DNA of 64,000 nt from Bacteroidia bacterium (lineage in GTDB: Bacteria; Bacteroidota; Bacteroidia; Palsa-965). Positions 1 through 64,000 of the stretch are shown one piece after another (positions within the stretch are counted from its first letter, which is position 1; the number at the start of each line of letters is the position of its first letter). A program made the translations under genes and the position numbers. The stretch is taken from NCBI GenBank assembly GCA_039918435.1, contig JBDSHN010000056.1, positions 7,756-71,755 of the forward strand. The letters are read 5' to 3'. Below the pieces are notes generated by a model that had not been told where the DNA came from, did no database searches, and was given only the letters and a program-made list of their open reading frames with translations.

Positions 1-32
1 TTTAATGGTGAGATGTTTCTTCTTGCGATTTT

Positions 33-117
33 GCGTGAGGGATAGCAGCTGGCTACCATGTAGCGCGAATAGCCCGGTACTTGTAGTAAGCGAGACACGC
101 GAACTGCAAGTACACGC
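33..117 (+). repeat. MITE/BIME-like structured element, copy 1 (GCGTGAG...CACGC family)
   Basis: GCGTGAGGGATAGCAGC...GAATAGCCCGG, then hairpin GTACTTGTAGT/ACTGCAAGTAC, then CACGC; same scaffold at 38842-38949 and 47753-47911. Confidence 0.6.
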
Positions 118-178
118 GCTAATTACTAATCACCAGGCACCATCAACTACTAATCTTTTTCCCCCTTACCTTTATCAA

Positions 179-1225
179 ATGAAATTCCGATTTTACAGAA
201 ACCTGCTTGCTGACATATTTTTTTTGCCGCTGCTGGTTTATTGCATCGGGAATGTATCGCTTATTAGTTACGGTTTACGAATGGCGAAAGGACAGCTGAC
301 CATCGTGATGAATGCAAGACCGGTGACGGAAGTATTGAAAGATGCAACGGTGGCGGACTCTGTGAAAAAGAAATTGCAGCTGATAGAAGAGATCAGGCAA
401 TTTGCTTTTGACAGCATCGGATTGAACCGGAATGAGAACTACACTACATTTTATGATCAGCAGGGGAAACGGTTGATCTATGTTGTCACTGCGTGTGAGC
501 CTTATGCGCTTGAGCCGCATCTCTGGCATTTTCCATTGTTAGGTGATGTTCCTTACAAAGGATTTTTTGATCCGGAAAAAGCAAAATTACAGGCCTTGCA
601 ATTACGTGCACAGGGATTAGATGCTAATATCGGCGGCGCATCGGGCTGGTCGACGCTGGGGTATTTTAAAGATCCGGTGCTTTCGCAAATGCTGGCAAAT
701 AAAGAAGGCGATCTTGCAGAATTGATCATTCATGAATTGACACATGGAACTGTATTTGTAAAAGACGAGGTGGATTTTAATGAAAACCTCGCCAGCTTTA
801 TCGGGTACAAAGGAGCGGTCTGGTTCCTGGAAAAAAAATATGGAAAGGATTCACAGGAGCTGAAAGAATATTTAGACGGACGTCACGATGATGAAGTGCT
901 TGAACAATTTATGTTAAGCTGTGCGCATACATTGGATAGCATGTATAAAAAAATTCCTGCGGATGCTGACGAAAAATATAAGGCCGGATTAAAAAGAAAA
1001 ATGCTGCTCAGTTTTATGTTTAATTCTGTGCAACTTCCGTTAGAAATGGATGTATCGTTTCCAGCCCGCTTCGGAAAAAGAATCCGGAATTCGGGCAATG
1101 CTTTTTTTATGCAGTATGTACGCTACGGCGCAAAGCAACACGACTTCGAATCGGATTTCAGCATTTACAAAGGCGATTTGAGAAAATACGTTTTCAACGT
1201 GAAGCTGAAGTACCCGGGAAATTAA
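179..1225 (+). CDS. Putative zinc aminopeptidase (DUF2265/Aminopep-like family)
   Basis: HELTH (HExxH) followed by FNENLASFIG; GWSTLG motif; N-terminal hydrophobic anchor; start moved to the ATG at 179 because the upstream frame runs through the repeat element. Confidence 0.8.
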   Translation: MKFRFYRNLLADIFFLPLLVYCIGNVSLISYGLRMAKGQLTIVMNARPVTEVLKDATVADSVKKKLQLIEEIRQFAFDSIGLNRNENYTTFYDQQGKRLIYVVTACEPYALEPHLWHFPLLGDVPYKGFFDPEKAKLQALQLRAQGLDANIGGASGWSTLGYFKDPVLSQMLANKEGDLAELIIHELTHGTVFVKDEVDFNENLASFIGYKGAVWFLEKKYGKDSQELKEYLDGRHDDEVLEQFMLSCAHTLDSMYKKIPADADEKYKAGLKRKMLLSFMFNSVQLPLEMDVSFPARFGKRIRNSGNAFFMQYVRYGAKQHDFESDFSIYKGDLRKYVFNVKLKYPGN

Positions 1226-1345
1226 AAGGTCTTTTTTACCAACCATCGGTCATTAGACTGTTTTTTCTTTCCTTTAGATGATGTATTTCAGTGGACTATC
1301 ACGAGAAAACAAGCATTTTTAACAAGATTGAAAGCCCATTTGGCT

Positions 1346-1353
1346 TACTTTTG
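1346..1353 (+). promoter_or_regulatory. Bacteroidota sigma-A -7 element
   Basis: TACTTTTG matches TAnnTTTG, 58 nt upstream of the 1412 ATG. Confidence 0.55.
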
Positions 1354-1411
1354 CGGCGCGCAAGCAGCGCATTAATAATTTAACTAACCCCCCCAAAAAA
1401 CCAATTTCTTC

Positions 1412-3154
1412 ATGAAAACAACTTTACGCGTAGCAACGGGATTGTTCCTGTTTGTTTCTTCATTTCTGACAGCGCAAAATGCAGCACAAAGGCCTGCAGT
1501 CAATCAGCCTTCAACATTGAACACTACCATTTCAACTGCACCCCAGGCAACAGGTTTTGAGCCAGCGCAGGATGTACAAATGGTAACGTGTACAGATAAA
1601 GTAACTTACGCTGACCGTAATCCACAAGCGAACCAGGATTTCTATTTGGGAGGTACTGATGGCTGGACGATTTTGATGATGAAATACCCTGGTTTCACAG
1701 GACAAGTTACAGGCGGTTTTGCATCTATGCGCAGAGTTGGGGCAAATTGCCCGGTGCGTATTGTATTATATGCATTGGATATTTATGGTAACCCGACAGG
1801 CGGATATATTGCCCATGTAGATGCAACAGTGAATAGCGCAACTGCAACAGAATACGGTGGAAATTTTACAACTGCAACTGCAGTAACATTTGGTTTTGCA
1901 GTTGGTGTTTTAATAAATTCTACCAATCCGACAGATTCTGTTTTTGTAATGGCGCATAATGATCCGGATATGGCAGGATATTCTTACACCTATTACAGCC
2001 CTACGCTTTACAATATTCAGAATGATTTAGGTGGTGAAATAGACATTTTGATCCGTCCGCAGATTTCTTATAATGCACCTACACAAACAATTTCAGCTTC
2101 TTCGACAACAGAATGTGCCGGTGTACCGATCAATTTCTCTTTATCCGAATCAAGTACACCAGATTTTTATTCTTACCCATGGGCTAGTCCAACTGCGCCA
2201 ACCTACGCATGGAATTTCGGCGATGCAGGAACTTCTACACTTGCTTCGCCAAATCATCCTTACGCAACCGCAGGATCATACACAGCAAGTGGAACAAAAA
2301 CAAACTCAGGCTGGATTTCCACTTGTGCATCTGCACCAGCAACAACAACGATAACAATTACCGGTGTTAGCCCGTCTGTTACAATTGCGGCAAGCGCAAC
2401 ATCAGTTTGTTATAACCAGACTGTGAATTTCAGCGCAACTCCTGCCAATGGCGGACCATCACCAACTTACGTTTGGAAAAAGAATAATATCCAGGTTGCA
2501 ACTTCAAACACGTATGCAGGTTCAACATGGGCTTATGGTGATGTTATTACATGCGAAATGATTTCTAATGCAGCTTGTGCATCTTCAACGCCTGTTGTAT
2601 CGAATCAGATCACTATGTTCACACAACCATTGGCGGTTTCTTCTTACAGCTATGCTGCAACACACCTTTCTGTTGCATTTACATCTACTGCAACAAACGC
2701 AGTTTCATGGTCGTGGAATTTCGGTGATGCAGGAACATCTGTTTCTCCGAATCCTGTTCACAATTATGCAGCGGCAGGAACTTACACAGTTGATCATTCT
2801 GTAACGAACAGCTGCGGAATTACAACAGTAAGCTCAATCAATATCACTGTTACCACCAATACAAATTCAAATGGCGGAAATACTGGTATCAATGATAAAG
2901 AACTTGAATTAAGCCTGAACGCATTCCCAAATCCTGTGAATGATGAATTGAACATTCAGTACGCAATGAATCACCCGACTGATGCTACAATTGAAATTTT
3001 AAATACACTTGGACAGGTTGTATCTACAGAGGTAATTGCGAATGCTTCTACAGGCACAGCGCAGATTTCTACTGCAAATCTTTCAACCGGAATTTATTTT
3101 GTACGCTTTACCGCTGCTGATAAAGTTTCTATGACAAAGATCGTTCGTCAGTAA
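1412..3154 (+). CDS. T9SS type A cargo protein with PKD domains
   Basis: Signal peptide; two PKD motifs (YAWNFGDAG, WSWNFGDAG); C-terminal AFPNPVNDELNI...GIYFVRF sorting domain. Confidence 0.85.
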   Translation: MKTTLRVATGLFLFVSSFLTAQNAAQRPAVNQPSTLNTTISTAPQATGFEPAQDVQMVTCTDKVTYADRNPQANQDFYLGGTDGWTILMMKYPGFTGQVTGGFASMRRVGANCPVRIVLYALDIYGNPTGGYIAHVDATVNSATATEYGGNFTTATAVTFGFAVGVLINSTNPTDSVFVMAHNDPDMAGYSYTYYSPTLYNIQNDLGGEIDILIRPQISYNAPTQTISASSTTECAGVPINFSLSESSTPDFYSYPWASPTAPTYAWNFGDAGTSTLASPNHPYATAGSYTASGTKTNSGWISTCASAPATTTITITGVSPSVTIAASATSVCYNQTVNFSATPANGGPSPTYVWKKNNIQVATSNTYAGSTWAYGDVITCEMISNAACASSTPVVSNQITMFTQPLAVSSYSYAATHLSVAFTSTATNAVSWSWNFGDAGTSVSPNPVHNYAAAGTYTVDHSVTNSCGITTVSSINITVTTNTNSNGGNTGINDKELELSLNAFPNPVNDELNIQYAMNHPTDATIEILNTLGQVVSTEVIANASTGTAQISTANLSTGIYFVRFTAADKVSMTKIVRQ

Positions 3155-3164
3155 TACGGTTAAG

Positions 3165-3260
3165 GAGTTTCGGGTTTAGGGTTCCGGGTTAAAAGTTTCG
3201 TGAAGTAGTTCTGAATTATAGCCCGGAACTACGAACCCGAAACCCGGAACTCTGAACCCG
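3165..3260. repeat. Low-complexity imperfect inverted repeat
   Basis: GAGTTTCGGGTTTAGGGTTCCGGGTT (3165-3190) faces AACCCGGAACTCTGAACCCG (3241-3260). Confidence 0.65.
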
Positions 3261-3359
3261 TTTTCTTTTTCCACTTGGTGAAAAGGCTGTTTAACTGTAA
3301 ATTTGTGACCCGCTAAAAACGAGCTAATTCGTATCTTACAAGCGATCTCAAAACTTACC

Positions 3360-3381
3360 ATGCAAGACGCAGCACCATACA
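3360..3381 (+). repeat. 22-bp direct repeat, left copy (duplicated icmF start)
   Basis: ATGCAAGACGCAGCACCATACA is identical to 5299-5320, the first 22 nt of icmF. Confidence 0.95.
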
Positions 3382-3394
3382 AATCTTATTTACG

Positions 3395-4654
3395 ATGTAT
3401 TTAAAGTCAATTCACCTCAAAGATTTCCGGTGTTTCAAAGAATTGGATGCAGACTTAAATCCTCGCCTTAATGTTATTGTAGGTGTAAATGGTGCTGGAA
3501 AAACCGCCTTTCTACAAGCCTGCCGAATTGCAATAGCTTCAGTATTGAATGGTTTGCCGTTTAGGTTAAATGAGCAAGTAGCATTGATGTCTTATGACTT
3601 AAGATATGATTACGATTCAAAGCATTATAAACGGCAAGATTTAGCAGTAATTGACTTTGAGTTTGATGCCCCCTATTTAAAAAACTCAAGATCGTTTAAT
3701 AAAGCAAAGCAGGTAAAATGGAGTTTTTCCGTTTCCGGTGATATTAAAAAGTGGTCAAAATCGGTAAAGAAAGATATATCAACTGGGAACAAAGTTGATT
3801 TGCCAGCACTTCTATATTTAGGTGCTGATAGATTTAAGGTAGAAAGAAAAGACTACGGAGAGCCTGCTATTGGAGAAAGATATCGGGGGTATTTCAATTC
3901 AATGAATGGTAAGTCTGCTACTTATATCTTTGAAAGTTGGTTTAAGAAAATGGAAATTAGTGAATTTCAAAATGACAGACAGAACCTAGGTAAAGATTTT
4001 TCACAACTTGAACTTTTAAGAACAGCAACATCTTCTTTTTATCCAAATGCCGAGCGATTATATTACGATACAGAAGTTGAACAACTTGTTTTGCTTCTAA
4101 AAAATGGTGAAAGAAAACCTTTACATGATTTAAGTGATGGAGAGAGATTCATGTTATTAACATGCATAACAATAGCCTTTCAGTGTATATTACTTAATCC
4201 ACACCATGATAAAAATGCGTTACAAGAAACGGGAGGGATAGTACTAATCGATGAAATTGATATGCACCTACATCCAGCTTGGCAACGAGAGATTTTAGGA
4301 AAGCTAACAAAAACTTTTCCTAAAATTCAATTTATCGTTACGACGCATTCTCCTCAAGTAATAAGTTCGATAAGAAGGAATGAGTTATTCGTTTTAAGTA
4401 ATTATCAAATTAACCATTTTACAAAATACAATGAAGGTCGAGACTCAAATTCGATTCTAATTGATGTATTTGGAGATTCAGGCCGCCCTTTTATTTATCA
4501 AAAAAAATTGGATGATTTTTATACTTTACTTGAAGATCAAAAAATAACTGATGCCGAAGAACTTATAAGTCAATTAAAGGAAGTTTGGGGCGACAACGAT
4601 CCAGCGGTATTAAGAGCTGAATTTTTCTTAAATGACGCAAAAGAAGATTTATGA
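3395..4654 (+). CDS. ABC/AAA ATPase, PtuA (Septu / retron Ec78 effector)-like
   Basis: Walker A GVNGAGKT, signature LSDGE, Walker B LIDEIDMHLHP, H-loop TTHSP; 4-nt overlap with the downstream HNH gene. Confidence 0.85.
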   Translation: MYLKSIHLKDFRCFKELDADLNPRLNVIVGVNGAGKTAFLQACRIAIASVLNGLPFRLNEQVALMSYDLRYDYDSKHYKRQDLAVIDFEFDAPYLKNSRSFNKAKQVKWSFSVSGDIKKWSKSVKKDISTGNKVDLPALLYLGADRFKVERKDYGEPAIGERYRGYFNSMNGKSATYIFESWFKKMEISEFQNDRQNLGKDFSQLELLRTATSSFYPNAERLYYDTEVEQLVLLLKNGERKPLHDLSDGERFMLLTCITIAFQCILLNPHHDKNALQETGGIVLIDEIDMHLHPAWQREILGKLTKTFPKIQFIVTTHSPQVISSIRRNELFVLSNYQINHFTKYNEGRDSNSILIDVFGDSGRPFIYQKKLDDFYTLLEDQKITDAEELISQLKEVWGDNDPAVLRAEFFLNDAKEDL

Positions 4655-5298
4655 AATTCATAACTAAAAATATCGGGAATGCCCCACCAAGCTTGATTCA
4701 GCATGGGCAAATTGCTTATTCAAATTATGAAAATTATCCAGATAAAGATAGTTTACGTAGCAGCCTCCGGGATGAACAAGGAGCGATTTGTTGTTATTGT
4801 ATGCAACGTATCCACGAAGGGCGGGAATACACAATCATTGAACACTTTATCCCACAAACTAAACATATTACGTCCCCATATTCGCAAGTAGAACACAATA
4901 ATTTTAGTCTTAAATATATGAATTTGCTTGCATCTTGTGGAGAATATGCTAACAATTGTAGTAATAAAAAGGCGAATCTACCTTTTTATGTTGATCCGAG
5001 AAATTTCATGATCGTTGATCAAATAAAATATGACAAAGGAGGAAAGATTTCATCTGACAACCCCAAAATTCAACATGATATTGATATTTTGAGATTGAAT
5101 GAAGCATCTTTAAAAAATGGACGTGCAACTATAATTGAAGTAGCTTACAAGTCATTCAAGAAGAATAAAAATTGGACAAAGGCTATGTTGGAAAATGAAA
5201 TTTCTCGGCTTGAAACTAAAAAAGATAATAGTTTCACGCCATTCTGCAGTTCAGCAATCTTCCATCTGAATAAAAAACTTAAACAATTTGCAAATTAA
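4651..5298 (+). CDS. HNH endonuclease, PtuB/TIGR02646-like
   Basis: EQGAICCYCMQRI, IIEHFIP, YMNLLASC, CSNKK; coupled to the ATPase gene. Confidence 0.8.
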   Translation: MKFITKNIGNAPPSLIQHGQIAYSNYENYPDKDSLRSSLRDEQGAICCYCMQRIHEGREYTIIEHFIPQTKHITSPYSQVEHNNFSLKYMNLLASCGEYANNCSNKKANLPFYVDPRNFMIVDQIKYDKGGKISSDNPKIQHDIDILRLNEASLKNGRATIIEVAYKSFKKNKNWTKAMLENEISRLETKKDNSFTPFCSSAIFHLNKKLKQFAN

Positions 5299-5320
5299 AT
5301 GCAAGACGCAGCACCATACA
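5299..5320 (+). repeat. 22-bp direct repeat, right copy (functional icmF start)
   Basis: Identical to 3360-3381; directly follows the HNH stop codon. Confidence 0.95.
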
Positions 5321-8300
5321 TTCCAAAAAATAAAATCCGCATTGTTACCGCCGCTTCCCTTTTCGACGGGCACGATGCTGCTATTAACATCATGCGCCGC
5401 ATTATTCAGTCGAGCGGCGCTGAAGTAATTCACCTCGGGCACGACCGCAGCGTATCCGAAATTGTAAATTGTGCTATACAAGAAGATGCAAATGCAATTG
5501 CAATCACTTCTTACCAGGGCGGTCACATGGAATATTTTAAATACATGTACGACCTGCTGAAAGAAAGAGGGTGCAGCACGATTAAAATATTCGGCGGCGG
5601 CGGCGGAACAATTTTACCTGAAGAGATTAAAGAGCTGCAGGAATACGGCATTGCCAGATTATATCATCCTGATGATGGACGCTCAATGGGTTTGCAGGGA
5701 ATGATCAATGATCTGCTTGAGAAATCTGATTATGCAACCGGCTTTTCTTTGAATGATGAAGTAAAACATTTAGATGCAAATGATCATATCGGCATTGCAC
5801 GTTTAATTTCTGCTGCTGAAAATTTTGGCGACAAGCACAGTGGTGCAATTGCAGAGATCAAAGCGCTCGCAAAAAAATCTAAAACGCCGGTTCTGGGAAT
5901 TACAGGAACTGGCGGTGCAGGAAAATCTTCGCTTGTTGATGAGCTCGTGCGAAGGTTTCTTGTTGATTTTAAAGATAAAACTGTCGGCATTGTTTCTGTC
6001 GATCCTTCCAAACGAAAAACAGGTGGCGCATTGCTCGGTGACCGTATCCGAATGAACGCGATCAACAGTCCGCGCGTATATATGCGTTCGCTTGCAACAC
6101 GCCAGAGCAATCTCGCACTTTCAAAATATGTAAATGAGGCAGTTGAAATTCTCAAAGCAGCGAATTTTGATCTGATCATTCTTGAAACTTCCGGCATCGG
6201 CCAGAGTGATACAGAAATTATTGAGCACAGTAATGCCAGCCTGTATGTGATGACACCTGAATATGGTGCAGCAACACAACTTGAAAAAATCGATATGCTC
6301 GATTTCGCTGACCTTATCGCGCTGAACAAATTCGATAAACGCGGCGCACTCGATGCATTGCGTGATGTAAGAAAACAATTCAAACGCAATCACAAACTTT
6401 GGGATATTGAAGATGAAATGCTTCCTGTAGTAGGAACCATCGCTTCGCAATTCAATGATCCGGGAATGAATCACCTCTACAAGATGATCATGGATAAGAT
6501 CGTCGAAAAAACGGGAGCAGATCTGAAATCAGATTTCCAGATCACAAAAGAAATGTCGGAGAAGATTTACATTATTCCGCCGGCACGTACACGTTATCTT
6601 TCTGAGATCACAGAAAATAACCGCGGTTACGATAAAAAAGTCCGCCGGCAAGCTGCTGTTGCGCAGAATATGTATGCGTTGAAAAAAGCGATGGAAATTT
6701 TTTCTGCCGTCGGTTCGAGCGAAGTCGAGAACAAGGCAGTAGAAACCCTGGAAGCAAAATATCAAAAATTGCTGCTTGATCTCGATCCGAAGAATTTGAA
6801 AATGATCGAAGAATGGCCGGCGAAAGTGAAGCAATACAAAGATGAGTTTTACATTTTCAAAGTGCGTGATAAAGAGATCAAAGTGGAAACACATTATGAA
6901 TCGCTTTCACATACTTTAATCCCGAAAATTTCAACACCGCGTTATTCGGCATGGGGCGATTTGCTCCAATGGATGATGCAGGAAAATGTGCCGGGCGAAT
7001 TTCCTTACACTTCCGGAATTTATCCGTTCAAACGCGAAGGCGAAGATCCGACACGCATGTTTGCAGGAGAAGGCGGACCGGAACGCACGAACAAACGTTT
7101 CCATTACGTTTCACTCGGACTTCCTGCAAAACGTCTTTCGACCGCATTCGACTCCGTTACACTTTACGGCCGCGATCCGGATCTCCGTCCTGATATTTAT
7201 GGTAAAGTCGGCAACTCCGGTGTAAGCATTTGTTGTTTGGATGATGCGAAGAAATTGTATTCCGGTTTTCATCTTGCCGATCCGCGCACTTCTGTTTCGA
7301 TGACCATCAACGGACCGGCTGCAATTCTCGCTGCATTTTTCATGAATGCTGCGATTGATCAGCAATGTGAAAAATACATTCACGAGAACGGCCTGGAAAA
7401 AGAAGCGGAAAAGAAAATTGCAGACTTTTGGAAGAAGAGTGGCATAGCGCGTCCGAAATACCAGGGCGATCTTCCGCAGGGAAATGATGGTCTCGGGTTA
7501 TTATTGCTCGGCACCAGCGGAGATAAAATTTTACAAGAAGATGTTTATCAGAAAATAAAAGCACACACGCTGACACAAGTGCGTGGAACCGTGCAGGCGG
7601 ATATTCTCAAAGAAGACCAGGCGCAGAACACCTGCATTTTTTCAACGGAATTTTCATTGCGCGTAATGGGCGATGTGCAGCAATATTTTATTGACAAAAA
7701 AGTCCGCAATTTTTATTCGGTTTCCATTTCCGGCTATCACATTGCAGAAGCAGGCGCAAACCCAATCACACAATTAGCGCTGACCATTTCCAACGGATTT
7801 ACATTCGTGGAATATTATTTGTCGCGCGGAATGAATATTGATGATTTCGCCCCGAACCTTTCTTTCTTCTTCTCGAATGGAATGGATCCGGAATATTCCG
7901 TACTCGGTCGTGTAGCCCGTCGTATTTGGTCGAAAGCGATGAAGCATAAATATGGCGGAAACGAACGTTCGCAAATGCTGAAATATCATATTCAAACTTC
8001 CGGTCGCTCACTTCACGCGCAGGAAATTGATTTCAATGATATCCGCACAACATTGCAGGCATTGTATGCGATCTATGACAACTGTAATTCGCTTCACACA
8101 AATGCTTATGACGAAGCAATCACAACACCAACAGAAGAAAGTGTTCGCCGTGCAATGGCCATTCAATTGATCATCAACCGTGAATTAGGATTGGCGAAGA
8201 ATGAAAATCCATTACAAGGTTCTTTCATCATAGAAGAGCTGACAGATCTTGTAGAAGAAGCAGTGCTTTCAGAATTCGACAGCATCAGCGAACGCGGCGG

Positions 8301-8682
8301 AGTTTTAGGTGCGATGGAAACAATGTATCAACGCGGAAAGATCCAGGAAGAATCGTTGTACTACGAACACCAAAAACATACCGGAGAATATCCGTTGATC
8401 GGTGTGAATACATTCCTCTCTTCAAAAGGTTCGCCAACTGTTTTGCCGAAAGAAGTGATCCGTGCAACGGAAGCAGAGAAACAATATCAAATTGAAATGG
8501 TGCATAGCCTGCAGAAAGCGAATGCGGATAAGTCGCCAGAGATGCTGAAACGTTTGCAGGATGTTGCGATTAAAAACGGAAATGTATTTGAGGAATTGAT
8601 GGAGACAGTGAAGTATTGCTCGCTTGGTCAAATAACGGAAGCGTTGTTTGAAGTGGGTGGGCAGTATAGGAGGAATATGTAG
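5299..8682 (+). CDS. icmF: Fused isobutyryl-CoA mutase / MeaB-like GTPase (B12-dependent)
   Basis: N-terminal B12-binding FDGHDAA, GTPase GTGGAGKSS, mutase domain with RMFAGEG (Phe) and [14 protein letters not shown]; 1127 aa. Confidence 0.93.
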
Positions 8683-8715
8683 GTTCTATTTAGAATAATT
8701 GTTGGGTGCTATTTA

Positions 8716-8992
8716 GGCTAAAGCCCAAATCTTTCTGATTCACTTGCCACGGGCTGAAGCCCATGGCAAGTGAATGGGCTTTTCCAATTAATGGCTTCAG
8801 GAAGATGAAGCAATAGCAATAAAAAATATCTTCTGATTAATTGCTATTGAGATGAAGAAGACATTGAAACTATATATCAGTTCAATTGTTGCCGGAAGGA
8901 TGCATGGCAATCGCAATATTTTTTATAATCAAATCAATAGCCGCGGGCTTCAGCCCGTGGATATTAGATTTTTATTTTTTACGGTTTTAGCC
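8716..8992. repeat. REP doublet (REPIN-like) beside a HUH transposase
   Basis: CCACGGGCTGAAGCCCATGG inside hairpin 8738-8775 and its inverted copy CCGCGGGCTTCAGCCCGTGG at 8941-8960; outer GGCTAAAGCCC / GGTTTTAGCC arms. Confidence 0.75.
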
Positions 8993-9065
8993 GAATTAAC
9001 ACCCAATGCCTTTTAACAGTAATTACCCCCTTTAAAAATATTTGTTACTATTTCCAATTAAAAAT

Positions 9066-9073
9066 TACATTTG
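9066..9073 (+). promoter_or_regulatory. Bacteroidota -7 element upstream of the transposase
   Basis: TACATTTG matches TAnnTTTG. Confidence 0.45.
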
Positions 9074-9130
9074 CCGGAATTATATATATCAGTATTCGTA
9101 GTTAAGTTTTATTTATTTTATATCGAGATT

Positions 9131-9562
9131 ATGCCCTATACCAAAATTATGGTCCATTTTATTTGGGCCACAAAAAACCGAAAACCAATTATTACAAAAA
9201 AATTAAAACCAAAACTATTAGCGCATATAATTGAAAACGCTAAAACAAAAGGAATCTATATTAACACGTTAAACTGTGTTGAAGACCATATTCATCTTTT
9301 AATTTCATTGGGGAAAGAGCAAACCATATCTGATATTGCCATGCTGATAAAAGGAGAATCTTCCTTTTGGGTAAACAAACAAAAATTAATTGATGAACGA
9401 TTTTCCTGGTAAACAGAATATATTGCTTTGTCAGTTAGTGAATCCGGTATAGAAAATGTACGGCGATATATTGCAAACCAAGAGGAGCACCATAGAAATA
9501 AAACCTTTGCTGAGGAATATGATACGTTTTTGAAAATTCACGGCTTTACTGAAGCGGCGTAA
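9131..9562 (+). pseudogene. tnpA: IS200/IS605-family (RAYT-like) Y1 HUH transposase with internal nonsense codon
   Basis: HFIWATKNR, EDHIHLL (HUH), IKGESS; TAA at 9410-9412, then the frame continues TEYIALSVSES...VRRYIANQEEHH to a stop at 9560-9562. Confidence 0.85.
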
Positions 9563-9576
9563 TGTGATAAAGGAAT

Positions 9577-11010
9577 TTATTTCAAAACAAATCTTACTGG
9601 TTGTTTCATCTCAATCCTTACCGGTTGGCCTCCAATATATCCGGGAGTCCAACGAGGGAGTGTTTTCATCACACGCAGCGCTTCCGCATCTAAGAGCGGG
9701 GAAGTTCCTTTTGCCACTTTCACGTCTTCCACAAAACCCAATTTATTAATTATAAAACTGATATAGCAGGTGCCCTGAATTCCGTTATGCATTGCCTCTG
9801 CCGGATATTTTGTATTTGCTTTAAGAAAAGATTGAAATTCACCATCGAGAAAATCAGGCATTACTTCTGCAAAGCTGAAAGCTTCGGCATTTAAATCGCC
9901 ATCCGGAAAGTGCAATTCTTCAGATTTTACTGGTGTATTTTCTAGTATCTCTTCGGGCGAAAAGCCATTGGGACTGTAAACCTTCCACGTACCTGGAACT
10001 TTTTCTCCCATTTTGTAATCACCTTCTTTAAAGATTTTGTTATCACTGTACCGAATTTCGTGGCCATTCAAAGTGTCATTAGTGTAAAAGCTTTTACGGT
10101 AAATTTCTCCACTAGAATAGTAATCAGCGTAAAGGCCATTTCGTCTGCCGGCATGATATTCAGCAATTGATTCGGTTTTTCCGTTTTTATAATATTGAGT
10201 GCTTGTTCCTTCCAATAAGCCGTTAGAAAATGTTTCTGTGTTTACAAGGGCTTCATCATTATTATATAAATTGATTGTGCCATTTCCATTAACAAGTTTG
10301 CCTGATTTTTTGTTCTCTTTTCCATTCTTTTTTAATTGATGAATAAGATTCCAGCAATTGCCGTTTTTGTATTCCATTTCAAGACGAAGTTTTCCATCAG
10401 GATAAAATTCCCTGTTAATTCCATCCAAAAGCCCTGCTTTATAATTGCCTTCAATAAGTAAGATTCCCGATGCCGAAAAATATTGGTATTCTCCCTGAAG
10501 CTTGTTGTTTTCATAATGTTTAATGGATTTTATCTGCGCGTTATCGTACCATTCAGTAAATTTTCCCACGGCCTTTCCACCTGCAAAAGTTCCCGAAGAC
10601 AGCGGTTTCCCATTTAAATGGAAACTTCTTTGTTCGCCTTCAATACGTCCCATTTTATAAAAACTGACAGAGCATGTATCGCCGGTTTTGTAAAATCGCA
10701 TTGAATTTCCATTTAAGATCCCTTTTTCATAGGAAAGAACACGCTCTGCTTTATTATTTAGCCCGCGAAATATCCAATTACCATCAGGTAAATTGTTGTA
10801 ATATGTGCCCTGAGTGATTTGAACACCTTTATAGGTTTCAATGAAATCACCTTGTAGAACGGTGGGGCTATTTTTGAGAACTGAATACGATCTCGAATAT
10901 TCTTTCGCTGGAAATTCTGTGATTTTTTTCAATTCCGGTTCAACGTCTGTGACTAAACCGATATTAAAAACAGCTAAAATCAAAATAGAGAAGAGAGAAA
11001 GCTTTGTCAT
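9577..11010 (-). CDS. TonB C-terminal domain protein with MORN/YwqK-like repeats
   Basis: Repeated G.L.G....YY.NG units; C-terminal YPAEAMHNGIQG..YISFIINK.G and PRWTPG..GGQPV; signal peptide from the ATG at 11010. Confidence 0.8.
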   Translation of the reverse strand: MTKLSLFSILILAVFNIGLVTDVEPELKKITEFPAKEYSRSYSVLKNSPTVLQGDFIETYKGVQITQGTYYNNLPDGNWIFRGLNNKAERVLSYEKGILNGNSMRFYKTGDTCSVSFYKMGRIEGEQRSFHLNGKPLSSGTFAGGKAVGKFTEWYDNAQIKSIKHYENNKLQGEYQYFSASGILLIEGNYKAGLLDGINREFYPDGKLRLEMEYKNGNCWNLIHQLKKNGKENKKSGKLVNGNGTINLYNNDEALVNTETFSNGLLEGTSTQYYKNGKTESIAEYHAGRRNGLYADYYSSGEIYRKSFYTNDTLNGHEIRYSDNKIFKEGDYKMGEKVPGTWKVYSPNGFSPEEILENTPVKSEELHFPDGDLNAEAFSFAEVMPDFLDGEFQSFLKANTKYPAEAMHNGIQGTCYISFIINKLGFVEDVKVAKGTSPLLDAEALRVMKTLPRWTPGYIGGQPVRIEMKQPVRFVLK

Positions 11011-11084
11011 ATTTGGTTTTGTAAAATATAAAGATGACAATATTTTACGCTTATACTACTGTAGGATTTCCTTTCAAAATCCAA

Positions 11085-11669
11085 CTACCCCCAATGAAAA
11101 CAATCCGCAACCCTGAACTTCCCACCCTTCGTCCCCTTATTTTTCGAATGCAATTTCCTGTTCACCTTCTTACTCCACCGCTTCATCTTTTTCTGAAACT
11201 TATAAGAAGCTGAATAATGTTTTTGTGAACCGCCACTGCCTGTGGTAAACGTAGTTTTGTTTGTGTTGACATCCGGATTATTGGAATTACTGTTTCCCGT
11301 ATTGTCATTGTTTCCGCGATCATTATTCACCACATCATTGTTGCGATCATTATTGACCGGATTTCTGTCCACCGGATTTTGTTTCTGCTGCATTTGTGAA
11401 TTCCGGTACTCTTCATCCGCTTTTTTCTGCGCATCATGGCAAGGGCAATTCGGATTTCTTGGATCGTTCAGATCGTACTTGACAATTCCTGTATCAGGAA
11501 CAATTGTTTTTTCATTGACTGCTAGGGAGGAGTCTTTTTCAATAGATGTTCCCGACTCCGCTCGAACAGCCATCGAAAAAGTAAGACACATCATAAATAC
11601 AAACAAAGCAGGCACAAGGGAGTTTCCCCTGTGCCGCTTTGATGATCGAGATGTGTTAAGCGTTAACAT
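11085..11669 (-). CDS. Secreted hypothetical protein coupled to alpha-2-macroglobulin
   Basis: TAATG stop/start overlap at 11667-11671; hydrophobic leader; DPRNPNCPCH motif; Asn-rich linker; basic C-terminus. Confidence 0.7.
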   Translation of the reverse strand: MLTLNTSRSSKRHRGNSLVPALFVFMMCLTFSMAVRAESGTSIEKDSSLAVNEKTIVPDTGIVKYDLNDPRNPNCPCHDAQKKADEEYRNSQMQQKQNPVDRNPVNNDRNNDVVNNDRGNNDNTGNSNSNNPDVNTNKTTFTTGSGGSQKHYSASYKFQKKMKRWSKKVNRKLHSKNKGTKGGKFRVADCFHWG

Positions 11670-14600
11670 TATTGGACATTTTTCTTAATCGTTACCCTGT
11701 CTACTGAACTCCATGTTTTGAATTCATTCGTGTAATACAAATACGCGGAGGAAGCAGGTGCATCGTATTCACCTGGAATTTCAGCTTTGAGATCAAGATT
11801 GATTTCTTTCACAGCGCTTACATCCATTCCACGGTAATAGATCGCGAGATTATTTCCTTTGATCTCGTAATAGTCAAAAACTTTTTTCTCCTGCATTTCT
11901 TTCAGCTGCCATGGCTGAACGGTAAACCCTGCGGGAATTCCGATGATTGCCATCGTGCTTGGGATCGTTTCTTTTTTCCTGTTGGTGAGCGTGCAATTCA
12001 TGCGTACAGTTTCACCAACAGCAGCATTGGTTGTGGATAGTTTTGTGGTGAGTCCGAGTGCACATTCTTGATTTGAATTCGGGAGCGCTGTGCTATAATT
12101 CACGGCAACTGAATATGGAAGCGGTGTTTTTACTCCGACGAATTTTACTTTTACCGTGTGTTCGCCTTCGCCAACAACTGCTGTTTCAAGACTGTCAATT
12201 TCAATTGCACCTTTGTCGCCGGCTTTGTAATTTCTTGTCTCTACTTTTTTGTTGTCGACATACACTTCAATGGTTCCGTCTTCTGTAGTCTTCTTGCTGA
12301 ATTTCGCATATTCTGTCAATGCTTTCAATGCTAGAATTGTTCCCTGCGTAGAGCTGAATACACCTGACCCGCTTCGTGAGCCAACTAAATACTGAACTGC
12401 ATTTGTCAAAGCAGCACCATTTCCTGAAGGCGATTTTATCATTGCTAAAATTGCAAGTGAAGTTGTTTCAGTTGTCAAGGATAAACCTTGTGAATAAGTG
12501 ATTGAATGTGTCGTGCCTGTCCAGCTGCCGTCTTTTGCCTGCTGAGCCATCAACGAATTCATTGCTGCATCACCTTTTGAATTATCACCGAGTGAATAAG
12601 CTGCATTCGACATCATTGCAAGCATGTACGGATCTTTTGTTTCAGTTGCTTTTTTATACGATGCATCAAATTCTTTTTTGATGTCTGTATAACCTGACTC
12701 AGCAAGTGCGAATACGATGTATGCATTCAGAATATCATCAGAGATCCTTCCGAAATCGTGATACGCATGTGCTTCTCTTTTGAACCCGCCGTTTCCATCG
12801 CGGTGACTCATTAGCCAGGTTGCAGAGCGGTCAATCATATTCTGATCCACCTCGCCGCCTGCTTTTTTCATGTCGGTAAATTCCATGATGCCGTAAGCTG
12901 TCAATCCTTCGTGACCTGGATTTGCGCCGAACCATTCATAACCTTTATCAGGCGCTTCGAAGGTGGTGAGACGTTTGTACCCGCGATTTAAAAGATCATT
13001 TGCTTTTGCTAAAGTTGCATCGTCTTTGCTGTCGGTGGTATGTAAATAATCCAACACCATTGCATTCGGATAAGCGGAACATGATGTTTGTTCGAAGCAA
13101 CCGTAAGGCTCGCGCAAAATTCCTGCAACGCCGGCCATCAGATCACTGACAACATTCGGGAACGCGGTGAAATTAATTTTCAAGGATCCTTTTACTAATC
13201 CCTTTGTTGTGAACCGGAATTCTTTTTCTTTTTCCTGTCCTGAAAAAGAAGCGGCAACAGGAAATCCTTTCGGCGCTATTTTTATTTTTTGTGTGAATGC
13301 ATCGCCGAGTCCGCAGGATTTAAAGCTGATTGTAAATTCACCTTCTCCGATCGTGTTCAATACTTCGTAATCGAGGTAAATCACTTTTGCTTTTCCTGGC
13401 ATGATCGTTTGTACGGATGGAATTTCAACCAGCGGCTTCATCGCATCAGGAGCAGTAATGGTAAGGAATCCACCCAAAGGTCCGTCTGTATTGTTTTTTA
13501 ATGTCAATGGAATTGAAACATGGTCTTCTGTTGCCACTTCCACCGGAACTTTTGTGCTCATCGCGAACGGAAGCTGTGTGAAGAAATTTTTCTCTGTTCT
13601 TCCAACGGAACCATTTGTTCCTACTCCTTCAACGGTTGTGCGGAATGAAGTCACATCATCGGAAGTGTAAAACTCAACAACTTTTTTTCCTGTGTTGTCA
13701 ACCGCGATATTCGGGTTCCAGTAAATTGTATTCCTGAAATCGGTTCTTGTTTCCACATTTTCTTTTTTATCATAGACAGGAGCAGAAAATTCGCGCTTGC
13801 GATAATAGACCTGTGAAGCAACCGGAATATTTATATTTTCATTTATTGAATCTGCTGCAAAACCAAACCTGTTTGCACGATCATCCCTGCTGCGGAATTT
13901 TTCATCTTGTTTACCAGCCATGGGTATCTTGTGGGCATCTTCATCGTTCTGCGCAAACTGATCCTGCGGAGCTTCGGCCTTTTTATTTTCTGCACGGGCA
14001 TTATCAGGTTGCGATTTGGATGGCTTCGGTCCTGATTTCTGAACGATGGCCTTATCCTTATCCTTGCCCATTCCATCTCCCTGCCAACGCGATGGTTTAA
14101 TCTGCATTTCCTGCGCATTCACTCCCGCAGGTGCACAAAAAACCCTTGACGGCTGCCCTGCCAACATTACATTAGCGGGCTCTGAATTTTCTGACAATGT
14201 AATGGTAGTAGGTTGTGCTTCGGGATAGAGGTAATAAGTTTGATCCTGCGCGTAATTATAAATCATGATCGTTTGCGGATTATAATTTTCATTACCAATT
14301 GTAAGTGCTGTCGGTTTTGAAAGATCTAAACGGGTAAAGGTGAAATTTCCATTGGCATCTGCCTGGTATTCGACTCCGTTATTGATTTGAACCTTTGCAT
14401 TGGGAACAGGTTTGGCAGTATACGCATCAAGAACAGTTCCTGATAATACTGCACGTTCGCCCTGATAAGCAATGTATGGCAATCCGCCTGTCATTACTTT
14501 TTCCCATGTAAACCTTCTCCAGCCCGAAGTCATCAATAAATAATCCAAAGCAAGATCCGCTTTCGGCTCGTTTTTGTCGAAATAGAAAGCAGGCTCTTCT

Positions 14601-16144
14601 ACTTTTACTTTCAGATCTTCCTGCAGCAAAAGCTGTGAGAGAATATTTCCCTGTTTATCATCAGCGAATGAAAGCAACTGATCATTTACAACCGCCATAG
14701 AAAGGTTTGCAGGCATCGGAAGACCGCGATCATCTTTTACATTGATTGTCATCACAACTTTTTCTCTTGGCAGGTATTTGTCTTTTGATGTGGTAATGGA
14801 AATATTCATTTGTTTTTCTTTGTTTACAAATGCCAGGCGCTCTGCACATGCAACTCCTTTGGAATCGAACAGCGTTATTTGTGTTACGCCTACCGGGAAA
14901 GCTGCTGTAGGAAATATGATTTTATTTTTTCCTTTATTCGCATTGATGATCGTAGAGTAATAAATTTTTCCACGGATCTGCGCAATCAAAGAAAGCTCTT
15001 CTGCTTTTGATGCATTGATGTTTACACCGACTTCTCCTTTTTTTGCATTATCGATATTCATCACATATCCTTCAGGTAATGCAGCAGGAAGCGGGTACGT
15101 GGCTTTGATACCTTCCGGTTTTGTGATCTTCACATGATATTTTTCATTGGGTTGCGGGCTGAACGTAAATGCGCCCATCCCCATGTGATAGCTGGAGAAA
15201 GCAGCAACCTGTGAACCTTTTTCTGTGAGTACAACACCCTCAATATCCGCAGGCTTTCCGAATTCATTTAAAGCGCGGAATGCAACTGTTCCTTCAAGTC
15301 CGCTTACAAGATCGCCTCCTTCAGGAAAAAGTTCGAGCGATATTTTATTCATCACAATCGGAATAGAACGTGAAATACTTTCTGTTGATCCGTTATAATT
15401 GATCATTACATTTAAAAGACCATCATTGCTTGTAAGGTTAGCAGGAAGTTTGAAGTGAATATATTTTTCACCATTCTCATCCGTCATTTCGGCCTTCTCA
15501 ATAATTTTATCGCCATCAATGCTGGTTACATAACGGATCGAATAATTGGAAAGCGGCTTGTTCTCATTCGTATTTAAATTCAGCTTCGCGATCACTTCAT
15601 CACCGGCACCGAACGCCTTCTTTTCGAAGTCGAGCTTCATTTTTAAATTCGGAAGAATAATTTCCTGTACAGTAATTTCTTTTTCAAATTTATTGTCAAC
15701 GCCTTCATTCTTCATCCAATTCGTAAAAGCACGCACTTTATATTGTCCGCCCACAGCTGCTTCCTCCAATGGAAAATCGCACGCCGCAACCCCATTCGTT
15801 GCGATGAGATTGAGTGTTTTTTCGATTGTGCCTTTTGGATTGATCAGTTCAATATGAACGATGTCACTTTTTTTAGACGACTTTAACGTTTGGCCATTGC
15901 GTACAAAAACAGAAAGCCACATCGTTTCTCCGGGAGAATACATGGGCTTATCCATTTGCACATAAATGCGGTCTTCCGGCAATTGTTTGTTGTATGCCGT
16001 AAGTTTTTCTTTTACCGATCTGATGAATTCATTTTCCATCGCGAGCTGGTAATATCCTTCGGGATACATCCACGCAATAACTGTAAACAATAAGATTGCT
16101 ACTGTTCCGATGAAGAGTCTTTTTTTGGTAATTGCTTTGTCCAT
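11669..16144 (-). CDS. Alpha-2-macroglobulin / thioester-containing protein (MG2, A2M, TED domains)
   Basis: MG2 start DRIYVQMDKPMYSPGET; TDFRNTIYWNP A2M motif; thioester-like GCFEQ at 13088-13102; alpha-helical TED segment; 1491 aa. Confidence 0.85.
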   Translation of the reverse strand: MDKAITKKRLFIGTVAILLFTVIAWMYPEGYYQLAMENEFIRSVKEKLTAYNKQLPEDRIYVQMDKPMYSPGETMWLSVFVRNGQTLKSSKKSDIVHIELINPKGTIEKTLNLIATNGVAACDFPLEEAAVGGQYKVRAFTNWMKNEGVDNKFEKEITVQEIILPNLKMKLDFEKKAFGAGDEVIAKLNLNTNENKPLSNYSIRYVTSIDGDKIIEKAEMTDENGEKYIHFKLPANLTSNDGLLNVMINYNGSTESISRSIPIVMNKISLELFPEGGDLVSGLEGTVAFRALNEFGKPADIEGVVLTEKGSQVAAFSSYHMGMGAFTFSPQPNEKYHVKITKPEGIKATYPLPAALPEGYVMNIDNAKKGEVGVNINASKAEELSLIAQIRGKIYYSTIINANKGKNKIIFPTAAFPVGVTQITLFDSKGVACAERLAFVNKEKQMNISITTSKDKYLPREKVVMTINVKDDRGLPMPANLSMAVVNDQLLSFADDKQGNILSQLLLQEDLKVKVEEPAFYFDKNEPKADLALDYLLMTSGWRRFTWEKVMTGGLPYIAYQGERAVLSGTVLDAYTAKPVPNAKVQINNGVEYQADANGNFTFTRLDLSKPTALTIGNENYNPQTIMIYNYAQDQTYYLYPEAQPTTITLSENSEPANVMLAGQPSRVFCAPAGVNAQEMQIKPSRWQGDGMGKDKDKAIVQKSGPKPSKSQPDNARAENKKAEAPQDQFAQNDEDAHKIPMAGKQDEKFRSRDDRANRFGFAADSINENINIPVASQVYYRKREFSAPVYDKKENVETRTDFRNTIYWNPNIAVDNTGKKVVEFYTSDDVTSFRTTVEGVGTNGSVGRTEKNFFTQLPFAMSTKVPVEVATEDHVSIPLTLKNNTDGPLGGFLTITAPDAMKPLVEIPSVQTIMPGKAKVIYLDYEVLNTIGEGEFTISFKSCGLGDAFTQKIKIAPKGFPVAASFSGQEKEKEFRFTTKGLVKGSLKINFTAFPNVVSDLMAGVAGILREPYGCFEQTSCSAYPNAMVLDYLHTTDSKDDATLAKANDLLNRGYKRLTTFEAPDKGYEWFGANPGHEGLTAYGIMEFTDMKKAGGEVDQNMIDRSATWLMSHRDGNGGFKREAHAYHDFGRISDDILNAYIVFALAESGYTDIKKEFDASYKKATETKDPYMLAMMSNAAYSLGDNSKGDAAMNSLMAQQAKDGSWTGTTHSITYSQGLSLTTETTSLAILAMIKSPSGNGAALTNAVQYLVGSRSGSGVFSSTQGTILALKALTEYAKFSKKTTEDGTIEVYVDNKKVETRNYKAGDKGAIEIDSLETAVVGEGEHTVKVKFVGVKTPLPYSVAVNYSTALPNSNQECALGLTTKLSTTNAAVGETVRMNCTLTNRKKETIPSTMAIIGIPAGFTVQPWQLKEMQEKKVFDYYEIKGNNLAIYYRGMDVSAVKEINLDLKAEIPGEYDAPASSAYLYYTNEFKTWSSVDRVTIKKNVQ

Positions 16145-16310
16145 GGTATTTATTTTAAGAAATAGAATTTGCCGTTTACAGCATAAGGATGCGGAGCAAG
16201 GAGCAATTCCATACGCACACGTCAGGTTTTTGAAAAAAAGTAAGTTGAGTCGTGTAACTTATTTAAGATCAGGCGTTATTTGACAGGATATTCACCGCAT
16301 TAATATTCCT

Positions 16311-16318
16311 TACCTTTG
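16311..16318 (+). promoter_or_regulatory. Bacteroidota -7 element
   Basis: TACCTTTG 18 nt upstream of the ATG at 16337. Confidence 0.5.
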
Positions 16319-16336
16319 CCAACAATTAAATTTTTA

Positions 16337-16888
16337 ATGAAAAAGCTTCTTATTTTACTTTTTGCAATCGGCTCATTCACCGTCGCTGCTCAATCCCGAC
16401 AATCACTTTTATCTGCTGCCTTACAAAACTCCAACGCAAGCGACACGTTTTTTTTAATGCGTGATTCTGTGCTCGCACATATTTATTACGATGCAGAATC
16501 GGATTCTATGATGCTGGCCGATCTCAAAAGAGAAAAACTGATTACACAAGAAGATTTGGTTTATATGACTGCCCAGTTGAATGCTTACAAGCCACATACC
16601 TGGACAGCTGATTCTATTCCGAACGCGCAAATTGTTCCTTCATCAAAAACGCCACATTCAGCAATTTCGTTTAAGAAGTCTGTGAAAGCATGGAGCTCAT
16701 ATTTTAAAACATATAGAGCAGGATATTACGATGTGTCGCAACCTATCTTTTCAAAGGATGGGACACTCGCCATTGTATATGTAAGCTTTCAATGTGGCGC
16801 AAGTTGTGGAAATGGCGGGGCAACTTTATACAAATTTGAAAAAGGAGCGTGGAAGCCGGTGAAGAATTTATTTTCGTGGGAGAAGTAA
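16337..16888 (+). CDS. Secreted hypothetical protein with C-terminal CxxxCG motif
   Basis: Signal peptide MKKLLILLFAIGSFTVAAQ; SQPIFSKDG...FQCGASCGNG. Confidence 0.7.
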   Translation: MKKLLILLFAIGSFTVAAQSRQSLLSAALQNSNASDTFFLMRDSVLAHIYYDAESDSMMLADLKREKLITQEDLVYMTAQLNAYKPHTWTADSIPNAQIVPSSKTPHSAISFKKSVKAWSSYFKTYRAGYYDVSQPIFSKDGTLAIVYVSFQCGASCGNGGATLYKFEKGAWKPVKNLFSWEK

Positions 16889-16941
16889 TCATCTTCAGGT
16901 AATAGCATCTCATCATAGCACGGGATCAGATCACCCAGTCA

Positions 16942-18135
16942 TTAAATTCTAAAAGCTGCTTTAATTTTCGTCGGAAAAGTTTTCTCCACAACAATTTTAT
17001 CACATCCGTTAAATTCTGCGAAGCTTTTAAGTGCGGAAGCAAACGCGGGAAGAAATTCGTCCATATCGTCCGGTGCATGTTCGAGATAAAAACTTTTTAC
17101 GTAAAAAATCCCTGTCGAACGATCAGCTTTCGGATCGAATTTGCCAATGAATTTATTCTTGTATAAAACCGGCAGACAGAAATAGCCGAATTTTCTTTTG
17201 TGCTCCGGCAGATAACATTCGAGCATAAAATCATATTCAAATAAACTTTTTAATCGTTCCCTGCGGATAATCAGGTTGTCAAACGGCGAAATAATAGCCA
17301 AAGAATGTTCAGTTCCGGATTTATTAATTGGTAATCGTCCCGATAGCTTATCGGGAGGTAATTGATAATAAATTTCTTTAGCACGATCCACCTTTATTTC
17401 AGAAATTTCTCCTGCCAGCAGCATTTTATTTATTGTTGCTGCCACAAATGAATTCATTCCTTTTCGTAAATGCGTCATGTCTTTTAATGAAGCGAAACCA
17501 TGCGCACGAATGGTTGAACGGATTAAATGTTCCGCAAGCTCTTTCTTCGATGGAATAGTTGTGTTGATCGTTGCCGGCAAAACTCTTTCTGTGAGATCGT
17601 ATACTTTTTGAAATCCTTTTCGTTCAACGATCATCAGCGAACCATCCTGGAATAATTGTTCAAGCGCGATTTTCGCAGGCTTCCAATCGAACCAGCTGCC
17701 CCTGCGTTTGTCCGTTTCAAAATCCTTCGATTGCAAAGCGCCTTCTGCCTTAATTTTATCCAGCACATATTTATGAATCTTCTTGTCTTTTGCGAACCAA
17801 TGTTTTCTTCCGAGAATAAATTCCTGCTTACGCACAAGACTGAAACGAAAATCTTCCATGGGTAGAAATGCAGCGGCATGACTCCAGTATTCAAATATTT
17901 TTTTCTCCCGCATTAATTCATGGAGATGATTTTCTGTATAACCTTGTGTTCGATTCCATAATGTATGATGATGGGCGCGGGCAACAACTGCAAGCGTATC
18001 CAGCTGCACATAACCAAGATGACGAATTGCGTTTAAGGCGCCGGTTTTCCCTTTGCCGAATGAACGGCCAATGCCCTGCGCATGAAGCGCAATAGCAATA
18101 GCCTCTTCTTTGGAAATCAGTGTTGTGTTTTTCAC
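16942..18135 (-). CDS. YcaQ/AlkZ-like winged-helix DNA glycosylase (interstrand crosslink repair family)
   Basis: VQLDTLAVVARAH (QxD), FEYWSHAA, ISPFDNLI, RKFGYF motifs; GTG start. Confidence 0.85.
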   Translation of the reverse strand: MKNTTLISKEEAIAIALHAQGIGRSFGKGKTGALNAIRHLGYVQLDTLAVVARAHHHTLWNRTQGYTENHLHELMREKKIFEYWSHAAAFLPMEDFRFSLVRKQEFILGRKHWFAKDKKIHKYVLDKIKAEGALQSKDFETDKRRGSWFDWKPAKIALEQLFQDGSLMIVERKGFQKVYDLTERVLPATINTTIPSKKELAEHLIRSTIRAHGFASLKDMTHLRKGMNSFVAATINKMLLAGEISEIKVDRAKEIYYQLPPDKLSGRLPINKSGTEHSLAIISPFDNLIIRRERLKSLFEYDFMLECYLPEHKRKFGYFCLPVLYKNKFIGKFDPKADRSTGIFYVKSFYLEHAPDDMDEFLPAFASALKSFAEFNGCDKIVVEKTFPTKIKAAFRI

Positions 18136-18203
18136 AATTAAGAAAAATGAATTGCTAAGTTAGGAATCAAATGAATGGCTAACTTTATTTTAAATATCTT
18201 CCA

Positions 18204-19217
18204 ATGAAACGTTTCTTTTTTTTAATAATTTCCTGCATTGTTTCAGTTCAGCTTTCTGCAGGTGCCGGATTTTTCAAAACACTTTTCGGTGATGGCGATC
18301 ATGAATTCGTTTGTTATTCACGAATTCACAGAGCGTATTACCTTGCTATTTTTGGCGCTGTCATATTATTGGGTATGATTGCTTACAGCAGGTACAGAAT
18401 TAAAAAACGAGCCGCTGAAAAATTAGCGATCCAAAATAACATAATCGAAGATCAGAATAAAGGTATTCTCGACAGTATCCGTTATGCATTGCGCATGCAG
18501 GAAGCGCTCAAGCCAGAGCAAAGTATAGTGAGCGCTCTGTTGCCTGAAAGTTTTTTCTATCTCCGTGCACGGGATATTGTCAGTGGAGATTTTTACTTTG
18601 TAGACGCTTGTAAAAACAAAATCGTTCTTGCAGCAATCGATTGTACAGGTCATGGCGTTCCCGGTGCGTTCCTTACTTTCATCGGGCATACGGCATTGCG
18701 TCATGCGATAGAAACATTTGGTCCGGAAAATCCTTCACAACTTTTGGCGGCGATGAATGCGGAAGTAAAAAAAACACTTGGGCAGCAGCGTTCAGGAAAT
18801 GAGCTGAATGATGGAATGGAGGTTGGACTTTGCATTTATGATCCTGCAACAAAAAAAGTTTCCTATGCAGGCGCAGGAATTCCATTGTCGGTTTTCAGAT
18901 CAGGAAAGTATGAAGAAATCAAGCCTGCAAAAACTACGGTGGGCTCTGTTGAATTGCATGTAACAGAGCCGCCACCCACGCATACAATTCAACTCGCTGA
19001 TGGTGATTCATTTTATATCGGCAGCGATGGAATGACAGACCAGTTTGGTGGTAAAGACGGTAAAAAATTCAAACGCGAGCAGTTGCGGAATATCCTCGTA
19101 GAAATGCAACCGCTGAATATGGTTGAGCAAAAAAACCGTCTTGAAAAAACGATGTCGGATTGGATGCAGGGATTTGAGCAAACTGATGATATGCTGTTGA
19201 TAGGGGTGAGGGTTTGA
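18204..19217 (+). CDS. Membrane-anchored SpoIIE/PP2C-type phosphatase
   Basis: VSGDFY, DCTGHGVPGAF, SDGMTDQFGG, TDDMLLIG; N-terminal signal plus one TM helix. Confidence 0.85.
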   Translation: MKRFFFLIISCIVSVQLSAGAGFFKTLFGDGDHEFVCYSRIHRAYYLAIFGAVILLGMIAYSRYRIKKRAAEKLAIQNNIIEDQNKGILDSIRYALRMQEALKPEQSIVSALLPESFFYLRARDIVSGDFYFVDACKNKIVLAAIDCTGHGVPGAFLTFIGHTALRHAIETFGPENPSQLLAAMNAEVKKTLGQQRSGNELNDGMEVGLCIYDPATKKVSYAGAGIPLSVFRSGKYEEIKPAKTTVGSVELHVTEPPPTHTIQLADGDSFYIGSDGMTDQFGGKDGKKFKREQLRNILVEMQPLNMVEQKNRLEKTMSDWMQGFEQTDDMLLIGVRV

Positions 19218-19346
19218 AAAAATTCCGCTTTCGGATTTCTGTTTTAAAAAATCAGATTAAAAAGTTTTTGGTTTTTTGCCCCGGATTGTTTTTATTAACC
19301 AATCGATTGCAAACTTTAAGAGAAAAGAATCACTGGGATTTTAGAT

Positions 19347-19964
19347 ATGGAAACAAATACAAAAGCTCATTGGGAAAACGTTTTCGCAACAAAAACGGAG
19401 AACGAAGTAAGTTGGTTCCAGGCATATCCCAAAACATCAGTGGAATTTCTAGAACTTTTTGATCTTCCTGTCGACGCAAATATTATTGACATCGGCGGTG
19501 GCGACAGTCATTTTATTGATGTGCTGATTGAAAAAGGTTATAAGAATATTTACCTGCTGGATATTTCTTCTAACGCAATCGAACGAACTAAAAATCGCCT
19601 CGGTGCAAATGCAGATAAAGTAAAATGCATTATTTCGGACGTAGTTGATTTTATTCCCCCTGTGCAATTTGATTTCTGGCATGATCGTGCTGCATTTCAT
19701 TTTCTGACCAATGAAGACCAGGTTAACCGATATGTTTCTCTCGCTGAAAAAGGAATCCGCAAAAATGGCTATCTCATTCTTGGCACATTTTCCGAATCAG
19801 GGCCAAAAAAATGTAGCGGACTTGAAATAAAACAATATTCCGAAGTATCAATGTCGGCAAGATTTGAAATTGCATTTGACCGCATTAAATGTGTGGAAGA
19901 AAATCATACAACTCCGTTTCATACTTTGCAGCATTTTCTTTTTTGCAGTTTTAGCAAGAAATAA
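19347..19964 (+). CDS. Class I SAM-dependent methyltransferase
   Basis: IIDIGGGDS SAM motif; WHDRAAFHFL; GPKKCSGL. Confidence 0.85.
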   Translation: METNTKAHWENVFATKTENEVSWFQAYPKTSVEFLELFDLPVDANIIDIGGGDSHFIDVLIEKGYKNIYLLDISSNAIERTKNRLGANADKVKCIISDVVDFIPPVQFDFWHDRAAFHFLTNEDQVNRYVSLAEKGIRKNGYLILGTFSESGPKKCSGLEIKQYSEVSMSARFEIAFDRIKCVEENHTTPFHTLQHFLFCSFSKK

Positions 19965-20067
19965 AATGTATGCGCAGAAAGATTTTTTAATTCCTTTCAG
20001 AAGTAAATTGACTTGTCCGCAACGAAGTTTGGAAATAACAAAAAAAATGCCCTAATTTTACCTTGCA

Positions 20068-20382
20068 ATGCGCATGCTATATCTCCTTTTTGCAATTTAC
20101 ATCTTCGGGCTGTCTCTGACAACCTGCACAGATGGCGTTGACAACAATGGCTGCGGAAAGGTCAATGCGCAGATTCAGACTTCGAATAATGAAAGTCAGC
20201 ATCACCAGGATGAAAATTGTTCTCCTTTTTGTGTCTGTAGCTGTTGCAGCGGAGCCATCATCACTAAAGTAGGCTTCACTCTTGTCGTATCTCCGCTTGC
20301 GACCGAACGTCTCTTGTTCGCCACTCCCCAATTTAATTCTGCCGATTACTCTTCCATTTGGCAGCCGCCTAAAATAGCTTAG
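20068..20382 (+). CDS. Cys/His-rich DUF6660-like protein
   Basis: TCTD...HHQDENCSPFCVCSCC; directly upstream of the CusA/CzcA gene. Confidence 0.7.
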   Translation: MRMLYLLFAIYIFGLSLTTCTDGVDNNGCGKVNAQIQTSNNESQHHQDENCSPFCVCSCCSGAIITKVGFTLVVSPLATERLLFATPQFNSADYSSIWQPPKIA

Positions 20383-20466
20383 TAAGCAATTGCAGAATCT
20401 TTCTGCCCTCCGGTTTGGCCTCGCCTTACCGGATATTCCTCTATTCAACGCTTACCAACCTGTTTT

Positions 20467-23400
20467 ATGATTAATCGAATCATCCTGTTTTCTATACAGA
20501 ACAAAATTGCTGTGGGGTTATTTACATTCGTTCTCATCCTATATGGAACCTATTCTCTGACACAGCTTCCTATAGATGCTGTTCCCGACATTACAAATAA
20601 CCAGGTACAGGTTTCAACTGTTGCGCCAACACTTGCGGCACAGGAAGTGGAGCGTTTTATCACGGCACCGGTTGAAGTTTCCGTTTCAGCAATCCCGGAT
20701 GTAATTGAATTGCGCTCCATTTCAAGATTCGGTTTGAGCGTTATAACTATTGTTTTCAAAGACAACGTGGATATTTATAAGGCGCGGCAAATGGTAACGG
20801 AACGTCTTAAAGAAGCAGAATCGCAAATTCCGGAAGGAATGGGAAAACCAGAACTTGCACCTGTTACAACCGGACTTGGTGAAATTTATCAATACACAAT
20901 TCACGCTAAACCCGGATACGAAGGGAAATATTCCGCAACAGAATTGCGCACTATTCAGGATTGGATTGTCCGGCGGCAATTACTTGGTACACCCGGTGTA
21001 GCAGAAGTAAGCAGCTTCGGTGGTTTTGTGAAGCAATATGAAGTTGCGGTAAACCCGGATAAATTGCGCAGCCTCAATATTACCATCCCTGAAATTTTTG
21101 ACGCGCTTAAAAACAATAATGAAAATACAGGAGGCGCATATATTGATAAACAGCCAAACGTATATTTTATTCGTGGAGTGGGTCTTGTTAATTCTTTGGA
21201 TGATGTGCGGCAGATTCCCGTTAAAACACTTTCAAACGGAACCCCTGTTTTGATCCGTGACATTGCAACTGTTCAATTCGGTAGTGCATTACGTTATGGA
21301 GCAATGACCTATAATGATAATGGCGAAGTGGTTGGCGCCATTGTAATGATGCTCAAAGGTGCTAATAGTGCAGAAGTAATCGGAGATGTAAAAAAACGTG
21401 TTGCAATTATCCGGAAATCTCTTCCCGAAGGTGTTGTGATCGACGCCTTTATTGATCGGACAAAATTGGTAGACAATGCGATTGGAACGGTTGAAAAAAA
21501 TCTTATCGAAGGTGCATTGATCGTAATTTTTGTTCTCGTTCTTTTCCTGGGAAATCTTCGTGCTGGTTTTATAACGGCTTCAATAATTCCACTGGCAATG
21601 CTTTTTGCTGTAATTATGATGAATCTTTTTGGAGTCAGCGGAAATTTAATGAGTCTTGGCGCAATTGATTTTGGTTTGATTGTAGATGGAGCTGTAATTA
21701 TTGTTGAAGCTGCTTTACATCGGATTATGCAAAATAATCAAATCGACAAACTGACCCAACATCAGATGGATGACGAAGTTTATCAAAGCGCATCACGCAT
21801 GATGAACTCGTCCACTTTCGGACAGATTATCATTCTCATCGTTTACATTCCTATTCTTTCATTAATAGGCATAGAAGGCAAGATGTTTCGTCCAATGGCG
21901 ATGACGGTTTCGTTTGCAATCATTGGCGCATTGATACTTTCGTTGACTTATGTTCCCATGATGAGTGCTTTGTTGCTTCCGAAAAAAAACACGCATAAGA
22001 AAAATATCAGCGATCGGATGATGGATTTTTTCCAGCGTGGATACAAACCCATTATTGAATTCGCAATCCGGCGTAAAGTTGCAGTAATAGCGATTGCGCT
22101 TATTTTACTTGCAGGAAGTATTGGATTATTTACAACAATGGGCGGAGAATTTATTCCAACACTTGAAGAAGGAGACTTTGCAGTAGAAACACGTTTGCCG
22201 CAAGGAAGTTCTCTTTCACAAACAGTTGATGTGATGAACCATTCGGCTAAAATTATTAAAGCACAATTTCCCGAAGTAATTGAAGTTGTTGGAAAAATCG
22301 GTTCGTCAGAAGTTCCAACTGATCCAATGCCGATTGAAAGCGGTGACATGATGATTATTCTTAAAGACAAAGATCAATGGACATCAGCAACTAACCGGGA
22401 AGAACTTGCAAATAAAATGGCAGAGGCTTTGTCTGCAATTCCAGGTGTTAGTTTTGATTTTCAGCAGCCCATCGCCATGCGTTTTAATGAGTTGATGACA
22501 GGTGTAAGGCAGGATGTTGCAATTAAAATTTTCGGCGAGAATCTCGATACACTTTCTTATTATGCCGAAAAAGTTGCCGCCGTTACACGAACAGTAGAGG
22601 GTACAACACCTCCATACGTTGAAACAGTAACAGGATTGCCTCAAATTACTGTACGTTACAATCGCAGTCGTATGGCACAATACGGATTAAATATCAGTGA
22701 CATTAATCGTATTATAAAAACCGCATTTGCCGGTGAAGCATCGGGAGTTGTTTTTGAAGATGAAAAACGGTTTGATCTCGTCGTCAGGCTTCAGGCAGAC
22801 CAACGAAAAGATATTGAAAATGTCCGGAATCTTTTTGTACCACTACCGTCGGGAGGACAAATCCCTCTTCAACAGGTTGCAGTTGTTGATTACGAAGTTG
22901 GACCAACTCAAATTTCCCGTGAAGATGCGAAAAGGAGAATTGTGGTTGGTTTAAATGTAAATGGGCGCGATGTTAAATCGGTAGTTGAAGAAATTCAGGT
23001 AAAGTTGGATAAGAAAATAAAGTTGCCACCCGGTTACTATTATACGTATGGCGGCACTTTTGAAAATCTTGTTGCAGCATCTGAACGACTTTCAATTGCT
23101 GTGCCGGTTGCATTGCTGCTCATTTTCGTCTTGCTATATTTTACTTTCGGGTCTGCAAAACAGGCTGCATTGATTTATTCCGCTATTCCAATGAGTGCGA
23201 TAGGAGGAATTGCAGCATTATGGTTACGTGGAATGCCATTTTCGATTTCGGCAGGTGTTGGTTTTATTGCTTTGTTCGGCGTCGCGGTATTGAATGGAAT
23301 TGTTCTTATCAGCACCTTCAGTCAATTGGAGGCAGAAGGTGTTGAGGATATAAAAGAACGCGTTATACGAGGAACACGCATTCGTTTGAGGCCTGTATTA

Positions 23401-24810
23401 ATGACTGCATCGGTTGCTTCACTTGGTTTTCTTCCAATGGCGATTTCTTCAAGCTCAGGTGCAGAAGTTCAACGACCTCTTGCGACAGTTGTTATCGGTG
23501 GATTAATTACAGCAACCGCACTCACTTTAATTGTCCTTCCTGCCCTTTACATACTATTCACCCAAAGAAGAAAAATGAAACCTGGTAAAACTATTACTTC
23601 CGCTATTGTTCTGTTTTTATTTCTGACAATCAGCACAACTGCCAATGCACAAACTGCGGACACATTGAAACCTGTTAGGATGAGTTTAGACAGCGTAGTA
23701 AGTATTGCTTTGCGAAACAATCCTGCCATCCAGTCTTCTCAATTACAAATAGAACAACAACAAAAGTTAAAAAAATCTGCATGGGACTTTGGTAAAACAG
23801 GATTGTTCTATGAAAACGAAGACCTGATAAAAGGAAGTTCTTCCGATGGAATTTTAAAGATTGGCATTTCACAAACGCTTGATTTCCCCACAGTCTATAC
23901 TTCGCAACATAAAGTTGCGGAACAAAATGTCTTGCTTTCTGAAACTTCGCTTAGCGTCAATCAAAAAAATATGGTGCGGGAAATCAGAAGCGCATATTAT
24001 AATTTATGGTTCGCTGTAGAGAAACAAAAACTGTTAAGACAACAAGACAGCATTTATGCCGATTTTGAAAAAGCGGCAACCTTACGTTTTTCTACAGGAG
24101 AAAGCAGTTACCTCGAAAAGCTTTCAGCACAGGCGAAGCATAAAGAGATTCAAATTGCACAGGAAGCCGCAGATACTGATGTTGCTATTGCACAGGAGGA
24201 ACTGAAAAAGCTGCTTAATATGCAACAACCGATTTTACCTGTTGCAGAACCGATGCAGAAACTTAAATTATCAATCGGAAATGTACTTCCGTCTTCTCAT
24301 CCTGTTCTGAGTTTTTACCAGCAGAAAGTTACGCTTGCTGATTACCAACGAAAGGTGGAAATAAACAGAATGCTTCCTGGATTTTCATTCCGGTATTTCA
24401 ATCAGAATATATTCGGGATCTCGCCGGGATATTATGGTTATTCTTTCGGTGTGAGCATCCCTTTATTTTTCTGGACTCAGCAAGGAAGAATACAAGGCGC
24501 AAAGATTCAGCAACAAATTGCGCAGAAAGACTTTGAAGCAACTTCTTTGCAATTGAATACCGGTTATAATCAGGCTGTGCTTGAAGTAAGGAAAAATCAA
24601 CGATCACTCCAATACTATGAGAACACGGGATTAAACCAGGCAGATGAAATTCTTAAAGCCGCTACAACAGCTTTCAAAAACGGTGAAATTGGTTACGTTG
24701 AATACACAGCTTTACTTTCACAGAGCATTGAAATCAAAAACAGCTATATCAATTCTCTGAACAATTACAATCAGTCGGTAATCAGGCTTAATTATTTTCT
24801 TAATCAGTAA
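20467..24810 (+). CDS. czcA: CusA/CzcA-family heavy-metal RND transporter fused to a TolC-like outer membrane domain
   Basis: PIDAVPDITNNQV, GAIDFGLIVDGAV, RLRPVLMTA, QRPLATVVIGG; extra ~400-aa C-terminal OEP-like region; substrate metal not determined. Confidence 0.85.
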   Translation: MINRIILFSIQNKIAVGLFTFVLILYGTYSLTQLPIDAVPDITNNQVQVSTVAPTLAAQEVERFITAPVEVSVSAIPDVIELRSISRFGLSVITIVFKDNVDIYKARQMVTERLKEAESQIPEGMGKPELAPVTTGLGEIYQYTIHAKPGYEGKYSATELRTIQDWIVRRQLLGTPGVAEVSSFGGFVKQYEVAVNPDKLRSLNITIPEIFDALKNNNENTGGAYIDKQPNVYFIRGVGLVNSLDDVRQIPVKTLSNGTPVLIRDIATVQFGSALRYGAMTYNDNGEVVGAIVMMLKGANSAEVIGDVKKRVAIIRKSLPEGVVIDAFIDRTKLVDNAIGTVEKNLIEGALIVIFVLVLFLGNLRAGFITASIIPLAMLFAVIMMNLFGVSGNLMSLGAIDFGLIVDGAVIIVEAALHRIMQNNQIDKLTQHQMDDEVYQSASRMMNSSTFGQIIILIVYIPILSLIGIEGKMFRPMAMTVSFAIIGALILSLTYVPMMSALLLPKKNTHKKNISDRMMDFFQRGYKPIIEFAIRRKVAVIAIALILLAGSIGLFTTMGGEFIPTLEEGDFAVETRLPQGSSLSQTVDVMNHSAKIIKAQFPEVIEVVGKIGSSEVPTDPMPIESGDMMIILKDKDQWTSATNREELANKMAEALSAIPGVSFDFQQPIAMRFNELMTGVRQDVAIKIFGENLDTLSYYAEKVAAVTRTVEGTTPPYVETVTGLPQITVRYNRSRMAQYGLNISDINRIIKTAFAGEASGVVFEDEKRFDLVVRLQADQRKDIENVRNLFVPLPSGGQIPLQQVAVVDYEVGPTQISREDAKRRIVVGLNVNGRDVKSVVEEIQVKLDKKIKLPPGYYYTYGGTFENLVAASERLSIAVPVALLLIFVLLYFTFGSAKQAALIYSAIPMSAIGGIAALWLRGMPFSISAGVGFIALFGVAVLNGIVLISTFSQLEAEGVEDIKERVIRGTRIRLRPVLMTASVASLGFLPMAISSSSGAEVQRPLATVVIGGLITATALTLIVLPALYILFTQRRKMKPGKTITSAIVLFLFLTISTTANAQTADTLKPVRMSLDSVVSIALRNNPAIQSSQLQIEQQQKLKKSAWDFGKTGLFYENEDLIKGSSSDGILKIGISQTLDFPTVYTSQHKVAEQNVLLSETSLSVNQKNMVREIRSAYYNLWFAVEKQKLLRQQDSIYADFEKAATLRFSTGESSYLEKLSAQAKHKEIQIAQEAADTDVAIAQEELKKLLNMQQPILPVAEPMQKLKLSIGNVLPSSHPVLSFYQQKVTLADYQRKVEINRMLPGFSFRYFNQNIFGISPGYYGYSFGVSIPLFFWTQQGRIQGAKIQQQIAQKDFEATSLQLNTGYNQAVLEVRKNQRSLQYYENTGLNQADEILKAATTAFKNGEIGYVEYTALLSQSIEIKNSYINSLNNYNQSVIRLNYFLNQ

Positions 24811-24822
24811 TAAATAACAGAA

Positions 24823-26019
24823 ATGAAAAATTCATTCACACTATATTTTAGAAAATATTTTCTCCCTGTAATTTTGGTCGCCTTAATAATAACATCATGT
24901 GGTAAATCCGCTGAATCGGAAAAACCAGGTGAAGAACAAGCTGATGCAGGAGGAAATCAATCCACTGTTCAGCTCACACGCAAGCAGTATGATGAAATAA
25001 AAATTCAATTGGGAAGCATCACACAAAAGAACCTGACCAACGTCCTCAAAACAACCGGATTTTTAAAAGTACCTCCACAAAACAAAGCCAGCATCACTTC
25101 TGCATTGGGAGGAACTGTGCAATCCATTTTGGTGCAGGAAGGTGATTTTGTGCAAAAAGGACAAACTGTAGCCACAGTAACAAATCCTGAATTTGTAAGG
25201 ATGCAGCAGGAATTTCTTGAAACACAAGCGCAAATGACTTTTGCTGAGCAGGAGTATAACCGGCAAAAAGAATTATCAGCGCAGAATGTGTCGGCACAAA
25301 AAATATTTCAACAGGCACAATCCAATTTCAATTCGTTACAGGCAAAATTTAATTCCTTAAAACAACAATTAGCATTACTGAATATTAATACTTCACAACT
25401 CTTGTTTAGTAATATCTCCTCCTCCATAAATATAAAGAGCCCAATCAGCGGAAGCATTTCACATATTGAAATCAACATAGGCTCCAATATACAACCTAGC
25501 AATTCTTTGATGGATGTTGTAGACAATTCCCAGCTTCACCTCGATCTGTTTGTTTTTGAACAGGATTTAACGACCATTAAAGTCGGGCAAACAGTTGATT
25601 TTACATTGACGAATCTTGCGGGCAAAAGTTATACGGCCAAAATATTTTCTGTAGGAAATGCTTTTGAAAATGATACCAAAACAATTTCTGTTCACGCAAC
25701 AATTACAGGTGATAAGACAGGGCTGATTGAAGGAATGAACGTAACAGGGTTGGTTGACATTGGCGATAATTTATCCCCTGCAATTCCGTCTACGGCGCTC
25801 ATGAGTTCCGGTGGCAGCGATTTTATTTTTGTATTGGCAGATGGAACCGATACGACAAAAGAAATTCATTTTGAAAAAGTGCAGGTTAAAAAGGGGATTT
25901 CCGAAGGTGGGTTTACGGCGATTACACCTTTAAGGGAATTGTCAGCCGATATAAAAGTGGTTATATCAGGCTCTTATTACCTCATGGCAATTCTTACCAA
26001 TTCAGGGGAAGAAGAATAA
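24823..26019 (+). CDS. RND efflux periplasmic adaptor (CzcB/CusB-like), lipoprotein
   Basis: Lipobox IITSCG; biotinyl-lipoyl-like VQEGDFVQKGQ; IKSPISG. Confidence 0.85.
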   Translation: MKNSFTLYFRKYFLPVILVALIITSCGKSAESEKPGEEQADAGGNQSTVQLTRKQYDEIKIQLGSITQKNLTNVLKTTGFLKVPPQNKASITSALGGTVQSILVQEGDFVQKGQTVATVTNPEFVRMQQEFLETQAQMTFAEQEYNRQKELSAQNVSAQKIFQQAQSNFNSLQAKFNSLKQQLALLNINTSQLLFSNISSSINIKSPISGSISHIEINIGSNIQPSNSLMDVVDNSQLHLDLFVFEQDLTTIKVGQTVDFTLTNLAGKSYTAKIFSVGNAFENDTKTISVHATITGDKTGLIEGMNVTGLVDIGDNLSPAIPSTALMSSGGSDFIFVLADGTDTTKEIHFEKVQVKKGISEGGFTAITPLRELSADIKVVISGSYYLMAILTNSGEEE

Positions 26020-26076
26020 AAATGCAAACGGTTTTATATAGGGAGATTTGTGCCTTTTTATCCTGAAAAATATTCT

Positions 26077-26487
26077 CTATGGAGAGTTAAAGGAAGATAG
26101 CATTGTGAAAATTGTAGCGCTCCGTTTAATAAAAACGATACGTGTTGTATAAACGTTTTTATTTTCGTCCGTAACTTCTACGAAATAATTTCCTGGCGCT
26201 TGCCGCGCAAGTAAAATTATTCGTTCTCCATTCGCTGCGAAAACATCAACAGTTCGCCCCATAACATCCGTAAGCTTTACTGTTGCCTGGTTGCCTTCCA
26301 GCGAAGTAAGGTCAACTGTTACATTACCATTTGCAGGATTCGGATAAGTACGAATTGTTTTGTTGTTTTCATTTTCAGCAACACCTTTCGGTACAATAAT
26401 TCCACGTTTATAAATTACGTTTACTTGTATATCTGAATGATGTTGAAATTTGGACGATCCACAATAAAACACAGGTTGCGCACTCAA
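26077..26487 (-). pseudogene. Truncated T9SS cargo gene (C-terminal sorting domain only)
   Basis: RTYPNPANGNVTVDL...PGNYFVEV; no ATG or signal peptide in the upstream open frame. Confidence 0.6.
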
Positions 26488-26561
26488 ACTCGCTTCGTGA
26501 GAGCCCGCAAATACTTTTGAATACCCGATCCTTTTTCTCCATTTCTTTATATCGTATCTTC

Positions 26562-26958
26562 ATGTGGAAAAACTACGCAGGCAATTACCCGGATTTCCCA
26601 ACAAATCCGTCAAATTATGAACCGCACACTCTTAAAATCTTATTCGGCATAGACTTTAATGATGGGAACATTTATTTTAATTGATACTTTAACTTCTGTA
26701 ACTGAGAATATCGGACAAGCACAGGCTTTATATCCGAATCCGGCCTCGGATGAAATCCTGCTGAATACTTTTTCTTGTTGCACCGCTTCTGTAATAACCG
26801 TTTATAATTCGACAGGCCAGGTTGTTTATACATCTCTTGTTTCCGGATCGTTAATAAAACTGCAAACCGCAAATTGGAGCAATGGTTTGTACACAACAAC
26901 AATCACATCAGTGGAAAAAATGGTAAGCAGCCGATTTGTAGTGAATCATTTGCAATAA
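26562..26958 (+). pseudogene. Frameshifted, truncated T9SS cargo gene
   Basis: Frame A MWKNYAGNYPDFPTNP...FGIDFNDG (26562-26684) joins frame B TFILIDT...LYPNPASDEI...GLYTTTI if one G is removed from GGG near 26664. Confidence 0.55.
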
Positions 26959-27076
26959 GCAGGATACATTGGAGAACAGGCTTTTTTAGGGTTCGTGAAA
27001 GAAATTGTCAAAATAGTCCGGCAAACAATTAAGATCACTCTTTACAAATAGAGATTGTTACAATAATCAATTCACT

Positions 27077-27646
27077 ATGACAACGCTTCACATTAAAAAT
27101 ATGGTTTGTGATCGCTGCATCAGCGTTGTAACCAATGAGCTGAAATCTCTTGGGCTTAATCCTGATCGCGTTACGCTTGGTGAAGTTGATCTTAATCAGC
27201 CACTTTCACCGGAACAAAAAGAAACAGTAAAAGAAACACTGCAAAAAAACGGCTTTGAATTGCTCGACGACCGGAAATCTATAACTGTAGAACAAATAAA
27301 AACATTGTTGATTAACCTGGTGCATTATAATCACAATGAAAAGCCCGACTCCATGCGTTATTCGGAGTATCTCGAAAAGCAGGTTGGAATGGATTACAGC
27401 AACCTGAGTAAAATTTTTTCAGAAGCAGAAGGAATAACAATTGAACATTATCTCATCAGTCAGAAAGTAGAACGAATAAAAGAATTGCTGATGTATGATC
27501 AATTGTCAGTAAATGAAATTTCAATGCAAATGGGGTATAGCAGTGCAGCTCATTTGTCTTCGCAATTCAAAAAACTTACAGGAACAACACCTGGAAAATT
27601 CAGAAATCTTCACCATCAGAATCGTAAGCCTTTAGATAAAATTTAA
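27077..27646 (+). CDS. AraC-family regulator with N-terminal HMA-like CxxC domain
   Basis: IKNMVCDRC; C-terminal HTH ISMQMGYSSAAHLSSQFKKLTG. Confidence 0.85.
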   Translation: MTTLHIKNMVCDRCISVVTNELKSLGLNPDRVTLGEVDLNQPLSPEQKETVKETLQKNGFELLDDRKSITVEQIKTLLINLVHYNHNEKPDSMRYSEYLEKQVGMDYSNLSKIFSEAEGITIEHYLISQKVERIKELLMYDQLSVNEISMQMGYSSAAHLSSQFKKLTGTTPGKFRNLHHQNRKPLDKI

Positions 27647-27708
27647 GATTGCCATAATGATATAAGTCTTATCGGTAATTATGTAATGCCATCCTTTTGC
27701 TGCGGCCG

Positions 27709-27716
27709 TACTTTTG
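27709..27716 (+). promoter_or_regulatory. Bacteroidota -7 element
   Basis: TACTTTTG 24 nt upstream of the 27741 ATG. Confidence 0.5.
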
Positions 27717-27740
27717 TTTCATCAATATTAACACTAAAAT

Positions 27741-28469
27741 ATGATGACACACGAGTATAATCTTTCCGGCCTGACATGTAGCAGCTGTGTAACCAAAGTA
27801 AAAAGTGAACTGCTTAAACTTCCCGATGTCCTGGAAGCTGACGTCACACAGGACAAAGTAATTATTTCAATGGAAAAGCATATTTCATTAACTGCTTTGC
27901 AAAATGCAATCGGTACAAACGGTAAGTATAAAATTACCGAGAATACGGACGAAGCGAGCCACAGCACAATGGTAAATGATGCTTCATGGCGGAAAACGTA
28001 TAAGCCTCTTTTAATAATCGGCGCATTTATTACTGTCATTTCTCACACTGCAAGCCGTACCGCTGGTGGCGTTGACTTTATGCTTTGGATGAATTATTTT
28101 ATGGCTGGATTTTTTCTTGTCTTTTCATTTTTCAAGCTGCTCGATCTCAAAGGTTTTGCAGACAGTTACGCGATGTATGACGTAGTAGCAAAAAAAGCAA
28201 AGGGTTATGGTTACATCTATCCCTTTATTGAGCTGACGTTGGGGATATTATTCCTCACTGGTTTTCAACCCGTAGTAACAAATATCGCTACGATTATGGT
28301 AATGGGAGTGAGCAGTATCGGAGTAATTCAAAGCGTACTCAGTAAGAAAAAAATAAAGTGCGCATGCCTTGGGGCTGTTTTTAATCTTCCGATGACCACT
28401 ATTACCATTATCGAAGATTTGCTAATGATTGCAATGGCTTCGATTTCAGTAATACTATTAATGCATTAG
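27741..28469 (+). CDS. HMA domain plus MauE/DoxX-like membrane protein
   Basis: GLTCSSC; FFKLLDLKGFADSYAMYD; CACLG. Confidence 0.8.
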   Translation: MMTHEYNLSGLTCSSCVTKVKSELLKLPDVLEADVTQDKVIISMEKHISLTALQNAIGTNGKYKITENTDEASHSTMVNDASWRKTYKPLLIIGAFITVISHTASRTAGGVDFMLWMNYFMAGFFLVFSFFKLLDLKGFADSYAMYDVVAKKAKGYGYIYPFIELTLGILFLTGFQPVVTNIATIMVMGVSSIGVIQSVLSKKKIKCACLGAVFNLPMTTITIIEDLLMIAMASISVILLMH

Positions 28470-28523
28470 AAACAGAAAAAAATTTGTGATGTCAACGAAC
28501 CAACATTTTTAAAACAAAACAAC

Positions 28524-29126
28524 ATGAAAAATACAATCATTCTGGGAATTCTTGGCATTGCATTAACAGCGTGTGGCGCGACAATGGACAACAAATTGAA
28601 CGTTGCAAAAGCAGATTCGTCCAAAGCGCTTCAGCACGATGTCCTGACAGCAGCTGTCGATACACCGGCAACTATTTTGGCACCTACTGCAGGGATTAAT
28701 CCGCTGGGTTCCGTGTACGATGCCTATTTCGAATTGAAAAATGCACTCGCAAAAGACAATGGAAAATCAGCTCAGATTGCAGGGGAAAATTTGCTGGATA
28801 ATATCGCAAGTATCGAGTCTTCTGCATTAACGGCTGAACAGAATGAAGTATGGACGAAATATAAAAGCAAATTAAGTTTTGATGCAGAGCACATCAGCAG
28901 CGTGGATAAAAACGAACATCAGCGCGAACATTTCGTAACACTTTCAAAAAATATGCACGAAGTCATGAAAACCATTAAGTACGATAAGCCGGTTTATTAT
29001 CAAAACTGTCCGATGTACAATAATGGAAAAGGAGCAAACTGGCTGAGTCTTGAAAATAAAATCAGCAACCCATATCTCGGAAAATCAATGCCGACCTGTG
29101 GCAGCACAATTGAAACTGTAAAATAG
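28524..29126 (+). CDS. DUF3347-domain lipoprotein
   Basis: Lipobox LTACG; YFELKNAL; YQNCPM...GANWLS..ISNPYLGKSMPTCG. Confidence 0.8.
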   Translation: MKNTIILGILGIALTACGATMDNKLNVAKADSSKALQHDVLTAAVDTPATILAPTAGINPLGSVYDAYFELKNALAKDNGKSAQIAGENLLDNIASIESSALTAEQNEVWTKYKSKLSFDAEHISSVDKNEHQREHFVTLSKNMHEVMKTIKYDKPVYYQNCPMYNNGKGANWLSLENKISNPYLGKSMPTCGSTIETVK

Positions 29127-29186
29127 GTTTAATGATGATCCATGATTTTGAATTATTGATGCAGTTGAGTTAAATAAATAGCTGAA

Positions 29187-31844
29187 ATGAAAAGAGTTAA
29201 ATCTATGAATGAATTTATTTTCAGGTTGCGTAATATTATTTTTACGAAACGAAATTTCGGTATTGCCATTCTCTTTTTGTCAATCGCATTTTCCGACAAA
29301 TCATTCGCTCAGGTAACGCCATCAGCGCAAAACAACAAAGAGGATTCGTTGTATTACACCTGCACCATGCATCCCGAAATACATGCTGCCAAACCGGGGA
29401 ATTGTCCCAAATGCGGAATGACGTTGGTGAAACATAAGCCGAAAGCCACCGCTCCGAAAACAAGTACGGCAACCGTTGCTGATTCGTCTTATTATACCTG
29501 CACCATGCATCCCGAAATACATGCTGCCAAACCAGAGAATTGTCCCAAATGCGGAATGACGCTCGTGAAACATAATCCAAAAGTTATTGAACCTGCTAAA
29601 ATCCCGGATGTACCAATTAGTACAACAACAGGCCATACAATAATCAACAACAACCCGCCAAGAACCGTTCGTTACGATTTATATATTACAGATACTGTTG
29701 TGAATTTTTCCGGAAAGTCAAAACGTGCGATTGCTGTTAACGGACAAATACCGATGCCTACGCTGGTATTTACGGAAGGAGATACTGCTGAAATTTATGT
29801 TCACAATATGCTCCATGAATCAACCACATTACACTGGCATGGCATCTTTTTACCGAATCAATATGATGGTGTTCCTTATCTTACACAGATGCCGATTGAA
29901 CCAAACACAACTCATCTGTATAAATTTCCCATCATTCAGCACGGAACACATTGGTATCACAGTCACTCCGGATTGCAGGAACAATTGGGAATGTATGGCG
30001 CTATGATTTTAAACAAACGAAATGAATCCGATATTCCAACTATTCCTGTTGTATTGAGTGATTGGACGGATATGAATCCCAAAGAGGCAGATCGCTCGCT
30101 TCATAATGCTTCTGATTGGTTTGCAATTGAAAAAGGAAGTACTCAAAGTTATTCCGAAGCTATTTCAAACGGGTATTTTAAAACCAAAGCCACAAACGAA
30201 TGGAAACGGATGAATGCTATGGATGTAAGCGATGTTGCTTATGATATGTTTTTAGTTAACGGACAAAATCAAAACGAACATCCTGAATTTAAAGCCGGCG
30301 ATAAAGTAAGATTGCGGATTGCAAATGCGGGCGCCTCCTCTTATTTCTGGTTGAATTATGCAGGCGGTAAAATAACTGTTGTTGCAACCGACGGCAATGA
30401 TGTTGAACCTGTAGAGGTGGACAGATTACTTATCGCAGTTTCCGAAACGTATGATATTATCGTAACCATTCCAGATAATAAAAACTATGAATTTCTTGTA
30501 ACACCCGAAGACCGCACCAAGTCGGCCTCCTTATGGCTGGGAAGCGGCGAAAAAGTTTATGCAGATAAATTACCAACACTCAACTATTTTGCCGGTATGC
30601 AAATGATGAATAGAATGATGAAAATGAACGGGAACCTGGAATCGATGGGCATGACAATGAGTAACCAGACGATGGATATGAATATGGTGATGTACCCGGA
30701 AATTACTGGCGGAGAAGATGGAAAGAAAAGAAAAAATCAGGACAAGAATGATACGATGATAATGCAGGCAAGTGAACCGAAAGAAATCATAACCCTGAAT
30801 TATGGAATGTTGAAGGCGACCGAAATAACCACCTTGCCGCCCGGGCCGTTTAAAGAAATGCATTTCGAATTGACAGGCAACATGAACCGCTATGTCTGGA
30901 CATTGGATAATAAAACAATTTCCGAAAGCGATAAGGTATTGATCAGGAAAGGCGAGAATGTCAGAATAATTATTTACAACAATACCATGATGCGGCACCC
31001 GATGCATCTGCATGGGCACGATTTCAGATTGCTCAATGGTCAGGGCGAATATTCGCCAATGAAAAATGTTATTGACATAATGCCCATGGAAACTGATACC
31101 CTGGAATTTGCAGCAACCGAAAGCGGAGATTGGTTTTTTCATTGTCATATTCTTTATCACATGATGAGTGGTATGGGCAGGGTATTCAGCTACGAAAATT
31201 CGCCTCCCAATCCCGAAATTCCAAATCCGAAATTAGCACAACGAAAATTATTTTCTGGCGACCGGGAATTTCATTTTATGGCCAGGGTAGGAATAGAAAC
31301 CAATGGAAGTGATGGTAAAGCAATGTTTGCACAGACGCGCTGGAAACTTGAAACCATGTGGCATTTGGGCTATCACGATATGCACGGTTACGAAAGTGAA
31401 ACAATGCTTGGAAGATATATCGGAAAAATGCAGTGGATATATCCCTATGCAGGATTTGATTACCATTATAAAAAAGATGGAGCACCCTCCGATAATTTTT
31501 TTAATCTTGAAAGCAGCCCACGAAATATTTTTGGAAGTGATGCTAAAAACTGGTTTGGACAAGCCAGTAATAAAAATAATCGTCATACAGTAGTCGCTGG
31601 AATTCAATACACATTACCTACGCTGACCGTAGCAGATATAAGGATTGATGGTGATGGGAATTTCCGTTTTCAATTGTCACGGGAAGATATTCCTCTCACG
31701 CCCCGGTTGCGTTTTAACTGGATGATTAATACAGATAAAGAATACATGGCTGGTTTCCGTTATATCGCCACAAAATATATTTCCGTATCAACGCACTATG
31801 ACAGTGACATGGGTTATGGTATCGGGATGACGTTTACTTATTAA
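29187..31844 (+). CDS. Multicopper oxidase (CopA-type) with two N-terminal heavy-metal-binding repeats and C-terminal beta-barrel-like region
   Basis: HWHG, WYHSH, HPMHLHGH, HCHILYHM copper motifs; 2x YTCTMHPEI..KP.NCPKCGM. Confidence 0.88.
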   Translation: MKRVKSMNEFIFRLRNIIFTKRNFGIAILFLSIAFSDKSFAQVTPSAQNNKEDSLYYTCTMHPEIHAAKPGNCPKCGMTLVKHKPKATAPKTSTATVADSSYYTCTMHPEIHAAKPENCPKCGMTLVKHNPKVIEPAKIPDVPISTTTGHTIINNNPPRTVRYDLYITDTVVNFSGKSKRAIAVNGQIPMPTLVFTEGDTAEIYVHNMLHESTTLHWHGIFLPNQYDGVPYLTQMPIEPNTTHLYKFPIIQHGTHWYHSHSGLQEQLGMYGAMILNKRNESDIPTIPVVLSDWTDMNPKEADRSLHNASDWFAIEKGSTQSYSEAISNGYFKTKATNEWKRMNAMDVSDVAYDMFLVNGQNQNEHPEFKAGDKVRLRIANAGASSYFWLNYAGGKITVVATDGNDVEPVEVDRLLIAVSETYDIIVTIPDNKNYEFLVTPEDRTKSASLWLGSGEKVYADKLPTLNYFAGMQMMNRMMKMNGNLESMGMTMSNQTMDMNMVMYPEITGGEDGKKRKNQDKNDTMIMQASEPKEIITLNYGMLKATEITTLPPGPFKEMHFELTGNMNRYVWTLDNKTISESDKVLIRKGENVRIIIYNNTMMRHPMHLHGHDFRLLNGQGEYSPMKNVIDIMPMETDTLEFAATESGDWFFHCHILYHMMSGMGRVFSYENSPPNPEIPNPKLAQRKLFSGDREFHFMARVGIETNGSDGKAMFAQTRWKLETMWHLGYHDMHGYESETMLGRYIGKMQWIYPYAGFDYHYKKDGAPSDNFFNLESSPRNIFGSDAKNWFGQASNKNNRHTVVAGIQYTLPTLTVADIRIDGDGNFRFQLSREDIPLTPRLRFNWMINTDKEYMAGFRYIATKYISVSTHYDSDMGYGIGMTFTY
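29343..29578 (+). repeat. 98-bp intragenic duplication (HMBD-coding)
   Basis: 29343-29440 versus 29481-29578, about 8 mismatches counted by eye. Confidence 0.85.
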
Positions 31845-31882
31845 AGGTTTGAACGACAAATGTTTTAACTTATCTTTAGGGT

Positions 31883-32362
31883 ATGTTTAGAGCACTGCTG
31901 ATCTCATCCTTCGTTGTGTTTCTTTCTGGGAACATACATTTATCCGCACAATGTGTAGATAGTACGCAGGTTCAATATGGCGCTTATTGCGATCCGCAGT
32001 GGATTCCCGTATGCGGTTGTGATGGAATTACCTACAGGAATGATTGTTTTTCACGTAACCAGGGTTTGCAGCAATGGAGCTATGGAATTTGTGAGGCGAT
32101 TGATTTTGATTTTAATCCGAATCCTGCCGATCCTTTTAATGAAAACGTTTATGTGGATGTAATCATAAAAACGCCGGGCTATATGCAGGTTCAACTAATG
32201 GACCGCTTCGGGCGTATTTTTTATTCTACCTCTTATGTAAATCCGGGAGAGATGACTTTCCAGATGGGTGTCAGGGGTTTTCCTGCGGGATTATATTACA
32301 TTCTTATCTTTTGCGCTGATGGATACAAAGTGCGCAAGCTGATGATCGCTGATAATATATAG
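31883..32362 (+). CDS. Kazal-type domain protein with T9SS-like C-terminus
   Basis: Signal peptide; CDPQWIPVCGCDGITYRNDC; FNPNP...GLYYILI. Confidence 0.7.
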   Translation: MFRALLISSFVVFLSGNIHLSAQCVDSTQVQYGAYCDPQWIPVCGCDGITYRNDCFSRNQGLQQWSYGICEAIDFDFNPNPADPFNENVYVDVIIKTPGYMQVQLMDRFGRIFYSTSYVNPGEMTFQMGVRGFPAGLYYILIFCADGYKVRKLMIADNI

Positions 32363-32487
32363 ATCCGGCCAGCACTGTTTTCCTTTTTCATTTCTCAATT
32401 TAAAATCCACATGGAAATTAAATTCGAATAGGTCACAAAGCTTGATCGTATGGAGACAGATACTATTCAACCGACCGAATTTTAATT

Positions 32488-32553
32488 TGCTAATGACAAA
32501 TTGCAAATGAGGAATGTTTGAATTTTTGCGATTTGCACATTGTCACATTAGCA
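32488..32553. repeat. Low-complexity imperfect inverted repeat
   Basis: TGCTAATGACAAATTGCAAAT faces ATTTGCACATTGTCACATTAGCA. Confidence 0.5.
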
Positions 32554-32626
32554 CATTTTTTTTCCTGCCTTATGGAATCCTTCAAATCCCCGCATCTCAT
32601 AGCTGAATCTTCAAAAAAGACAGCTT

Positions 32627-33490
32627 ATGCAGTATGTAATTTCTCTCCTCCGGCGGCCCGCGTGGCTAAGTGTATTTCAACCTTTCCGCAATGCCATTGA
32701 TTGGTTTAAAAGCGATGCAAGGCATTACCAGGTTTTATTTCAACTGAGCTTTTTACTCTACGGAATTTTCGCGCTGGATTGGGAAATTCCATTGATGCGT
32801 TTTAATATTGTTATTCTCGCTTGCCTTGCCACGCAGACTTTGTTTATTCTGTTTAAAACTAAAGACTGGACTGGGCTAAAAAGTGCGCTCATAACTGCAT
32901 TCAGCTTATGCTTGATGCTTGCAGCGAACAGCACATGGACATTTGTACTTGCAGCAGTACTTGGCATTTCAAGTAAATTTTTTCTGAAAATAAACGGTCG
33001 ACATATTTTCAATCCGGCCAATTTCGGTATCATGATCACGCTGCTGATCACAGGCGACGCATGGATCTCTCCCGGGCAATGGGGAAGCAATGCAATATTG
33101 CTGATGCTTGTTGGCTGCACAGGGCTTGTTGTATTGCTGAAAGTAAAACGGCTTGATACGGCATTCGCATTTCTCATTGCATTCCTCGGATTAAGTTTCA
33201 TCCGCAATATTCTTTATCTCGGATGGCCGCTTGATTTTTTCTGGCACCAGTTCAGCACCGGTTCACTTTTACTTTTTGCATTCTTCATGATTACCGATCC
33301 GATGTCAACGCCTTCCGCAAGACCCGCACGAATCATCTGGGCATTGCTCGTTGGCGCATTGAGCTGGTACATCTCCACAAAACTTTTCGTCCACATCGCT
33401 CCGTTATGGGCACTCTTTGTATTGAGTCCGCTGGTTCCGGTGTTTGATCGATTTTTCAAAGAGGAAAAATTCAGGTGGGGTAAAAGTTAG
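32627..33490 (+). CDS. Stand-alone RnfD/NqrB-like membrane protein
   Basis: Multiple TM helices; HIFNPANFG and FFMITDPMSTP motifs typical of RnfD/NqrB. Confidence 0.7.
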   Translation: MQYVISLLRRPAWLSVFQPFRNAIDWFKSDARHYQVLFQLSFLLYGIFALDWEIPLMRFNIVILACLATQTLFILFKTKDWTGLKSALITAFSLCLMLAANSTWTFVLAAVLGISSKFFLKINGRHIFNPANFGIMITLLITGDAWISPGQWGSNAILLMLVGCTGLVVLLKVKRLDTAFAFLIAFLGLSFIRNILYLGWPLDFFWHQFSTGSLLLFAFFMITDPMSTPSARPARIIWALLVGALSWYISTKLFVHIAPLWALFVLSPLVPVFDRFFKEEKFRWGKS

Positions 33491-33622
33491 GTGGTAAAGA
33501 AGCTGGTAGTTGGTGGTAAAAAAACAAATCAACTACCGCGATTACCAACCACAATTCTTTTGAAGCACCAACCAATTTTTTATAAAAAATCGCTCCGTCA
33601 ACCAATCACTAAATTCATTCAC

Positions 33623-35113
33623 ATGAAAAAGATCATATTAACTATCGTCACCTTTTCCCTTGCTATAAATGGTTTCACATTTTGCGGATTCTACGTAGCT
33701 AAAGCGGACACAAAACTTTTTAATAAAACCTCGCAGGTTATTATTTGTCGCGACGGAAATATAAGCACCATCACCATGTCGAGCGATTTCGAAGGTGATG
33801 TGAAAGATTTCGCCATGGTCGTTCCTGTTCCTGTTGTGCTTGAGAAAAAAGACATACGGGTAGTGGAACGTTCGCTGTTCGATAAGCTCGATGCATATTC
33901 ATCACCACGGCTTGTTGAATATTACGATGAAGATCCGTGTAATACATACCGGTATTATAATTATCCGATGTCATCTGCCGGAGCTATGTATGATGATAGT
34001 ATGACGTTAGAATCCGAGACCACAAAAGATGTAAAGTATCATGTCACAATAGAAGCAAAATATACGGTTGGCGAATATGATATTTTAATTCTTTCTGCAA
34101 AGGAATCGGGCGGGCTTGAAATGTGGCTGACTGATAATGGCTACAAAATTCCACCCGGTGCGAAAGAAGTGCTTGATCCTTATATTAAAAGCAATATGAA
34201 ATTTTTTGTGGCAAAAGTAAATCTTGGCGAATACACGAATGCAGGAGCAGTTCCGCTTCGTCCGATCCAGGTTACTTTTGATTCACCAAAATTTATGCTG
34301 CCAATCCGTTTGGGGATGGCGAACGCAGACGGCGACCAGGATATGATCGTGTATGCGTTTTCAAAAACAGGACGCATTGAAACAACGAATTATCGCACAG
34401 TGCAGGTTCCGACAGATATGAAAGTGCCGTTGTTCGTTGCAAATGAATTCGGACCGTTCTACAAAGACCTGTACACACGCGCATGGAGACGTGAAGAAAA
34501 AGATGTCGTGTTTTTAGAATACGCATGGGAAGTAAGCCCGATGCAGAACGTATTTTGTGATCCATGCGTGGGCGATCCGCCGATGGTGCAGGAATTAAAA
34601 GAGTCGGGCGTAACATGGCTAACTTCGCAGGGACAGGATTATCACACGGGTGGGAATGTGTATGACGGCAAAGTTTATTTCACGCGCCTGCATATCACTT
34701 ACAGCCGCACTACTTTTCCGCAGGATCTTATGTTCCAGGAAACGCCGAACAAAAGCAACTGGCAGGCACGTTATGTTTTAACACATCCTGCATCGAGTGG
34801 TTTTGATTGCGAAAAAGGCCAGACTTACCTGCACGAATTAAGAAAAAGACGCTGGGATGAATTGTATACTTATCAATGGTTAACAGGCCGAGACATTAAC
34901 ACGCACCTGGATTACCCGGTTGAATACAATCAATTTCTCAAGAAAAAAGATCATAAAGACGAAGGTGTAATGCCGAATACATTCACAACTCCGACGACAA
35001 ATAATCCGAATGGGGGAGGAGGAATGGGAGTCATTTTCCTTTCGATGGGAACGATGCTTGCGATTTTCTTTGCGCTTTCGAGGACGAGAGTTCAGAAGAC
35101 GGAGGTGGCTTAG
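33623..35113 (+). CDS. DUF2330-like exported protein with C-terminal membrane anchor
   Basis: Signal peptide, FCGFYV, FAMVVPVP, FVAKVN, CDPC; start moved to the ATG at 33623 past a low-complexity spacer. Confidence 0.75.
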   Translation: MKKIILTIVTFSLAINGFTFCGFYVAKADTKLFNKTSQVIICRDGNISTITMSSDFEGDVKDFAMVVPVPVVLEKKDIRVVERSLFDKLDAYSSPRLVEYYDEDPCNTYRYYNYPMSSAGAMYDDSMTLESETTKDVKYHVTIEAKYTVGEYDILILSAKESGGLEMWLTDNGYKIPPGAKEVLDPYIKSNMKFFVAKVNLGEYTNAGAVPLRPIQVTFDSPKFMLPIRLGMANADGDQDMIVYAFSKTGRIETTNYRTVQVPTDMKVPLFVANEFGPFYKDLYTRAWRREEKDVVFLEYAWEVSPMQNVFCDPCVGDPPMVQELKESGVTWLTSQGQDYHTGGNVYDGKVYFTRLHITYSRTTFPQDLMFQETPNKSNWQARYVLTHPASSGFDCEKGQTYLHELRKRRWDELYTYQWLTGRDINTHLDYPVEYNQFLKKKDHKDEGVMPNTFTTPTTNNPNGGGGMGVIFLSMGTMLAIFFALSRTRVQKTEVA

Positions 35114-35114
35114 G

Positions 35115-35173
35115 AATTCAATAATTCAATCTTGTCCGTAGGACACCTACGGACAAGATTGAATTATTGAATT
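35115..35173. repeat. Perfect 28-bp-stem palindrome
   Basis: AATTCAATAATTCAATCTTGTCCGTAGG-ACA-CCTACGGACAAGATTGAATTATTGAATT. Confidence 0.9.
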
Positions 35174-35236
35174 GAAAAAATCCCTGCTGTGAGGTGGGTT
35201 TTTTTGTTTAAATAAAATCATACATTTATCAACCCC

Positions 35237-37354
35237 ATGAAATTAGCTTATCCAAAATCACCTTCTGGTTTTCCTGCCGAGCTTACGCAAACGAGTTCAG
35301 CTTATCATAAAGGCATCAAGCGATCAATCTTAAGTGTAATGCTTTTTTTGTTTGTGTATGCTCTCTTTATTTTTATCAACATCGCAGCTATTGCTTTTAT
35401 TGTAGACCTGGTTTTACATGAAGTACTTCACCCCCTACCGTTTTTCTTTTTGCTTATTGTGTTACTTATTGTGTTGGGACTACAAATCAATTTTTTAATA
35501 TTTGAAAAGAAATCGGACACAGATATTTCTATTGAAATCACAAGAGAGAACGAGCCAGGTTTGTTTTTATTTATTGATAAGTTATGTGATGAGGTTGGGT
35601 CACGTCGTCCTGGTAAAATTGTTGTTTCACATCGTAATAATGCAAGTGTATTTGAAAAAACAAGTTTCTGGGGTCTGATTGTACCTCCGAAGAAAAATCT
35701 CGAAATAGGTCTTACGCTCATTGCTTCGTTGGATATCGTTGAGTTCAAAGCTGTATTAGCACATGAGTTTGGCCATTTTTCCCAATCCGCTGCGCGTGTC
35801 GCTCCTTATGTTTATTCTGCTAACCGCGTTATAGGGCAAATGGTTTATTCCCGTGAATTTTGGAACGGATCTTTTTCAGAAGTCGCAAATCTGAATTGGG
35901 TTTTTTCCATTGTAGGACGACTTATTTTTGAGTTCGGTCGGTTGCAGCGATATGTATTTATAAAGGTATATAACTATATGAATAAAACTTATATGCAGCT
36001 TTCACGTGAAATGGAATTTCATGCCGACTCGATTGCAGTAAGCACTACTGGGAATGTTCCTATTATTTCCGGATTAAAAAGGTTGGTTTTTGCTGATTAT
36101 TGCCTTAATGGATTTAATAATTATATAGCGAAAGGTTTGGAAGAAGAAAATTGCCTCCCGGATAATTATTTTAAATCGTACGCTGACTTTGTTAGTGATT
36201 TCATTGCATCTAATCATTTTAAAAGTTCCGAAAATGGTTTAGTGAGGGTGACGGAAGAGGATATGCTTGATTTCTTTCCGGAAAGAAAGCTTGTTTATAA
36301 AAATTTATGGGAATCCCACCCTTCGATTTTGGAGCGTGAGAAAAATACTAACCGGATTTTAATTGAAAGCACGGTGGATGATTCACCTGCTTATTTGCTT
36401 TTTCAAAATTGGGAGAAGCTTACTGAAAATTTGTCTGGAATGTTGATGAGAACACAAATAAAATCAATGGAATTAAAACCTGTAATTATTCCATCGGATG
36501 AGTATAGTGTCAAAATATTTAAGTGGCTTAGCAAAGAAATTATTCCAAAACGTTATAATGGCTTGTATAATTCAAGGATAATTGCCCGTATAAAGACTAA
36601 CGAAATTGTAACAAACCCACTTAAAGCACTGGAATTTGATCAGATCATAGGCGATCCCGAAAAGACGTTGGCATTAAAATTCAAAACATTACGGATGGAT
36701 ATTTCGGATCTTATTGCAATAGGCCAAAAAAACCTAGATGTAAACATCTTTGAATACGACAATGAAAAATATAAATGGAAGGATGCACCTGAGCTTATTG
36801 TAGAATTGACTGCGCAGCGGGATGATTGTAAAAAAATTCTTGAACAAAAAGACGGGGAGATTTTCATGTATCACTGGCATAAGGCAAAAATTAATCCTGC
36901 TTTATTTGAAGAGCTTGTGTTGGCGGGCAAAAACCATGAAAACCTTTTTTCAATGTTGGATGAACTGGAGCCTATAAGAGAACTGCTCATTCCTTTGATG
37001 CAGGATTTTTACACAAGAGAGCAAATTTTTCGTTATGATCAAGCTGCTTTTGCTCCTGGTTTTGATAAAGCAATGCGAAAGTTTTATCAAGCGATGAAAA
37101 ATATTGAAACGTTAGCTTTTACCTCTGCCATAGGGGATATAAAAATTGAAAAAGGAATTATCAACCATATCTGGAAAGGTAAAACGCCGGAACCGGTTAG
37201 TCCTGTGTTTACATATGAAATAATGGAGGTTTTTTGGCAGGAATTTACTTTAGCACTTGATAAACTGGCAATACTACAGATCGAAAGCCATATAGTAATT
37301 TTAAATTGCTACGAAAAAATTTATAAACCGAATCCAACAGAAAACGTACACTAA
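35237..37354 (+). CDS. M48-family membrane metallopeptidase
   Basis: AVLAHEFGHF (HExxH), SREMEFHAD, SHPS; N-terminal TM helices; AT-rich (line 35521: 17/60 GC). Confidence 0.8.
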   Translation: MKLAYPKSPSGFPAELTQTSSAYHKGIKRSILSVMLFLFVYALFIFINIAAIAFIVDLVLHEVLHPLPFFFLLIVLLIVLGLQINFLIFEKKSDTDISIEITRENEPGLFLFIDKLCDEVGSRRPGKIVVSHRNNASVFEKTSFWGLIVPPKKNLEIGLTLIASLDIVEFKAVLAHEFGHFSQSAARVAPYVYSANRVIGQMVYSREFWNGSFSEVANLNWVFSIVGRLIFEFGRLQRYVFIKVYNYMNKTYMQLSREMEFHADSIAVSTTGNVPIISGLKRLVFADYCLNGFNNYIAKGLEEENCLPDNYFKSYADFVSDFIASNHFKSSENGLVRVTEEDMLDFFPERKLVYKNLWESHPSILEREKNTNRILIESTVDDSPAYLLFQNWEKLTENLSGMLMRTQIKSMELKPVIIPSDEYSVKIFKWLSKEIIPKRYNGLYNSRIIARIKTNEIVTNPLKALEFDQIIGDPEKTLALKFKTLRMDISDLIAIGQKNLDVNIFEYDNEKYKWKDAPELIVELTAQRDDCKKILEQKDGEIFMYHWHKAKINPALFEELVLAGKNHENLFSMLDELEPIRELLIPLMQDFYTREQIFRYDQAAFAPGFDKAMRKFYQAMKNIETLAFTSAIGDIKIEKGIINHIWKGKTPEPVSPVFTYEIMEVFWQEFTLALDKLAILQIESHIVILNCYEKIYKPNPTENVH

Positions 37355-37457
37355 AAACGCCCCCGGACTCCTCCGAAGGCGTTAACATTTGTTACCCCAC
37401 TTTCAACTTCAATTTCAAACTTCAATTTTCAATTTTGCATCTTCAATTTTGCATTTC

Positions 37458-37503
37458 CAATCTTGTCCGTAGGATCCTTACGGAGAATTTTGAATAATTG
37501 AAT
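37458..37503. repeat. Degenerate second copy of the 35115 palindrome
   Basis: CAATCTTGTCCGTAGGA (37458-37474) is identical to 35127-35143 and is followed by TTACGGAGAATTTTGAATAATTGAAT. Confidence 0.75.
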
Positions 37504-37516
37504 TTTGCATCTTCAA

Positions 37517-37909
37517 TTATTTCGAATCCTGGATCTTATCCTCTTCACAGTAATCATCCCAGCCGCATTTATTTAAGCCGCTTTTGAATTTCTCTCTTTC
37601 TTCCGGCGTCATGTTTGCCATTTTTTCTTCCCAGCGTTTTTTCCACATTCCACCCCGGTGATGATCTCTCCATCCGCGAGGCCCGCAGTGACGATGACGA
37701 CCGCCTTTACCACCAAATCCACTGAAGAGAATTTTGCCAAGAATAAGTAAGCCCAGCGCCTGCCAGTAAGTGATCATTTTTAGTCCGAAGATATCCGGCA
37801 TAAGCCAATTCCAGAGTTGCATTGTTACATAACTGAAGCCGAATACGGCAAGCGTTATAACAGCGGCAATGCAAATGCCTTTGAGTATATTTTTTAGTAT
37901 GTAATTCAT
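37517..37909 (-). CDS. Small membrane protein downstream of the ECF sigma factor
   Basis: VMQLWNWLMPDIFGL..ITYWQALGLLIL motif; Gly/His/Arg-rich tail; start moved to the ATG at 37909. Confidence 0.75.
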   Translation of the reverse strand: MNYILKNILKGICIAAVITLAVFGFSYVTMQLWNWLMPDIFGLKMITYWQALGLLILGKILFSGFGGKGGRHRHCGPRGWRDHHRGGMWKKRWEEKMANMTPEEREKFKSGLNKCGWDDYCEEDKIQDSK

Positions 37910-37984
37910 TGTTTTTTGTTTTTTAGTTTGGAGTGTTTTGTTCGGAGATTCTGCCAGGGGTTTGTCTCCGAACGCTAAACTCAT

Positions 37985-38575
37985 TTACGAATTCATGTCA
38001 TCATATATTTCACGCAGGCGTTCTCTTAAATAAAGAACGGCATATCGTTTTCTGGAAAGAAGCGTATTGACGGATACTCCTGATTCTGCGGCCAGCTCCT
38101 TGAAGGGGCGATCTTCAATTTCATTTTGAATGAACACCCAACTTTGTTCTTCAGGCAGCTCGTCGAGAGCCAGCATCAATTCATTCATGATCACGCGGCG
38201 GGCATATTGAGCTTCTGGTCCTGCCGACGCGTCCGGCAACAGGTCATTTAATCCCAATCCTTCATCGCCATCATCGTTCACCCTTTCATAACGCGCCTCG
38301 AGCGATTCGGTGCGGCGTTTTCTGAAAAGGTCAGCGATCTTATTGCGTGCCACACGGTACATCCAACCAGAAACCCGCTCGATCACATTATCTACCCGAA
38401 GATTTTCGGTGAGCTCAATGAAAACATCCTGCAGGATATCTTCTGCGTCTTCCGTTTCGGGAACACGTTTGCGGATAAATTCGAACAAACGACGTCTTTC
38501 TTTGTTGACAGTGTCAGTAAGAATCCGGTTTTGTTCTGCGGCCATTAGTGTCTGATTGTATACCACTTCCTTCAT
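37985..38575 (-). CDS. ECF-type RNA polymerase sigma factor
   Basis: AEDILQDVF, GWMYRVARNKIAD, LDELPEEQ, SVNTLLSRKRYA. Confidence 0.88.
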   Translation of the reverse strand: MKEVVYNQTLMAAEQNRILTDTVNKERRRLFEFIRKRVPETEDAEDILQDVFIELTENLRVDNVIERVSGWMYRVARNKIADLFRKRRTESLEARYERVNDDGDEGLGLNDLLPDASAGPEAQYARRVIMNELMLALDELPEEQSWVFIQNEIEDRPFKELAAESGVSVNTLLSRKRYAVLYLRERLREIYDDMNS

Positions 38576-38698
38576 GTTTATAGTGTGAGGTCGTGGCGGG
38601 ATGGAATATATTTTATTAAAGGTCAACTTTTTTTTGGGAATGAGAAGAAAGGAGCAGGAAAGTGAGGGGCAGGGGGCAGCAGAAAAAAGGGGACGGAA

Positions 38699-38745
38699 TC
38701 CGCCGCGGCGGAGGGACGGGGGACGAAAGAATCCGCCGCGGCGGA
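38699..38745. repeat. Two copies of the 14-bp palindrome TCCGCCGCGGCGGA
   Basis: 38699-38712 and 38732-38745, each followed by GGGACG. Confidence 0.85.
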
Positions 38746-38841
38746 GGGACGAAGAGACGGAAAGAAAAAGAGGCAGGAGGCAGGAAATTCCTCTGCGACC
38801 TCAGCCTCTCTGCGAGAAAACCGGGGGGCGGGGGCGGGGGC

Positions 38842-38949
38842 GCGTGAGGGATTGCAGCGTATACCCCGCAGGACGCAGGACGAGGAGTAGCAGCGAAAAG
38901 CCCGGCCTATGAAGTACACCCTGCGTGCGACTTCATGGGCACGCCCAAA
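38842..38949 (+). repeat. MITE/BIME-like structured element, copy 2
   Basis: GCGTGAGGGATTGCAGCG...GAGGAGTAGCAGCGAAAAGCCCGG, hairpin ATGAAGT/ACTTCAT, then CACGCCCAAA. Confidence 0.75.
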
Positions 38950-39047
38950 TTCTTATTTAACTTAATTTCCGCGCTTGACTATTAAAAATTCATCCCATGA
39001 TATGCGCAATCTGTAATACATTTTACCTCTCCTGCTACAGATTCGTA

Positions 39048-39084
39048 TATTCGTATCATTCGTTCCGCGGCGGCGGATCGTACC
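39048..39084 (+). repeat. 37-nt element abutting the dacB start
   Basis: 34/37 identical to 48020-48056, which abuts the nadB start. Confidence 0.85.
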
Positions 39085-39090
39085 AACTTT

Positions 39091-40677
39091 GTGAAACACC
39101 TCCTGAACAAAACACTTACGGTAAAACAAATTGCAGCACTGATACTGTTGCCGATAGTGCTGTTGGGTTCTTTGTGGTCCTTCATGACAAACGGCCAACC
39201 GGTGCTGGAGAAAAATAAAAAAACAGCAGTAAAAGATTCCACCGGTAAAGTCATAGAAGTAGTGCAGCCCGATACTTCGGCGATGGGACTTTTACTGAAT
39301 TACGTGGATTCGCTCAACAATGCTCCTGAACTTTTTGGCGGTGGCTGGAGCTATTCGCTTGTGGATGTAAACGACGGAAAACCGATTGTAAACGTAAATG
39401 ACAATCGTGGTATGATGCCCGCATCGGTGATGAAAATAGTAACTACCGGAACTGCGCTGAAATTACTGGGTCCCGGATTCAGATTCACTACATTATTGCA
39501 ATACGATGGAACCATAGACGCGACAACAAGAACGCTGAACGGAAATATTTACATACACGGCGGCGGCGATCCTGCATTGGGTGCGCCCGCATTTGGCAGC
39601 AGCGTGGATGGCGTGGTAAATGGCTGGGCACAGGCGATAAAAAAACTGGGAATAGACAGCATTGCTGGTTCAATAATCGGCGATGCAGAATCGTATGATC
39701 GTGATCCTGTTCCGGGTGGCTGGACGTGGACGGATATGCAATGCGATTATGGAAATGGTCCGGCAGGATTGAACATCCGAGAAAATCTGTACGATTTATT
39801 AATTACAGCTTCGGGTAACGGAACAAGCATTCGCACTTCGCCGCAGATTCCGGGATTGAAATTGTACAACCAGGTAATTCATAATGCAGCGATAGGAAAA
39901 TCGTATGCGTATGTGATGGGTGCGCCGTTTCAATTTGAGCGGACTGCAATGGGCGAAGTAGCTTCTTCGCTGCTGGAGCATGGTGCAATTCCTGATCCTG
40001 CTTTATTCTGCGCACAGCGTTTGAAATTACAATTGAAAGAATATGGTGTGCCTGTTCGTGATTCGGCAACCACTTTGCGATTGATGAAACTGAATTATTT
40101 GAAATCGGATGCGAAGGAAGGACGCAAAGTAATTACTTCAAATTCTTCTCCGTCACTTTCCGATTTGGTGTATCATACTAACCAGGTGTCGCAGAATTTT
40201 TACGCGGAAAGTATTCTCCGTGCTATTTCATGGAAGACGCGTGGTTACGGATCGACTACTTCTTCGGTAGGCATTGTTTATGAATTCTGGAGAAACCACG
40301 GACTCGACCTGCGCGGCATTTGTATGGTAGACGGCTGCGGATTATCTCGGTTGAATTCTATTACAACGCATCAATTGGTGGAAATGCTTCGTGTGTTTGC
40401 AAAAGATTCTGCAGTTTTTCCGTCGTTCTATCGTTCACTTCCTGTTGCGGGTGAATCGGGTACGATAAGAAAATTAGCAACAGCAACAGAAGCAGCAGGA
40501 AATCTCCGTGCGAAAAGCGGAACGATGTCGCGGGTAAAATCTTACGCCGGTTATGTGCGGACAAAAAGCGGAAAGCTGCTTTGTTTTGCGATGATCGGTA
40601 ATAATACGTTGTGGAGTGAAGTAGCGTTGAGGGATAAGTTTGAGAAGTTGTTTGTGCTGATGGCGAAATTACCTTAG
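39091..40677 (+). CDS. dacB: D-Ala-D-Ala carboxypeptidase/endopeptidase, PBP4 (S13) family
   Basis: PASVMK (SxxK), VSQN (SxN), AKSGT (KxG). Confidence 0.88.
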   Translation: MKHLLNKTLTVKQIAALILLPIVLLGSLWSFMTNGQPVLEKNKKTAVKDSTGKVIEVVQPDTSAMGLLLNYVDSLNNAPELFGGGWSYSLVDVNDGKPIVNVNDNRGMMPASVMKIVTTGTALKLLGPGFRFTTLLQYDGTIDATTRTLNGNIYIHGGGDPALGAPAFGSSVDGVVNGWAQAIKKLGIDSIAGSIIGDAESYDRDPVPGGWTWTDMQCDYGNGPAGLNIRENLYDLLITASGNGTSIRTSPQIPGLKLYNQVIHNAAIGKSYAYVMGAPFQFERTAMGEVASSLLEHGAIPDPALFCAQRLKLQLKEYGVPVRDSATTLRLMKLNYLKSDAKEGRKVITSNSSPSLSDLVYHTNQVSQNFYAESILRAISWKTRGYGSTTSSVGIVYEFWRNHGLDLRGICMVDGCGLSRLNSITTHQLVEMLRVFAKDSAVFPSFYRSLPVAGESGTIRKLATATEAAGNLRAKSGTMSRVKSYAGYVRTKSGKLLCFAMIGNNTLWSEVALRDKFEKLFVLMAKLP

Positions 40678-40688
40678 GTGGAAAAAAA

Positions 40689-40753
40689 CACGGAGACACG
40701 GAGAAATAACCGTGGTTTTTAAAAATTTTGTTGTTTTTCTCCGTGTCTCCGTG
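40689..40753. repeat. Perfect 18-bp inverted repeat (CACGGAG heptads); possible terminator role
   Basis: CACGGAGACACGGAGAAA / TTTCTCCGTGTCTCCGTG with a 29-nt spacer, followed by a T run. Confidence 0.8.
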
Positions 40754-40902
40754 GTTTTTTATTTGAGTTTTGATGATTTTTAATTAGCAGGAACTAATTA
40801 CAAATAACATACTGAAAACTTTTTCGCTCACCAGCTGTATCTTTTTCTTTTTACCGGCATTAGGATTGGCAAATAACGAAGTCGAACCTAATACTTACTG
40901 CT

Positions 40903-42504
40903 ATGGCATCCGGAAAACAAAGCCCAAGACAAAAGATGATCTCGATGATGTACCTCGTACTTACTGCGATGCTTGCTCTGAATGTTTCGAAAGAAATTTT
41001 GGATGCATTTGTGACGGTGAATAACGGATTGGAAAATACAGGAAAGAGCTTTGATAAAGACATTGCACAGCTGTATGCAAAGTTTGACGAGAAAAAAAGC
41101 ATTGATCCGTTGCGCGTACAGACGATGTGGATAAAAGCGCAGGATGCAAAAAAACTTTCACACGAGCTGGGCGCATACATAGAAGAGATGAAAAAAATAC
41201 TGCTGCGCGAAACCGAGGGTTATAAAAACAAAGAGGAAGATACGATTCACCTCGATTTTGTAGAGGGAAAAGACCGCTACGATATACCGACAAATATGTT
41301 GTGCGGCGATTCGGAAGATGGCACAGACGGACAAGCACATGTACTCCGGCAAAAGCTGGATGCATATAAACAAGCCATGCTGAGCCTGCTTCCGCCGGCC
41401 GAACAAGCAGCGATGCATTTGAGCATTGAATCGAAAGATCCTACAGATGGTGGTGAATTCCGCACATGGGAAATGAAAACATTTTACCACACACCACTTG
41501 CTGCCGACATTACCATTCTTTCAAAAATACAGGCTGATGTAAAGGCGGCTGAAGCGGATATTGTGGAAGCACTTTTACGCCAGACCGATTCGGATATTAT
41601 TCCGTTCGATACGGTTGCAGCGCGCGTTATTGCTTCAACAAATTATGTGCTAATGGGAGATACATTTAAAGCAGATATTTTTCTGGCGGCATTTAACAAA
41701 ACACTTAAGCCACAGATTTTATTGGGAAAATTCAATCCTGAAACCGGGAAAATGGATGGGGCTTATGACAGTGTGAACGTGAGCAACGGTATGGGAAAAT
41801 ATTTTGTGAATGCTACACGTGAAGGGATTTTCGAATATGAGGGCGTAATAAACATGACGACGCCAAAAGGAAAAGTGATGCAATACCCGTTTAAGTCGGA
41901 ATACATAGTGGCGCGGCCGGCGCTGACTGTGAGTGCGACGAAGATGAATGTGATGTACGCAGGACTTGAAAATGAAATTTCTGTTTCTATTCCTGGCGTG
42001 CCGAATGAAAAAGCACATGTAAGTTGTGATAATGGAATTCTTACGCCGCTTGGAAATGGAAAATACATGGTTACAAAACCCATGGCAGGAAAGCCTTGCA
42101 ATATCAGAGTGGTGGCCGATATGACAGATGGTACCCAGAAAAATATGGGAGAAATACCGTTCAGGGTAAAAAGATTGCCGACTCCTTTTGCTTCTTTGAG
42201 CGGGATTACCGGTTCAAAAGTTACTGCACCAAAACTTGGTTCGCTGGCAGGAATTGGTTGCAGTTACGGACCCGATTTTGAATTCAATGCTAATCCACAC
42301 GTTACCTCATTTACATACGAGGTTACTGTTAATGGATTTTTTTCCGGACCAGTTCCTGTTAAAGGAAATCTGTTTGATGAAGACGCAAAGAAAAAATTCC
42401 GTTCCCTGAAAAAAGGATCTCACGTTTTGATTGAGAATATTGTAGCAATTGGCCCCGACAATGTACCCGTAACCCTGCCACCGATTTCACTGACGATCAA
42501 TTAA
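40903..42504 (+). CDS. gldM: GldM/PorM-family T9SS motor protein (orphan copy)
   Basis: SPRQKMISMMYLVLTAMLALNVSKEILDAF; SATKMNVMY.G..N.ISVS. Confidence 0.85.
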   Translation: MASGKQSPRQKMISMMYLVLTAMLALNVSKEILDAFVTVNNGLENTGKSFDKDIAQLYAKFDEKKSIDPLRVQTMWIKAQDAKKLSHELGAYIEEMKKILLRETEGYKNKEEDTIHLDFVEGKDRYDIPTNMLCGDSEDGTDGQAHVLRQKLDAYKQAMLSLLPPAEQAAMHLSIESKDPTDGGEFRTWEMKTFYHTPLAADITILSKIQADVKAAEADIVEALLRQTDSDIIPFDTVAARVIASTNYVLMGDTFKADIFLAAFNKTLKPQILLGKFNPETGKMDGAYDSVNVSNGMGKYFVNATREGIFEYEGVINMTTPKGKVMQYPFKSEYIVARPALTVSATKMNVMYAGLENEISVSIPGVPNEKAHVSCDNGILTPLGNGKYMVTKPMAGKPCNIRVVADMTDGTQKNMGEIPFRVKRLPTPFASLSGITGSKVTAPKLGSLAGIGCSYGPDFEFNANPHVTSFTYEVTVNGFFSGPVPVKGNLFDEDAKKKFRSLKKGSHVLIENIVAIGPDNVPVTLPPISLTIN

Positions 42505-42692
42505 CCCCGGCTTTGCCTGAAGCGTTCCTGATTTGATTCGGGAAGCAGGCAAACAAGCACCCATGAGAGAGCAATCTTTCATGGGTTTTTCATTTTCCGT
42601 TTGAATCCTGTTTAATTCAGCTGGGTTACTGGAATTTTGGCTATATTTATTACGGCAATTACATTTTTCAACTTCACATTTATTCATCAACA

Positions 42693-45356
42693 GTGCGACC
42701 GACCCGCCGCATTCTTTTTTTGCTGTTTTCGATTTTTACAATTTTTCCGATTGTATTAACCGGACAATCTTCGTCATGCATTACCGCAGACGCATTGGGA
42801 AGTGATACAATTTGCACCGCGCAATGTGCTGTCCTCTTTTCAAACATCCAGGGCACACGTCAAACCAATATATATGTGTCCAACAGCATTCCCTATACAC
42901 CTTACAGCTTTACCGGCGGAAATCCCGTGCTTGTGAACCTCGATGACCTCTGGTCGCCGCTGGTGAATATCCCTTTCTGCTTCGAATTTTACGGAAATAC
43001 ATATAACCAGCTTGTCATCGGCACAAATGGCGTTATAACTTTTGATGTAAGCCAGGCAAACGGAAATTGTCCATGGACGATCAACGTTGGCGCACCAAAC
43101 GTGGGCTTGCCCTTAAACAGCATCATGGCTCCGTTTCATGATATCATTCCAACACAACAAACAGCAGCAGGACAAACCTCTATCAACTGGCAAGTGTACG
43201 GCACCGCACCTTGCCGCTCGTTTGTTGTGAACTGGAATGATGTTGCTATGTTCGGTAATGGTTGCGGCGCACTTACTTCTTCCTCACAGCTGGTGCTGCA
43301 TGAGAGTACAAACCTGATTGAAATTTTCATCCGCGAAAAATCGGTTTGCGCGGCCTGGAATAATGGCGCGGCAATTGAAGGTTTGCAAAATGCCTCCGGA
43401 ACATTTGCAACTATTTATCCGGGAAGAAATTTTCCAGTTAATTGGTCCGCAGTAAATGATGGTGTTGAATTCAGACCAGCGGGCGGGCCAAATTATTCGA
43501 TTCAATGGCTCGACCCTGCAAACAATGTGGTCGGCACAATGAGTTCCGTACAAGTATGTCCTGCACAAACCACCACGTACACACTGCAAGTGACAAATAC
43601 AACTTGTAATGGCATTCCTGCGGTCATTACAGATACGGTTACGGTTTTCGTTACACCATCTAATCTTACCACAACAGATTCCATTGTTTATCCTGCCTGC
43701 TCAGGCTCATGCAACGGAAGCATTGATCTTTTTCCTGTCAATGGAATTCCTCCTTACGTTTTTAACTGGACCCCTAACGTTTCAAGCGGGCCTTCTGCCA
43801 GTGGACTTTGCGTAGGCACGTATGTAATTGAAATCACAGATGGCTCAGGCTGCTCAAATATTATTGCGGTCAACCTTACTCCGCCACCACCATTTTCATT
43901 GTCAAGTCTGGCAACTCCTTCCATCTGTAACGACAGCACTGGCACCGCGCTTGTAAGCATTAGCGGGGGAACTGCTCCGTTTACAATATACTGGTCGAAT
44001 GGTGATACAACACTATTATTAACCGGGCTTCCGGCGGGATCATATCTTGTATATGTTACTGATTCTTCCGGCTGCCCCGATTCCCTTTATGTTGTTATCG
44101 GACAGATCGGTTTGTCAATGGGTACAACATGGACACCACAGGTTTGCAATGGCGATTGTAGTGCAACAGCAACGGTAACTGTTTTGAATGGGATTCCGCC
44201 TTACACCTATAATTGGCTTCCCTATGGCGGTAGTAGTCCGTTAGCCGATTCACTTTGCAGCGGATTGTTTTCATGTATCGTTTCCGACTCCATAGGATGC
44301 CAGTCTACTGCGGTTTTTCAAATTTCCTCTCCCTCACCAGTAGTCATAACGCCTGCTTCCAATCAAACCATTTGCATCGGAGAAGGAACCACTATTTCTG
44401 CACTTGTAACCGGGGGAACCGCGCCTTATACCTATAGCTGGAATAATGGATTACCGCCTCTTTCCAGTAATTACATTACGCCCACACAAACAACTATTTA
44501 TACCGTTATCGCCACAGACGCCAATGGTTGTACATCCGCACTGCAAAGCACACTGGTAAAAGTTACCAATACACCAGTTCCCGGCTTTTCTTCACCTGAA
44601 GCAACATGCCCGCCCGTGATGGTGAATTTTACGAACCTGACGGATACCGCCGTAACTTATTTCTGGAATTTCGGCGATCCTTCCTCAGGTGCGAATGATA
44701 CTTCTACGCTCTTTGCACCTTCGCACATGTACAACAACGGCGGAAATTATGTTGTAACGCTGATTGCTGTCAATGCTTACGGGTGCACAGATACGATTGC
44801 AATTCCCAATGCCGTGCAGGTTCCGCCAGCCGCACATGCAGGAATAACAGCTAACGCTTCTGCGCTCTCAAGTCTCGATCCGGTTGTGTTTTTGAATAAC
44901 GAAAGTGCCAATTCCGTTTTTTACCAGCTTTATTTCGGCGACGGCGATTCACTCATTACCACCAGCAACGGGCCGTATACACATGCGTATGATTCGCTTG
45001 GTACCTTCACTGTTATGCTCATCGCCTGGAGCGCAAATGGTTGTCCGGATACAGCTTGGCTGAGTATCACCATCGAAGAGCCAACAAGTTTTTTTGTTCC
45101 AAATGCATTTACGCCAAATGGCGATGGCAAGAATGACGTTTTTATGCCGTTGGGAAACAATGTAAAGCAGTTAAGGCTGCTCATATTTAATCGCTGGGGT
45201 GAATTACTTTTCGAAAGCAACGACATGAATCAAGGCTGGGACGGAACTTTCAAAGGCACAAAAGTGCAGGAGGATGTTTATGTGTGGAAAGTGCTTTACG
45301 AAGATAATTTACAGGGAAAGCACGAGCTGATTGGAAGAGTGTCATTGATACGGTAA
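42693..45356 (+). CDS. T9SS type B cargo protein (PKD/SprB-like repeats, gliding-motility-associated CTD)
   Basis: C-terminal FVPNAFTPNGDGKNDVF...IFNRWG...GWDGTFKG...DVYVW; WNFGD PKD motifs; GTG start. Confidence 0.88.
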   Translation: MRPTRRILFLLFSIFTIFPIVLTGQSSSCITADALGSDTICTAQCAVLFSNIQGTRQTNIYVSNSIPYTPYSFTGGNPVLVNLDDLWSPLVNIPFCFEFYGNTYNQLVIGTNGVITFDVSQANGNCPWTINVGAPNVGLPLNSIMAPFHDIIPTQQTAAGQTSINWQVYGTAPCRSFVVNWNDVAMFGNGCGALTSSSQLVLHESTNLIEIFIREKSVCAAWNNGAAIEGLQNASGTFATIYPGRNFPVNWSAVNDGVEFRPAGGPNYSIQWLDPANNVVGTMSSVQVCPAQTTTYTLQVTNTTCNGIPAVITDTVTVFVTPSNLTTTDSIVYPACSGSCNGSIDLFPVNGIPPYVFNWTPNVSSGPSASGLCVGTYVIEITDGSGCSNIIAVNLTPPPPFSLSSLATPSICNDSTGTALVSISGGTAPFTIYWSNGDTTLLLTGLPAGSYLVYVTDSSGCPDSLYVVIGQIGLSMGTTWTPQVCNGDCSATATVTVLNGIPPYTYNWLPYGGSSPLADSLCSGLFSCIVSDSIGCQSTAVFQISSPSPVVITPASNQTICIGEGTTISALVTGGTAPYTYSWNNGLPPLSSNYITPTQTTIYTVIATDANGCTSALQSTLVKVTNTPVPGFSSPEATCPPVMVNFTNLTDTAVTYFWNFGDPSSGANDTSTLFAPSHMYNNGGNYVVTLIAVNAYGCTDTIAIPNAVQVPPAAHAGITANASALSSLDPVVFLNNESANSVFYQLYFGDGDSLITTSNGPYTHAYDSLGTFTVMLIAWSANGCPDTAWLSITIEEPTSFFVPNAFTPNGDGKNDVFMPLGNNVKQLRLLIFNRWGELLFESNDMNQGWDGTFKGTKVQEDVYVWKVLYEDNLQGKHELIGRVSLIR

Positions 45357-45497
45357 CAGAAAAGTGGATGCCGAAAAGGCAGAAACTTATTCTTCACATT
45401 TTTTCTGCAAGTTATTTTTCCACATTTCCACAAAGGCACGGTAAAAAAAATCAGCCCCACCTTCTTTCCTGCCCCTTTTCTTTTCCACCCTTTTTTT

Positions 45498-46118
45498 TTA
45501 AAGCGTCATCGCCACAACTTCCTGCACACCGGGAACCATTCGCTTAAGCAGCGCTTCAATTCCTGCTTTTAGAGTAACAGTTGATGACGGGCAACCGCTG
45601 CATGATCCTTTCAATTGCACAGTCACAACACCATTCTCATACGATTGAAACGTGATCAGTCCGCCGTCTTGTTCTACTGCCGGACGTATATATTGCTCCA
45701 GCACTTCTATAATTTTTGTTTCGGTTTCGTTCTGCGGTGCCGAGTGTTCAGTAAAAACTGTTGTAGTTTGTTGGAACGAAGAATCCGTTGCCACTTCTTT
45801 CACCGGCAATTCTTCAATCACAGGCAAACCTTTGCTCAGGTAATCGCGCAGCACTTCACGCAATTCAAATGTAATATCATCCCAGCTTACAATATCACTT
45901 TTTGTAACAGTAATAAAGTTGGCCGAAATAAAAACGCCCTTTACAAATGGAAATTGGAAAAGTTTCGCCGGCAACGGAGCTTTCGCCGTTTCAGAAGAAG
46001 ATAAATATTGTGCCGTCGCGCCTTCCGTGATAAGCATGTGATTCGCCACAAATTTCATCGACGCCGGATTTGGAGTGCTTTCTGCGTAAATAACTACGGG
46101 AATTGTTTTGGTTTCCAT
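45498..46118 (-). CDS. nfuA: NifU/NfuA Fe-S cluster carrier
   Basis: ESTPNP N-terminal scaffold; IRPAVEQDGG, LKGSCSGCPSS. Confidence 0.85.
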   Translation of the reverse strand: METKTIPVVIYAESTPNPASMKFVANHMLITEGATAQYLSSSETAKAPLPAKLFQFPFVKGVFISANFITVTKSDIVSWDDITFELREVLRDYLSKGLPVIEELPVKEVATDSSFQQTTTVFTEHSAPQNETETKIIEVLEQYIRPAVEQDGGLITFQSYENGVVTVQLKGSCSGCPSSTVTLKAGIEALLKRMVPGVQEVVAMTL

Positions 46119-46122
46119 AATG

Positions 46123-46130
46123 CAAAGGTA
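46123..46130 (-). promoter_or_regulatory. Bacteroidota -7 element immediately before nfuA
   Basis: TACCTTTG on the minus strand, 4 nt before the ATG. Confidence 0.5.
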
Positions 46131-46295
46131 CGATCAAATTCATTTGTAATTATCAATAGTTAACGGGAGGTTATAGAGAATAGTGATAAAGTAATATTTT
46201 GGTAAGAGACGAATGTTGCGTTCTGCTGACACGCAATGGCCGTGTATAAACAAACGCCGCGAAACATATCGCGGCGTTAAACACACACTTACCAC

Positions 46296-46309
46296 TCCGC
46301 CGCGGCGGA
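46296..46309. repeat. 14-bp palindrome TCCGCCGCGGCGGA
   Basis: Exact copy in the nfuA-desaturase intergenic region, next to the hairpin AACGCCGCGA/TCGCGGCGTT. Confidence 0.8.
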
Positions 46310-46443
46310 CACAAATCTCCCGCCTCTATCGTCCAACACAAATCACACTTCACATTCTCCGCCACAAATCGCTCTTCACATTCTCCAACACATCTACAAC
46401 CTTCAATTTTTAATATTTTGAATTATGAATCATCAATTTTGAA

Positions 46444-47550
46444 TTATTTTGATCTCACCGGAATCAAAGCCAACTTCTTTTTCTTCCCAAGCTCTTTCAG
46501 AATTCTTATGTGCGAAGCAAGCGCGTGGAACAAGGTTTTCTTTTGATTGTATGGCAATCCGAATTCCTTTGCGGTTTCTTCTACGATAGGAGAAATTTTC
46601 CTGTAGTGCACATGCGAAATATGCGGAAACAAATGATGCTCTATCTGGAAATTCAATCCGCCAATGTACCAGCCCAGCAAACGGTTCTTTCTCGAAAAGT
46701 TTGCAGTCGTCAGCAGCTCATGTATTGCCCACTCTGTTTCAAGCGCACCATTTTCCGGTACGGGTTGCTCCACTCCTTCTACTACGTGCGCCATTTGGAA
46801 GATCACACTCATGATCAGTCCTGCTGTTAAATGCATGGCAAGAAATCCTAATAAAACTAACCACCATGCAAACGGTGTTAAGAGCAACGGCAAACCTATT
46901 GCAACCGCCAGGTAAAGCGCTTTCGAAAGGATCAATTTAAAATACTCCAGTTTCGGTTTTGCATTCTGCGATTTTGTCAGTCCCGATTTATTGTATTCGC
47001 GCAGTTGGAAAAAATCGCCAACCAATTTCGACAATGTCATCAGGCTGTATAAAAAGAAAACATAGAAATGCTGAAAACGATGAATCTTTTTCAAAGGAGC
47101 TTCATGCGATAAACGAATCACCGCACGCGAACGGATATCTTCATCATACCCTTCAATATTTGTAAACGTATGATGATTCAGGTTGTGCTGCATCTTCCAG
47201 TTAAACACATTTCCGCCAATCGCATACATGGTAGTTCCGAATGTTTTATTCATCCAGCCTTTGCCCGAAAAGGATCCGTGCACCGCATCATGCATTACCG
47301 ACATTCCAACGCCTGCCATTCCTATTCCCATCACCACAGCCAAAATAATCATCAGCCACGCGCTCATCGGGAAAACCAGTATCGCAATAAAAGGAACAAA
47401 ATAAATGGCCAGCATTGCTACCGATTTTCCAAGCAATCGTCCTTCACCTTTTGTAGAAATATTTTTCTCCTTAAAGTAGGCGTTCACTTTCTTTCGCAGC
47501 GTTGTCGCAAACATTTTTTTGTCTGTATTTAAAAACTTAATTGTTTTCAT
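46444..47550 (-). CDS. Membrane fatty-acid (acyl-CoA) desaturase
   Basis: His boxes HDAVH, HNLNHH, QIEHH. Confidence 0.9.
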   Translation of the reverse strand: MKTIKFLNTDKKMFATTLRKKVNAYFKEKNISTKGEGRLLGKSVAMLAIYFVPFIAILVFPMSAWLMIILAVVMGIGMAGVGMSVMHDAVHGSFSGKGWMNKTFGTTMYAIGGNVFNWKMQHNLNHHTFTNIEGYDEDIRSRAVIRLSHEAPLKKIHRFQHFYVFFLYSLMTLSKLVGDFFQLREYNKSGLTKSQNAKPKLEYFKLILSKALYLAVAIGLPLLLTPFAWWLVLLGFLAMHLTAGLIMSVIFQMAHVVEGVEQPVPENGALETEWAIHELLTTANFSRKNRLLGWYIGGLNFQIEHHLFPHISHVHYRKISPIVEETAKEFGLPYNQKKTLFHALASHIRILKELGKKKKLALIPVRSK

Positions 47551-47752
47551 TTTCTTTCTTTTCAGTTTCAGCGTTAGATTATCGCTTCGGTAGTATTAAC
47601 GTCAAAACGCACACCATAGATGCATATTTTGCCCCCCTGTCATGCTTATTTAACAGAACCTAACAGCTTTCCCCAAATTGAGTTTTTTCATTGTTAAATT
47701 CCCGCTTTTCGTCCGGCGTTTAATGCATTTCGTCGATTTTGAATTCTACTAG

Positions 47753-47911
47753 TTTGGGCGTGTCCGTTTTTGTCAGCTATTTTACCGCATGCATGATTCC
47801 TTGTCACAATCCGCTGACAAAAACGGTCGTGCTATACGCTGCAAGTCCTCCCATGAAGTACGCGCTGCGCTTTACTTCATGATCCGGGCTTTCCGCTGCT
47901 ATCACTCACGC
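47753..47911 (-). repeat. MITE/BIME-like structured element, copy 3
   Basis: Minus strand: GCGTGAGTGATAGCAGCGGAAAGCCCGG-hairpin-GAGGACTTGCAGCGTATAGCACG-hairpin (CCGTTTTTGTCAGC/GCTGACAAAAACGG)-CACGCCCAAA. Confidence 0.75.
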
Positions 47912-48019
47912 AATTATTCACTATTACCATCTCTGTTTCATCGGCATCGGTTTGTAAATATTGTCGTTGAAAAAAATCAGATGAAGATTCATTTAATACC
48001 TTTATTATAGCTTCGTAAC

Positions 48020-48056
48020 TATTCGTACCATTTGTTCCGCCGCGGCGGATCGTACC
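48020..48056 (+). repeat. 37-nt element with TCCGCCGCGGCGGA core abutting the nadB start
   Basis: 34/37 identical to 39048-39084. Confidence 0.85.
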
Positions 48057-48060
48057 CAAT

Positions 48061-49623
48061 ATGTCAAGACAAACAGATTTCCTCATCATCGGTTCTGGTA
48101 TCGCCGGACTCACCTACGCATTAAAAGTAGCTGCGCACGGAAAAGTGCTGATGATCACCAAAGCAAACGAAGACGAATCCAATACCAAATATGCGCAGGG
48201 CGGAATTGCTGCAGTGATGTATGCACCCGATTCTTTCAACAAGCACATCGAAGACACATTAATCTGCGGCGATGGTTTGTGCGATCGTTCTGTTGTTGAA
48301 ATGGTGATTCGTGAATCCACAAAACGCGTTACTGAATTAGCAGAGTGGGGCGCAAATTTCGACAAAACTCCCGGGGGCGAATACGAGCTCGCACGCGAAG
48401 GCGGACATTCCGAGCATCGCATTCTTCATCATAAAGACATTACCGGTTTTGAAATTGAACGCGCACTGCTTGCACAAGTTCATTCGCATCAGAATATTGA
48501 AATCCTCGCGCATCATTTCGCAGTTGAAATAATTACGCAGCATCATCTCGGCATCGAAGTGAATTCACGCACACCCGACATTACCTGTTACGGCGCGTAT
48601 GTGATGGATAATTTTTCCGGTAAAGTGGAAACAGTTTTGTCTCGCATCACTTTAATTGCAACCGGCGGCGCAGGACATGCATATTCCACCACCACAAATC
48701 CAACCATTGCAACGGGTGATGGAATTGCAATGGTCTACCGCGCAAAAGGAAAAGTGGAGAACATGGAATTCATGCAGTTTCATCCCACATCACTTTATAA
48801 TCCCGGCGCAAAACCTTCTTTTCTCATCACCGAAGCCATGCGTGGTCACGGAGGAATTCTACGCACACGCGACGGAAAAGAATTCATGGAAAAATATGAT
48901 CCGCGGAAATCTTTAGCGCCGCGTGATATTACAGCACGCGCAATCGACAATGAAATGAAATCAAGCGGCGACGATTTTGTCTACCTCGATTGCACGCACC
49001 TCGATGCAGAGGATCTCAAAAGCCATTTTCCGAATATTTATGCAAAGTGCCTCACCATCGGCATTGATATCACAAAAGATTTTATTCCTGTTGTTCCTGC
49101 TGCGCATTATTTGTGTGGCGGAATCAAAGTCGATAAAAAAGGGCGCAGCAGCATTACAAATCTTTACGCTGTCGGAGAATGTTCCTGCACCGGCCTGCAT
49201 GGCGCAAATCGTCTCGCTTCAAATTCATTGCTCGAAGCCGTTGTTTATTCGCACGAAGCTTCCGCAGATGCGATCGCTCATTTTTCTTCCACCGGTTTTC
49301 AGTCAGCTATTCCTGACTGGAACGACGAAGGAACCGATGCGCCAGAAGAAATGGTACTCATTACACAAAGCACAAAAGAAGTGCAATCTATCATGAGCAG
49401 TTACGTAGGTATTGTGCGTTCCAATCTTCGTTTGCAACGCGCACACGATCGTCTTGAAATTCTCTGGAAAGAAAATGAAGCGTTGTATAAGAAGATAACG
49501 CTTTCACAACAGGTTTGCGAATTGAGAAATATTATCAACGTAGCGTACATCATCATCAAACAGGCGAGAGAGCGGAAAGAAAGCCGTGGCTTGCATTATA
49601 CGATTGATTATCCGCCAAAGTAA
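48061..49623 (+). CDS. nadB: L-aspartate oxidase
   Basis: GSGIAG, SNTKYAQGGIAA, AREGGHS, QFHPT, HGANRLASNSL. Confidence 0.95.
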   Translation: MSRQTDFLIIGSGIAGLTYALKVAAHGKVLMITKANEDESNTKYAQGGIAAVMYAPDSFNKHIEDTLICGDGLCDRSVVEMVIRESTKRVTELAEWGANFDKTPGGEYELAREGGHSEHRILHHKDITGFEIERALLAQVHSHQNIEILAHHFAVEIITQHHLGIEVNSRTPDITCYGAYVMDNFSGKVETVLSRITLIATGGAGHAYSTTTNPTIATGDGIAMVYRAKGKVENMEFMQFHPTSLYNPGAKPSFLITEAMRGHGGILRTRDGKEFMEKYDPRKSLAPRDITARAIDNEMKSSGDDFVYLDCTHLDAEDLKSHFPNIYAKCLTIGIDITKDFIPVVPAAHYLCGGIKVDKKGRSSITNLYAVGECSCTGLHGANRLASNSLLEAVVYSHEASADAIAHFSSTGFQSAIPDWNDEGTDAPEEMVLITQSTKEVQSIMSSYVGIVRSNLRLQRAHDRLEILWKENEALYKKITLSQQVCELRNIINVAYIIIKQARERKESRGLHYTIDYPPK

Positions 49624-49707
49624 ATTAGGTCAGCAATTGGTAAAGCTTTAGGTTGTTTTAACTTCACGCCCTTGCTTTCCATCCCTATATTCGGTAATTT
49701 TACACCA

Positions 49708-50112
49708 ATGCACAAAATCGTTCGCATCAGCACTTCTCTTTTCCTCTCACTTTTTATTCTTGTGAGTGGTTCCGGACTCATCATCGGTAAGATGGTTTGT
49801 CTGAAGTCAGGCTATGTGCAGATCGCTGCGAATGAAGTGAAAGATTGTTGTAATGACCAGGCGAAAGCAGTTCAATTCAAAGATCAATGTTGCGATATCA
49901 ATAACGTTGCATTTCAACAGCAACAATTCGTAGGGCAAAATCAGCTGGTCGTAAAAGCTTCTGATGTTTCTTCCATAATTGTATTGCCGGATTTTTTGAT
50001 TTTCTCCACTGCAAACTTTGTTTCTACAGGCACTCATTTTTCTCCTTCCGATCCGCCTGATTTAATTTCAGGATCTTCCGCACTTCCTTTGCTCTGCGTT
50101 TTTCGCGTCTGA
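49708..50112 (+). CDS. Small Cys-containing protein (HYC_CC_PP-like) upstream of a TonB receptor
   Basis: Hydrophobic N-terminus; MVC...DCC...DQCC...DPP...LLCVFRV; start moved to the ATG at 49708. Confidence 0.6.
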   Translation: MHKIVRISTSLFLSLFILVSGSGLIIGKMVCLKSGYVQIAANEVKDCCNDQAKAVQFKDQCCDINNVAFQQQQFVGQNQLVVKASDVSSIIVLPDFLIFSTANFVSTGTHFSPSDPPDLISGSSALPLLCVFRV

Positions 50113-50185
50113 TTACTTAAGCTTTACGATGTTGCTATCAGTTTATAGCATCTCTCATTTCGTACAGACTTAATAGTAATCCAAA

Positions 50186-52381
50186 ATGAAAATCAAAAAA
50201 ATAATTTTATTCGCATTCACCCTGCTGCTTTTTGGCGTGGAACTTTCCGCCATGGATCACCTGATGGGTGTTGTAACAACAAAAAGCGGCAGAGAAAAAG
50301 TTCCCGGTGCAATTCTCCTTTGGGAAAACACCACCAAAGGAACAGCAACAGATTCGCTCGGCAATTTCATGCTCGCCTGGCTCGATTCATTTCCTGCAAC
50401 TTTAATCGTGCGATGCACCGGTTTTAAAAGCAAAGGAATTATTTTCACCGGCAAAAATCCATCACAGATAAAAGTTGATCTCAAAGAAGGCGAATCACTC
50501 GATGTAGTAACAATTACAGAAAAAAGATCAGCCTCGGAATTTTCTTTTATCAACCCGATCATGGCCGAGAATATTACGCAGGTTGGTTTAAGAAAAGCTG
50601 CTTGCTGTAATTTATCCGAAAGCTTTGAAACCAATCCGACAGTTGATGCTGCTGTGACAGATGCAGTTTCCGGTGCAAAAAAAATTCAGCTGCTCGGACT
50701 TGACGGCGTTTATTCGCAGATACTTTTTGAGAATCTTCCGATGATTCGCGGACTTTCATCTTCGTATGGACTTTCTTATGTTCCCGGAACGTGGATCAAA
50801 GGAATTCTCATTACGAAAGGAACTGGTTCTGTTGTGAACGGTTACGAATCGATTGCGGGACAATTAAATATTGATCTGTTGAAACCGGAAGAAGGCGCTG
50901 ATAAATTTTTCGTCAATTTATATGGCAATAATTTCGGAAGGGCAGAAGCGAATGTGCAGGTCAATAGAAAGATCAACCCGTATTGGGGGACTACTTTATT
51001 GACACATGCAAGCACATTGCAACTGCGAACGGATAACAACCGCGACGGATTTCTTGACATGCCGCTGAATACGCAATACAATGCGCTCAATCGCTGGAAC
51101 TGGACAGGTAAAAAAGCAGAGGGCGGTTTCGGTGGCCACTTTGTATATGATGATCGCAGAGGCGGACAGGTTCCTTTTAATAAAGAAAGAGATTTCGGTG
51201 AAACACATTATTATGGTGTTGGCATTTTAAATAAGCAGGCGGAAGTTTTTAATAAAACAGGATTCCTGTTTGCTGCACCGGCCAGAAGCATCGGGACTAT
51301 GTTTTCTGCACGATTGCATGATGAAGATATGTTCTTCGGATTAAAAACTTACAAAGCGCAGCAGAAAAGTATTTACTTCAACGCCATCTACCAGGATATG
51401 ATCGGAAATACAAATCACATGTATAAAACCGGCTTCAGCTTTTTGTACGATAAGTACGATGAGAAATTCAATGATTCGGCTTTCGGCCGCACTGAAATTG
51501 TTCCCGGAATTTTTGCGGAATATACCGGCCACATTAGTCCGAAGTTTACAGTAGTCGCCGGCGCTCGTGCCGATTTTCATTCCGTTGCCGGATTTCAATT
51601 TACTCCGCGTCTGCATATCAAATATGATCTGACACCAACAACAGCATTGCGCGTATCAGCAGGAAAAGGATTCCGCACGGCAAATGTATTTACTGAAAAC
51701 TCGGGCGTATTTGCAAGCTCGCGTCAATTGAATATCCCGGAAAAATTACGCGCAGAAATTGCATGGAATTACGGTGGAAGTATTCAGCAGCAATTCAAGT
51801 TCATGAAAAATGACGCAACGTTTATCATCGACTTCTTCAGAACGGATTTCGTCAACCAGGTTGTGCTTGACATGGAAACGCCGGGGCAACTGAAGTTCTA
51901 TAACCTGGATGGTGCTTCATTTGCAAATAGTTTCCAGGCCGATCTTGTTTTTCAACCCATCAAACGTTTCGATGTGCGGATCGCCTACAAATATTACGAA
52001 GTGAAAACAACGTATTCGGGCGAGCTGAAACAAAAACCATTGACGCCGTCGCACCGAGCTTTTTTAAACCTGGCGTATGCAACTGCGTATGACAAATGGT
52101 CATTCGATTACACGACAAAATGGATTGGTCCTGTAAGAATACCGGAAAGCACGCATGAAGCAGAAAAATATTCCAAACCTTATTTTCTGCTTGGAGCGCA
52201 TGTTACAAGAAAATTCCGCAAACTCGATGTGTATGTCGGCGTAGAAAACATCCTGAATTTTATGCAGCATTCACCAATTCTCGGCTACGATGATCCTTTC
52301 GGCGCGCATTTTGATGCTTCACAAGTGTATGCCCCAACCGATGGCCGTGTGATTTATTCCGGTCTGCGTTTCAAAATTTAA
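50186..52381 (+). CDS. TonB-dependent receptor with a di-cysteine plug motif
   Basis: Signal peptide; carboxypeptidase-regulatory-like N-domain; KAACCNLSESFETN plug; C-terminal YSGLRFKI. Confidence 0.88.
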   Translation: MKIKKIILFAFTLLLFGVELSAMDHLMGVVTTKSGREKVPGAILLWENTTKGTATDSLGNFMLAWLDSFPATLIVRCTGFKSKGIIFTGKNPSQIKVDLKEGESLDVVTITEKRSASEFSFINPIMAENITQVGLRKAACCNLSESFETNPTVDAAVTDAVSGAKKIQLLGLDGVYSQILFENLPMIRGLSSSYGLSYVPGTWIKGILITKGTGSVVNGYESIAGQLNIDLLKPEEGADKFFVNLYGNNFGRAEANVQVNRKINPYWGTTLLTHASTLQLRTDNNRDGFLDMPLNTQYNALNRWNWTGKKAEGGFGGHFVYDDRRGGQVPFNKERDFGETHYYGVGILNKQAEVFNKTGFLFAAPARSIGTMFSARLHDEDMFFGLKTYKAQQKSIYFNAIYQDMIGNTNHMYKTGFSFLYDKYDEKFNDSAFGRTEIVPGIFAEYTGHISPKFTVVAGARADFHSVAGFQFTPRLHIKYDLTPTTALRVSAGKGFRTANVFTENSGVFASSRQLNIPEKLRAEIAWNYGGSIQQQFKFMKNDATFIIDFFRTDFVNQVVLDMETPGQLKFYNLDGASFANSFQADLVFQPIKRFDVRIAYKYYEVKTTYSGELKQKPLTPSHRAFLNLAYATAYDKWSFDYTTKWIGPVRIPESTHEAEKYSKPYFLLGAHVTRKFRKLDVYVGVENILNFMQHSPILGYDDPFGAHFDASQVYAPTDGRVIYSGLRFKI

Positions 52382-52416
52382 ATAATCGAACTATCTTCAA
52401 CTAATAAACCAGCAAA

Positions 52417-52800
52417 ATGAAAATCTTCAGAAACATTTCCCTTTTTACATTTGTGCTTGCATTTTTTTCGTTCGCGAATCTGAATGCACAAACGGCCACA
52501 ACTGCACCTGCAACAAAAAACACCGTCATTAAAATAAAAACAAGCGGCGAGTGTGAAATGTGCAAAAAAGCAATTGAATCGGAAGTCGGAAAAATGGCAG
52601 GCGTTAAAAAGGTAGACTTTGATATTGCAACAAAAATATTGACGGTGGAATACAATTCAAAAAAGGTGACACCGGAAAAAATCCGCAAAGCAATTTCAGA
52701 TATCGGCTATGATGCTGACGATGTAAAAGCAAATAACCGCGCACAGAAAGAATTGCCTTCCTGTTGCAAGCCCGGAACAGCAGATTCGGTGCCGAAGTAA
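52417..52800 (+). CDS. Exported HMA-domain metal chaperone
   Basis: Signal peptide; GECEMC; ISDIGYDAD; LPSCCK. Confidence 0.82.
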   Translation: MKIFRNISLFTFVLAFFSFANLNAQTATTAPATKNTVIKIKTSGECEMCKKAIESEVGKMAGVKKVDFDIATKILTVEYNSKKVTPEKIRKAISDIGYDADDVKANNRAQKELPSCCKPGTADSVPK

Positions 52801-52826
52801 TTCACGAATCACCCTCATCGCAAAAG

Positions 52827-52913
52827 GTAGTGGGTAATGGGTATTGAGACGGCGCTCAAGAAAAATCCAGCAAGATTATCTCTAATATATACTCAATACA
52901 CACTACTCACTAC
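52827..52913. repeat. Low-complexity imperfect inverted repeat
   Basis: GTAGTGGGTAATGGGTATTGAG versus CTCAATACACACTACTCACTAC, 19/22 complementary. Confidence 0.65.
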
Positions 52914-52918
52914 TACGC

Positions 52919-53446
52919 ATGGCACTGATAAAAGAAGTAAACGGAAATTCCCCGCAATTCGGTAATGATTGCTACATAACCGAAAACGCGACAATTGTTG
53001 GTGATGTAATTTGCGGAGATCAATGTTCTTTTTGGTTCAATGCAGTTGTGCGTGGCGATGTGAACAGCATTCGCATGGGAAATAAAGTAAATGTGCAGGA
53101 TGGCGCTGTGATTCATTGCACGTATCAGAAAACAAAAGTGGTTATCGGTGACAATGTTTCTATCGGACACAATGCGCTTGTACACGGCTGTACATTACAT
53201 GATAATGTGCTTATAGGAATGGGCGCAATCGTGATGGACAATGCGGAAGTGGGAAGCAATACAATTATCGGCGCCGGATCTGTTGTAACCGAACGAATGA
53301 AATGCGAACCCAACAGTGTTTACGCCGGTGTTCCCGCACGCAAGATCAAAGACATTTCTCCGGAGCTGCAAAAAGGCGAAGTAGAACGCATCGCGAATAA
53401 TTATGTGATGTATTCTTCCTGGTTTAAGGAGGAGGCAGGAAAATAA
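52919..53446 (+). CDS. Gamma carbonic anhydrase family protein (left-handed beta-helix)
   Basis: VRGDVN, NVQDGAVIH, IGHNALVHGC. Confidence 0.9.
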   Translation: MALIKEVNGNSPQFGNDCYITENATIVGDVICGDQCSFWFNAVVRGDVNSIRMGNKVNVQDGAVIHCTYQKTKVVIGDNVSIGHNALVHGCTLHDNVLIGMGAIVMDNAEVGSNTIIGAGSVVTERMKCEPNSVYAGVPARKIKDISPELQKGEVERIANNYVMYSSWFKEEAGK

Positions 53447-53523
53447 GGAGCGGGCGGCAGGATATTTCATCATCCTTTCATTTCTGTCACCAGATTTGAT
53501 CAATTTTATAAGCATTCAGATAG

Positions 53524-54348
53524 TTAGGGGTAATTAGTAATGCCCACAACATTCCCTTTCTCTCCCGTCAAAATAAAAAGCGTCTCCCGAAATTTTCCTT
53601 CATCTCCACTCGTATAATAAATAATTTTTCCTGCTTGTCGCCTTTTATCCTGTTCCCCCCATTTAAGTAAATCCCTCTCCCCAAGAATCTTCTTCACATA
53701 CCTGGCAACAGAAGGCGCCGGATCAATGATCAAAACTTTTTCCCCAAGAATTTTCCTCAGCAACGGCATCACGAACGGATAATGTGTGCAACCCAAAACA
53801 AGTGTGTCGATGTTTTTTTCCATCATCGGCTGTAGCCATCCGCGCAACATTTTTTCTGTGTCTTCCGATTCCAGTTTACCTGCTTCGATCTGTTGCACTA
53901 ATCCCGGGCAAGGTTGAGGCAATACGCTTACACTTTGCGCGAATCGTTCTACCACGCTTGCAAATAATTCGCCCTGGAAAGTCGCTGTGGTTGCAAGTAC
54001 TCCAACTACTCCTGATTGTGTTACTTCAGCAGCAGGTTTTACAGCAGGCTCCATGCCAATGAAATTTACTTCCGGGTGAATTGTACGTAAATGTTTTAAT
54101 GCAGCAGCAGAAGCCGTGTTGCAGGCAATGACGATCAGCTTGCAATTCTGCTTCAATAGAAAACGGGTAACTACTTCGGACAGTTCGCGGATTTCATCCA
54201 GCGACTTTTCGCCATAAGGAAGATGTGCGCTGTCGCCGAAATAAATAAGATCTTCCTCCGGCAATAATTCCCTGATTGCACGCAGCACACTTACGCCGCC
54301 GATGCCGGAATCAAAAATGCCAATAGGAGAAGTGCTTGTCTTATTCAT
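53524..54348 (-). CDS. murI: Glutamate racemase
   Basis: FDSGIGG, ACNTAS, LGCTHYP; start moved to the ATG at 54348. Confidence 0.93.
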   Translation of the reverse strand: MNKTSTSPIGIFDSGIGGVSVLRAIRELLPEEDLIYFGDSAHLPYGEKSLDEIRELSEVVTRFLLKQNCKLIVIACNTASAAALKHLRTIHPEVNFIGMEPAVKPAAEVTQSGVVGVLATTATFQGELFASVVERFAQSVSVLPQPCPGLVQQIEAGKLESEDTEKMLRGWLQPMMEKNIDTLVLGCTHYPFVMPLLRKILGEKVLIIDPAPSVARYVKKILGERDLLKWGEQDKRRQAGKIIYYTSGDEGKFRETLFILTGEKGNVVGITNYP

Positions 54349-54424
54349 TCGTATCAAATTTCCGAAAAAAACAAATCCCAAAAACCTTTCGGATTCCGGG
54401 ACTTGCTTTTAAAGGCTTAAGATT

Positions 54425-54997
54425 TTATTTGGGAGTGCCTGTGCCCGGAGCCGGTTTGACTGGAGCAGGTATTCCTAATTTAATGCGAACATCATTGAAA
54501 ATATCTTCACTGTCGGCAGCATAAAGCACTACAGTTGCAGACTTGCTGCTATCGAGCACATATTTATAACCTCTTGCAATTGCCACTTCTTTTACCGCTT
54601 TCTGAATACTTTCAAAAATAGGAACGAGCAATTGTGTGCGGCGCTGTGTGTAAGAATCCTGCGCCGTTTGCTGAAAATCCTGGATGCGTTGCTGAAGATC
54701 ATAGATTTCTTTTTCTTTGATCGATTTGATAGGGGCGCTCCATGTTTTGTTGAGTGAATCGTACTCAGCGCCTTTACGTTGCAATTCAATATTCATTTGA
54801 TACATCGCCTGTTCTAATTGTGCATAGAACATCTGCGCGGTATCACTTGCTTTTTTAAACGCGGGCATGATGTCAAGAAGCGAATCAAGATTGATATGCG
54901 CGACAGCTGAGGCAGTTGCTTTGGTTTGCGCGTGGCCTGCGCGTGGAACTGTTACTAAGAGGAGAGCCGCAACAGCAATGATAAGGTACTTTTTCAT
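54425..54997 (-). CDS. skp: OmpH/Skp family periplasmic chaperone
   Basis: Signal peptide; AHINLDSLL; coiled coil; YKYVLD. Confidence 0.85.
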   Translation of the reverse strand: MKKYLIIAVAALLLVTVPRAGHAQTKATASAVAHINLDSLLDIMPAFKKASDTAQMFYAQLEQAMYQMNIELQRKGAEYDSLNKTWSAPIKSIKEKEIYDLQQRIQDFQQTAQDSYTQRRTQLLVPIFESIQKAVKEVAIARGYKYVLDSSKSATVVLYAADSEDIFNDVRIKLGIPAPVKPAPGTGTPK

Positions 54998-55039
54998 GTT
55001 CAGATTTATTGTTGATTTTGGTTGGTTGTCTTGTTGAAT

Positions 55040-55588
55040 TTATTTTCCGCCTGATGGTTTGGATCCGCCCGCTTTTTTCCAGCCGAGGATTTCGAGCACA
55101 TCATCACTTTTGTCATATTTCGAATTAGTATACAACATCGTAATATCACTTGCTTTGTCAAACACGATACCGTAACCTCCGCGCTCTGCCATTTCTTTCA
55201 CCGCATTGTAAACCTGGTCCTGAATCGGCTTTACTAATTCCTGGCGCTTTTTGAAAAGCTCTCCGTCTACTCCGAATTTTGATTTCTGAAAATCTTTTGC
55301 TTCTTTTTCTTTTCCCACAATTTCAGCTTCACGTTTCTGACGAAGCTCATCTGTTAAAAGCAATTGTTCCTGCTGGAAATTTTTATAAAGCAGATCAATC
55401 GCTGCATATTTTCCTTCCACTTCTTTCTGCCAGCCAATCGATAATTGATTGAGTTGCTCCTGCGCCTGCTGGTAAGCCGAGCTCTGCGAAAGAATATAAT
55501 CAGTATCCACATAACAATACTTTTGTGCTTGTGCAAATCCTGTAAATGCGATCAATGCGATAAACGCTGCGATGATTTTCCGTTTCAT
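55040..55588 (-). CDS. skp: OmpH/Skp family periplasmic chaperone
   Basis: YVDTDYIL; KRQELVKPIQD; YGIVFDK. Confidence 0.88.
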   Translation of the reverse strand: MKRKIIAAFIALIAFTGFAQAQKYCYVDTDYILSQSSAYQQAQEQLNQLSIGWQKEVEGKYAAIDLLYKNFQQEQLLLTDELRQKREAEIVGKEKEAKDFQKSKFGVDGELFKKRQELVKPIQDQVYNAVKEMAERGGYGIVFDKASDITMLYTNSKYDKSDDVLEILGWKKAGGSKPSGGK

Positions 55589-55658
55589 TTTACTGTTTTT
55601 TAGACGGTTGATTTAATAAGCCCGTAAACGGCGGGCCTAAAGTACAATTTTTAGATGA

Positions 55659-58157
55659 TTAGAGTTCTCCGAGGTTCATGCCGATGGTAAAGTGAACCTG
55701 CGATTTCGGCATAAAAGGCGCAGTAGGAACATCATCAAAACGATAACCCCAATCAAGTCCGAGCAAACCAAACATCGGTAGGAATACACGTACTCCAACA
55801 CCTGCTGAACGATAGACATCGAATGGATTAAAACCTTTTACTGAATTCCATGTATTACCTCCCTCTACAAATGCAAGGCCATAAACGGTAGCGCTCGGAT
55901 TCAATGAAACAGGATAGCGGAGTTCCCAAGTATATTTAGCAATTATTGGCGAACCGATCGGTGAACCCTGGCGATTGCGGTTTGCTGTGAGCGATTGATC
56001 ATCATACCCGCGGTCAGCAATGATCTCACGTCCGTCAAGTGCATAACCTGTAAGGCCACTTCCTCCAAGATAGAAACGCTCGAAAGGCGAAAGACCAACT
56101 TCAGGATTATAACTGCCAAGGTAACCGAAACCAATTCGTGTATTCAACACCAGGTTGCCTGCAATACGTGTAAACCACGATGAAGTGAATTTCCATTTGT
56201 AATATTCAACAAATTTGTACTTCTCCTGAACGGAAATTTCGCTGTAATCTTTTCCGTTGAATAAAGAATAAGGCGGAGTGAATTGCCCGATCAGCTTCAG
56301 GCTTGACCCGCTTCTCGGGTAGATCTGCTGATCGGTAGAATTTCTGCTCAATGTTAAACGAACGCTGATGTTGTTGGAATAACCATCAGAGAATTCGAAG
56401 ACCGATGCGAATTTATTCAGCTGGTAATATTGATAATTCAATTCGGCATAGATCTGGAAATAATCATCAGGACGTTTTAAGACTTTTCCAAAACCAACAG
56501 ATGCTCCGGTGATCTTTACATCCGCACGATTATCGTCGCTCGCTTTTAATCCATTTGATTGTACAGAGTGATATAAGGTTACTGAAAGTGAATTTGGTTT
56601 TTTTCCGCCCAGCCATGGTTCTGTGAAAGAAGCATTGTAAGATTGGAAGTACAAACCATTTGATTGTGCACGGATACTCAGCTTTTGTCCGTCGCCGGAA
56701 GGAAGCGGGCGCCATGCCGATTTATTCAGAATGTTTTTTGTCGAGAAGTTATTGAATGAAACCCCGAGTGTTCCTACAATGCGGTTCGCGCCCCAGCCTC
56801 CGGAAAGTTCCACCTGGTCGGAAGGACGTTCTACCACACGGTATTCAATATCAACTGTTCCGTCGTATGGATTTGGCTTCGGATTAATTTCAATTTTTTC
56901 AGGATCGAAATAACCGAGCGATGCTAATTGACGTTGTGAACGGATCACATCCGAACGGCGGAATAATTGTCCCGGGCGCGTGCGGATCTCGCGCATGATC
57001 ACTCTTTCATTTGTTTTTGTGTTTCCAACAATCGTTACGTTACGTATCGTTGCCTGGCGTCCTTCATAAACACGCATTTCATAATCGATTGTATCACCAT
57101 GCACGCTTACTTCAACCGGCGACACTTGGAAAAACAAATAACCATCATCCATGTACAAGGAGCTCACATCATTTCCCTGCGCACTCATGTAAAGTCGCGA
57201 TTCCAATTGCTCCTGGTTATAGACATCGCCCTTTTTAATTCCTAAAACAGCATTCAGCTTTTCAGTAGAATATTTTGTGTTGCCGATCCAATTGATATTT
57301 CCGAAACGATAAATATTTCCTTCAGAAATTTCCACTTCTACAACAACACGGTTCGGATTGGATTTGGAAAAATATACGGTATCACGTACAATCTTCGCAT
57401 CACGATAACCTTTCTTACGATACTTCGCCAACAAGCTGGCCTCATCCTTCTCCAGGTTTTCTTCAAGGTACTTCGAAGATTTGAAGAACGTATAGAAACG
57501 TTTTTGCTTGGTGTCTTTAAACGTGCGACGGACCTTTCCTGTGCTGAATTCTTTATTTCCCTTTATAATAAGATCCTGGATTTTTACTTTTTTCCCTTTC
57601 ACAACATTGATCTTAAGCAGTACAAGACCCGGACGATTCGTATCACCGAGCGTGGTTAATTCTGTTCTGCAATTCAGGTAACCGTCAGCGCGGAAATGTT
57701 CGTTGCAGGTTTCGATGATAAAACGTTTTCTGTATTCTGTAAGCATTAACCCGGTAAGACGTCCGAGTTTTCCATTAAGATCTTCCTGTTCACTTTTCTT
57801 GAGTTTGGTAGGAGCGTAAGTGATACCGCTGATCTTTGGTTTTTCGGTAATAATAATATCCAGCCAGATATATTCTCCTTCGATCTTTGCCACTTCAAGA
57901 CGCACATCTTCAAACATGTTTTCTTTCCAGAGATTGTCGATCGCATTAGCCGTTTTTTCTCCGGGAACAGAAATTTTATCACCGATCGGTAATCCTGAAA
58001 TCAAACGAACAACGGCAGAATCTACCAGCTGGCAGCCGTGTACATAAACCTGCACGAGTGTATAGTCATTGATCTTGCCATAATCGATCATTGTCGGCTG
58101 GGCAATGAGCTTACACGAGGCAAAAATAAGAAGCAATGCAAAAAAAACTTTTTTCAT
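55659..58157 (-). CDS. bamA: Outer membrane protein assembly factor BamA
   Basis: POTRA repeats; C-terminal barrel with FERFYLGGSGL, YRSAGVGVRVFLPMFGLLGLDW. Confidence 0.93.
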   Translation of the reverse strand: MKKVFFALLLIFASCKLIAQPTMIDYGKINDYTLVQVYVHGCQLVDSAVVRLISGLPIGDKISVPGEKTANAIDNLWKENMFEDVRLEVAKIEGEYIWLDIIITEKPKISGITYAPTKLKKSEQEDLNGKLGRLTGLMLTEYRKRFIIETCNEHFRADGYLNCRTELTTLGDTNRPGLVLLKINVVKGKKVKIQDLIIKGNKEFSTGKVRRTFKDTKQKRFYTFFKSSKYLEENLEKDEASLLAKYRKKGYRDAKIVRDTVYFSKSNPNRVVVEVEISEGNIYRFGNINWIGNTKYSTEKLNAVLGIKKGDVYNQEQLESRLYMSAQGNDVSSLYMDDGYLFFQVSPVEVSVHGDTIDYEMRVYEGRQATIRNVTIVGNTKTNERVIMREIRTRPGQLFRRSDVIRSQRQLASLGYFDPEKIEINPKPNPYDGTVDIEYRVVERPSDQVELSGGWGANRIVGTLGVSFNNFSTKNILNKSAWRPLPSGDGQKLSIRAQSNGLYFQSYNASFTEPWLGGKKPNSLSVTLYHSVQSNGLKASDDNRADVKITGASVGFGKVLKRPDDYFQIYAELNYQYYQLNKFASVFEFSDGYSNNISVRLTLSRNSTDQQIYPRSGSSLKLIGQFTPPYSLFNGKDYSEISVQEKYKFVEYYKWKFTSSWFTRIAGNLVLNTRIGFGYLGSYNPEVGLSPFERFYLGGSGLTGYALDGREIIADRGYDDQSLTANRNRQGSPIGSPIIAKYTWELRYPVSLNPSATVYGLAFVEGGNTWNSVKGFNPFDVYRSAGVGVRVFLPMFGLLGLDWGYRFDDVPTAPFMPKSQVHFTIGMNLGEL

Positions 58158-58170
58158 AATCAGTCAGCCA

Positions 58171-58965
58171 TCAGCGGGAAGAGTGTTCATTGGCGGATGT
58201 TCCGTCAGTGATTGAGTTTAATGTATCATCCAGCTGTGCGCTGGTTTTTCCGAATCTGCGTTCGCGCCCTTGGTAATCCAGGATCGCTTTGTAAAATTCT
58301 TCTTTGTCAAAATCCGGCCATAACGTTTCGGTGAAATAAAATTCCGAGTACGCGATCTGCCAGAGTAAAAAATTACTTACACGATGTTCGCCGCTTGTAC
58401 GGATGAGTAATTCAGGATCCGGGAATGCAGCAGTATTCAATTGTTTTGAAATGAATTCCGCATCAATGGTTTCCGGGTCTAATTTTCCTTCCGCGACCTG
58501 CACCGCTATTTTTTTTGTTGCCTGAACAATTTCCCAACGCGAGCTATAGCTAAGTGCAAGGATCAAGGTCATGCGTTTATTTTTTGAAGTGTTGAAAATT
58601 GCTTCTTCCAGCTCTTTCCTGCACGCTTCAGGTAAGCTATCCGTATCGCCGATTGTTGCAAGACGGATATCATTTTTATTCAGCGTTTCTGTTTCCGCGT
58701 TGATCGTATGCACAAGCAATTGCATCAGCGCATCCACTTCTTCCTTCGGACGATTCCAGTTCTCCGTAGAAAAAGCATAGAGTGTAAGATATTTCACACC
58801 CAGCTCTGCTGCTGCTTCTGTGGTTTCCCGCACTGCTGTTACGCCGCTTTGATGCCCGAACACACGCACTTTCCCCTGTTGCTGCGCCCATCGACCGTTT
58901 CCGTCCATGATAACAGCCACATGATTGGGCAAACGCGAAATGTCAATTTTTTCTTTCAGGCTCAT
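58171..58965 (-). CDS. uppS: Undecaprenyl diphosphate synthase
   Basis: [37 protein letters not shown]; start moved to the ATG at 58965. Confidence 0.93.
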
Positions 58966-58981
58966 CTGCACGTCAGTTCCA

Positions 58982-59785
58982 CTAAAATTGATAAGCTGAA
59001 CATTTTGAAGGTTTGTCGGCAAGCTGAAAAGTCAGCGTTAATCCTGCAAAAGCATACCAGTCTTTATTCCGTGGGTTTCCACGTTGCCTGCCGATATTCG
59101 ATGGCCCCACATTACTGCGGTCAGCCACTGCTACAGACAATGCGCCGTATTCTGCAAGGTCGCTCGGGTTGGCATAAACGGTGCTCACATCATCAATATA
59201 ATCTGTGAACGTTTTGCGCATTCCCCATTCAGCAAGCAGGCCAATGCGTTTAGCAAGATTCACACGTACACCTGCACCGAAAGGAATGGACAACTGAACT
59301 TTTGAATATGATTTTGCCTGGCCTTCGGTATGTAATGGCTGCAATGCAACCCACTGATTTCCGAATGAAGCTTTTGGATTAAAATTAAAGACCGCCAATC
59401 CTAAAAACATAAAGGGCGTGAAAGAATGTTTGTCATTCCCGATTCTGTATTCAATAAAATTAAATTCACCCCGTACTGCAAATTCATAAATGGAAGAACG
59501 GAAGCTGAGGTTACGCTTTTGTTGTTCGAATGAACTTGAACGCGCATCAATTCCCTGCACACTGCCGAAAAACGCTGTTGCAGCAACCGCAAAACGCATA
59601 TTAATGTTGTGACGGAAAACAATTCCACCTGCGGGGCGCGTCAGGCTGCTGAAATGTTTGGTCGGATTCAGTTCACCAATGTAGTATGAGCCGCCAAGCA
59701 TAATACCAATTTCATCAGAACGCTGTGCATTGGCTGTAAGACCACACACAATGATTCCAAGGAAAAAAAGAATTCTTTTCATCAC
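58982..59785 (-). CDS. DUF6089 / PorG-like outer membrane beta-barrel
   Basis: Signal peptide; [28 protein letters not shown]; sits upstream of uppS-bamA-skp as porG does in Porphyromonas. Confidence 0.75.
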
Positions 59786-59925
59786 TTTATTTTATTTTAT
59801 TTTAACTGCCCCACAAAAATCCTTTCGGACAATTGTTGCAGGAATATGATCGCAATTCTTCAACGGGGGTTAGGGAGAATTGGTATGTCAATTTCAATAA
59901 TTATCACTCCTGATTTTTAAGGAAG

Positions 59926-59933
59926 CAAATATA
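59926..59933 (-). promoter_or_regulatory. Bacteroidota -7 element for the DUF6089-uppS-bamA operon
   Basis: TATATTTG on the minus strand. Confidence 0.45.
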
Positions 59934-60143
59934 GCCGTTTTTGCACTTGAGCGATAGCGTTTTAACAAGCTTGAGGACTAAGTTTTTTCAACAAAAGATG
60001 CTTTGTTAAGGTCTGACAATCAATCATTTTTATAAAACTCAGGCATTCAGGCTTTCTATTTTGCAAAAAGTCAGGTAAAACGGCGAAAAACTATCACAGG
60101 ATAAACGGTTTTTCCGATGATCCGGATTCAGTAAATAACCATC

Positions 60144-61025
60144 TTAATTTCTTGCATCAAGTCCCCAAATCAGCTTTTGACGGATCGTATTGAAGAAATG
60201 ATGATCGCTGAAACGCACAAGGCTGATCTTAAAATCTTCCTTGCGGATAGTGAGTTCAATATCTTCTGTAAAAACATCAGAGCGTGCGTCAAGTGTGGCA
60301 AGATGCTGCGGACTTCTGCCTTCCACCTTCAGGCTGATCACGCTGTCTTCGGGAACAATGAGCGGGCGGACATTCAGGTTATGCGGCGAAAGTGGTGTGA
60401 TAACAAAACTTTTTGCTTCGGGAACCATAAGCGGACCGCCGCAACTGAGCGAATAAGCTGTTGATCCGGTTGGTGTTGAAATGATAAGACCATCAGCCCA
60501 ATAGGAATTCAGAAACTCACCGTTGATCTTGGTATGAATGGTCATCATTGCCGAAGTTTCCTTCCGCTGAACAGTAAATTCATTCAGCGCAAAGTTCATT
60601 TCACCGAAGAGATTGTTTTTTGTTCCGAGCTTGAGCAGTGAACGTTTGTCAATTGAAAACTTTCTTTCTTTCAATCGTTCTACCGCGTGTGCAACAGCTT
60701 CTTCCACTGTAACACCAGCAAGGAACCCCAATCTGCCGGTATTGATTCCCAGAATAGGAATACCCGAATTTCTCACAAAAGTGATTGCTTCCAGGATTGT
60801 TCCGTCACCTCCAAGACTCAGCAAAAAATCAGCCTGCCCGCGAATAGAATTAAAATCATCCAGTGATTTCAGCTTTTTTCCCAGCTTGAATTGTGCGCTG
60901 AGGTATTGCAGGTAATCGGAGCCGACTAAAAGTTCGCAACCGTTTTTTTCCAGTTTGTCAAAGAGCCCCTGTAATCCGGGAGGAAGTTCTTTTTCAGTTA
61001 TACGGCCGTAAATTGCAACTTTCAT
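60144..61025 (-). CDS. nadK: NAD+ kinase
   Basis: LGGDGT, ALNE, TPTGSTAYSLSCGG. Confidence 0.93.
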   Translation of the reverse strand: MKVAIYGRITEKELPPGLQGLFDKLEKNGCELLVGSDYLQYLSAQFKLGKKLKSLDDFNSIRGQADFLLSLGGDGTILEAITFVRNSGIPILGINTGRLGFLAGVTVEEAVAHAVERLKERKFSIDKRSLLKLGTKNNLFGEMNFALNEFTVQRKETSAMMTIHTKINGEFLNSYWADGLIISTPTGSTAYSLSCGGPLMVPEAKSFVITPLSPHNLNVRPLIVPEDSVISLKVEGRSPQHLATLDARSDVFTEDIELTIRKEDFKISLVRFSDHHFFNTIRQKLIWGLDARN

Positions 61026-61152
61026 GGCTTTTAACCTCCGCAGTCTGTCCTGATTTTAAGACGCAGGCACGCCGGAAAGGTTGCCCAAAGGTAGGGAAAA
61101 TGGGGACTGGGGATCGTTGAATTTATGTATCGGAGTTTTCTTGCTGAAGAAA

Positions 61153-61320
61153 AGGAGGTAGGCAAAATAGAAGGCAGGCAGCAGGCTTGACTCCTGCGAA
61201 TTAACGTTTGAGATTCTATTAGCAGAAAAAAGCAGCATTTTTTAACGCTTAATTGGCAAGTTCTCTATGTATCTACGGGCAATTTTCACTGTCGCCTGCC
61301 TTCTATTTTGCCTGCCTCCT
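61153..61320. repeat. 27-bp inverted repeat pair with a 114-nt spacer
   Basis: AGGAGGTAGGCAAAATAGAAGGCAGGC versus GCCTGCCTTCTATTTTGCCTGCCTCCT, 26/27 complementary. Confidence 0.85.
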
Positions 61321-61323
61321 TTC

Positions 61324-62781
61324 TTAAAAAGGCGTTCCCAAATGCAGGAAAAAACCATTTTCTCCACGGAGATTAAAAGAATATTCCACCCGGATCACAA
61401 GATCATAATACGTCACAATATCAACGCCGGCTCCGTAGCCGAGGAGAAAACTATTCCCGAGAAAATTATTATCCTCAATTTCCGATTCGCGGTCATTGAC
61501 GTATCCGGCATCAGCAAATAATCCGGTGTAAATGGCCAGGTGAAGCATATTGAATTTATCCACGGGCAAAAACGGGAACTTTAGCACGCGCGGTTTGAGC
61601 AATTGATAACGTAATGAAGCTTTTGCCATGCCATAACTTTGTCCGTCGATCACGTAATATTCATAACCACGAATATAAGTCCCGAACCCGAGTGCGCGTT
61701 GATGGTAGTAAGGAACATTTTTAGCAGGATTCCATCGCGCGCGTAACATTCCGCTGCCAAAAATCCTCGGGAAAAATTCCATGTATCCGCGAATGCCGGC
61801 AGCCATTACGAGCATGTTCAGTTTTTCATCCGACAAAATTCCGAGACCATGCTTTGTGATTTCAAATTCTTCAAAATGCCCGTGCAAAGGATACGCTTTT
61901 ATGTCGCGATAATCGTGCGTCGCATTATACGAAACTGTGAAATATTCCATTTTCGTTTCGCCTGCAATAAAATAATCCGGCGCAAGATCAAGCACCGTAT
62001 CATTGACGATAAGGTTGGTATATCGCAGGTCAAGATTCTGCCGCCAATAAACTCCTTTACGGTAAGAAAATTTTATGCTGCCAGACGTCTCTCCCCTTAT
62101 CCGGTCAATATTGTCCTTGTAAAAAACGAGCTTGTTGTTTACAGTCGCGTAAGAAACTTCGTGATTGCGCGTATATGTTCCGGTAAACGTAACTCCGATC
62201 GTTCTCTTTTTATCCATGTAAGGAATTGCATATTGTCCGCCGAATTGCTGCGAATAACCAAAACGGCAGATGAGCGCAATGGATTCTTTTCGTCCGCGGA
62301 AATTATATCGCCAAAGAAAAAAACCATAGCTCGCGCGATTAAAATTGTGCCCGTTCCGCCACCACACATTGAAGTTTTGTTCCTGAACCTCAAAGATCGG
62401 AGTGGGCCAGGTGTACCAGCGTTCCTTTACAATGATGACAATAGAAACAGGAACATTTCCGTCCGGTAAAGTATCGGGAAGAAATAAAGTATTGATGGTA
62501 ACAAAATTAAAAAGCGCCGTATTGAGCAGGTTTTCTCTTGAATGTTTGATGCGGTCTTTAAGCTCAGTGCCTGATAAAATTTCATTCGCATGAAAAGAAA
62601 GTTCCCGCTCCATGATAAATTCTTTCGTCTGTTTATTTCCCGAAAAAGAAACAGCACGGATAGAATAATGAGAAGAATCGGAAAGCAGCGAATCCTGCGC
62701 AAACAGGTTACCGGCGAATACAAACGCAGGCAGGATAAAAAAAAGATTGGAAAGAAAAAGAAAATTCCGTGGAGTGAACAT
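61324..62781 (-). CDS. Omp85/TamA-like POTRA-containing outer membrane protein
   Basis: GNKQTKEFIMEREL POTRA; IRGYEYYVIDG; C-terminal FFLHLGTPF; start moved to the ATG at 62781. Confidence 0.8.
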   Translation of the reverse strand: MFTPRNFLFLSNLFFILPAFVFAGNLFAQDSLLSDSSHYSIRAVSFSGNKQTKEFIMERELSFHANEILSGTELKDRIKHSRENLLNTALFNFVTINTLFLPDTLPDGNVPVSIVIIVKERWYTWPTPIFEVQEQNFNVWWRNGHNFNRASYGFFLWRYNFRGRKESIALICRFGYSQQFGGQYAIPYMDKKRTIGVTFTGTYTRNHEVSYATVNNKLVFYKDNIDRIRGETSGSIKFSYRKGVYWRQNLDLRYTNLIVNDTVLDLAPDYFIAGETKMEYFTVSYNATHDYRDIKAYPLHGHFEEFEITKHGLGILSDEKLNMLVMAAGIRGYMEFFPRIFGSGMLRARWNPAKNVPYYHQRALGFGTYIRGYEYYVIDGQSYGMAKASLRYQLLKPRVLKFPFLPVDKFNMLHLAIYTGLFADAGYVNDRESEIEDNNFLGNSFLLGYGAGVDIVTYYDLVIRVEYSFNLRGENGFFLHLGTPF

Positions 62782-62864
62782 TTCGATGAAATTACAAACA
62801 GAAATCTTCCCTCGGACATTCAATATGCAACATTCAAAATCAGCTAATCCTGAATGTTGAATCC

Positions 62865-63527
62865 TTACATATTGATGTAATTCATAAACTCGTCATATCG
62901 GCTGCGCATATCTTCTTCGTACGAGCTCTGGTGGAAAGTCGCTTTCACAGTATAGTTGTATCTCGAAAAAGTCTGCAGGATGCGTGTAAGATCATCGCGG
63001 TTGACTTTGAGTGTTACTTCTACTTTTGTGGAATCCGGAATTCCTCCAACATAAGCGCTCAGAATTTTCGCATCATTTCCTTCCACGATCTGCGAGATCT
63101 GAGCAAGAGAATAATCTACATTATTGACTTCGAGCACCAATATTCCGCCCGGCTCGCGCACAGCGGCAAGAGAAGATAACTTTTCAGCGAGTTGCGGAAG
63201 AGTAATGGAGCCGACAAAATTTCCGGATTCATCGCTCACTGCAACAACATCGAGTGAAAGTTCGGCCATCAGCTTGAGTACATCATACGGATGCTGATTA
63301 CCAAGCAAATGCGGCTTAAGTAAAGCAAGTTTGTGCGATCCGATCGGCGCATCCTGATCGTTAAGATCGTACAATTCATCATCGGAGATCATTCCGATAA
63401 ATTGTTTTCCGTTAATCACCGGCAAATGCGAAACATGAAATTCATCCATCCAGCGTAAAGCTTTCTCGGCGGAATCCTGGATCTTAAGAGGCGGTATATC
63501 GTCGTTAATTAAATCGCTGGCAAGCAT
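62865..63527 (-). CDS. CBS domain protein
   Basis: Tandem CBS (ALRWMDEFHVSHLPV); C-terminal ACT-like region. Confidence 0.85.
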   Translation of the reverse strand: MLASDLINDDIPPLKIQDSAEKALRWMDEFHVSHLPVINGKQFIGMISDDELYDLNDQDAPIGSHKLALLKPHLLGNQHPYDVLKLMAELSLDVVAVSDESGNFVGSITLPQLAEKLSSLAAVREPGGILVLEVNNVDYSLAQISQIVEGNDAKILSAYVGGIPDSTKVEVTLKVNRDDLTRILQTFSRYNYTVKATFHQSSYEEDMRSRYDEFMNYINM

Positions 63528-63562
63528 AGGGTCCTGTCTCTCCGGTTAAATCCGGCGTTTAG

Positions 63563-63570
63563 CAAAGTTA
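63563..63570 (-). promoter_or_regulatory. Bacteroidota -7 element for the CBS-Omp85 genes
   Basis: TAACTTTG on the minus strand, 35 nt upstream of the ATG. Confidence 0.5.
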
Positions 63571-63745
63571 TTTACTTCTTTGAGGATATAACGGTAGAAA
63601 CATGAATTTTGTTCTCAGCAATTGATATTTGGTGGTTGGGGTGGGGTGATTGGTTAAAGGTGATTGGTAATTGGTGATGGTAACAGGAGATTGGGGATTG
63701 ATTGGGTGAAAAAGGGATTATCAGCAACTTTCAGGCTCAGCAACC

Positions 63746-63880
63746 TTTTTACCAATCACCAATTACCTTATCTCGTAATTATTATAAGATTTTCGGCTCA
63801 GCAGCTTTTTACCAATCACCAATTACCTTATCTCGTAAATATTATAAGATTTTCGGCTCAGCTGCTTTTAACCAATTACC
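63746..63880. repeat. 60-bp tandem repeat (2.25 copies)
   Basis: 63746-63805 versus 63806-63865 58/60 identical; partial third unit. Confidence 0.9.
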
Positions 63881-63902
63881 ATTAACCAATCACCCCTTTC
63901 CG

Positions 63903-63910
63903 TACCTTTG
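63903..63910 (+). promoter_or_regulatory. Bacteroidota -7 element for pdxJ
   Basis: TACCTTTG 18 nt upstream of the ATG at 63929. Confidence 0.55.
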
Positions 63911-63928
63911 TGAGGCTAAAATAAAAAG

Positions 63929-64000
63929 ATGATCCGGTTATCCGTCAATATCAATAAGATCGCAACACTCCGCAACAGCAGGGGTGGAAATAATCCTGAT
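63929..64000 (+). CDS. pdxJ: Pyridoxine 5'-phosphate synthase (5' end, runs off the window; not in the ORF track)
   Basis: Translates MIRLSVNINKIATLRNSRGGNNPD, the PdxJ N-terminus. Confidence 0.88.
   Translation, partial: MIRLSVNINKIATLRNSRGGNNPD

Follow-up and report, generated by a model that had tools for sequence, protein, structure and literature searches.

A Septu gene pair between the promoter and the start codon of icmF, bracketed by a 22-bp repeat of the icmF start

The icmF Locus and Its Insert

The window, which is the whole 64-kb stretch of DNA analyzed here, carries a two-gene insert at the 5′ end of icmF (Table 1). The 22-mer ATGCAAGACGCAGCACCATACA is present exactly twice in the window, both times on the forward strand and with 0 mismatches. 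No third copy was found in the window at up to 3 mismatches; two matches were seen in 0 of 100 shuffles, and 0 are expected. The repeat is exactly 22 nt long, the adjoining bases differ on both sides, and the two copies are spaced 1939 nt apart. The insert is 1917 nt in size. Its only contents, and the only two ORFs between the repeat copies, are ptuA and ptuB, which share an ATGA overlap. The TAA of ptuB (5296-5298) is immediately followed by the ATG of icmF, with 0 nt between them. The GC content of the cassette is 0.335 overall, against 0.44 in icmF and 0.42-0.44 in the background; it ranges from 0.31 to 0.36 within the cassette and from 0.40 to 0.45 outside.

This layout agrees with a preliminary description made from the sequence alone. 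An exact-match search confirmed that the 22-nt icmF start lies at 3360 and 5299 and brackets an ATPase and an HNH gene; the GC values bear out the AT-richness of the pair, and the repeat spacing of 1939 bp was reproduced by recomputation. The 14-codon mini-ORF opened by the left copy, with its stop overlapping the ATPase start, the overlap of the ATPase gene with the HNH gene, and the HNH stop abutting the icmF ATG are all seen on reading the sequence. The duplication does keep icmF complete, as its ORF is intact, and no recombinase is encoded between the repeats.

Table 1. Features at the 5′ end of icmF in the window.
Feature	Position	Strand	Description and evidence
Long imperfect hairpin	3153..3264	+	Inverted repeats, arms 20-32 nt, 78-90% complementary
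-7 box TAAATTTG	3298..3305	+	Motif scan against TAnnTTTG; 55 nt upstream of the left ATG
Left 22-bp repeat copy	3360..3381	+	First 22 nt of icmF on the native 5′ UTR; exact match
Leader ORF MQDAAPYKSYLRCI (14 codons and stop)	3360..3404	+	Truncated icmF start plus 13-nt leader; read from the sequence
13-nt leader AATCTTATTTACG	3382..3394	+	Only non-coding DNA that came with the cassette
ptuA	3395..4654	+	Septu ABC-type ATPase, 419 aa; PADLOC PtuA, Pfam, PDB 8EE4
ptuB	4651..5298	+	Septu HNH nuclease, 215 aa; PADLOC PtuB (8e-43, residues 1-212)
Right 22-bp repeat copy	5299..5320	+	Functional icmF start; identical to the single copy in L002
icmF	5299..8682	+	Fused isobutyryl-CoA mutase/MeaB-like GTPase, 1127 aa, intact; NCBIfam NF045497

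The downstream gene matches NCBIfam NF045497 at 1778 bits (cutoff 1500) and the Pfam families B12-binding, MeaB, and MM_CoA_mutase. The gene name icmF in the preliminary description is therefore right in the sense of the fused isobutyryl-CoA mutase/GTPase. The reading as the IcmF of type VI secretion was rejected, since the protein is a B12-dependent mutase fusion.

The 5′ UTR upstream of the left repeat copy is homologous to that of the closest genome, L002. The leader ORF that starts in this copy reads ATG CAA GAC GCA GCA CCA TAC AAA TCT TAT TTA CGA TGT ATT TAA. Its stop lies 7 nt past the ptuA ATG in a different frame, and it overlaps the first ptuA codons. The 13-nt leader resembles the final bases before ptuA in L082 (TCTTATTTC-ATG), although the resemblance is weak as evidence.

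The Bacteroidota -7 promoter consensus is TAnnTTTG. A sigma-70 promoter scan is uninformative for Bacteroidota, and this motif was therefore used. The same TAAATTTG is present upstream of icmF in L002, whose site is empty, and equivalent -7 boxes are found upstream of ptuA in L085, L176, L166, L082, and L180. This box is presumably the native icmF promoter, now driving the leader ORF, ptuA, ptuB, and icmF. The motif scan detected no TAnnTTTG-type -7 box in ptuB, and no terminator-like site was found on the + strand of the cassette. These observations are consistent with the capture of the icmF promoter by the cassette, and with a coupled relay from the leader ORF through ptuA and ptuB to icmF; co-transcription and translational coupling of these genes are predicted. 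In L174, the equivalent of the leader ORF stops ~24 nt before ptuA, so the tight coupling between the leader ORF and ptuA is not conserved. The hairpin lies after the PKD/T9SS gene, whose stop is at 3154, and ahead of the icmF promoter. It probably ends transcription here and would thereby separate the ptuAB-icmF unit from the gene before it.

A Stand-Alone Septu System

The ATPase and HNH pair is a stand-alone Septu system composed of PtuA and PtuB. PtuA matches the PADLOC PtuA model over its full length (5.7e-104, residues 1-413), the Pfam families AAA_15, AAA_21, and SMC_N, and the PtuA structure PDB 8EE4 (3.7e-44). Its Walker A motif G30-T37 (G30-K36-T37) and D286/E287 are invariant in the clade. 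PtuB residues C47, C50, E64-H65, H82, N91, C96, C103, and N109 are invariant among 10 clade members. The NCBIfam PtuB match (4.5e-21) has 75.7 bits, under a 150-bit equivalog cutoff that was built on retron Ec78. No sequence-level PDB match was found for PtuB.

Retron-Septu (type I-A) was considered and rejected. The PADLOC I-A models score below the PtuA and PtuB models for this pair, an Rfam search of the window gave no match, and the neighbors of the cassette are the PKD/T9SS protein and IcmF. The pair is stand-alone Septu because it is accompanied by neither reverse transcriptase nor ncRNA. The Septu defense system was reportedly described by Doron et al. in 2018; its structures are PDB 8EE4/8EE7. 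The view in the preliminary description that the cassette is a defense pair is thus made specific by PADLOC and PDB 8EE4. The PtuAB pair of the window is predicted to have anti-phage activity.

Septu Pairs and Empty Sites at icmF in Relatives

In L002 (IcmF 94% identical in amino acids), the site is empty: the promoter, the 5′ UTR, and a single 22-mer are followed by icmF. The site is also empty in L054 (IcmF 88%). The intact promoter-ATG-icmF order of L002, with one copy of the 22-mer, shows that the cassette is an insertion relative to this close genome, as had been proposed. The preliminary description had suggested a search of relatives for empty sites or other cargo; besides these two empty sites, eight or more other Septu pairs, very different from that of the window, were observed at the icmF site.

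In eight further lineages (P0004/L082, P0006/L084, P0007/L085, P0003/L166, P0011/L174, P0010/L175, P0009/L179, and P0013/L180), the ptuB stop is close to an icmF ATG, at an offset of -4 to +37 nt, and the genes on the upstream side vary. The IcmF proteins from hosts of this PtuA clade are 63-86% identical to that of the window. ptuAB was present at 0 of 80 reference icmF loci, and icmF was present at 0 of 80 other Septu loci. The PtuAB clade is promoterless, and its only address in Bacteroidota is between promoter and start codon of icmF. That one specific PtuA clade keeps to this start codon throughout deep lineages of Bacteroidota was overlooked in the preliminary description.

The nearest PtuA relatives of the window show 36-55% identity. 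A near-identical cassette elsewhere, which might have revealed a donor, was not found among 5.8e9 proteins, in which the best PtuA match was 55%; no donor allele was detected. In a metagenome scan with a PtuA profile, the matches listed were mainly distant Septu loci (26-33%), and they serve as a background set only. Viral contigs contained no close relatives of the cassette, their best full-length matches being ~30%.

The PtuB C-termini of the window, L085, and L166 all end in A(P)N and a stop placed right on the icmF ATG, whereas the PtuB proteins are 40-52% identical. As all three end directly on the ATG, the incoming DNA probably already held the icmF start.

A second, independent duplication of the icmF start was observed in L174, a deep Bacteroidota lineage whose best IcmF match is 70%. 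Its two copies are 46 nt long, 44 of the 46 positions are identical, and a 72-nt leader precedes ptuA. In its left copy, a lysine that is invariant in IcmF has been changed (K>N), which indicates that left copies do decay. Seven lineages with ptuAB at the icmF site have no repeat at all, and no decayed icmF-start remnant above noise was found upstream of ptuA in L082, L084, L085, L166, L175, L179, or L180. The sequence ATGCACACCTACA before ptuA in L178 was considered as a deleted remnant of ATGCA...CACCATACA, and multiple alignment gave no support for it.

Mosaicism and Age of the Cassette

The cassettes are mosaic, and closely related hosts have exchanged them. L178 and L082 have similar left flanks up to the -7 box, and after it the leader and ptuA are unrelated (PtuA 49% identical in amino acids). 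Between L082 and L166, PtuA is 79% identical and PtuB only 31%.

The dS between the icmF genes of the window and L002 is 0.84. The probability that a neutral 22-nt left copy stayed identical over this distance is ~exp(-22 x 0.42) ~ 1e-4. Nucleotide change at the 5′ end of icmF is slow, with 38 leading nt identical between the window and L002, and the age argument therefore loses force if a role in translation initiation constrains the left copy. Over its first 150 nt, the icmF of the window is closest to that of L002 (94%). Sliding identity against six relatives revealed no donor patch at the icmF 5′ end, so the donor would be a near relative, or the crossover would lie very near the start.

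The IcmF tree places the carriers (window, L082, L166, L084, and L085) and the empty-site genomes (L002 and L054) in one clade. In the PtuA tree, the window falls outside the group of L082, L166, L084, L085, and L176, but by IcmF it is nested among them. From lineage to lineage, PtuA distances grow in step with those of IcmF, and the GC content of the cassette tracks that of the host. Both patterns fit long vertical residence, which makes retention with loss in L002 and L054 a real rival to recent gain. The deepest lineages share exact runs of icmF sequence of no more than 9-17 nt, which is not enough for RecA to anchor across them; the deep linkage therefore needs either an ancient origin or stepwise spread.

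Target Duplications at Other Septu Loci

When flanking repeats of at least 16 nt were counted, target duplications (22-492 nt) were found at 8 of 59 Septu loci. Among control segments, the figure was 7 of 3708 (0.19%). The enrichment is ~70-fold over controls. Repeats of 53-492 nt occur at L091, L138, L118, L154, L117, and L144. The repeat-flanked units lie at unrelated targets, such as the dnaE 3′ end and the GmrSD start, with repeat lengths that vary from 22 to 240 nt; the ends of these units are 0-8 nt from the ptuB stop. In prophage or viral contexts, such repeats are less frequent (1 of 28). The suggestion in the preliminary description of a general route of defense genes into housekeeping operons has substance, as flanking target duplications recur at Septu loci.

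[quoted passage not shown] It was first reported in 2000, and its mechanism is unknown in the literature (PMC2853133). Furuta et al. considered defense units of <20 kb without mobility genes whose repeat is a single copy at a related empty site, and required repeats of >30 bp as an operational threshold (PMC2853133). The cassette of the window is such a unit (1917 nt, ptuA and ptuB), and L002 has one copy of the repeat beside a homologous 5′ UTR. The 22-bp duplication of the window is below the threshold; those of L174 (46 nt) and six other Septu loci are above it.

Origin of the Cassette

The favored explanation, with a probability of about one half, is a locus-bound, promoterless Septu cassette that was gained without an integrase, by a homologous join on the right, in icmF, and an illegitimate join on the left, in the start of the recipient icmF. 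The cassette would be kept as a presence/absence and allelic polymorphism, and host recombination would move it between related genomes with icmF as the homology arm. The window lineage may have acquired or reacquired it fairly recently from a related donor in which ptuB was already fused to the icmF start. The ptuB/icmF junction is inherited and not newly made, which was overlooked in the preliminary description, and this suggests homologous recombination inside icmF as one arm, giving the right join. The left join would have put base -13 of the donor ptuA leader onto base +22 of the recipient icmF. The left repeat would then represent bases 1-22 of the recipient icmF and the right repeat those of the donor, hence the apparent 22-bp duplication. 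The same product could arise by single-crossover integration of a circularized donor fragment carrying icmF 1-22. Either way, one operon would result, read from the icmF promoter through the 14-codon leader ORF, ptuA, and ptuB into icmF. Homology-facilitated illegitimate recombination beside a conserved anchor is known (PMC5361080), and experiments have shown that the homologous segment can be duplicated when circles integrate by a single crossover (PMC3240628). The favored explanation accounts neither for the first insertion at icmF nor for the 0-8 nt ends at unrelated Septu targets.

An ancient, vertically inherited cassette is conceivable but rather doubtful. The repeat allele would have been present in the ancestor of the window, L002, and L054, and lost from the latter two through recombination or slippage between the 22-bp repeats; the copies would have stayed identical since both are constrained as translation-initiation regions. 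The single IcmF clade of carriers and empties suits this history, two losses being as parsimonious as one loss and one regain, and so do the scaling of PtuA with IcmF divergence, the GC tracking, and the conserved icmF 5′ end (38 identical nt and 94% over the first 150 nt against L002). However, at a dS of 0.84, the 22/22 identity of a non-coding copy is improbable unless it is constrained, and the left copy of L174 has decayed, including at an invariant residue. The four other clade members have no repeat, with their ptuA ATG at the position of the icmF ATG, so the repeat allele is not the ancestral form. The discordant placement of the window in the PtuA and IcmF trees and the allelic replacement directly visible between L178 and L082 also argue against it. 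It is unlikely that a naked ptuAB unit was inserted at a staggered break in the icmF start, with fill-in producing the 22-bp duplication. Such a break may have been provoked by the HNH nuclease of the unit. This history follows the selfish life cycle proposed by the Kobayashi group for restriction-modification units. The precedent of those units and the enriched, repeat-flanked Septu units at unrelated targets, with variable repeat lengths and very tight ends, would be explained in this way. The ptuB-stop/icmF-ATG junction, however, is common to the window, L085, and L166 despite the low PtuB identity, and is placed within a few nt in nine lineages; it is implausible that independent de novo events would strike one and the same base unless some mechanism targeted them there. 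In addition, icmF cleavage by PtuAB would have to be assumed, and the prophage/viral frequency is lower. One clade at one target with an inherited right junction suggests re-insertion driven by homology, not a series of de novo events. A broader form of this idea, in which Septu genes are self-promoting and selfish like restriction-modification genes, with the PtuAB nuclease, or breaks provoked by it, driving insertion with long, variable duplication and with an icmF-linked clade that has evolved a homing-like preference for the conserved icmF start, appears improbable. Empty icmF alleles would then be converted when donor DNA enters.

The preliminary description had offered two further origins, a site-specific element mobilized in trans and a reduced relic of a larger element. 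The former, CIME- or cassette-like, would have the 22-mer as an att core for a tyrosine or serine recombinase acting in trans, and both are very unlikely. Direct repeats at both ends, a precise empty site, and the recurrence of the same target gene in many lineages would be expected of it, but its att core and ends are not constant: the two repeat-bearing lineages have 22 nt with a 13-nt leader and 46 nt with a 72-nt leader, and the seven same-site lineages have no repeat. A CIME/IMEX-like element was rejected on these grounds. The cassette has no terminal inverted repeats or attC-like structure. A Pfam scan of 25 window ORFs with lengths of 200 aa or more identified no integrase, all matches being to core or housekeeping families. 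A relic would need two base-perfect deletions, and the repeats enclose non-coding DNA of just 13 nt at one end and 0 nt at the other, which leaves no room for scars of deleted genes. An integron cassette was rejected on the direct contact of the ptuB stop with the icmF ATG (0 nt) and the lack of a terminal palindrome, and a transposon or insertion sequence on the lack of terminal inverted repeats, the long and variable duplication, and the lack of a third ORF. Neither the window nor 11 related loci contain a tRNA or tmRNA, which rejects a tRNA/tmRNA-targeting island. No riboswitches were found. That the repeat is a false join of the assembly is barely credible. The window is apparently metagenome-derived, and its sole exact match is one Logan contig (run SRR26386594), possibly from the same sample. 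This contig, however, matches the window at 100% identity for 6267 nt, a length that takes in both copies of the repeat. The usual k-mers of assemblers are longer than 22 nt, the order ptuA-ptuB-icmF recurs in eight other lineages from different samples, and all three ORFs are intact. Taken as a whole, the cassette looks like a recombinase-free insertion by host recombination rather than a classical mobile element.

Implications

In most accounts, defense systems move with phages, integrative elements, transposons, or large islands. The Septu system described here is complete, yet it has no mobility genes and would use the expression signals of a housekeeping gene that is left intact. Its expression may follow the regulation of a metabolic gene. 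About 1 in 7-8 Septu loci have a flanking target duplication, which extends a signature known only for restriction-modification to a second nuclease-based defense system. Annotation pipelines seeking defense islands or mobile-element hallmarks will overlook such solitary cassettes. The conserved icmF target is a defined substrate for experiments on recombinase-free insertion. If Septu genes were selfish in the above sense, they would offer a mechanism for the long-target-duplication insertion reported in 2000 and a recombinase-free mobility that wires defense cassettes into housekeeping operons.

Comparison with Known Systems

The pair shares with Septu the two-gene architecture, the gene order, the overlapping ORFs, the full-length PtuA and PtuB profile matches, and the Walker motifs and HNH/Cys4 residues. 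Unlike characterized Septu systems, it is promoterless and embedded at the 5′ end of a housekeeping operon, and its PtuA is only a distant relative of the characterized proteins. Integron cassettes are likewise promoterless, ORF-tight, and dependent on a resident upstream promoter, but attC, attI, and IntI are absent here, and the repeats are target sequence. In "intronless homing", free-standing homing endonuclease genes such as T4 Seg/Mob are spread through recombination, and their flanks are co-converted. Like these, ptuB is a nuclease gene beside a highly conserved gene, present or absent among relatives. In contrast, homing leaves no target duplication, PtuAB is a defense complex, and icmF cleavage by PtuB would be purely hypothetical.

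Core defense hotspots are variable defense loci between conserved flanks, e.g., the cDHS of P. aeruginosa (PMC10250203). The icmF site resembles them as a fixed address with presence/absence and allelic diversity, no mobility genes, and low GC content. It differs in being occupied by one system type (one PtuA clade), with only the downstream flank, icmF, constant, and the insert of the window is base-precise between promoter and start codon rather than in an intergenic island. The insertion of restriction-modification units is comparable in that a small defense unit without mobility genes is flanked by direct repeats, single-copy at the empty site and varying in length between events, and in that repeats are significantly raised in frequency around the defense genes. 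Here, the system is Septu, and a single PtuA clade keeps to a single target, the icmF start. In the T6SS effector-immunity arrays of V. cholerae and in Rhs/CDI orphan arrays, with module displacement beside a conserved anchor gene (PMC5361080), whole orphan genes are left over, whereas the leftover in the window is 22 nt of a gene start. As in those arrays, a homologous arm would lie in a conserved gene beside a variable module, and as in the cases of PMC5361080 and PMC3240628, the other arm would be illegitimate, no integrase would take part, and the footprints would be leftover pieces of the resident sequence.

Septu Cassette at the Start of icmF

The two ORFs between the 22-nt repeat copies, the only ones there, encode a Septu pair and share an ATGA overlap. 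The product of 3395-4654 is PtuA (PADLOC, 5.7e-104, full length; Pfam AAA_15/AAA_21; PDB 8EE4 "PtuA", 3.7e-44), and that of 4651-5298 is PtuB (PADLOC, 8e-43, full length). The zinc-bound HNH nuclease residues, CxxC...EH...H...N...C...C...N, are kept across ten relatives of PtuB. No reverse transcriptase (Pfam scan) and no Rfam family was matched at the locus; the pair is therefore a stand-alone Septu system, and a retron I-A reading of ptuAB was ruled out. The TAA of ptuB directly adjoins the ATG of a 1127-aa ORF for IcmF, the fused isobutyryl-CoA mutase/GTPase (NCBIfam equivalog NF045497, 1778 bits, cutoff 1500). The relatives of IcmF are from Bacteroidota, and T9SS sorting domains and GldM are encoded in the window; by these signs the host belongs to Bacteroidota. 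The surrounding 64 kb are ordinary core genome. A Pfam scan of 25 ORFs of 200 aa or more detected no integrase, and the 64 kb contain no tRNA gene.

The repeat, ATGCAAGACGCAGCACCATACA, is exactly 22 nt long and has two exact copies in the window, spaced by 1939 nt. With up to three mismatches allowed, no further copy was found in the whole window, and none is expected by chance. A 14-codon ORF (MQDAAPYKSYLRCI and a stop) begins at the left copy and ends 7 nt beyond the ptuA ATG. The GC content of the insert is 0.335, against 0.42-0.44 in the surroundings. The Logan assembly of SRR26386594, possibly the window's own sample, matches at 100% identity over 6267 nt and spans both copies; that the repeat is an assembly artefact can be practically discounted. 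The features which the preliminary description had read at this site, namely the repeated icmF start around an ATPase and HNH pair, the mini-ORF, the overlapping and abutting genes and the lack of a recombinase, were all recovered.

Positions and lengths of repeats and junctions at the icmF locus and at other Septu loci (positions in the window, or within the named locus)
Feature	Position	Description
Window, left 22-mer ATGCAAGACGCAGCACCATACA	3360-3381	exact match
Window, right 22-mer ATGCAAGACGCAGCACCATACA, icmF start	5299-5320	exact match
Predicted empty-allele junction		...CTTACC ATGCAAGACGCAGCACCATACA TTCCAAAA...; 22-mer once, running on into icmF
Predicted circle/tandem junction		...GCAAATTAA ATGCAAGACGCAGCACCATACA AATCTTATTTACG ATG...; 22-mer once
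Window, flanking repeat		22 nt
L174, flanking repeat		46 nt
L091, flanking repeat		53 nt
L138, flanking repeat	4929-5003, 6906-6980	75 nt; left copy ends on ptuA ATG, other on GmrSD-gene ATG
L118, flanking repeat	4878-4958, 7052-7132	81 nt; 3' end of dnaE
L154, flanking repeat		about 140 nt
L117, flanking repeat	4601-4840, 7163-7403	240 nt
L144, flanking repeat		492 nt, about 75% identity

Other repeats are present in the window. GC-rich, palindrome-containing repeats with the core CCGCCGCGGCGG are intergenic (38696-38751, 39048-39095, 46293-46315 and 48020-48067) and look like REP-like or terminator-like elements. A 103-nt repeat at 29343-29583 has two copies with 91% identity, 138 nt apart; near the window end, at 63745-63864, 60 nt are duplicated in tandem (97%).

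Empty Sites in Relatives

Upstream content was examined at 80 reference-genome icmF loci, and neither ptuA nor ptuB precedes icmF at any of them. The closest, L002 (a Bacteroidota MAG, IcmF 94% identical), shows the same -7-like box TAAATTTG as the window, a homologous 5' UTR (ttcgtatcttacaag...) and a single 22-mer leading straight into icmF. The site is also empty in L054 (IcmF 88% identical). This upstream comparison bears out the earlier proposal of an insertion into the icmF start.

The window and L002 show a second presence/absence difference, adjoining the Septu insertion. At 1412-3154, between an aminopeptidase gene and icmF, the window encodes a 580-aa protein that has a PKD domain and, at its C-terminus, a T9SS sorting domain; in L002 this gene is missing, and the aminopeptidase gene is directly 5' of icmF. 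The sequences 3' of icmF differ as well. In the window, the segment directly 3' of icmF (8850-9450) has a GC content of 0.27-0.31 and only short ORFs.

Distribution and Exchange of icmF-Linked Cassettes

The nearest PtuA relatives in a collection of 5.8 billion proteins are 36-55% identical, and the DNA context of eleven was inspected. In eight (L082/83, L084, L085, L166, L174, L175, L179 and L180), the icmF ATG lies -4 to +37 nt from the ptuB stop, overlapping it in three of these eight lineages. Sequences of L176 and L178 end inside ptuB and that of L086, from which P0012 was read, within or shortly past ptuA, so these three are not scorable for icmF; the promoter region upstream in L176 and L178 is of the same kind as in the icmF-linked loci. 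The upstream genes of the eight differ (aminopeptidase, DUF4349, PrsW and others). IcmF from carriers is 84-86%, 69% or 63.5% identical to that of the window; the remotest of the hosts, L174, comes from a deep Bacteroidota lineage, with 70% identity to its closest IcmF match. Of 80 Septu loci at greater distance (PtuA identity 26-44%), none adjoins icmF. This clade of PtuA is tied to the icmF start codon.

One member of the clade, the P0008 lineage (L167-L173), is located away from icmF. Its cassette, present in 13 contigs from several samples, lies between ABC-transporter permease and methyltransferase genes with a 575-nt gap after ptuB. Neither a flanking repeat nor an icmF fragment was detected around it.

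A second duplication was observed in L174, where the host's own icmF start is repeated with 44 of 46 positions identical and the left copy ends 72 nt 5' of ptuA. In the left copy, one of the two mismatches replaces a lysine that is invariant in IcmF, indicating that this copy is decaying. The duplication is independent of that in the window. No repeat is present in the other seven icmF-linked lineages. In L166 the ptuA ATG is exactly at the icmF ATG position behind the native 5' UTR, and L085, L084 and L176 are similar. Between the deepest of these lineages, exact shared runs at the icmF 5' ends are just 9-17 nt.

Exchange of cassettes appears to occur mainly among relatives, in addition to long residence at the icmF address, as several comparisons imply. 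The left flanks of L178 and L082 are alike through the -7 box TACCTTTGA, and the leader and ptuA beyond it are unrelated (PtuA 49% identical), an allelic replacement between close relatives. Between L082 and L166, PtuA is 79% identical and PtuB just 31%. Cassette GC is below host GC in every case, yet tracks it, from 0.335 (host 0.44) to 0.467 (host 0.59), and PtuA distance rises with IcmF distance. The histories of PtuA and PtuB differ, and PtuB occurs in two sizes, 215-225 aa and 240 aa.

Flanking Duplications at Septu Loci

The 400 nt 5' of ptuA were compared with the 400 nt 3' of ptuB at 59 independent Septu loci in which ptuAB and both flanks are complete. Eight share an exact run of at least 16 nt, which extends to the flanking repeat given in the table. 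Mismatched flank pairs shared runs of at most 14 nt, and 7 of 3708 control segments of 1950 bp (0.19%) reached 16 nt. On viral contigs the rate was 1/28. The repeats bracket ptuAB alone and include no tRNA; in five of the eight loci the right copy begins -7 to +8 nt from the ptuB stop. The recurrence of target duplications agrees with the suggestion that this is a general route for defence genes. The target in L138 is the upstream region and ATG of the GmrSD gene, and a sugar-transferase gene is among the targets duplicated around unrelated Septu cassettes.

Expression

TAnnTTTG is the -7 promoter motif of Bacteroidota. Near the locus, the + strand has such a box at 3298-3305 and one more inside ptuA (3925); the motif scan found none in ptuB. 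No terminator-like site was found on the + strand within the cassette, and a long imperfect hairpin (3153-3264) lies 3' of the upstream PKD/T9SS gene. This arrangement fits a single transcript, which would start at the icmF promoter, include the leader ORF, ptuA and ptuB, with their overlapping or abutting stops and starts, and continue into icmF. The leader ORF of L174 ends ~24 nt 5' of ptuA, so the tight relay proposed for the window is an incidental outcome, not a conserved arrangement.

Across the window TAnnTTTG is depleted (44 sites against 66.8 expected; none of 100 shuffles had fewer than 44). Several sites lie just 5' of ORF starts (e.g., 1346, 3298, 9066 and 10869 on the + strand), as would be expected if the motif is avoided within genes.

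Origin of the Insertion

The best explanation, with a probability of about 0.5, is a locus-bound, promoterless Septu cassette gained by recombinase-free recombination anchored in icmF. The PtuB proteins of the window, L085 and L166, 40-52% identical, share the ending ...A(P)N-stop, and in each case the stop directly adjoins the icmF ATG. The right junction of the window is thus apparently inherited, and the incoming DNA would already have contained an icmF start; the right join would therefore lie within icmF, by homologous recombination. The left join would be illegitimate, bringing position +22 of the resident icmF next to position -13 in the leader of the incoming ptuA. With one-ended homologous recombination and such a join, resident icmF 1-22 would necessarily remain at the left side and its incoming counterpart would come to lie at the right; this route is known from other bacteria (PMC5361080). 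The same product would follow if a circularised fragment with icmF 1-22 integrated by a single crossover, which is likewise known from other bacteria (PMC3240628). The repeats of 22 and 46 nt and leaders of 13 and 72 nt would reflect different join positions in each event. The donor allele was not found and no donor-derived patch was seen in icmF, so the donor would have been a near relative.

The synonymous divergence of icmF between the window and L002 is 0.84, at which a freely evolving 22-nt copy would stay unchanged with a probability of about 1e-4; this suggests a recent event in the window. The two genomes do not differ in the opening 38 nt of icmF (5299-5336 and L002 6001-6038), and identity is 94% over the first 150 nt and 86% over the whole gene, indicating strong nucleotide-level constraint on the translation-initiation region. 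As the left copy may also be partly constrained, the repeat-based clock is only suggestive.

Ancient retention of the cassette, which L002 and L054 would have lost by recombination between the repeats, accords with long residence at icmF and is considered unlikely. [quoted passage not shown] The preliminary description had raised mobilisation in trans or reduction from a larger element. Bracketing repeats are in place, no integrase was found among the scanned ORFs and there is no tRNA; an att-site element moved in trans, or the remnant of a larger one, is very improbable. The observations of that description are confirmed. Of its interpretation the insertion and the general route are supported, promoter capture and a coupled relay would be consistent with the sequence, and the mobile element is not supported.

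Comparison with Known Systems

Insertion with long target duplication has been found for all types of restriction-modification units, lacking mobility genes and with an unexplained mechanism; its authors named double-strand breaks as a suspected cause and put forward, for these units, a life cycle resembling that of a virus (PMC2853133). A literature search found no paper tying Septu or icmF to such insertion. The operational criterion for such insertions is >30 bp; the 22 bp of the window falls short of it, and seven Septu loci, L174 among them, exceed it. The icmF locus of ptuAB is similar to core defence hotspots (PMC10250203), and icmF-linked ptuAB resembles integron cassettes in being promoterless and using a resident promoter. 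Unlike these two systems, the icmF locus is without attC or an integrase, hosts a single clade and is anchored by the downstream gene only.

Follow-up and report, generated by a model that had tools for sequence, protein, structure and literature searches.

To our knowledge, RnfD and NqrB are known only as one subunit among the six or seven of ion-pumping redox complexes, or as the companion of an ApbE-flavinylated protein in Nqr/Rnf-like systems. The contacts of the riboflavin held by NqrB include the segment G198-A205 (PMC9325719, PMC10643135), and the riboflavin site plugs the centre of the protein (PMC9325719). NqrB passes Na+ by means of half-channels gated by F338 and F342, and the phenotype of the D346A mutation has also been described (PMC10643135). 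Two-subunit Nqr/Rnf-like complexes have been reported as well, in which a non-flavinylated NqrB/RnfD-like subunit is accompanied by a docking periplasmic partner (bioRxiv 10.1101/2024.03.13.584918).

In the window (the whole stretch of 64,000 nucleotides that was analysed), an RnfD-type core is present without the covalent flavin and without its known partners, and it is bound genetically, and in relatives often physically, to an exported DUF2330 protein of a large family. Since the two genes are kept together, and often fused, in many phyla, the pair is a genuine module of the cell envelope, both widespread and unstudied, the chemistry of which we infer. It is present in at least six phyla and thousands of sequences, and its cultured carriers include Nitrospira moscoviensis; Ferruginibacter sp. 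SUN106 (locus L066) and Myxococcus strains are further culturable examples.

Both open reading frames of the pair were confirmed on the plus strand. The first (32627..33490; PF03116) encodes a short inner-membrane protein of 287 aa with the RnfD/NqrB fold, devoid of the covalent-FMN loop, and the second (33623..35113; PF10092) an exported protein with a 496-aa precursor. The start of the DUF2330 gene had been placed at 33491; the true start is the ATG at 33623 (MKKIIL...), where the homologues begin. The intergenic spacer of 132 nt (33491..33622, plus strand) contains a moderate hairpin (z = -2.1) and no terminator, and within it the reading frame of the RnfD-like gene stays open beyond a single TAG. 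Programmed read-through, or the recent split of an in-frame pair, was considered and rejected, because the same-frame order occurs exactly at the chance rate (26 of 78 loci). Behind the DUF2330 gene, a hairpin with a perfect 28-bp stem precedes a second, terminator-like hairpin with a T-run (35115..35208, plus strand; z = -7.9), and the transcription unit is likely to end here.

The RnfD-like protein and its pocket

The initial annotation had assigned the two proteins to the RnfD/NqrB and DUF2330 families, and profile matches to PF03116 and PF10092 bear this out. The RnfD-like protein matches PF03116 (NQR2_RnfD_RnfE) with 57.9 bits (gathering cut-off 27.7), the match being confined to its C-terminal half (aa 148-282). 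Its scores are far under the equivalog and subfamily cut-offs (38.1 vs 207 for TIGR01946, 25 vs 415 for NF002011, and 24.5 vs 414 for NF003756), and by this measure it is not a bona fide RnfD or NqrB. Structure prediction shows a full-length RnfD/NqrB fold in the AF2 model (pLDDT 87, pTM 0.83), which Foldseek matches to RnfD with TM 0.66-0.70 (8rbq_D, E = 4e-7, and 7zc6_D) and to NqrB with TM ~0.6. The RnfD-like protein thus shares, over its full length, the ten-helix fold of the RnfD and NqrB structures (PDB 8rbq_D, 7zc6_D, 9eri_D and 7xk3_B; TM 0.6-0.7).

The RnfD-like protein differs from RnfD and NqrB in being ~65-130 residues shorter, and the periplasmic loop that bears FMN is gone together with its Thr. 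In the profile alignment, RnfD residues ~143-209 (8ahx_D) are skipped, positions 146->148 of the RnfD-like protein matching RnfD positions 142->210, which corresponds to deletion of the ~65-residue FMN loop. The place of this loop is taken by the motif WISPGQWG (aa 146-153; 33062..33085, plus strand), in which W146, P149, G150, W152 and G153 are invariant among 56 split and 122 fused sequences. The motif search found no [ST]GA[ST] or ApbE-type flavinylation motif in either protein of the pair, in agreement with the earlier failure to see a (S/T)GAT motif. The absence of other rnf/nqr genes and of apbE, first remarked only for the vicinity of the pair, extends to the whole genome (99.8% complete), where the profile search gave one PF03116 match, one PF10092 match and no PF02424 (ApbE) match; the genes next to the pair have no relation to Rnf or Nqr. 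Unlike RnfD and NqrB, the RnfD-like protein is thus shown to stand without any Rnf/Nqr subunit (RnfA/B/C/E/G, NqrA/C/D/E/F) and without ApbE, and it is paired with or fused to DUF2330 instead.

The FNPA (aa 128-131) and FMxTDP (FMITDP, aa 220-225) motifs recognised at the outset lie in the most conserved parts of the family. The FNPAN motif (aa 128-132; 33008..33022, plus strand) follows an invariant H126, and the two together line up with G198-R-N200-F-L-N203-P-A205 of V. cholerae NqrB; N129, P130 and N132 are also invariant columns. In the FFMITDP motif (aa 219-225; 33281..33301, plus strand), HMM alignment to 7xk3_B/9lrr_B together with residue counting aligns D224 with Asp346 and F220 with Phe342 of NqrB. 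The RnfD-like protein was aligned with NqrB of V. cholerae and with RnfD of A. vinelandii, and the result was compared with the published riboflavin contacts. In these alignments the internal riboflavin-pocket residues of NqrB are conserved (N203 as N129, D346 as D224, F342 as F220 and T162 as S/T90), with the exception of the ligand N200, which is swapped for the invariant H126. The pocket positions are invariant in the 56 split and 122 fused RnfD-like sequences. Because the most conserved motifs of the family are the residues that hold riboflavin in NqrB, the RnfD-like subunit has most likely kept the ability to bind a flavin non-covalently, or else some similar redox cofactor, as far as can be judged from sequence.

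The two-subunit Nqr/Rnf-like complexes (Meheust 2021; Huang 2024) also have a single membrane-anchored extracytoplasmic partner for which docking is predicted. However, they possess a fused cytosolic NAD-binding domain (PF00175), whereas the 287-aa RnfD-like protein contains only PF03116. Their partner is an ApbE-flavinylated FMN_bind protein (NqrC/RnfG-like), whereas the partner here contains only PF10092, the flavinylation motif and ApbE being absent. No cytoplasmic electron-donor domain and no dedicated partner gene were found with the pair.

A sister subfamily of short RnfD-like proteins is equal in length, keeps the same pocket positions, shares the H-x-x-N-P-x-N, QWG and FFMITDP motifs, and also has an exported partner encoded adjacently. 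This partner differs, being a 600-aa FG-GAP/UnbV_ASPIC (CRTAC1-like) protein, often with CMD/AhpD-like genes nearby. Against the profile of the DUF2330-coupled proteins the sister subfamily scores 126-156 bits, compared with 329-475 bits for the DUF2330-coupled proteins. Three of seven loci of the sister subfamily adjoin cytoplasmic CMD/AhpD-like CxxC proteins, neighbours that fit with a thiol-redox theme. In Myxococcota, short RnfD-like proteins also occur in fusions of 950-1400 aa.

Pairing, co-inheritance and natural fusions

Bacteroidota loci were gathered with the DUF2330 subset sharing FMLPIRLG, the matches of which came from Bacteroidota only. The RnfD-like gene lies directly upstream of the DUF2330 gene, on the same strand, in 78 of the 80 Bacteroidota species loci; in the two exceptions it is located elsewhere in the genome. 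When 301 Bacteroidota genomes were searched, the four genomes with DUF2330 were those with a strong RnfD-like match (4/4 vs 0/297), and the two genes were adjacent. All strong RnfD-like matches in 151 Myxococcota genomes (19/19) are adjacent to or fused with DUF2330, and the RnfD-like gene is carried by 18/18 of the genomes with the coupled DUF2330 class vs 0/133 of the others.

Single-chain fusions of PF03116 and PF10092 are listed for more than 100 proteins from Nitrospirota, Acidobacteriota, Myxococcota, Thermodesulfobacteriota, Cyanobacteria and Bacteroidota. They account for 10 of the best 150 representatives, 12/78 of the Bacteroidota loci and 5/8 of the Nitrospirota matches, and in the complete genome of Nitrospira moscoviensis the fusion (742 aa) was confirmed to be one ORF; a fusion is also known from Chitinophagaceae. 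When the window pair was joined by read-through into a pseudo-fusion and modelled together with 121 natural fusions, pTM was 0.80 over 828 residues. The natural fusions are ready single-chain constructs for biochemistry and cryo-EM.

The pairing of RnfD-like and DUF2330 genes is far beyond chance. The RnfD-like protein has been shown to be strictly co-inherited, often as a fusion, with one branch of DUF2330 (Sec-exported, with an LTGW helix), and it is near-certain that the two constitute an obligate functional unit. The two-component unit proposed in the initial annotation therefore stands on broader ground than the single locus: in both phyla surveyed genome-wide the two genes co-occur, and the pair extends, fusions included, through many phyla far outside this clade.

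The DUF2330 protein and its cysteines

The DUF2330 protein matches PF10092 over profile positions 5-278 of 279 (E ~4e-74 to 5e-74). No mention of the DUF2330 family was found in the literature searched. The features described at the outset (export, the CGFY sequence at aa 21-24, the CDPC motif at aa 312-315 and the C-terminal TM anchor) are all present. The signal peptide (aa 1-19) is followed by a conserved mature N-terminus, F-C21-G-F-Y (33623..33694, plus strand), and at the other end the TM anchor (aa 467-486) is followed by the basic sequence RTRVQK (35021..35080, plus strand). In relatives, the N-terminus consists of AxA and then [F/M]CG[F/C/G]. C21 is present in 58/68 representatives and is invariant across 122 fusion-type rows.

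Two other cysteines, C106 and C396, are invariant (68/68 representatives each), so that conservation of Cys residues, on which the initial annotation depended, is observed; this invariant pair of residues went unmentioned there. C106 belongs to the sequence DPC106, and the residues after it (aa 107-135; with C106, 33938..34027, plus strand) make up a loop that is disordered and hypervariable. Among tandem paralogues the column identity of this loop is 0.19-0.41, compared with 0.6-0.85 in the core, and in the model its pLDDT is <50. DUF2330 genes can form tandem arrays of up to 6 copies.

The CDPC motif (34556..34567, plus strand) is dispensable for the partnership. Although it is present in 54/68 representatives, it has been lost in 13/68 (~20%), always as a pair of cysteines, and CxxC-less DUF2330 genes are still found behind the RnfD-like gene (for instance at loci L102, L128 and L131). 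CDPC was consequently rejected as the interface or as an essential redox centre.

C396 opens a segment with a C-terminal helix that ends in LTG(R/W) and covaries with the RnfD-like partner (34808..34891, plus strand); in the pseudo-fusion model this helix spans residues 729-753. The LTGW module is present in every coupled DUF2330 protein of Myxococcota and missing from the copies in genomes without the RnfD-like gene, and the conservation pattern singles out this helix as the DUF2330 element that tracks the RnfD-like partner. The DUF2330 protein of the window, with C396, WLTGR at aa 419-423 and an RnfD-like gene 132 nt upstream, fits the coupled branch, which is defined by C396 and the LTG(W/R) helix and lies beside or is fused to a short RnfD-like gene. 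Other DUF2330 classes have different membrane anchors (MYXO-CTERM-like tails) and no RnfD-like partner.

The N-terminal Cys behaves differently from this helix. In metagenome contigs, none of the 6 solitary Cys-less DUF2330 genes is beside an RnfD-like gene, vs 79/81 Cys-bearing ones (nominal p = 5e-8). The idea that this Cys exists for the RnfD-like partner was nevertheless rejected: the DUF2330 copies in seven Myxococcota genomes without an RnfD-like gene retain AFCGFY, and remote paralogues retain A|CGG. Since it is equally conserved in DUF2330 proteins from genomes without the partner, the N-terminal Cys is, at the level of sequence, a hallmark of the whole DUF2330 superfamily and not partner-specific.

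Neither a comparison of the sequence profile with the PDB nor a PDB fold search gave any match to the DUF2330 part, and so no redox fold, thioredoxin-like or other, is seen in it. In BFVD, P35 proteins take the first two places among the fold matches of the model (E = 7.8e-3, prob 0.99, TM 0.41; and E = 9e-3). This structural match is weak (TM 0.31-0.41, rmsd 9-14 A), the 50 best PDB matches include no P35 chain, and no Pfam P35 match was found in 46 DUF2330 members even at E <= 10.

Candidate functions of the pair

Our best guess, which we rate at less than even odds, is that the pair relays electrons, by way of quinone or flavin, to a thiol protein in the periplasm. Both genes would form one self-contained inner-membrane module in which the DUF2330 domain docks on the outer face of the RnfD-like subunit, where WISPGQWG would stand in for the FMN loop. 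The cofactor bound by the RnfD-like subunit would pass electrons between the quinones of the membrane and the DUF2330 domain in the periplasm, whose thiols (the N-terminal Cys, plus the CDPC pair where present) may be the acceptor or the donor. The module would thus be a compact device for thiol redox chemistry, coupled to quinone or flavin. If the retained riboflavin pocket is functional, electrons would have a minimal path across the inner membrane to thiols of the periplasm, one that does not depend on ApbE. In function the module would resemble the two-subunit Nqr/Rnf-like complexes, which serve as a precedent, or DsbB-DsbA and VKOR, whose logic it would share: a quinone-linked membrane protein trades electrons with a periplasmic CxxC protein. 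However, the folds of DsbB-DsbA and VKOR are unrelated, catalytic Cys pairs are absent from the RnfD-like subunit, for which a flavin would be required, and not every DUF2330 protein has CxxC.

The initial annotation had proposed the delivery of either electrons or a lipid-linked substrate to the thiol protein. No result supports the lipid-linked substrate. Electron delivery has in its favour the apparently retained NqrB-type riboflavin pocket, although there is no electron-donor domain, and it is still something that we infer. Against the relay stand the lack of a donor domain, the lack of any conserved Cys pair in the membrane subunit and the absence of CDPC in ~20% of the DUF2330 proteins. 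The N-terminal Cys, being as well conserved without the partner as with it, and the want of a known redox fold in DUF2330 also count against it, as does the combination of tandem amplification with a hypervariable loop, which one would expect of trap or recognition proteins sooner than of a redox enzyme.

It is possible, if rather unlikely, that the RnfD-like protein acts as a channel or as a transporter, through which an ion, some small solute or a cofactor (e.g. flavin) would reach or leave DUF2330 in the periplasm with no net transfer of electrons, or that it serves mainly as a dock for DUF2330. Urea transporters and Rh/Amt channels are the next Foldseek matches of its model after RnfD and NqrB, no electron donor is encoded, and the conserved F220 is equivalent to F342, one of the gates of the NqrB Na+ half-channels (PMC10643135). 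However, the conserved residues fall on the riboflavin site, which plugs the centre of NqrB (PMC9325719), and not on the published Na+ path. With respect to docking, the MYXO-CTERM-like tails that anchor other DUF2330 classes in place of an RnfD-like partner suggest that the partner is there partly for localisation. Docking alone is insufficient to explain it, because Bacteroidota DUF2330 proteins already carry their own TM anchor.

The P35 fold is not known outside insect viruses. The best, although weak, fold match of DUF2330 is to baculovirus and entomopoxvirus P35, and both have a Cys-first mature chain and an early exposed loop. A quite improbable option is that DUF2330, tethered to the membrane and built on a P35-like fold, covalently traps or inhibits proteases or other thioester-forming enzymes. 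The hypervariable loop would then be the bait and the N-terminal Cys the nucleophile, as in P35, which captures the acyl-enzyme with the thiol of Cys2 (PMC7863939). The task of the RnfD-like protein would be to dock the trap at the inner membrane and perhaps to keep its Cys reduced. This proposal is consistent with the two best BFVD matches, with a Cys at mature position 1 or 2 conserved superfamily-wide, with a disordered hypervariable loop that follows the invariant DPC106 and differs among tandem paralogues, with arrays of up to 6 copies, and with the Kazal-like secreted protein encoded just upstream in this clade. However, DUF2330 is larger than P35 (~400-aa core), exported and membrane-tethered, has extra invariant cysteines and shows no detectable sequence kinship with it. 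The fold match itself is weak (TM 0.41 at best, rmsd 9 A) and neither the 50 best PDB matches nor Pfam (46 members, E <= 10) give a P35 signal. A trap also leaves unexplained an RnfD-type core with a conserved pocket and frequent fusion, and no cognate protease gene is nearby. Should the P35-like reading be true, the P35 fold would have a huge bacterial reservoir.

The trap and the electron relay might be joined, with little probability, in a cellular P35-fold covalent trap. DUF2330 would capture target enzymes through a thioester or a disulfide, by means of its N-terminal Cys and the hypervariable bait loop. In one large branch of the family, a flavin-holding RnfD-derived core, docked through the LTGW helix, would supply electrons from the quinone pool and so keep or reset this Cys in the oxidising periplasm. 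If true, such a redox-maintained covalent trap would be an envelope machine of a kind so far undescribed.

Upstream of the pair, on the same strand, lies a copper/metal-resistance island (CusA-OEP fusion, CusB, HMA-MauE, DUF3347 and CopA-type oxidase). That the pair is an accessory of this island in periplasmic copper handling is extremely improbable, for although the pair is directly downstream on the same strand and its Cys motifs could bind Cu(I), a 264-bp gap separates it from the island, its surroundings in Nitrospira and Myxococcaceae have no relation to metals, and CopA, HMA-MauE, DUF3347, CusB, AraC and M48 genes occur within 10 kb of the pair in 0/80 related loci. The copper role was dropped because no island gene accompanies the pair in these 80 loci, and this neighbourhood is regarded as incidental.

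When all neighbours within 6 kb were clustered, no family was found in more than 20 of the 80 loci that could be a third conserved partner, and in Nitrospira the module is monocistronic. A Kazal-like gene with a T9SS sorting domain (31883..32362, plus strand; Pfam) is a clade-specific upstream neighbour outside the general module: it intervenes between island and pair in the closest relatives and is found upstream, on the same strand, only in the five closest loci (L003-L007). A convergent set of ECF sigma, anti-sigma and Spy-like genes, transcribed separately, occurs in ~15-20 loci, and the window also has this set, with an M48 gene inserted.

A conserved two-gene unit

The RnfD-like gene (32627-33490, + strand) codes for a 287-aa protein that matches PF03116 (NQR2_RnfD_RnfE) over its C-terminal half only, with a score above the Pfam threshold and an order of magnitude under the NCBIfam cut-offs for true RnfD, RsxD and NqrB. 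It is followed on the same strand by a DUF2330 gene (33623-35113), whose product matches the whole PF10092 profile (E = 5e-74). The start of this second gene is placed at the ATG at 33623 (MKKIIL...) because all homologues begin there, and the intergenic spacer is therefore 132 nt long. This spacer is open in the frame of the upstream gene after a single TAG. Since it contains a moderate hairpin and no terminator, while the DUF2330 stop codon is trailed by a perfect 28-bp hairpin and then by a terminator-like hairpin with a T-run, both genes look like one transcription unit, apart from the downstream M48 peptidase gene.

The features named in the initial annotation are all found in the sequence, in two co-oriented ORFs: FNPA lies at aa 128 and FMITDP at aa 220 of the membrane protein, and the partner has CGFY at aa 21, CDPC at aa 312 and a C-terminal hydrophobic anchor. 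A motif scan of both proteins also agrees with it that a flavinylation motif is absent. Its observation that no other rnf/nqr genes or apbE are nearby can be extended by profile searches to the whole genome, the assembly being 99.8% complete. PF03116 and PF10092 have one match each, the RnfD-like gene and its neighbour, which rules out that the RnfD-like protein is a subunit left over from some larger complex. ApbE (PF02424) was not found in this genome, the same search being positive in 8 of 14 control genomes, and its absence excludes covalent flavinylation of the ApbE type here.

A pattern scan run on species-representative genomes of Bacteroidota yielded 80 loci, of which 78 have an RnfD-like gene as the immediate upstream neighbour of DUF2330, in the same orientation, with one to six DUF2330 copies in tandem behind it. 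Both genomes of the two exceptional loci possess a strong RnfD-like gene elsewhere. Among 301 evenly drawn Bacteroidota genomes, DUF2330 is present in four, and the only four strong RnfD-like matches (329-475 bits) belong to these same genomes, directly upstream (4/4 vs 0/297). In 151 Myxococcota genomes, all 19 strong RnfD-like matches adjoin or are fused with a DUF2330 gene, and such a match is present in 18/18 genomes with the coupled DUF2330 class vs 0/133 others. The coupled class has a scattered distribution, with about 1% of the genomes in Bacteroidota, 7% in Nitrospirota and 12% in Myxococcota, and counts from metagenome contigs and MAGs include phylogenetically non-independent members. 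De novo clustering of all neighbours recovered no third family in more than 20 of the 80 loci.

Very many sequences unite both parts in single polypeptides of 700-800 aa, which account for 10 of the best 150 representatives (50% identity) and for 12 of the 78 Bacteroidota loci. More than 100 of the proteins listed combine PF03116 and PF10092, with source names such as Nitrospira, Thermoanaerobaculia, Vicinamibacterales, Myxococcaceae, Thermodesulfobacteriota and Cyanobacteria. In Nitrospirota, five of eight matches are in frames of at least 753 aa, and Nitrospira moscoviensis, whose genome is complete, has the fusion as an isolated and genuine ORF of 742 codons. Because fusions retain a signal-peptide-like helix and the AxA-FCGFY junction, their two halves may still be separated after export.

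The initial annotation had made its proposal depend on co-occurrence beyond this clade and on conservation of the cysteines. The association and the fusions extend across phyla, and C106 and C396 of DUF2330 are invariant in all 68 full-length domain copies surveyed (from 150 representatives, down to about 35% identity); both points therefore favour a real module. The pair forms an inner-membrane module of two parts (or one fused chain) that is obligate and self-sufficient.

Some loci depart from the simple arrangement. L005, L007 and L104 contain arrays of four, six and six tandem DUF2330 genes behind a single RnfD-like gene; the second copy of L104 lacks the N-terminal Cys (FGGFY), which its five siblings retain. 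A 931-aa protein (P0391, from a 343,698-bp contig) joins a GYD domain (PF08734) to DUF2330, an architecture not seen elsewhere. The Bacteroidota RnfD-like gene G103:C39:14346-15143 has an in-frame TAA inside the match, which could reflect a pseudogene or an error in sequencing.

The membrane subunit and its putative flavin site

The AF2 model of the RnfD-like protein, built with 56 homologues, reached a pLDDT of 87 and a pTM of 0.83. Full-length superposition gave TM values of 0.66-0.70 with RnfD and about 0.6 with NqrB, and the next closest folds are urea and Rh/Amt channels. In profile alignment, positions 146 to 148 cover residues 142 to 210 of Azotobacter vinelandii RnfD: the periplasmic covalent-FMN loop is wholly deleted, and an invariant W146-I-S-P-G-Q-W-G153 stands in its place. 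The membrane part is thus the RnfD fold minus the FMN loop.

Cryo-EM has located a riboflavin at the centre of NqrB, where Thr162, Asn200, Asn203 and Asp346 hydrogen-bond to it, as does the backbone at Gly198, Ala205 and Phe342; the D346A change cripples the enzyme (PMC9325719, PMC10643135). Vibrio cholerae NqrB numbering was transferred using a Bacteroidota NqrB as bridge and by direct HMM alignment. NqrB G198-R-N200-F-L-N203-P-A205 is gaplessly collinear with G124-R-H126-I-F-N129-P-A131, F342-M-A-T-D346-P corresponds to F220-M-I-T-D224-P, and T162 aligns with the nearly invariant S/T90 of the "SALIS/T" motif. Conservation of these counterparts extends over 56 split and 122 fused sequences and to a sister subfamily, the single change being Asn200 to an invariant His (H126). 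We infer that the FNPA and FMITDP motifs form an NqrB-type riboflavin cradle, and the conservation of this putative site is the strongest functional clue available.

The sister subfamily of short RnfD-like proteins comprises seven loci (L086-L092) in the Bacteroidota genomes G007, G264, G184, G116, G036, G172 and G248, scores 126-156 bits against the DUF2330-coupled profile and shares the HxxNPxN, QWG and FFMITDP motifs. A gene for a FG-GAP/UnbV_ASPIC (CRTAC1-like) protein of about 600 aa adjoins it in all seven loci, and cytoplasmic CMD/AhpD-like CxxC proteins in three; none of these seven genomes contains DUF2330. In Myxococcota, about 20 weaker short RnfD-like matches (82-120 bits) are found away from DUF2330 (for instance, G542:C1:8467299-8468000, G570:C1:2334400-2335107 and G507:C1:4560266-4560955). 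Since they sit within open frames of 750-1400 aa, the RnfD-like core seems to have further large fusion partners.

The DUF2330 partner and its putative docking element

The DUF2330 partner is exported and tethered. In its relatives, a classical signal peptide closes with AxA and [F/M]-C-G-[F/C/G] comes next; the cleavage site and the disulfide pairing are predicted. Besides C106 and C396, C21 is present in 58 of the 68 copies and the CDPC pair (C312/C315) in 54, both of its cysteines always being lost together. A disordered, hypervariable loop (pLDDT <50) follows DPC106, with column identities of 0.19-0.41 vs 0.6-0.85 for the core in ten tandem or related copies; a second variable loop spans aa 331-345. 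Three C-termini exist: a TM anchor with basic residues (Bacteroidota, including the window protein), a soluble tail ending in WWxxLW, and a MYXO-CTERM-like Cys-TM-Arg signal.

Three elements were compared as determinants of the partnership, namely CDPC, the N-terminal Cys, and the C-terminal helix after C396 with the WWxxLW tail. CDPC is ruled out as a requirement: CxxC-less proteins (with N-termini MCTMF, MCGCM and MCGGM) are encoded directly behind an RnfD-like gene in L102, L128 and L131. As for the N-terminal Cys, none of six solitary Cys-less DUF2330 genes on metagenome contigs has an RnfD-like neighbour. Its specificity for the partner is refuted by whole genomes of Myxococcota, seven of which lack the RnfD-like gene and retain AFCGFY; remote paralogues (about 80-90 bits) likewise retain A-CGGFFC or A-CGCF. 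A Cys at the start of the mature chain therefore marks the whole DUF2330 superfamily.

The C396 helix ending in LTGW occurs in every coupled copy, and in the window protein as a C396...WLTGR module. It is also present in the solitary class-A/A' copies L118, L119 and L115, found in two genomes, G549 and G551, that both contain an RnfD-like gene at another position. The uncoupled class lacks it and ends in a MYXO-CTERM-like signal instead. Because of this distribution, the LTGW helix is the best candidate for a docking element. A pseudo-fusion model of the window pair (TAG read as Gln, 121 natural fusions) reached a pTM of 0.80 for its 828 residues even though 134 are disordered, as would fit a defined arrangement of the two domains.

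In Myxococcota, the DUF2330 class of RnfD-like-free genomes (L107-L117) retains AFCGFY, C106 and CDPC. Its C-terminus, a MYXO-CTERM-like GCxC, a hydrophobic stretch and RRRR, suggests surface anchoring by a myxosortase.

Possible functions and genomic surroundings

The module could act as a redox relay, the preferred reading, which we put forward tentatively. The membrane part would retain a non-covalent flavin or similar cofactor in the NqrB-type pocket and trade electrons with the quinone pool on one side; on the other side, electrons would pass to or from the thiols of the docked DUF2330 domain. Neither ApbE nor an Rnf/Nqr subunit nor a donor domain is present with the module. Against this reading, the electron donor is missing, the CxxC is dispensable, DUF2330 is devoid of any known redox fold, and its copies are amplified and carry hypervariable loops. 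A non-redox channel, cofactor-delivery or docking role, for a fold whose next relatives are channels, appears unlikely.

Rather improbable is a third explanation, in which DUF2330 is a P35-like Cys-dependent trap with the hypervariable loop as bait. DUF2330 has no sequence relative and no significant fold match in the PDB. Its best two matches among predicted viral structures, both weak, are apoptosis inhibitors of the P35 type, one from a granulovirus and one from an entomopoxvirus (E about 8e-3, prob 0.99 and 0.87, TM 0.41 and 0.31), and profile search gave this likeness no sequence support. What makes this explanation intriguing is the conservation of a Cys as first or second residue of the mature chain, since P35 traps the acyl-enzyme with Cys2 (PMC7863939). 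Another idea is that the N-terminal Cys, a superfamily-wide feature, might carry a thioether-linked flavin in place of the ApbE-dependent flavin of RnfG/NqrC.

Among published systems, a two-subunit Nqr/Rnf-like complex comes closest; it too has a non-flavinylated NqrB/RnfD-like subunit and a periplasmic partner predicted to dock over the same pocket. However, two components of that complex, an NAD-binding domain and a FMN_bind partner flavinylated by ApbE, are absent from the module. In the literature searched, "RnfD-like" is used only for this different system and DUF2330 is not mentioned; the fusion architecture is visible in domain databases. The module represents the RnfD/NqrB theme with an uncharacterised partner family. 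New here are exact figures for whole-genome co-occurrence in two phyla, the tracking of the partner by the LTGW helix and neither by CDPC nor by the N-terminal Cys, and the residue-by-residue map of the motifs onto the NqrB riboflavin site, including Asn200 to His.

The genes upstream of the pair code, in this order, for a fusion of RND pump and outer-membrane channel, for an adaptor and an AraC regulator, for HMA-MauE and DUF3347, for a CopA-type multicopper oxidase that contains two HMBD modules and, last, for a Kazal-like protein. The metal genes of this copper island are present in 0/80 related loci, and the island is a bystander. The Kazal-like gene (31883-32362, +), directly upstream of the RnfD-like gene, codes for a secreted, Cys-rich protein that carries a C-terminal sorting domain of the T9SS; it is the sole gene on the upstream side that is retained, only in the window and its five closest loci (L003-L007). 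An imperfect inverted repeat (32470-32560, z = -3.1) within the 264-bp gap between the two genes is a candidate operator or REP-like element.

Downstream, an ECF sigma factor region (37517-38626, - strand) is convergent to the pair, with a small membrane protein or a Spy/CpxP-like (Metal_resist-type) periplasmic protein. ECF sigma/anti-sigma/Spy-like sets lie 3' of the pair in about 15-20 Chitinophagaceae loci (for instance, L015, L028, L071 and L053), a weak hint that the module may be connected with envelope stress. A convergent pair of small membrane protein and ECF sigma factor recurs in L003, L005 and L006, with no M48 gene between it and DUF2330. In the window, this pair is displaced by the 2.1-kb M48 peptidase gene (35237-37354), which is preceded by the perfect 28-bp-stem hairpin (z = -7.9); judged from this comparison, the M48 gene of the region 35115-37503 looks like an insertion.
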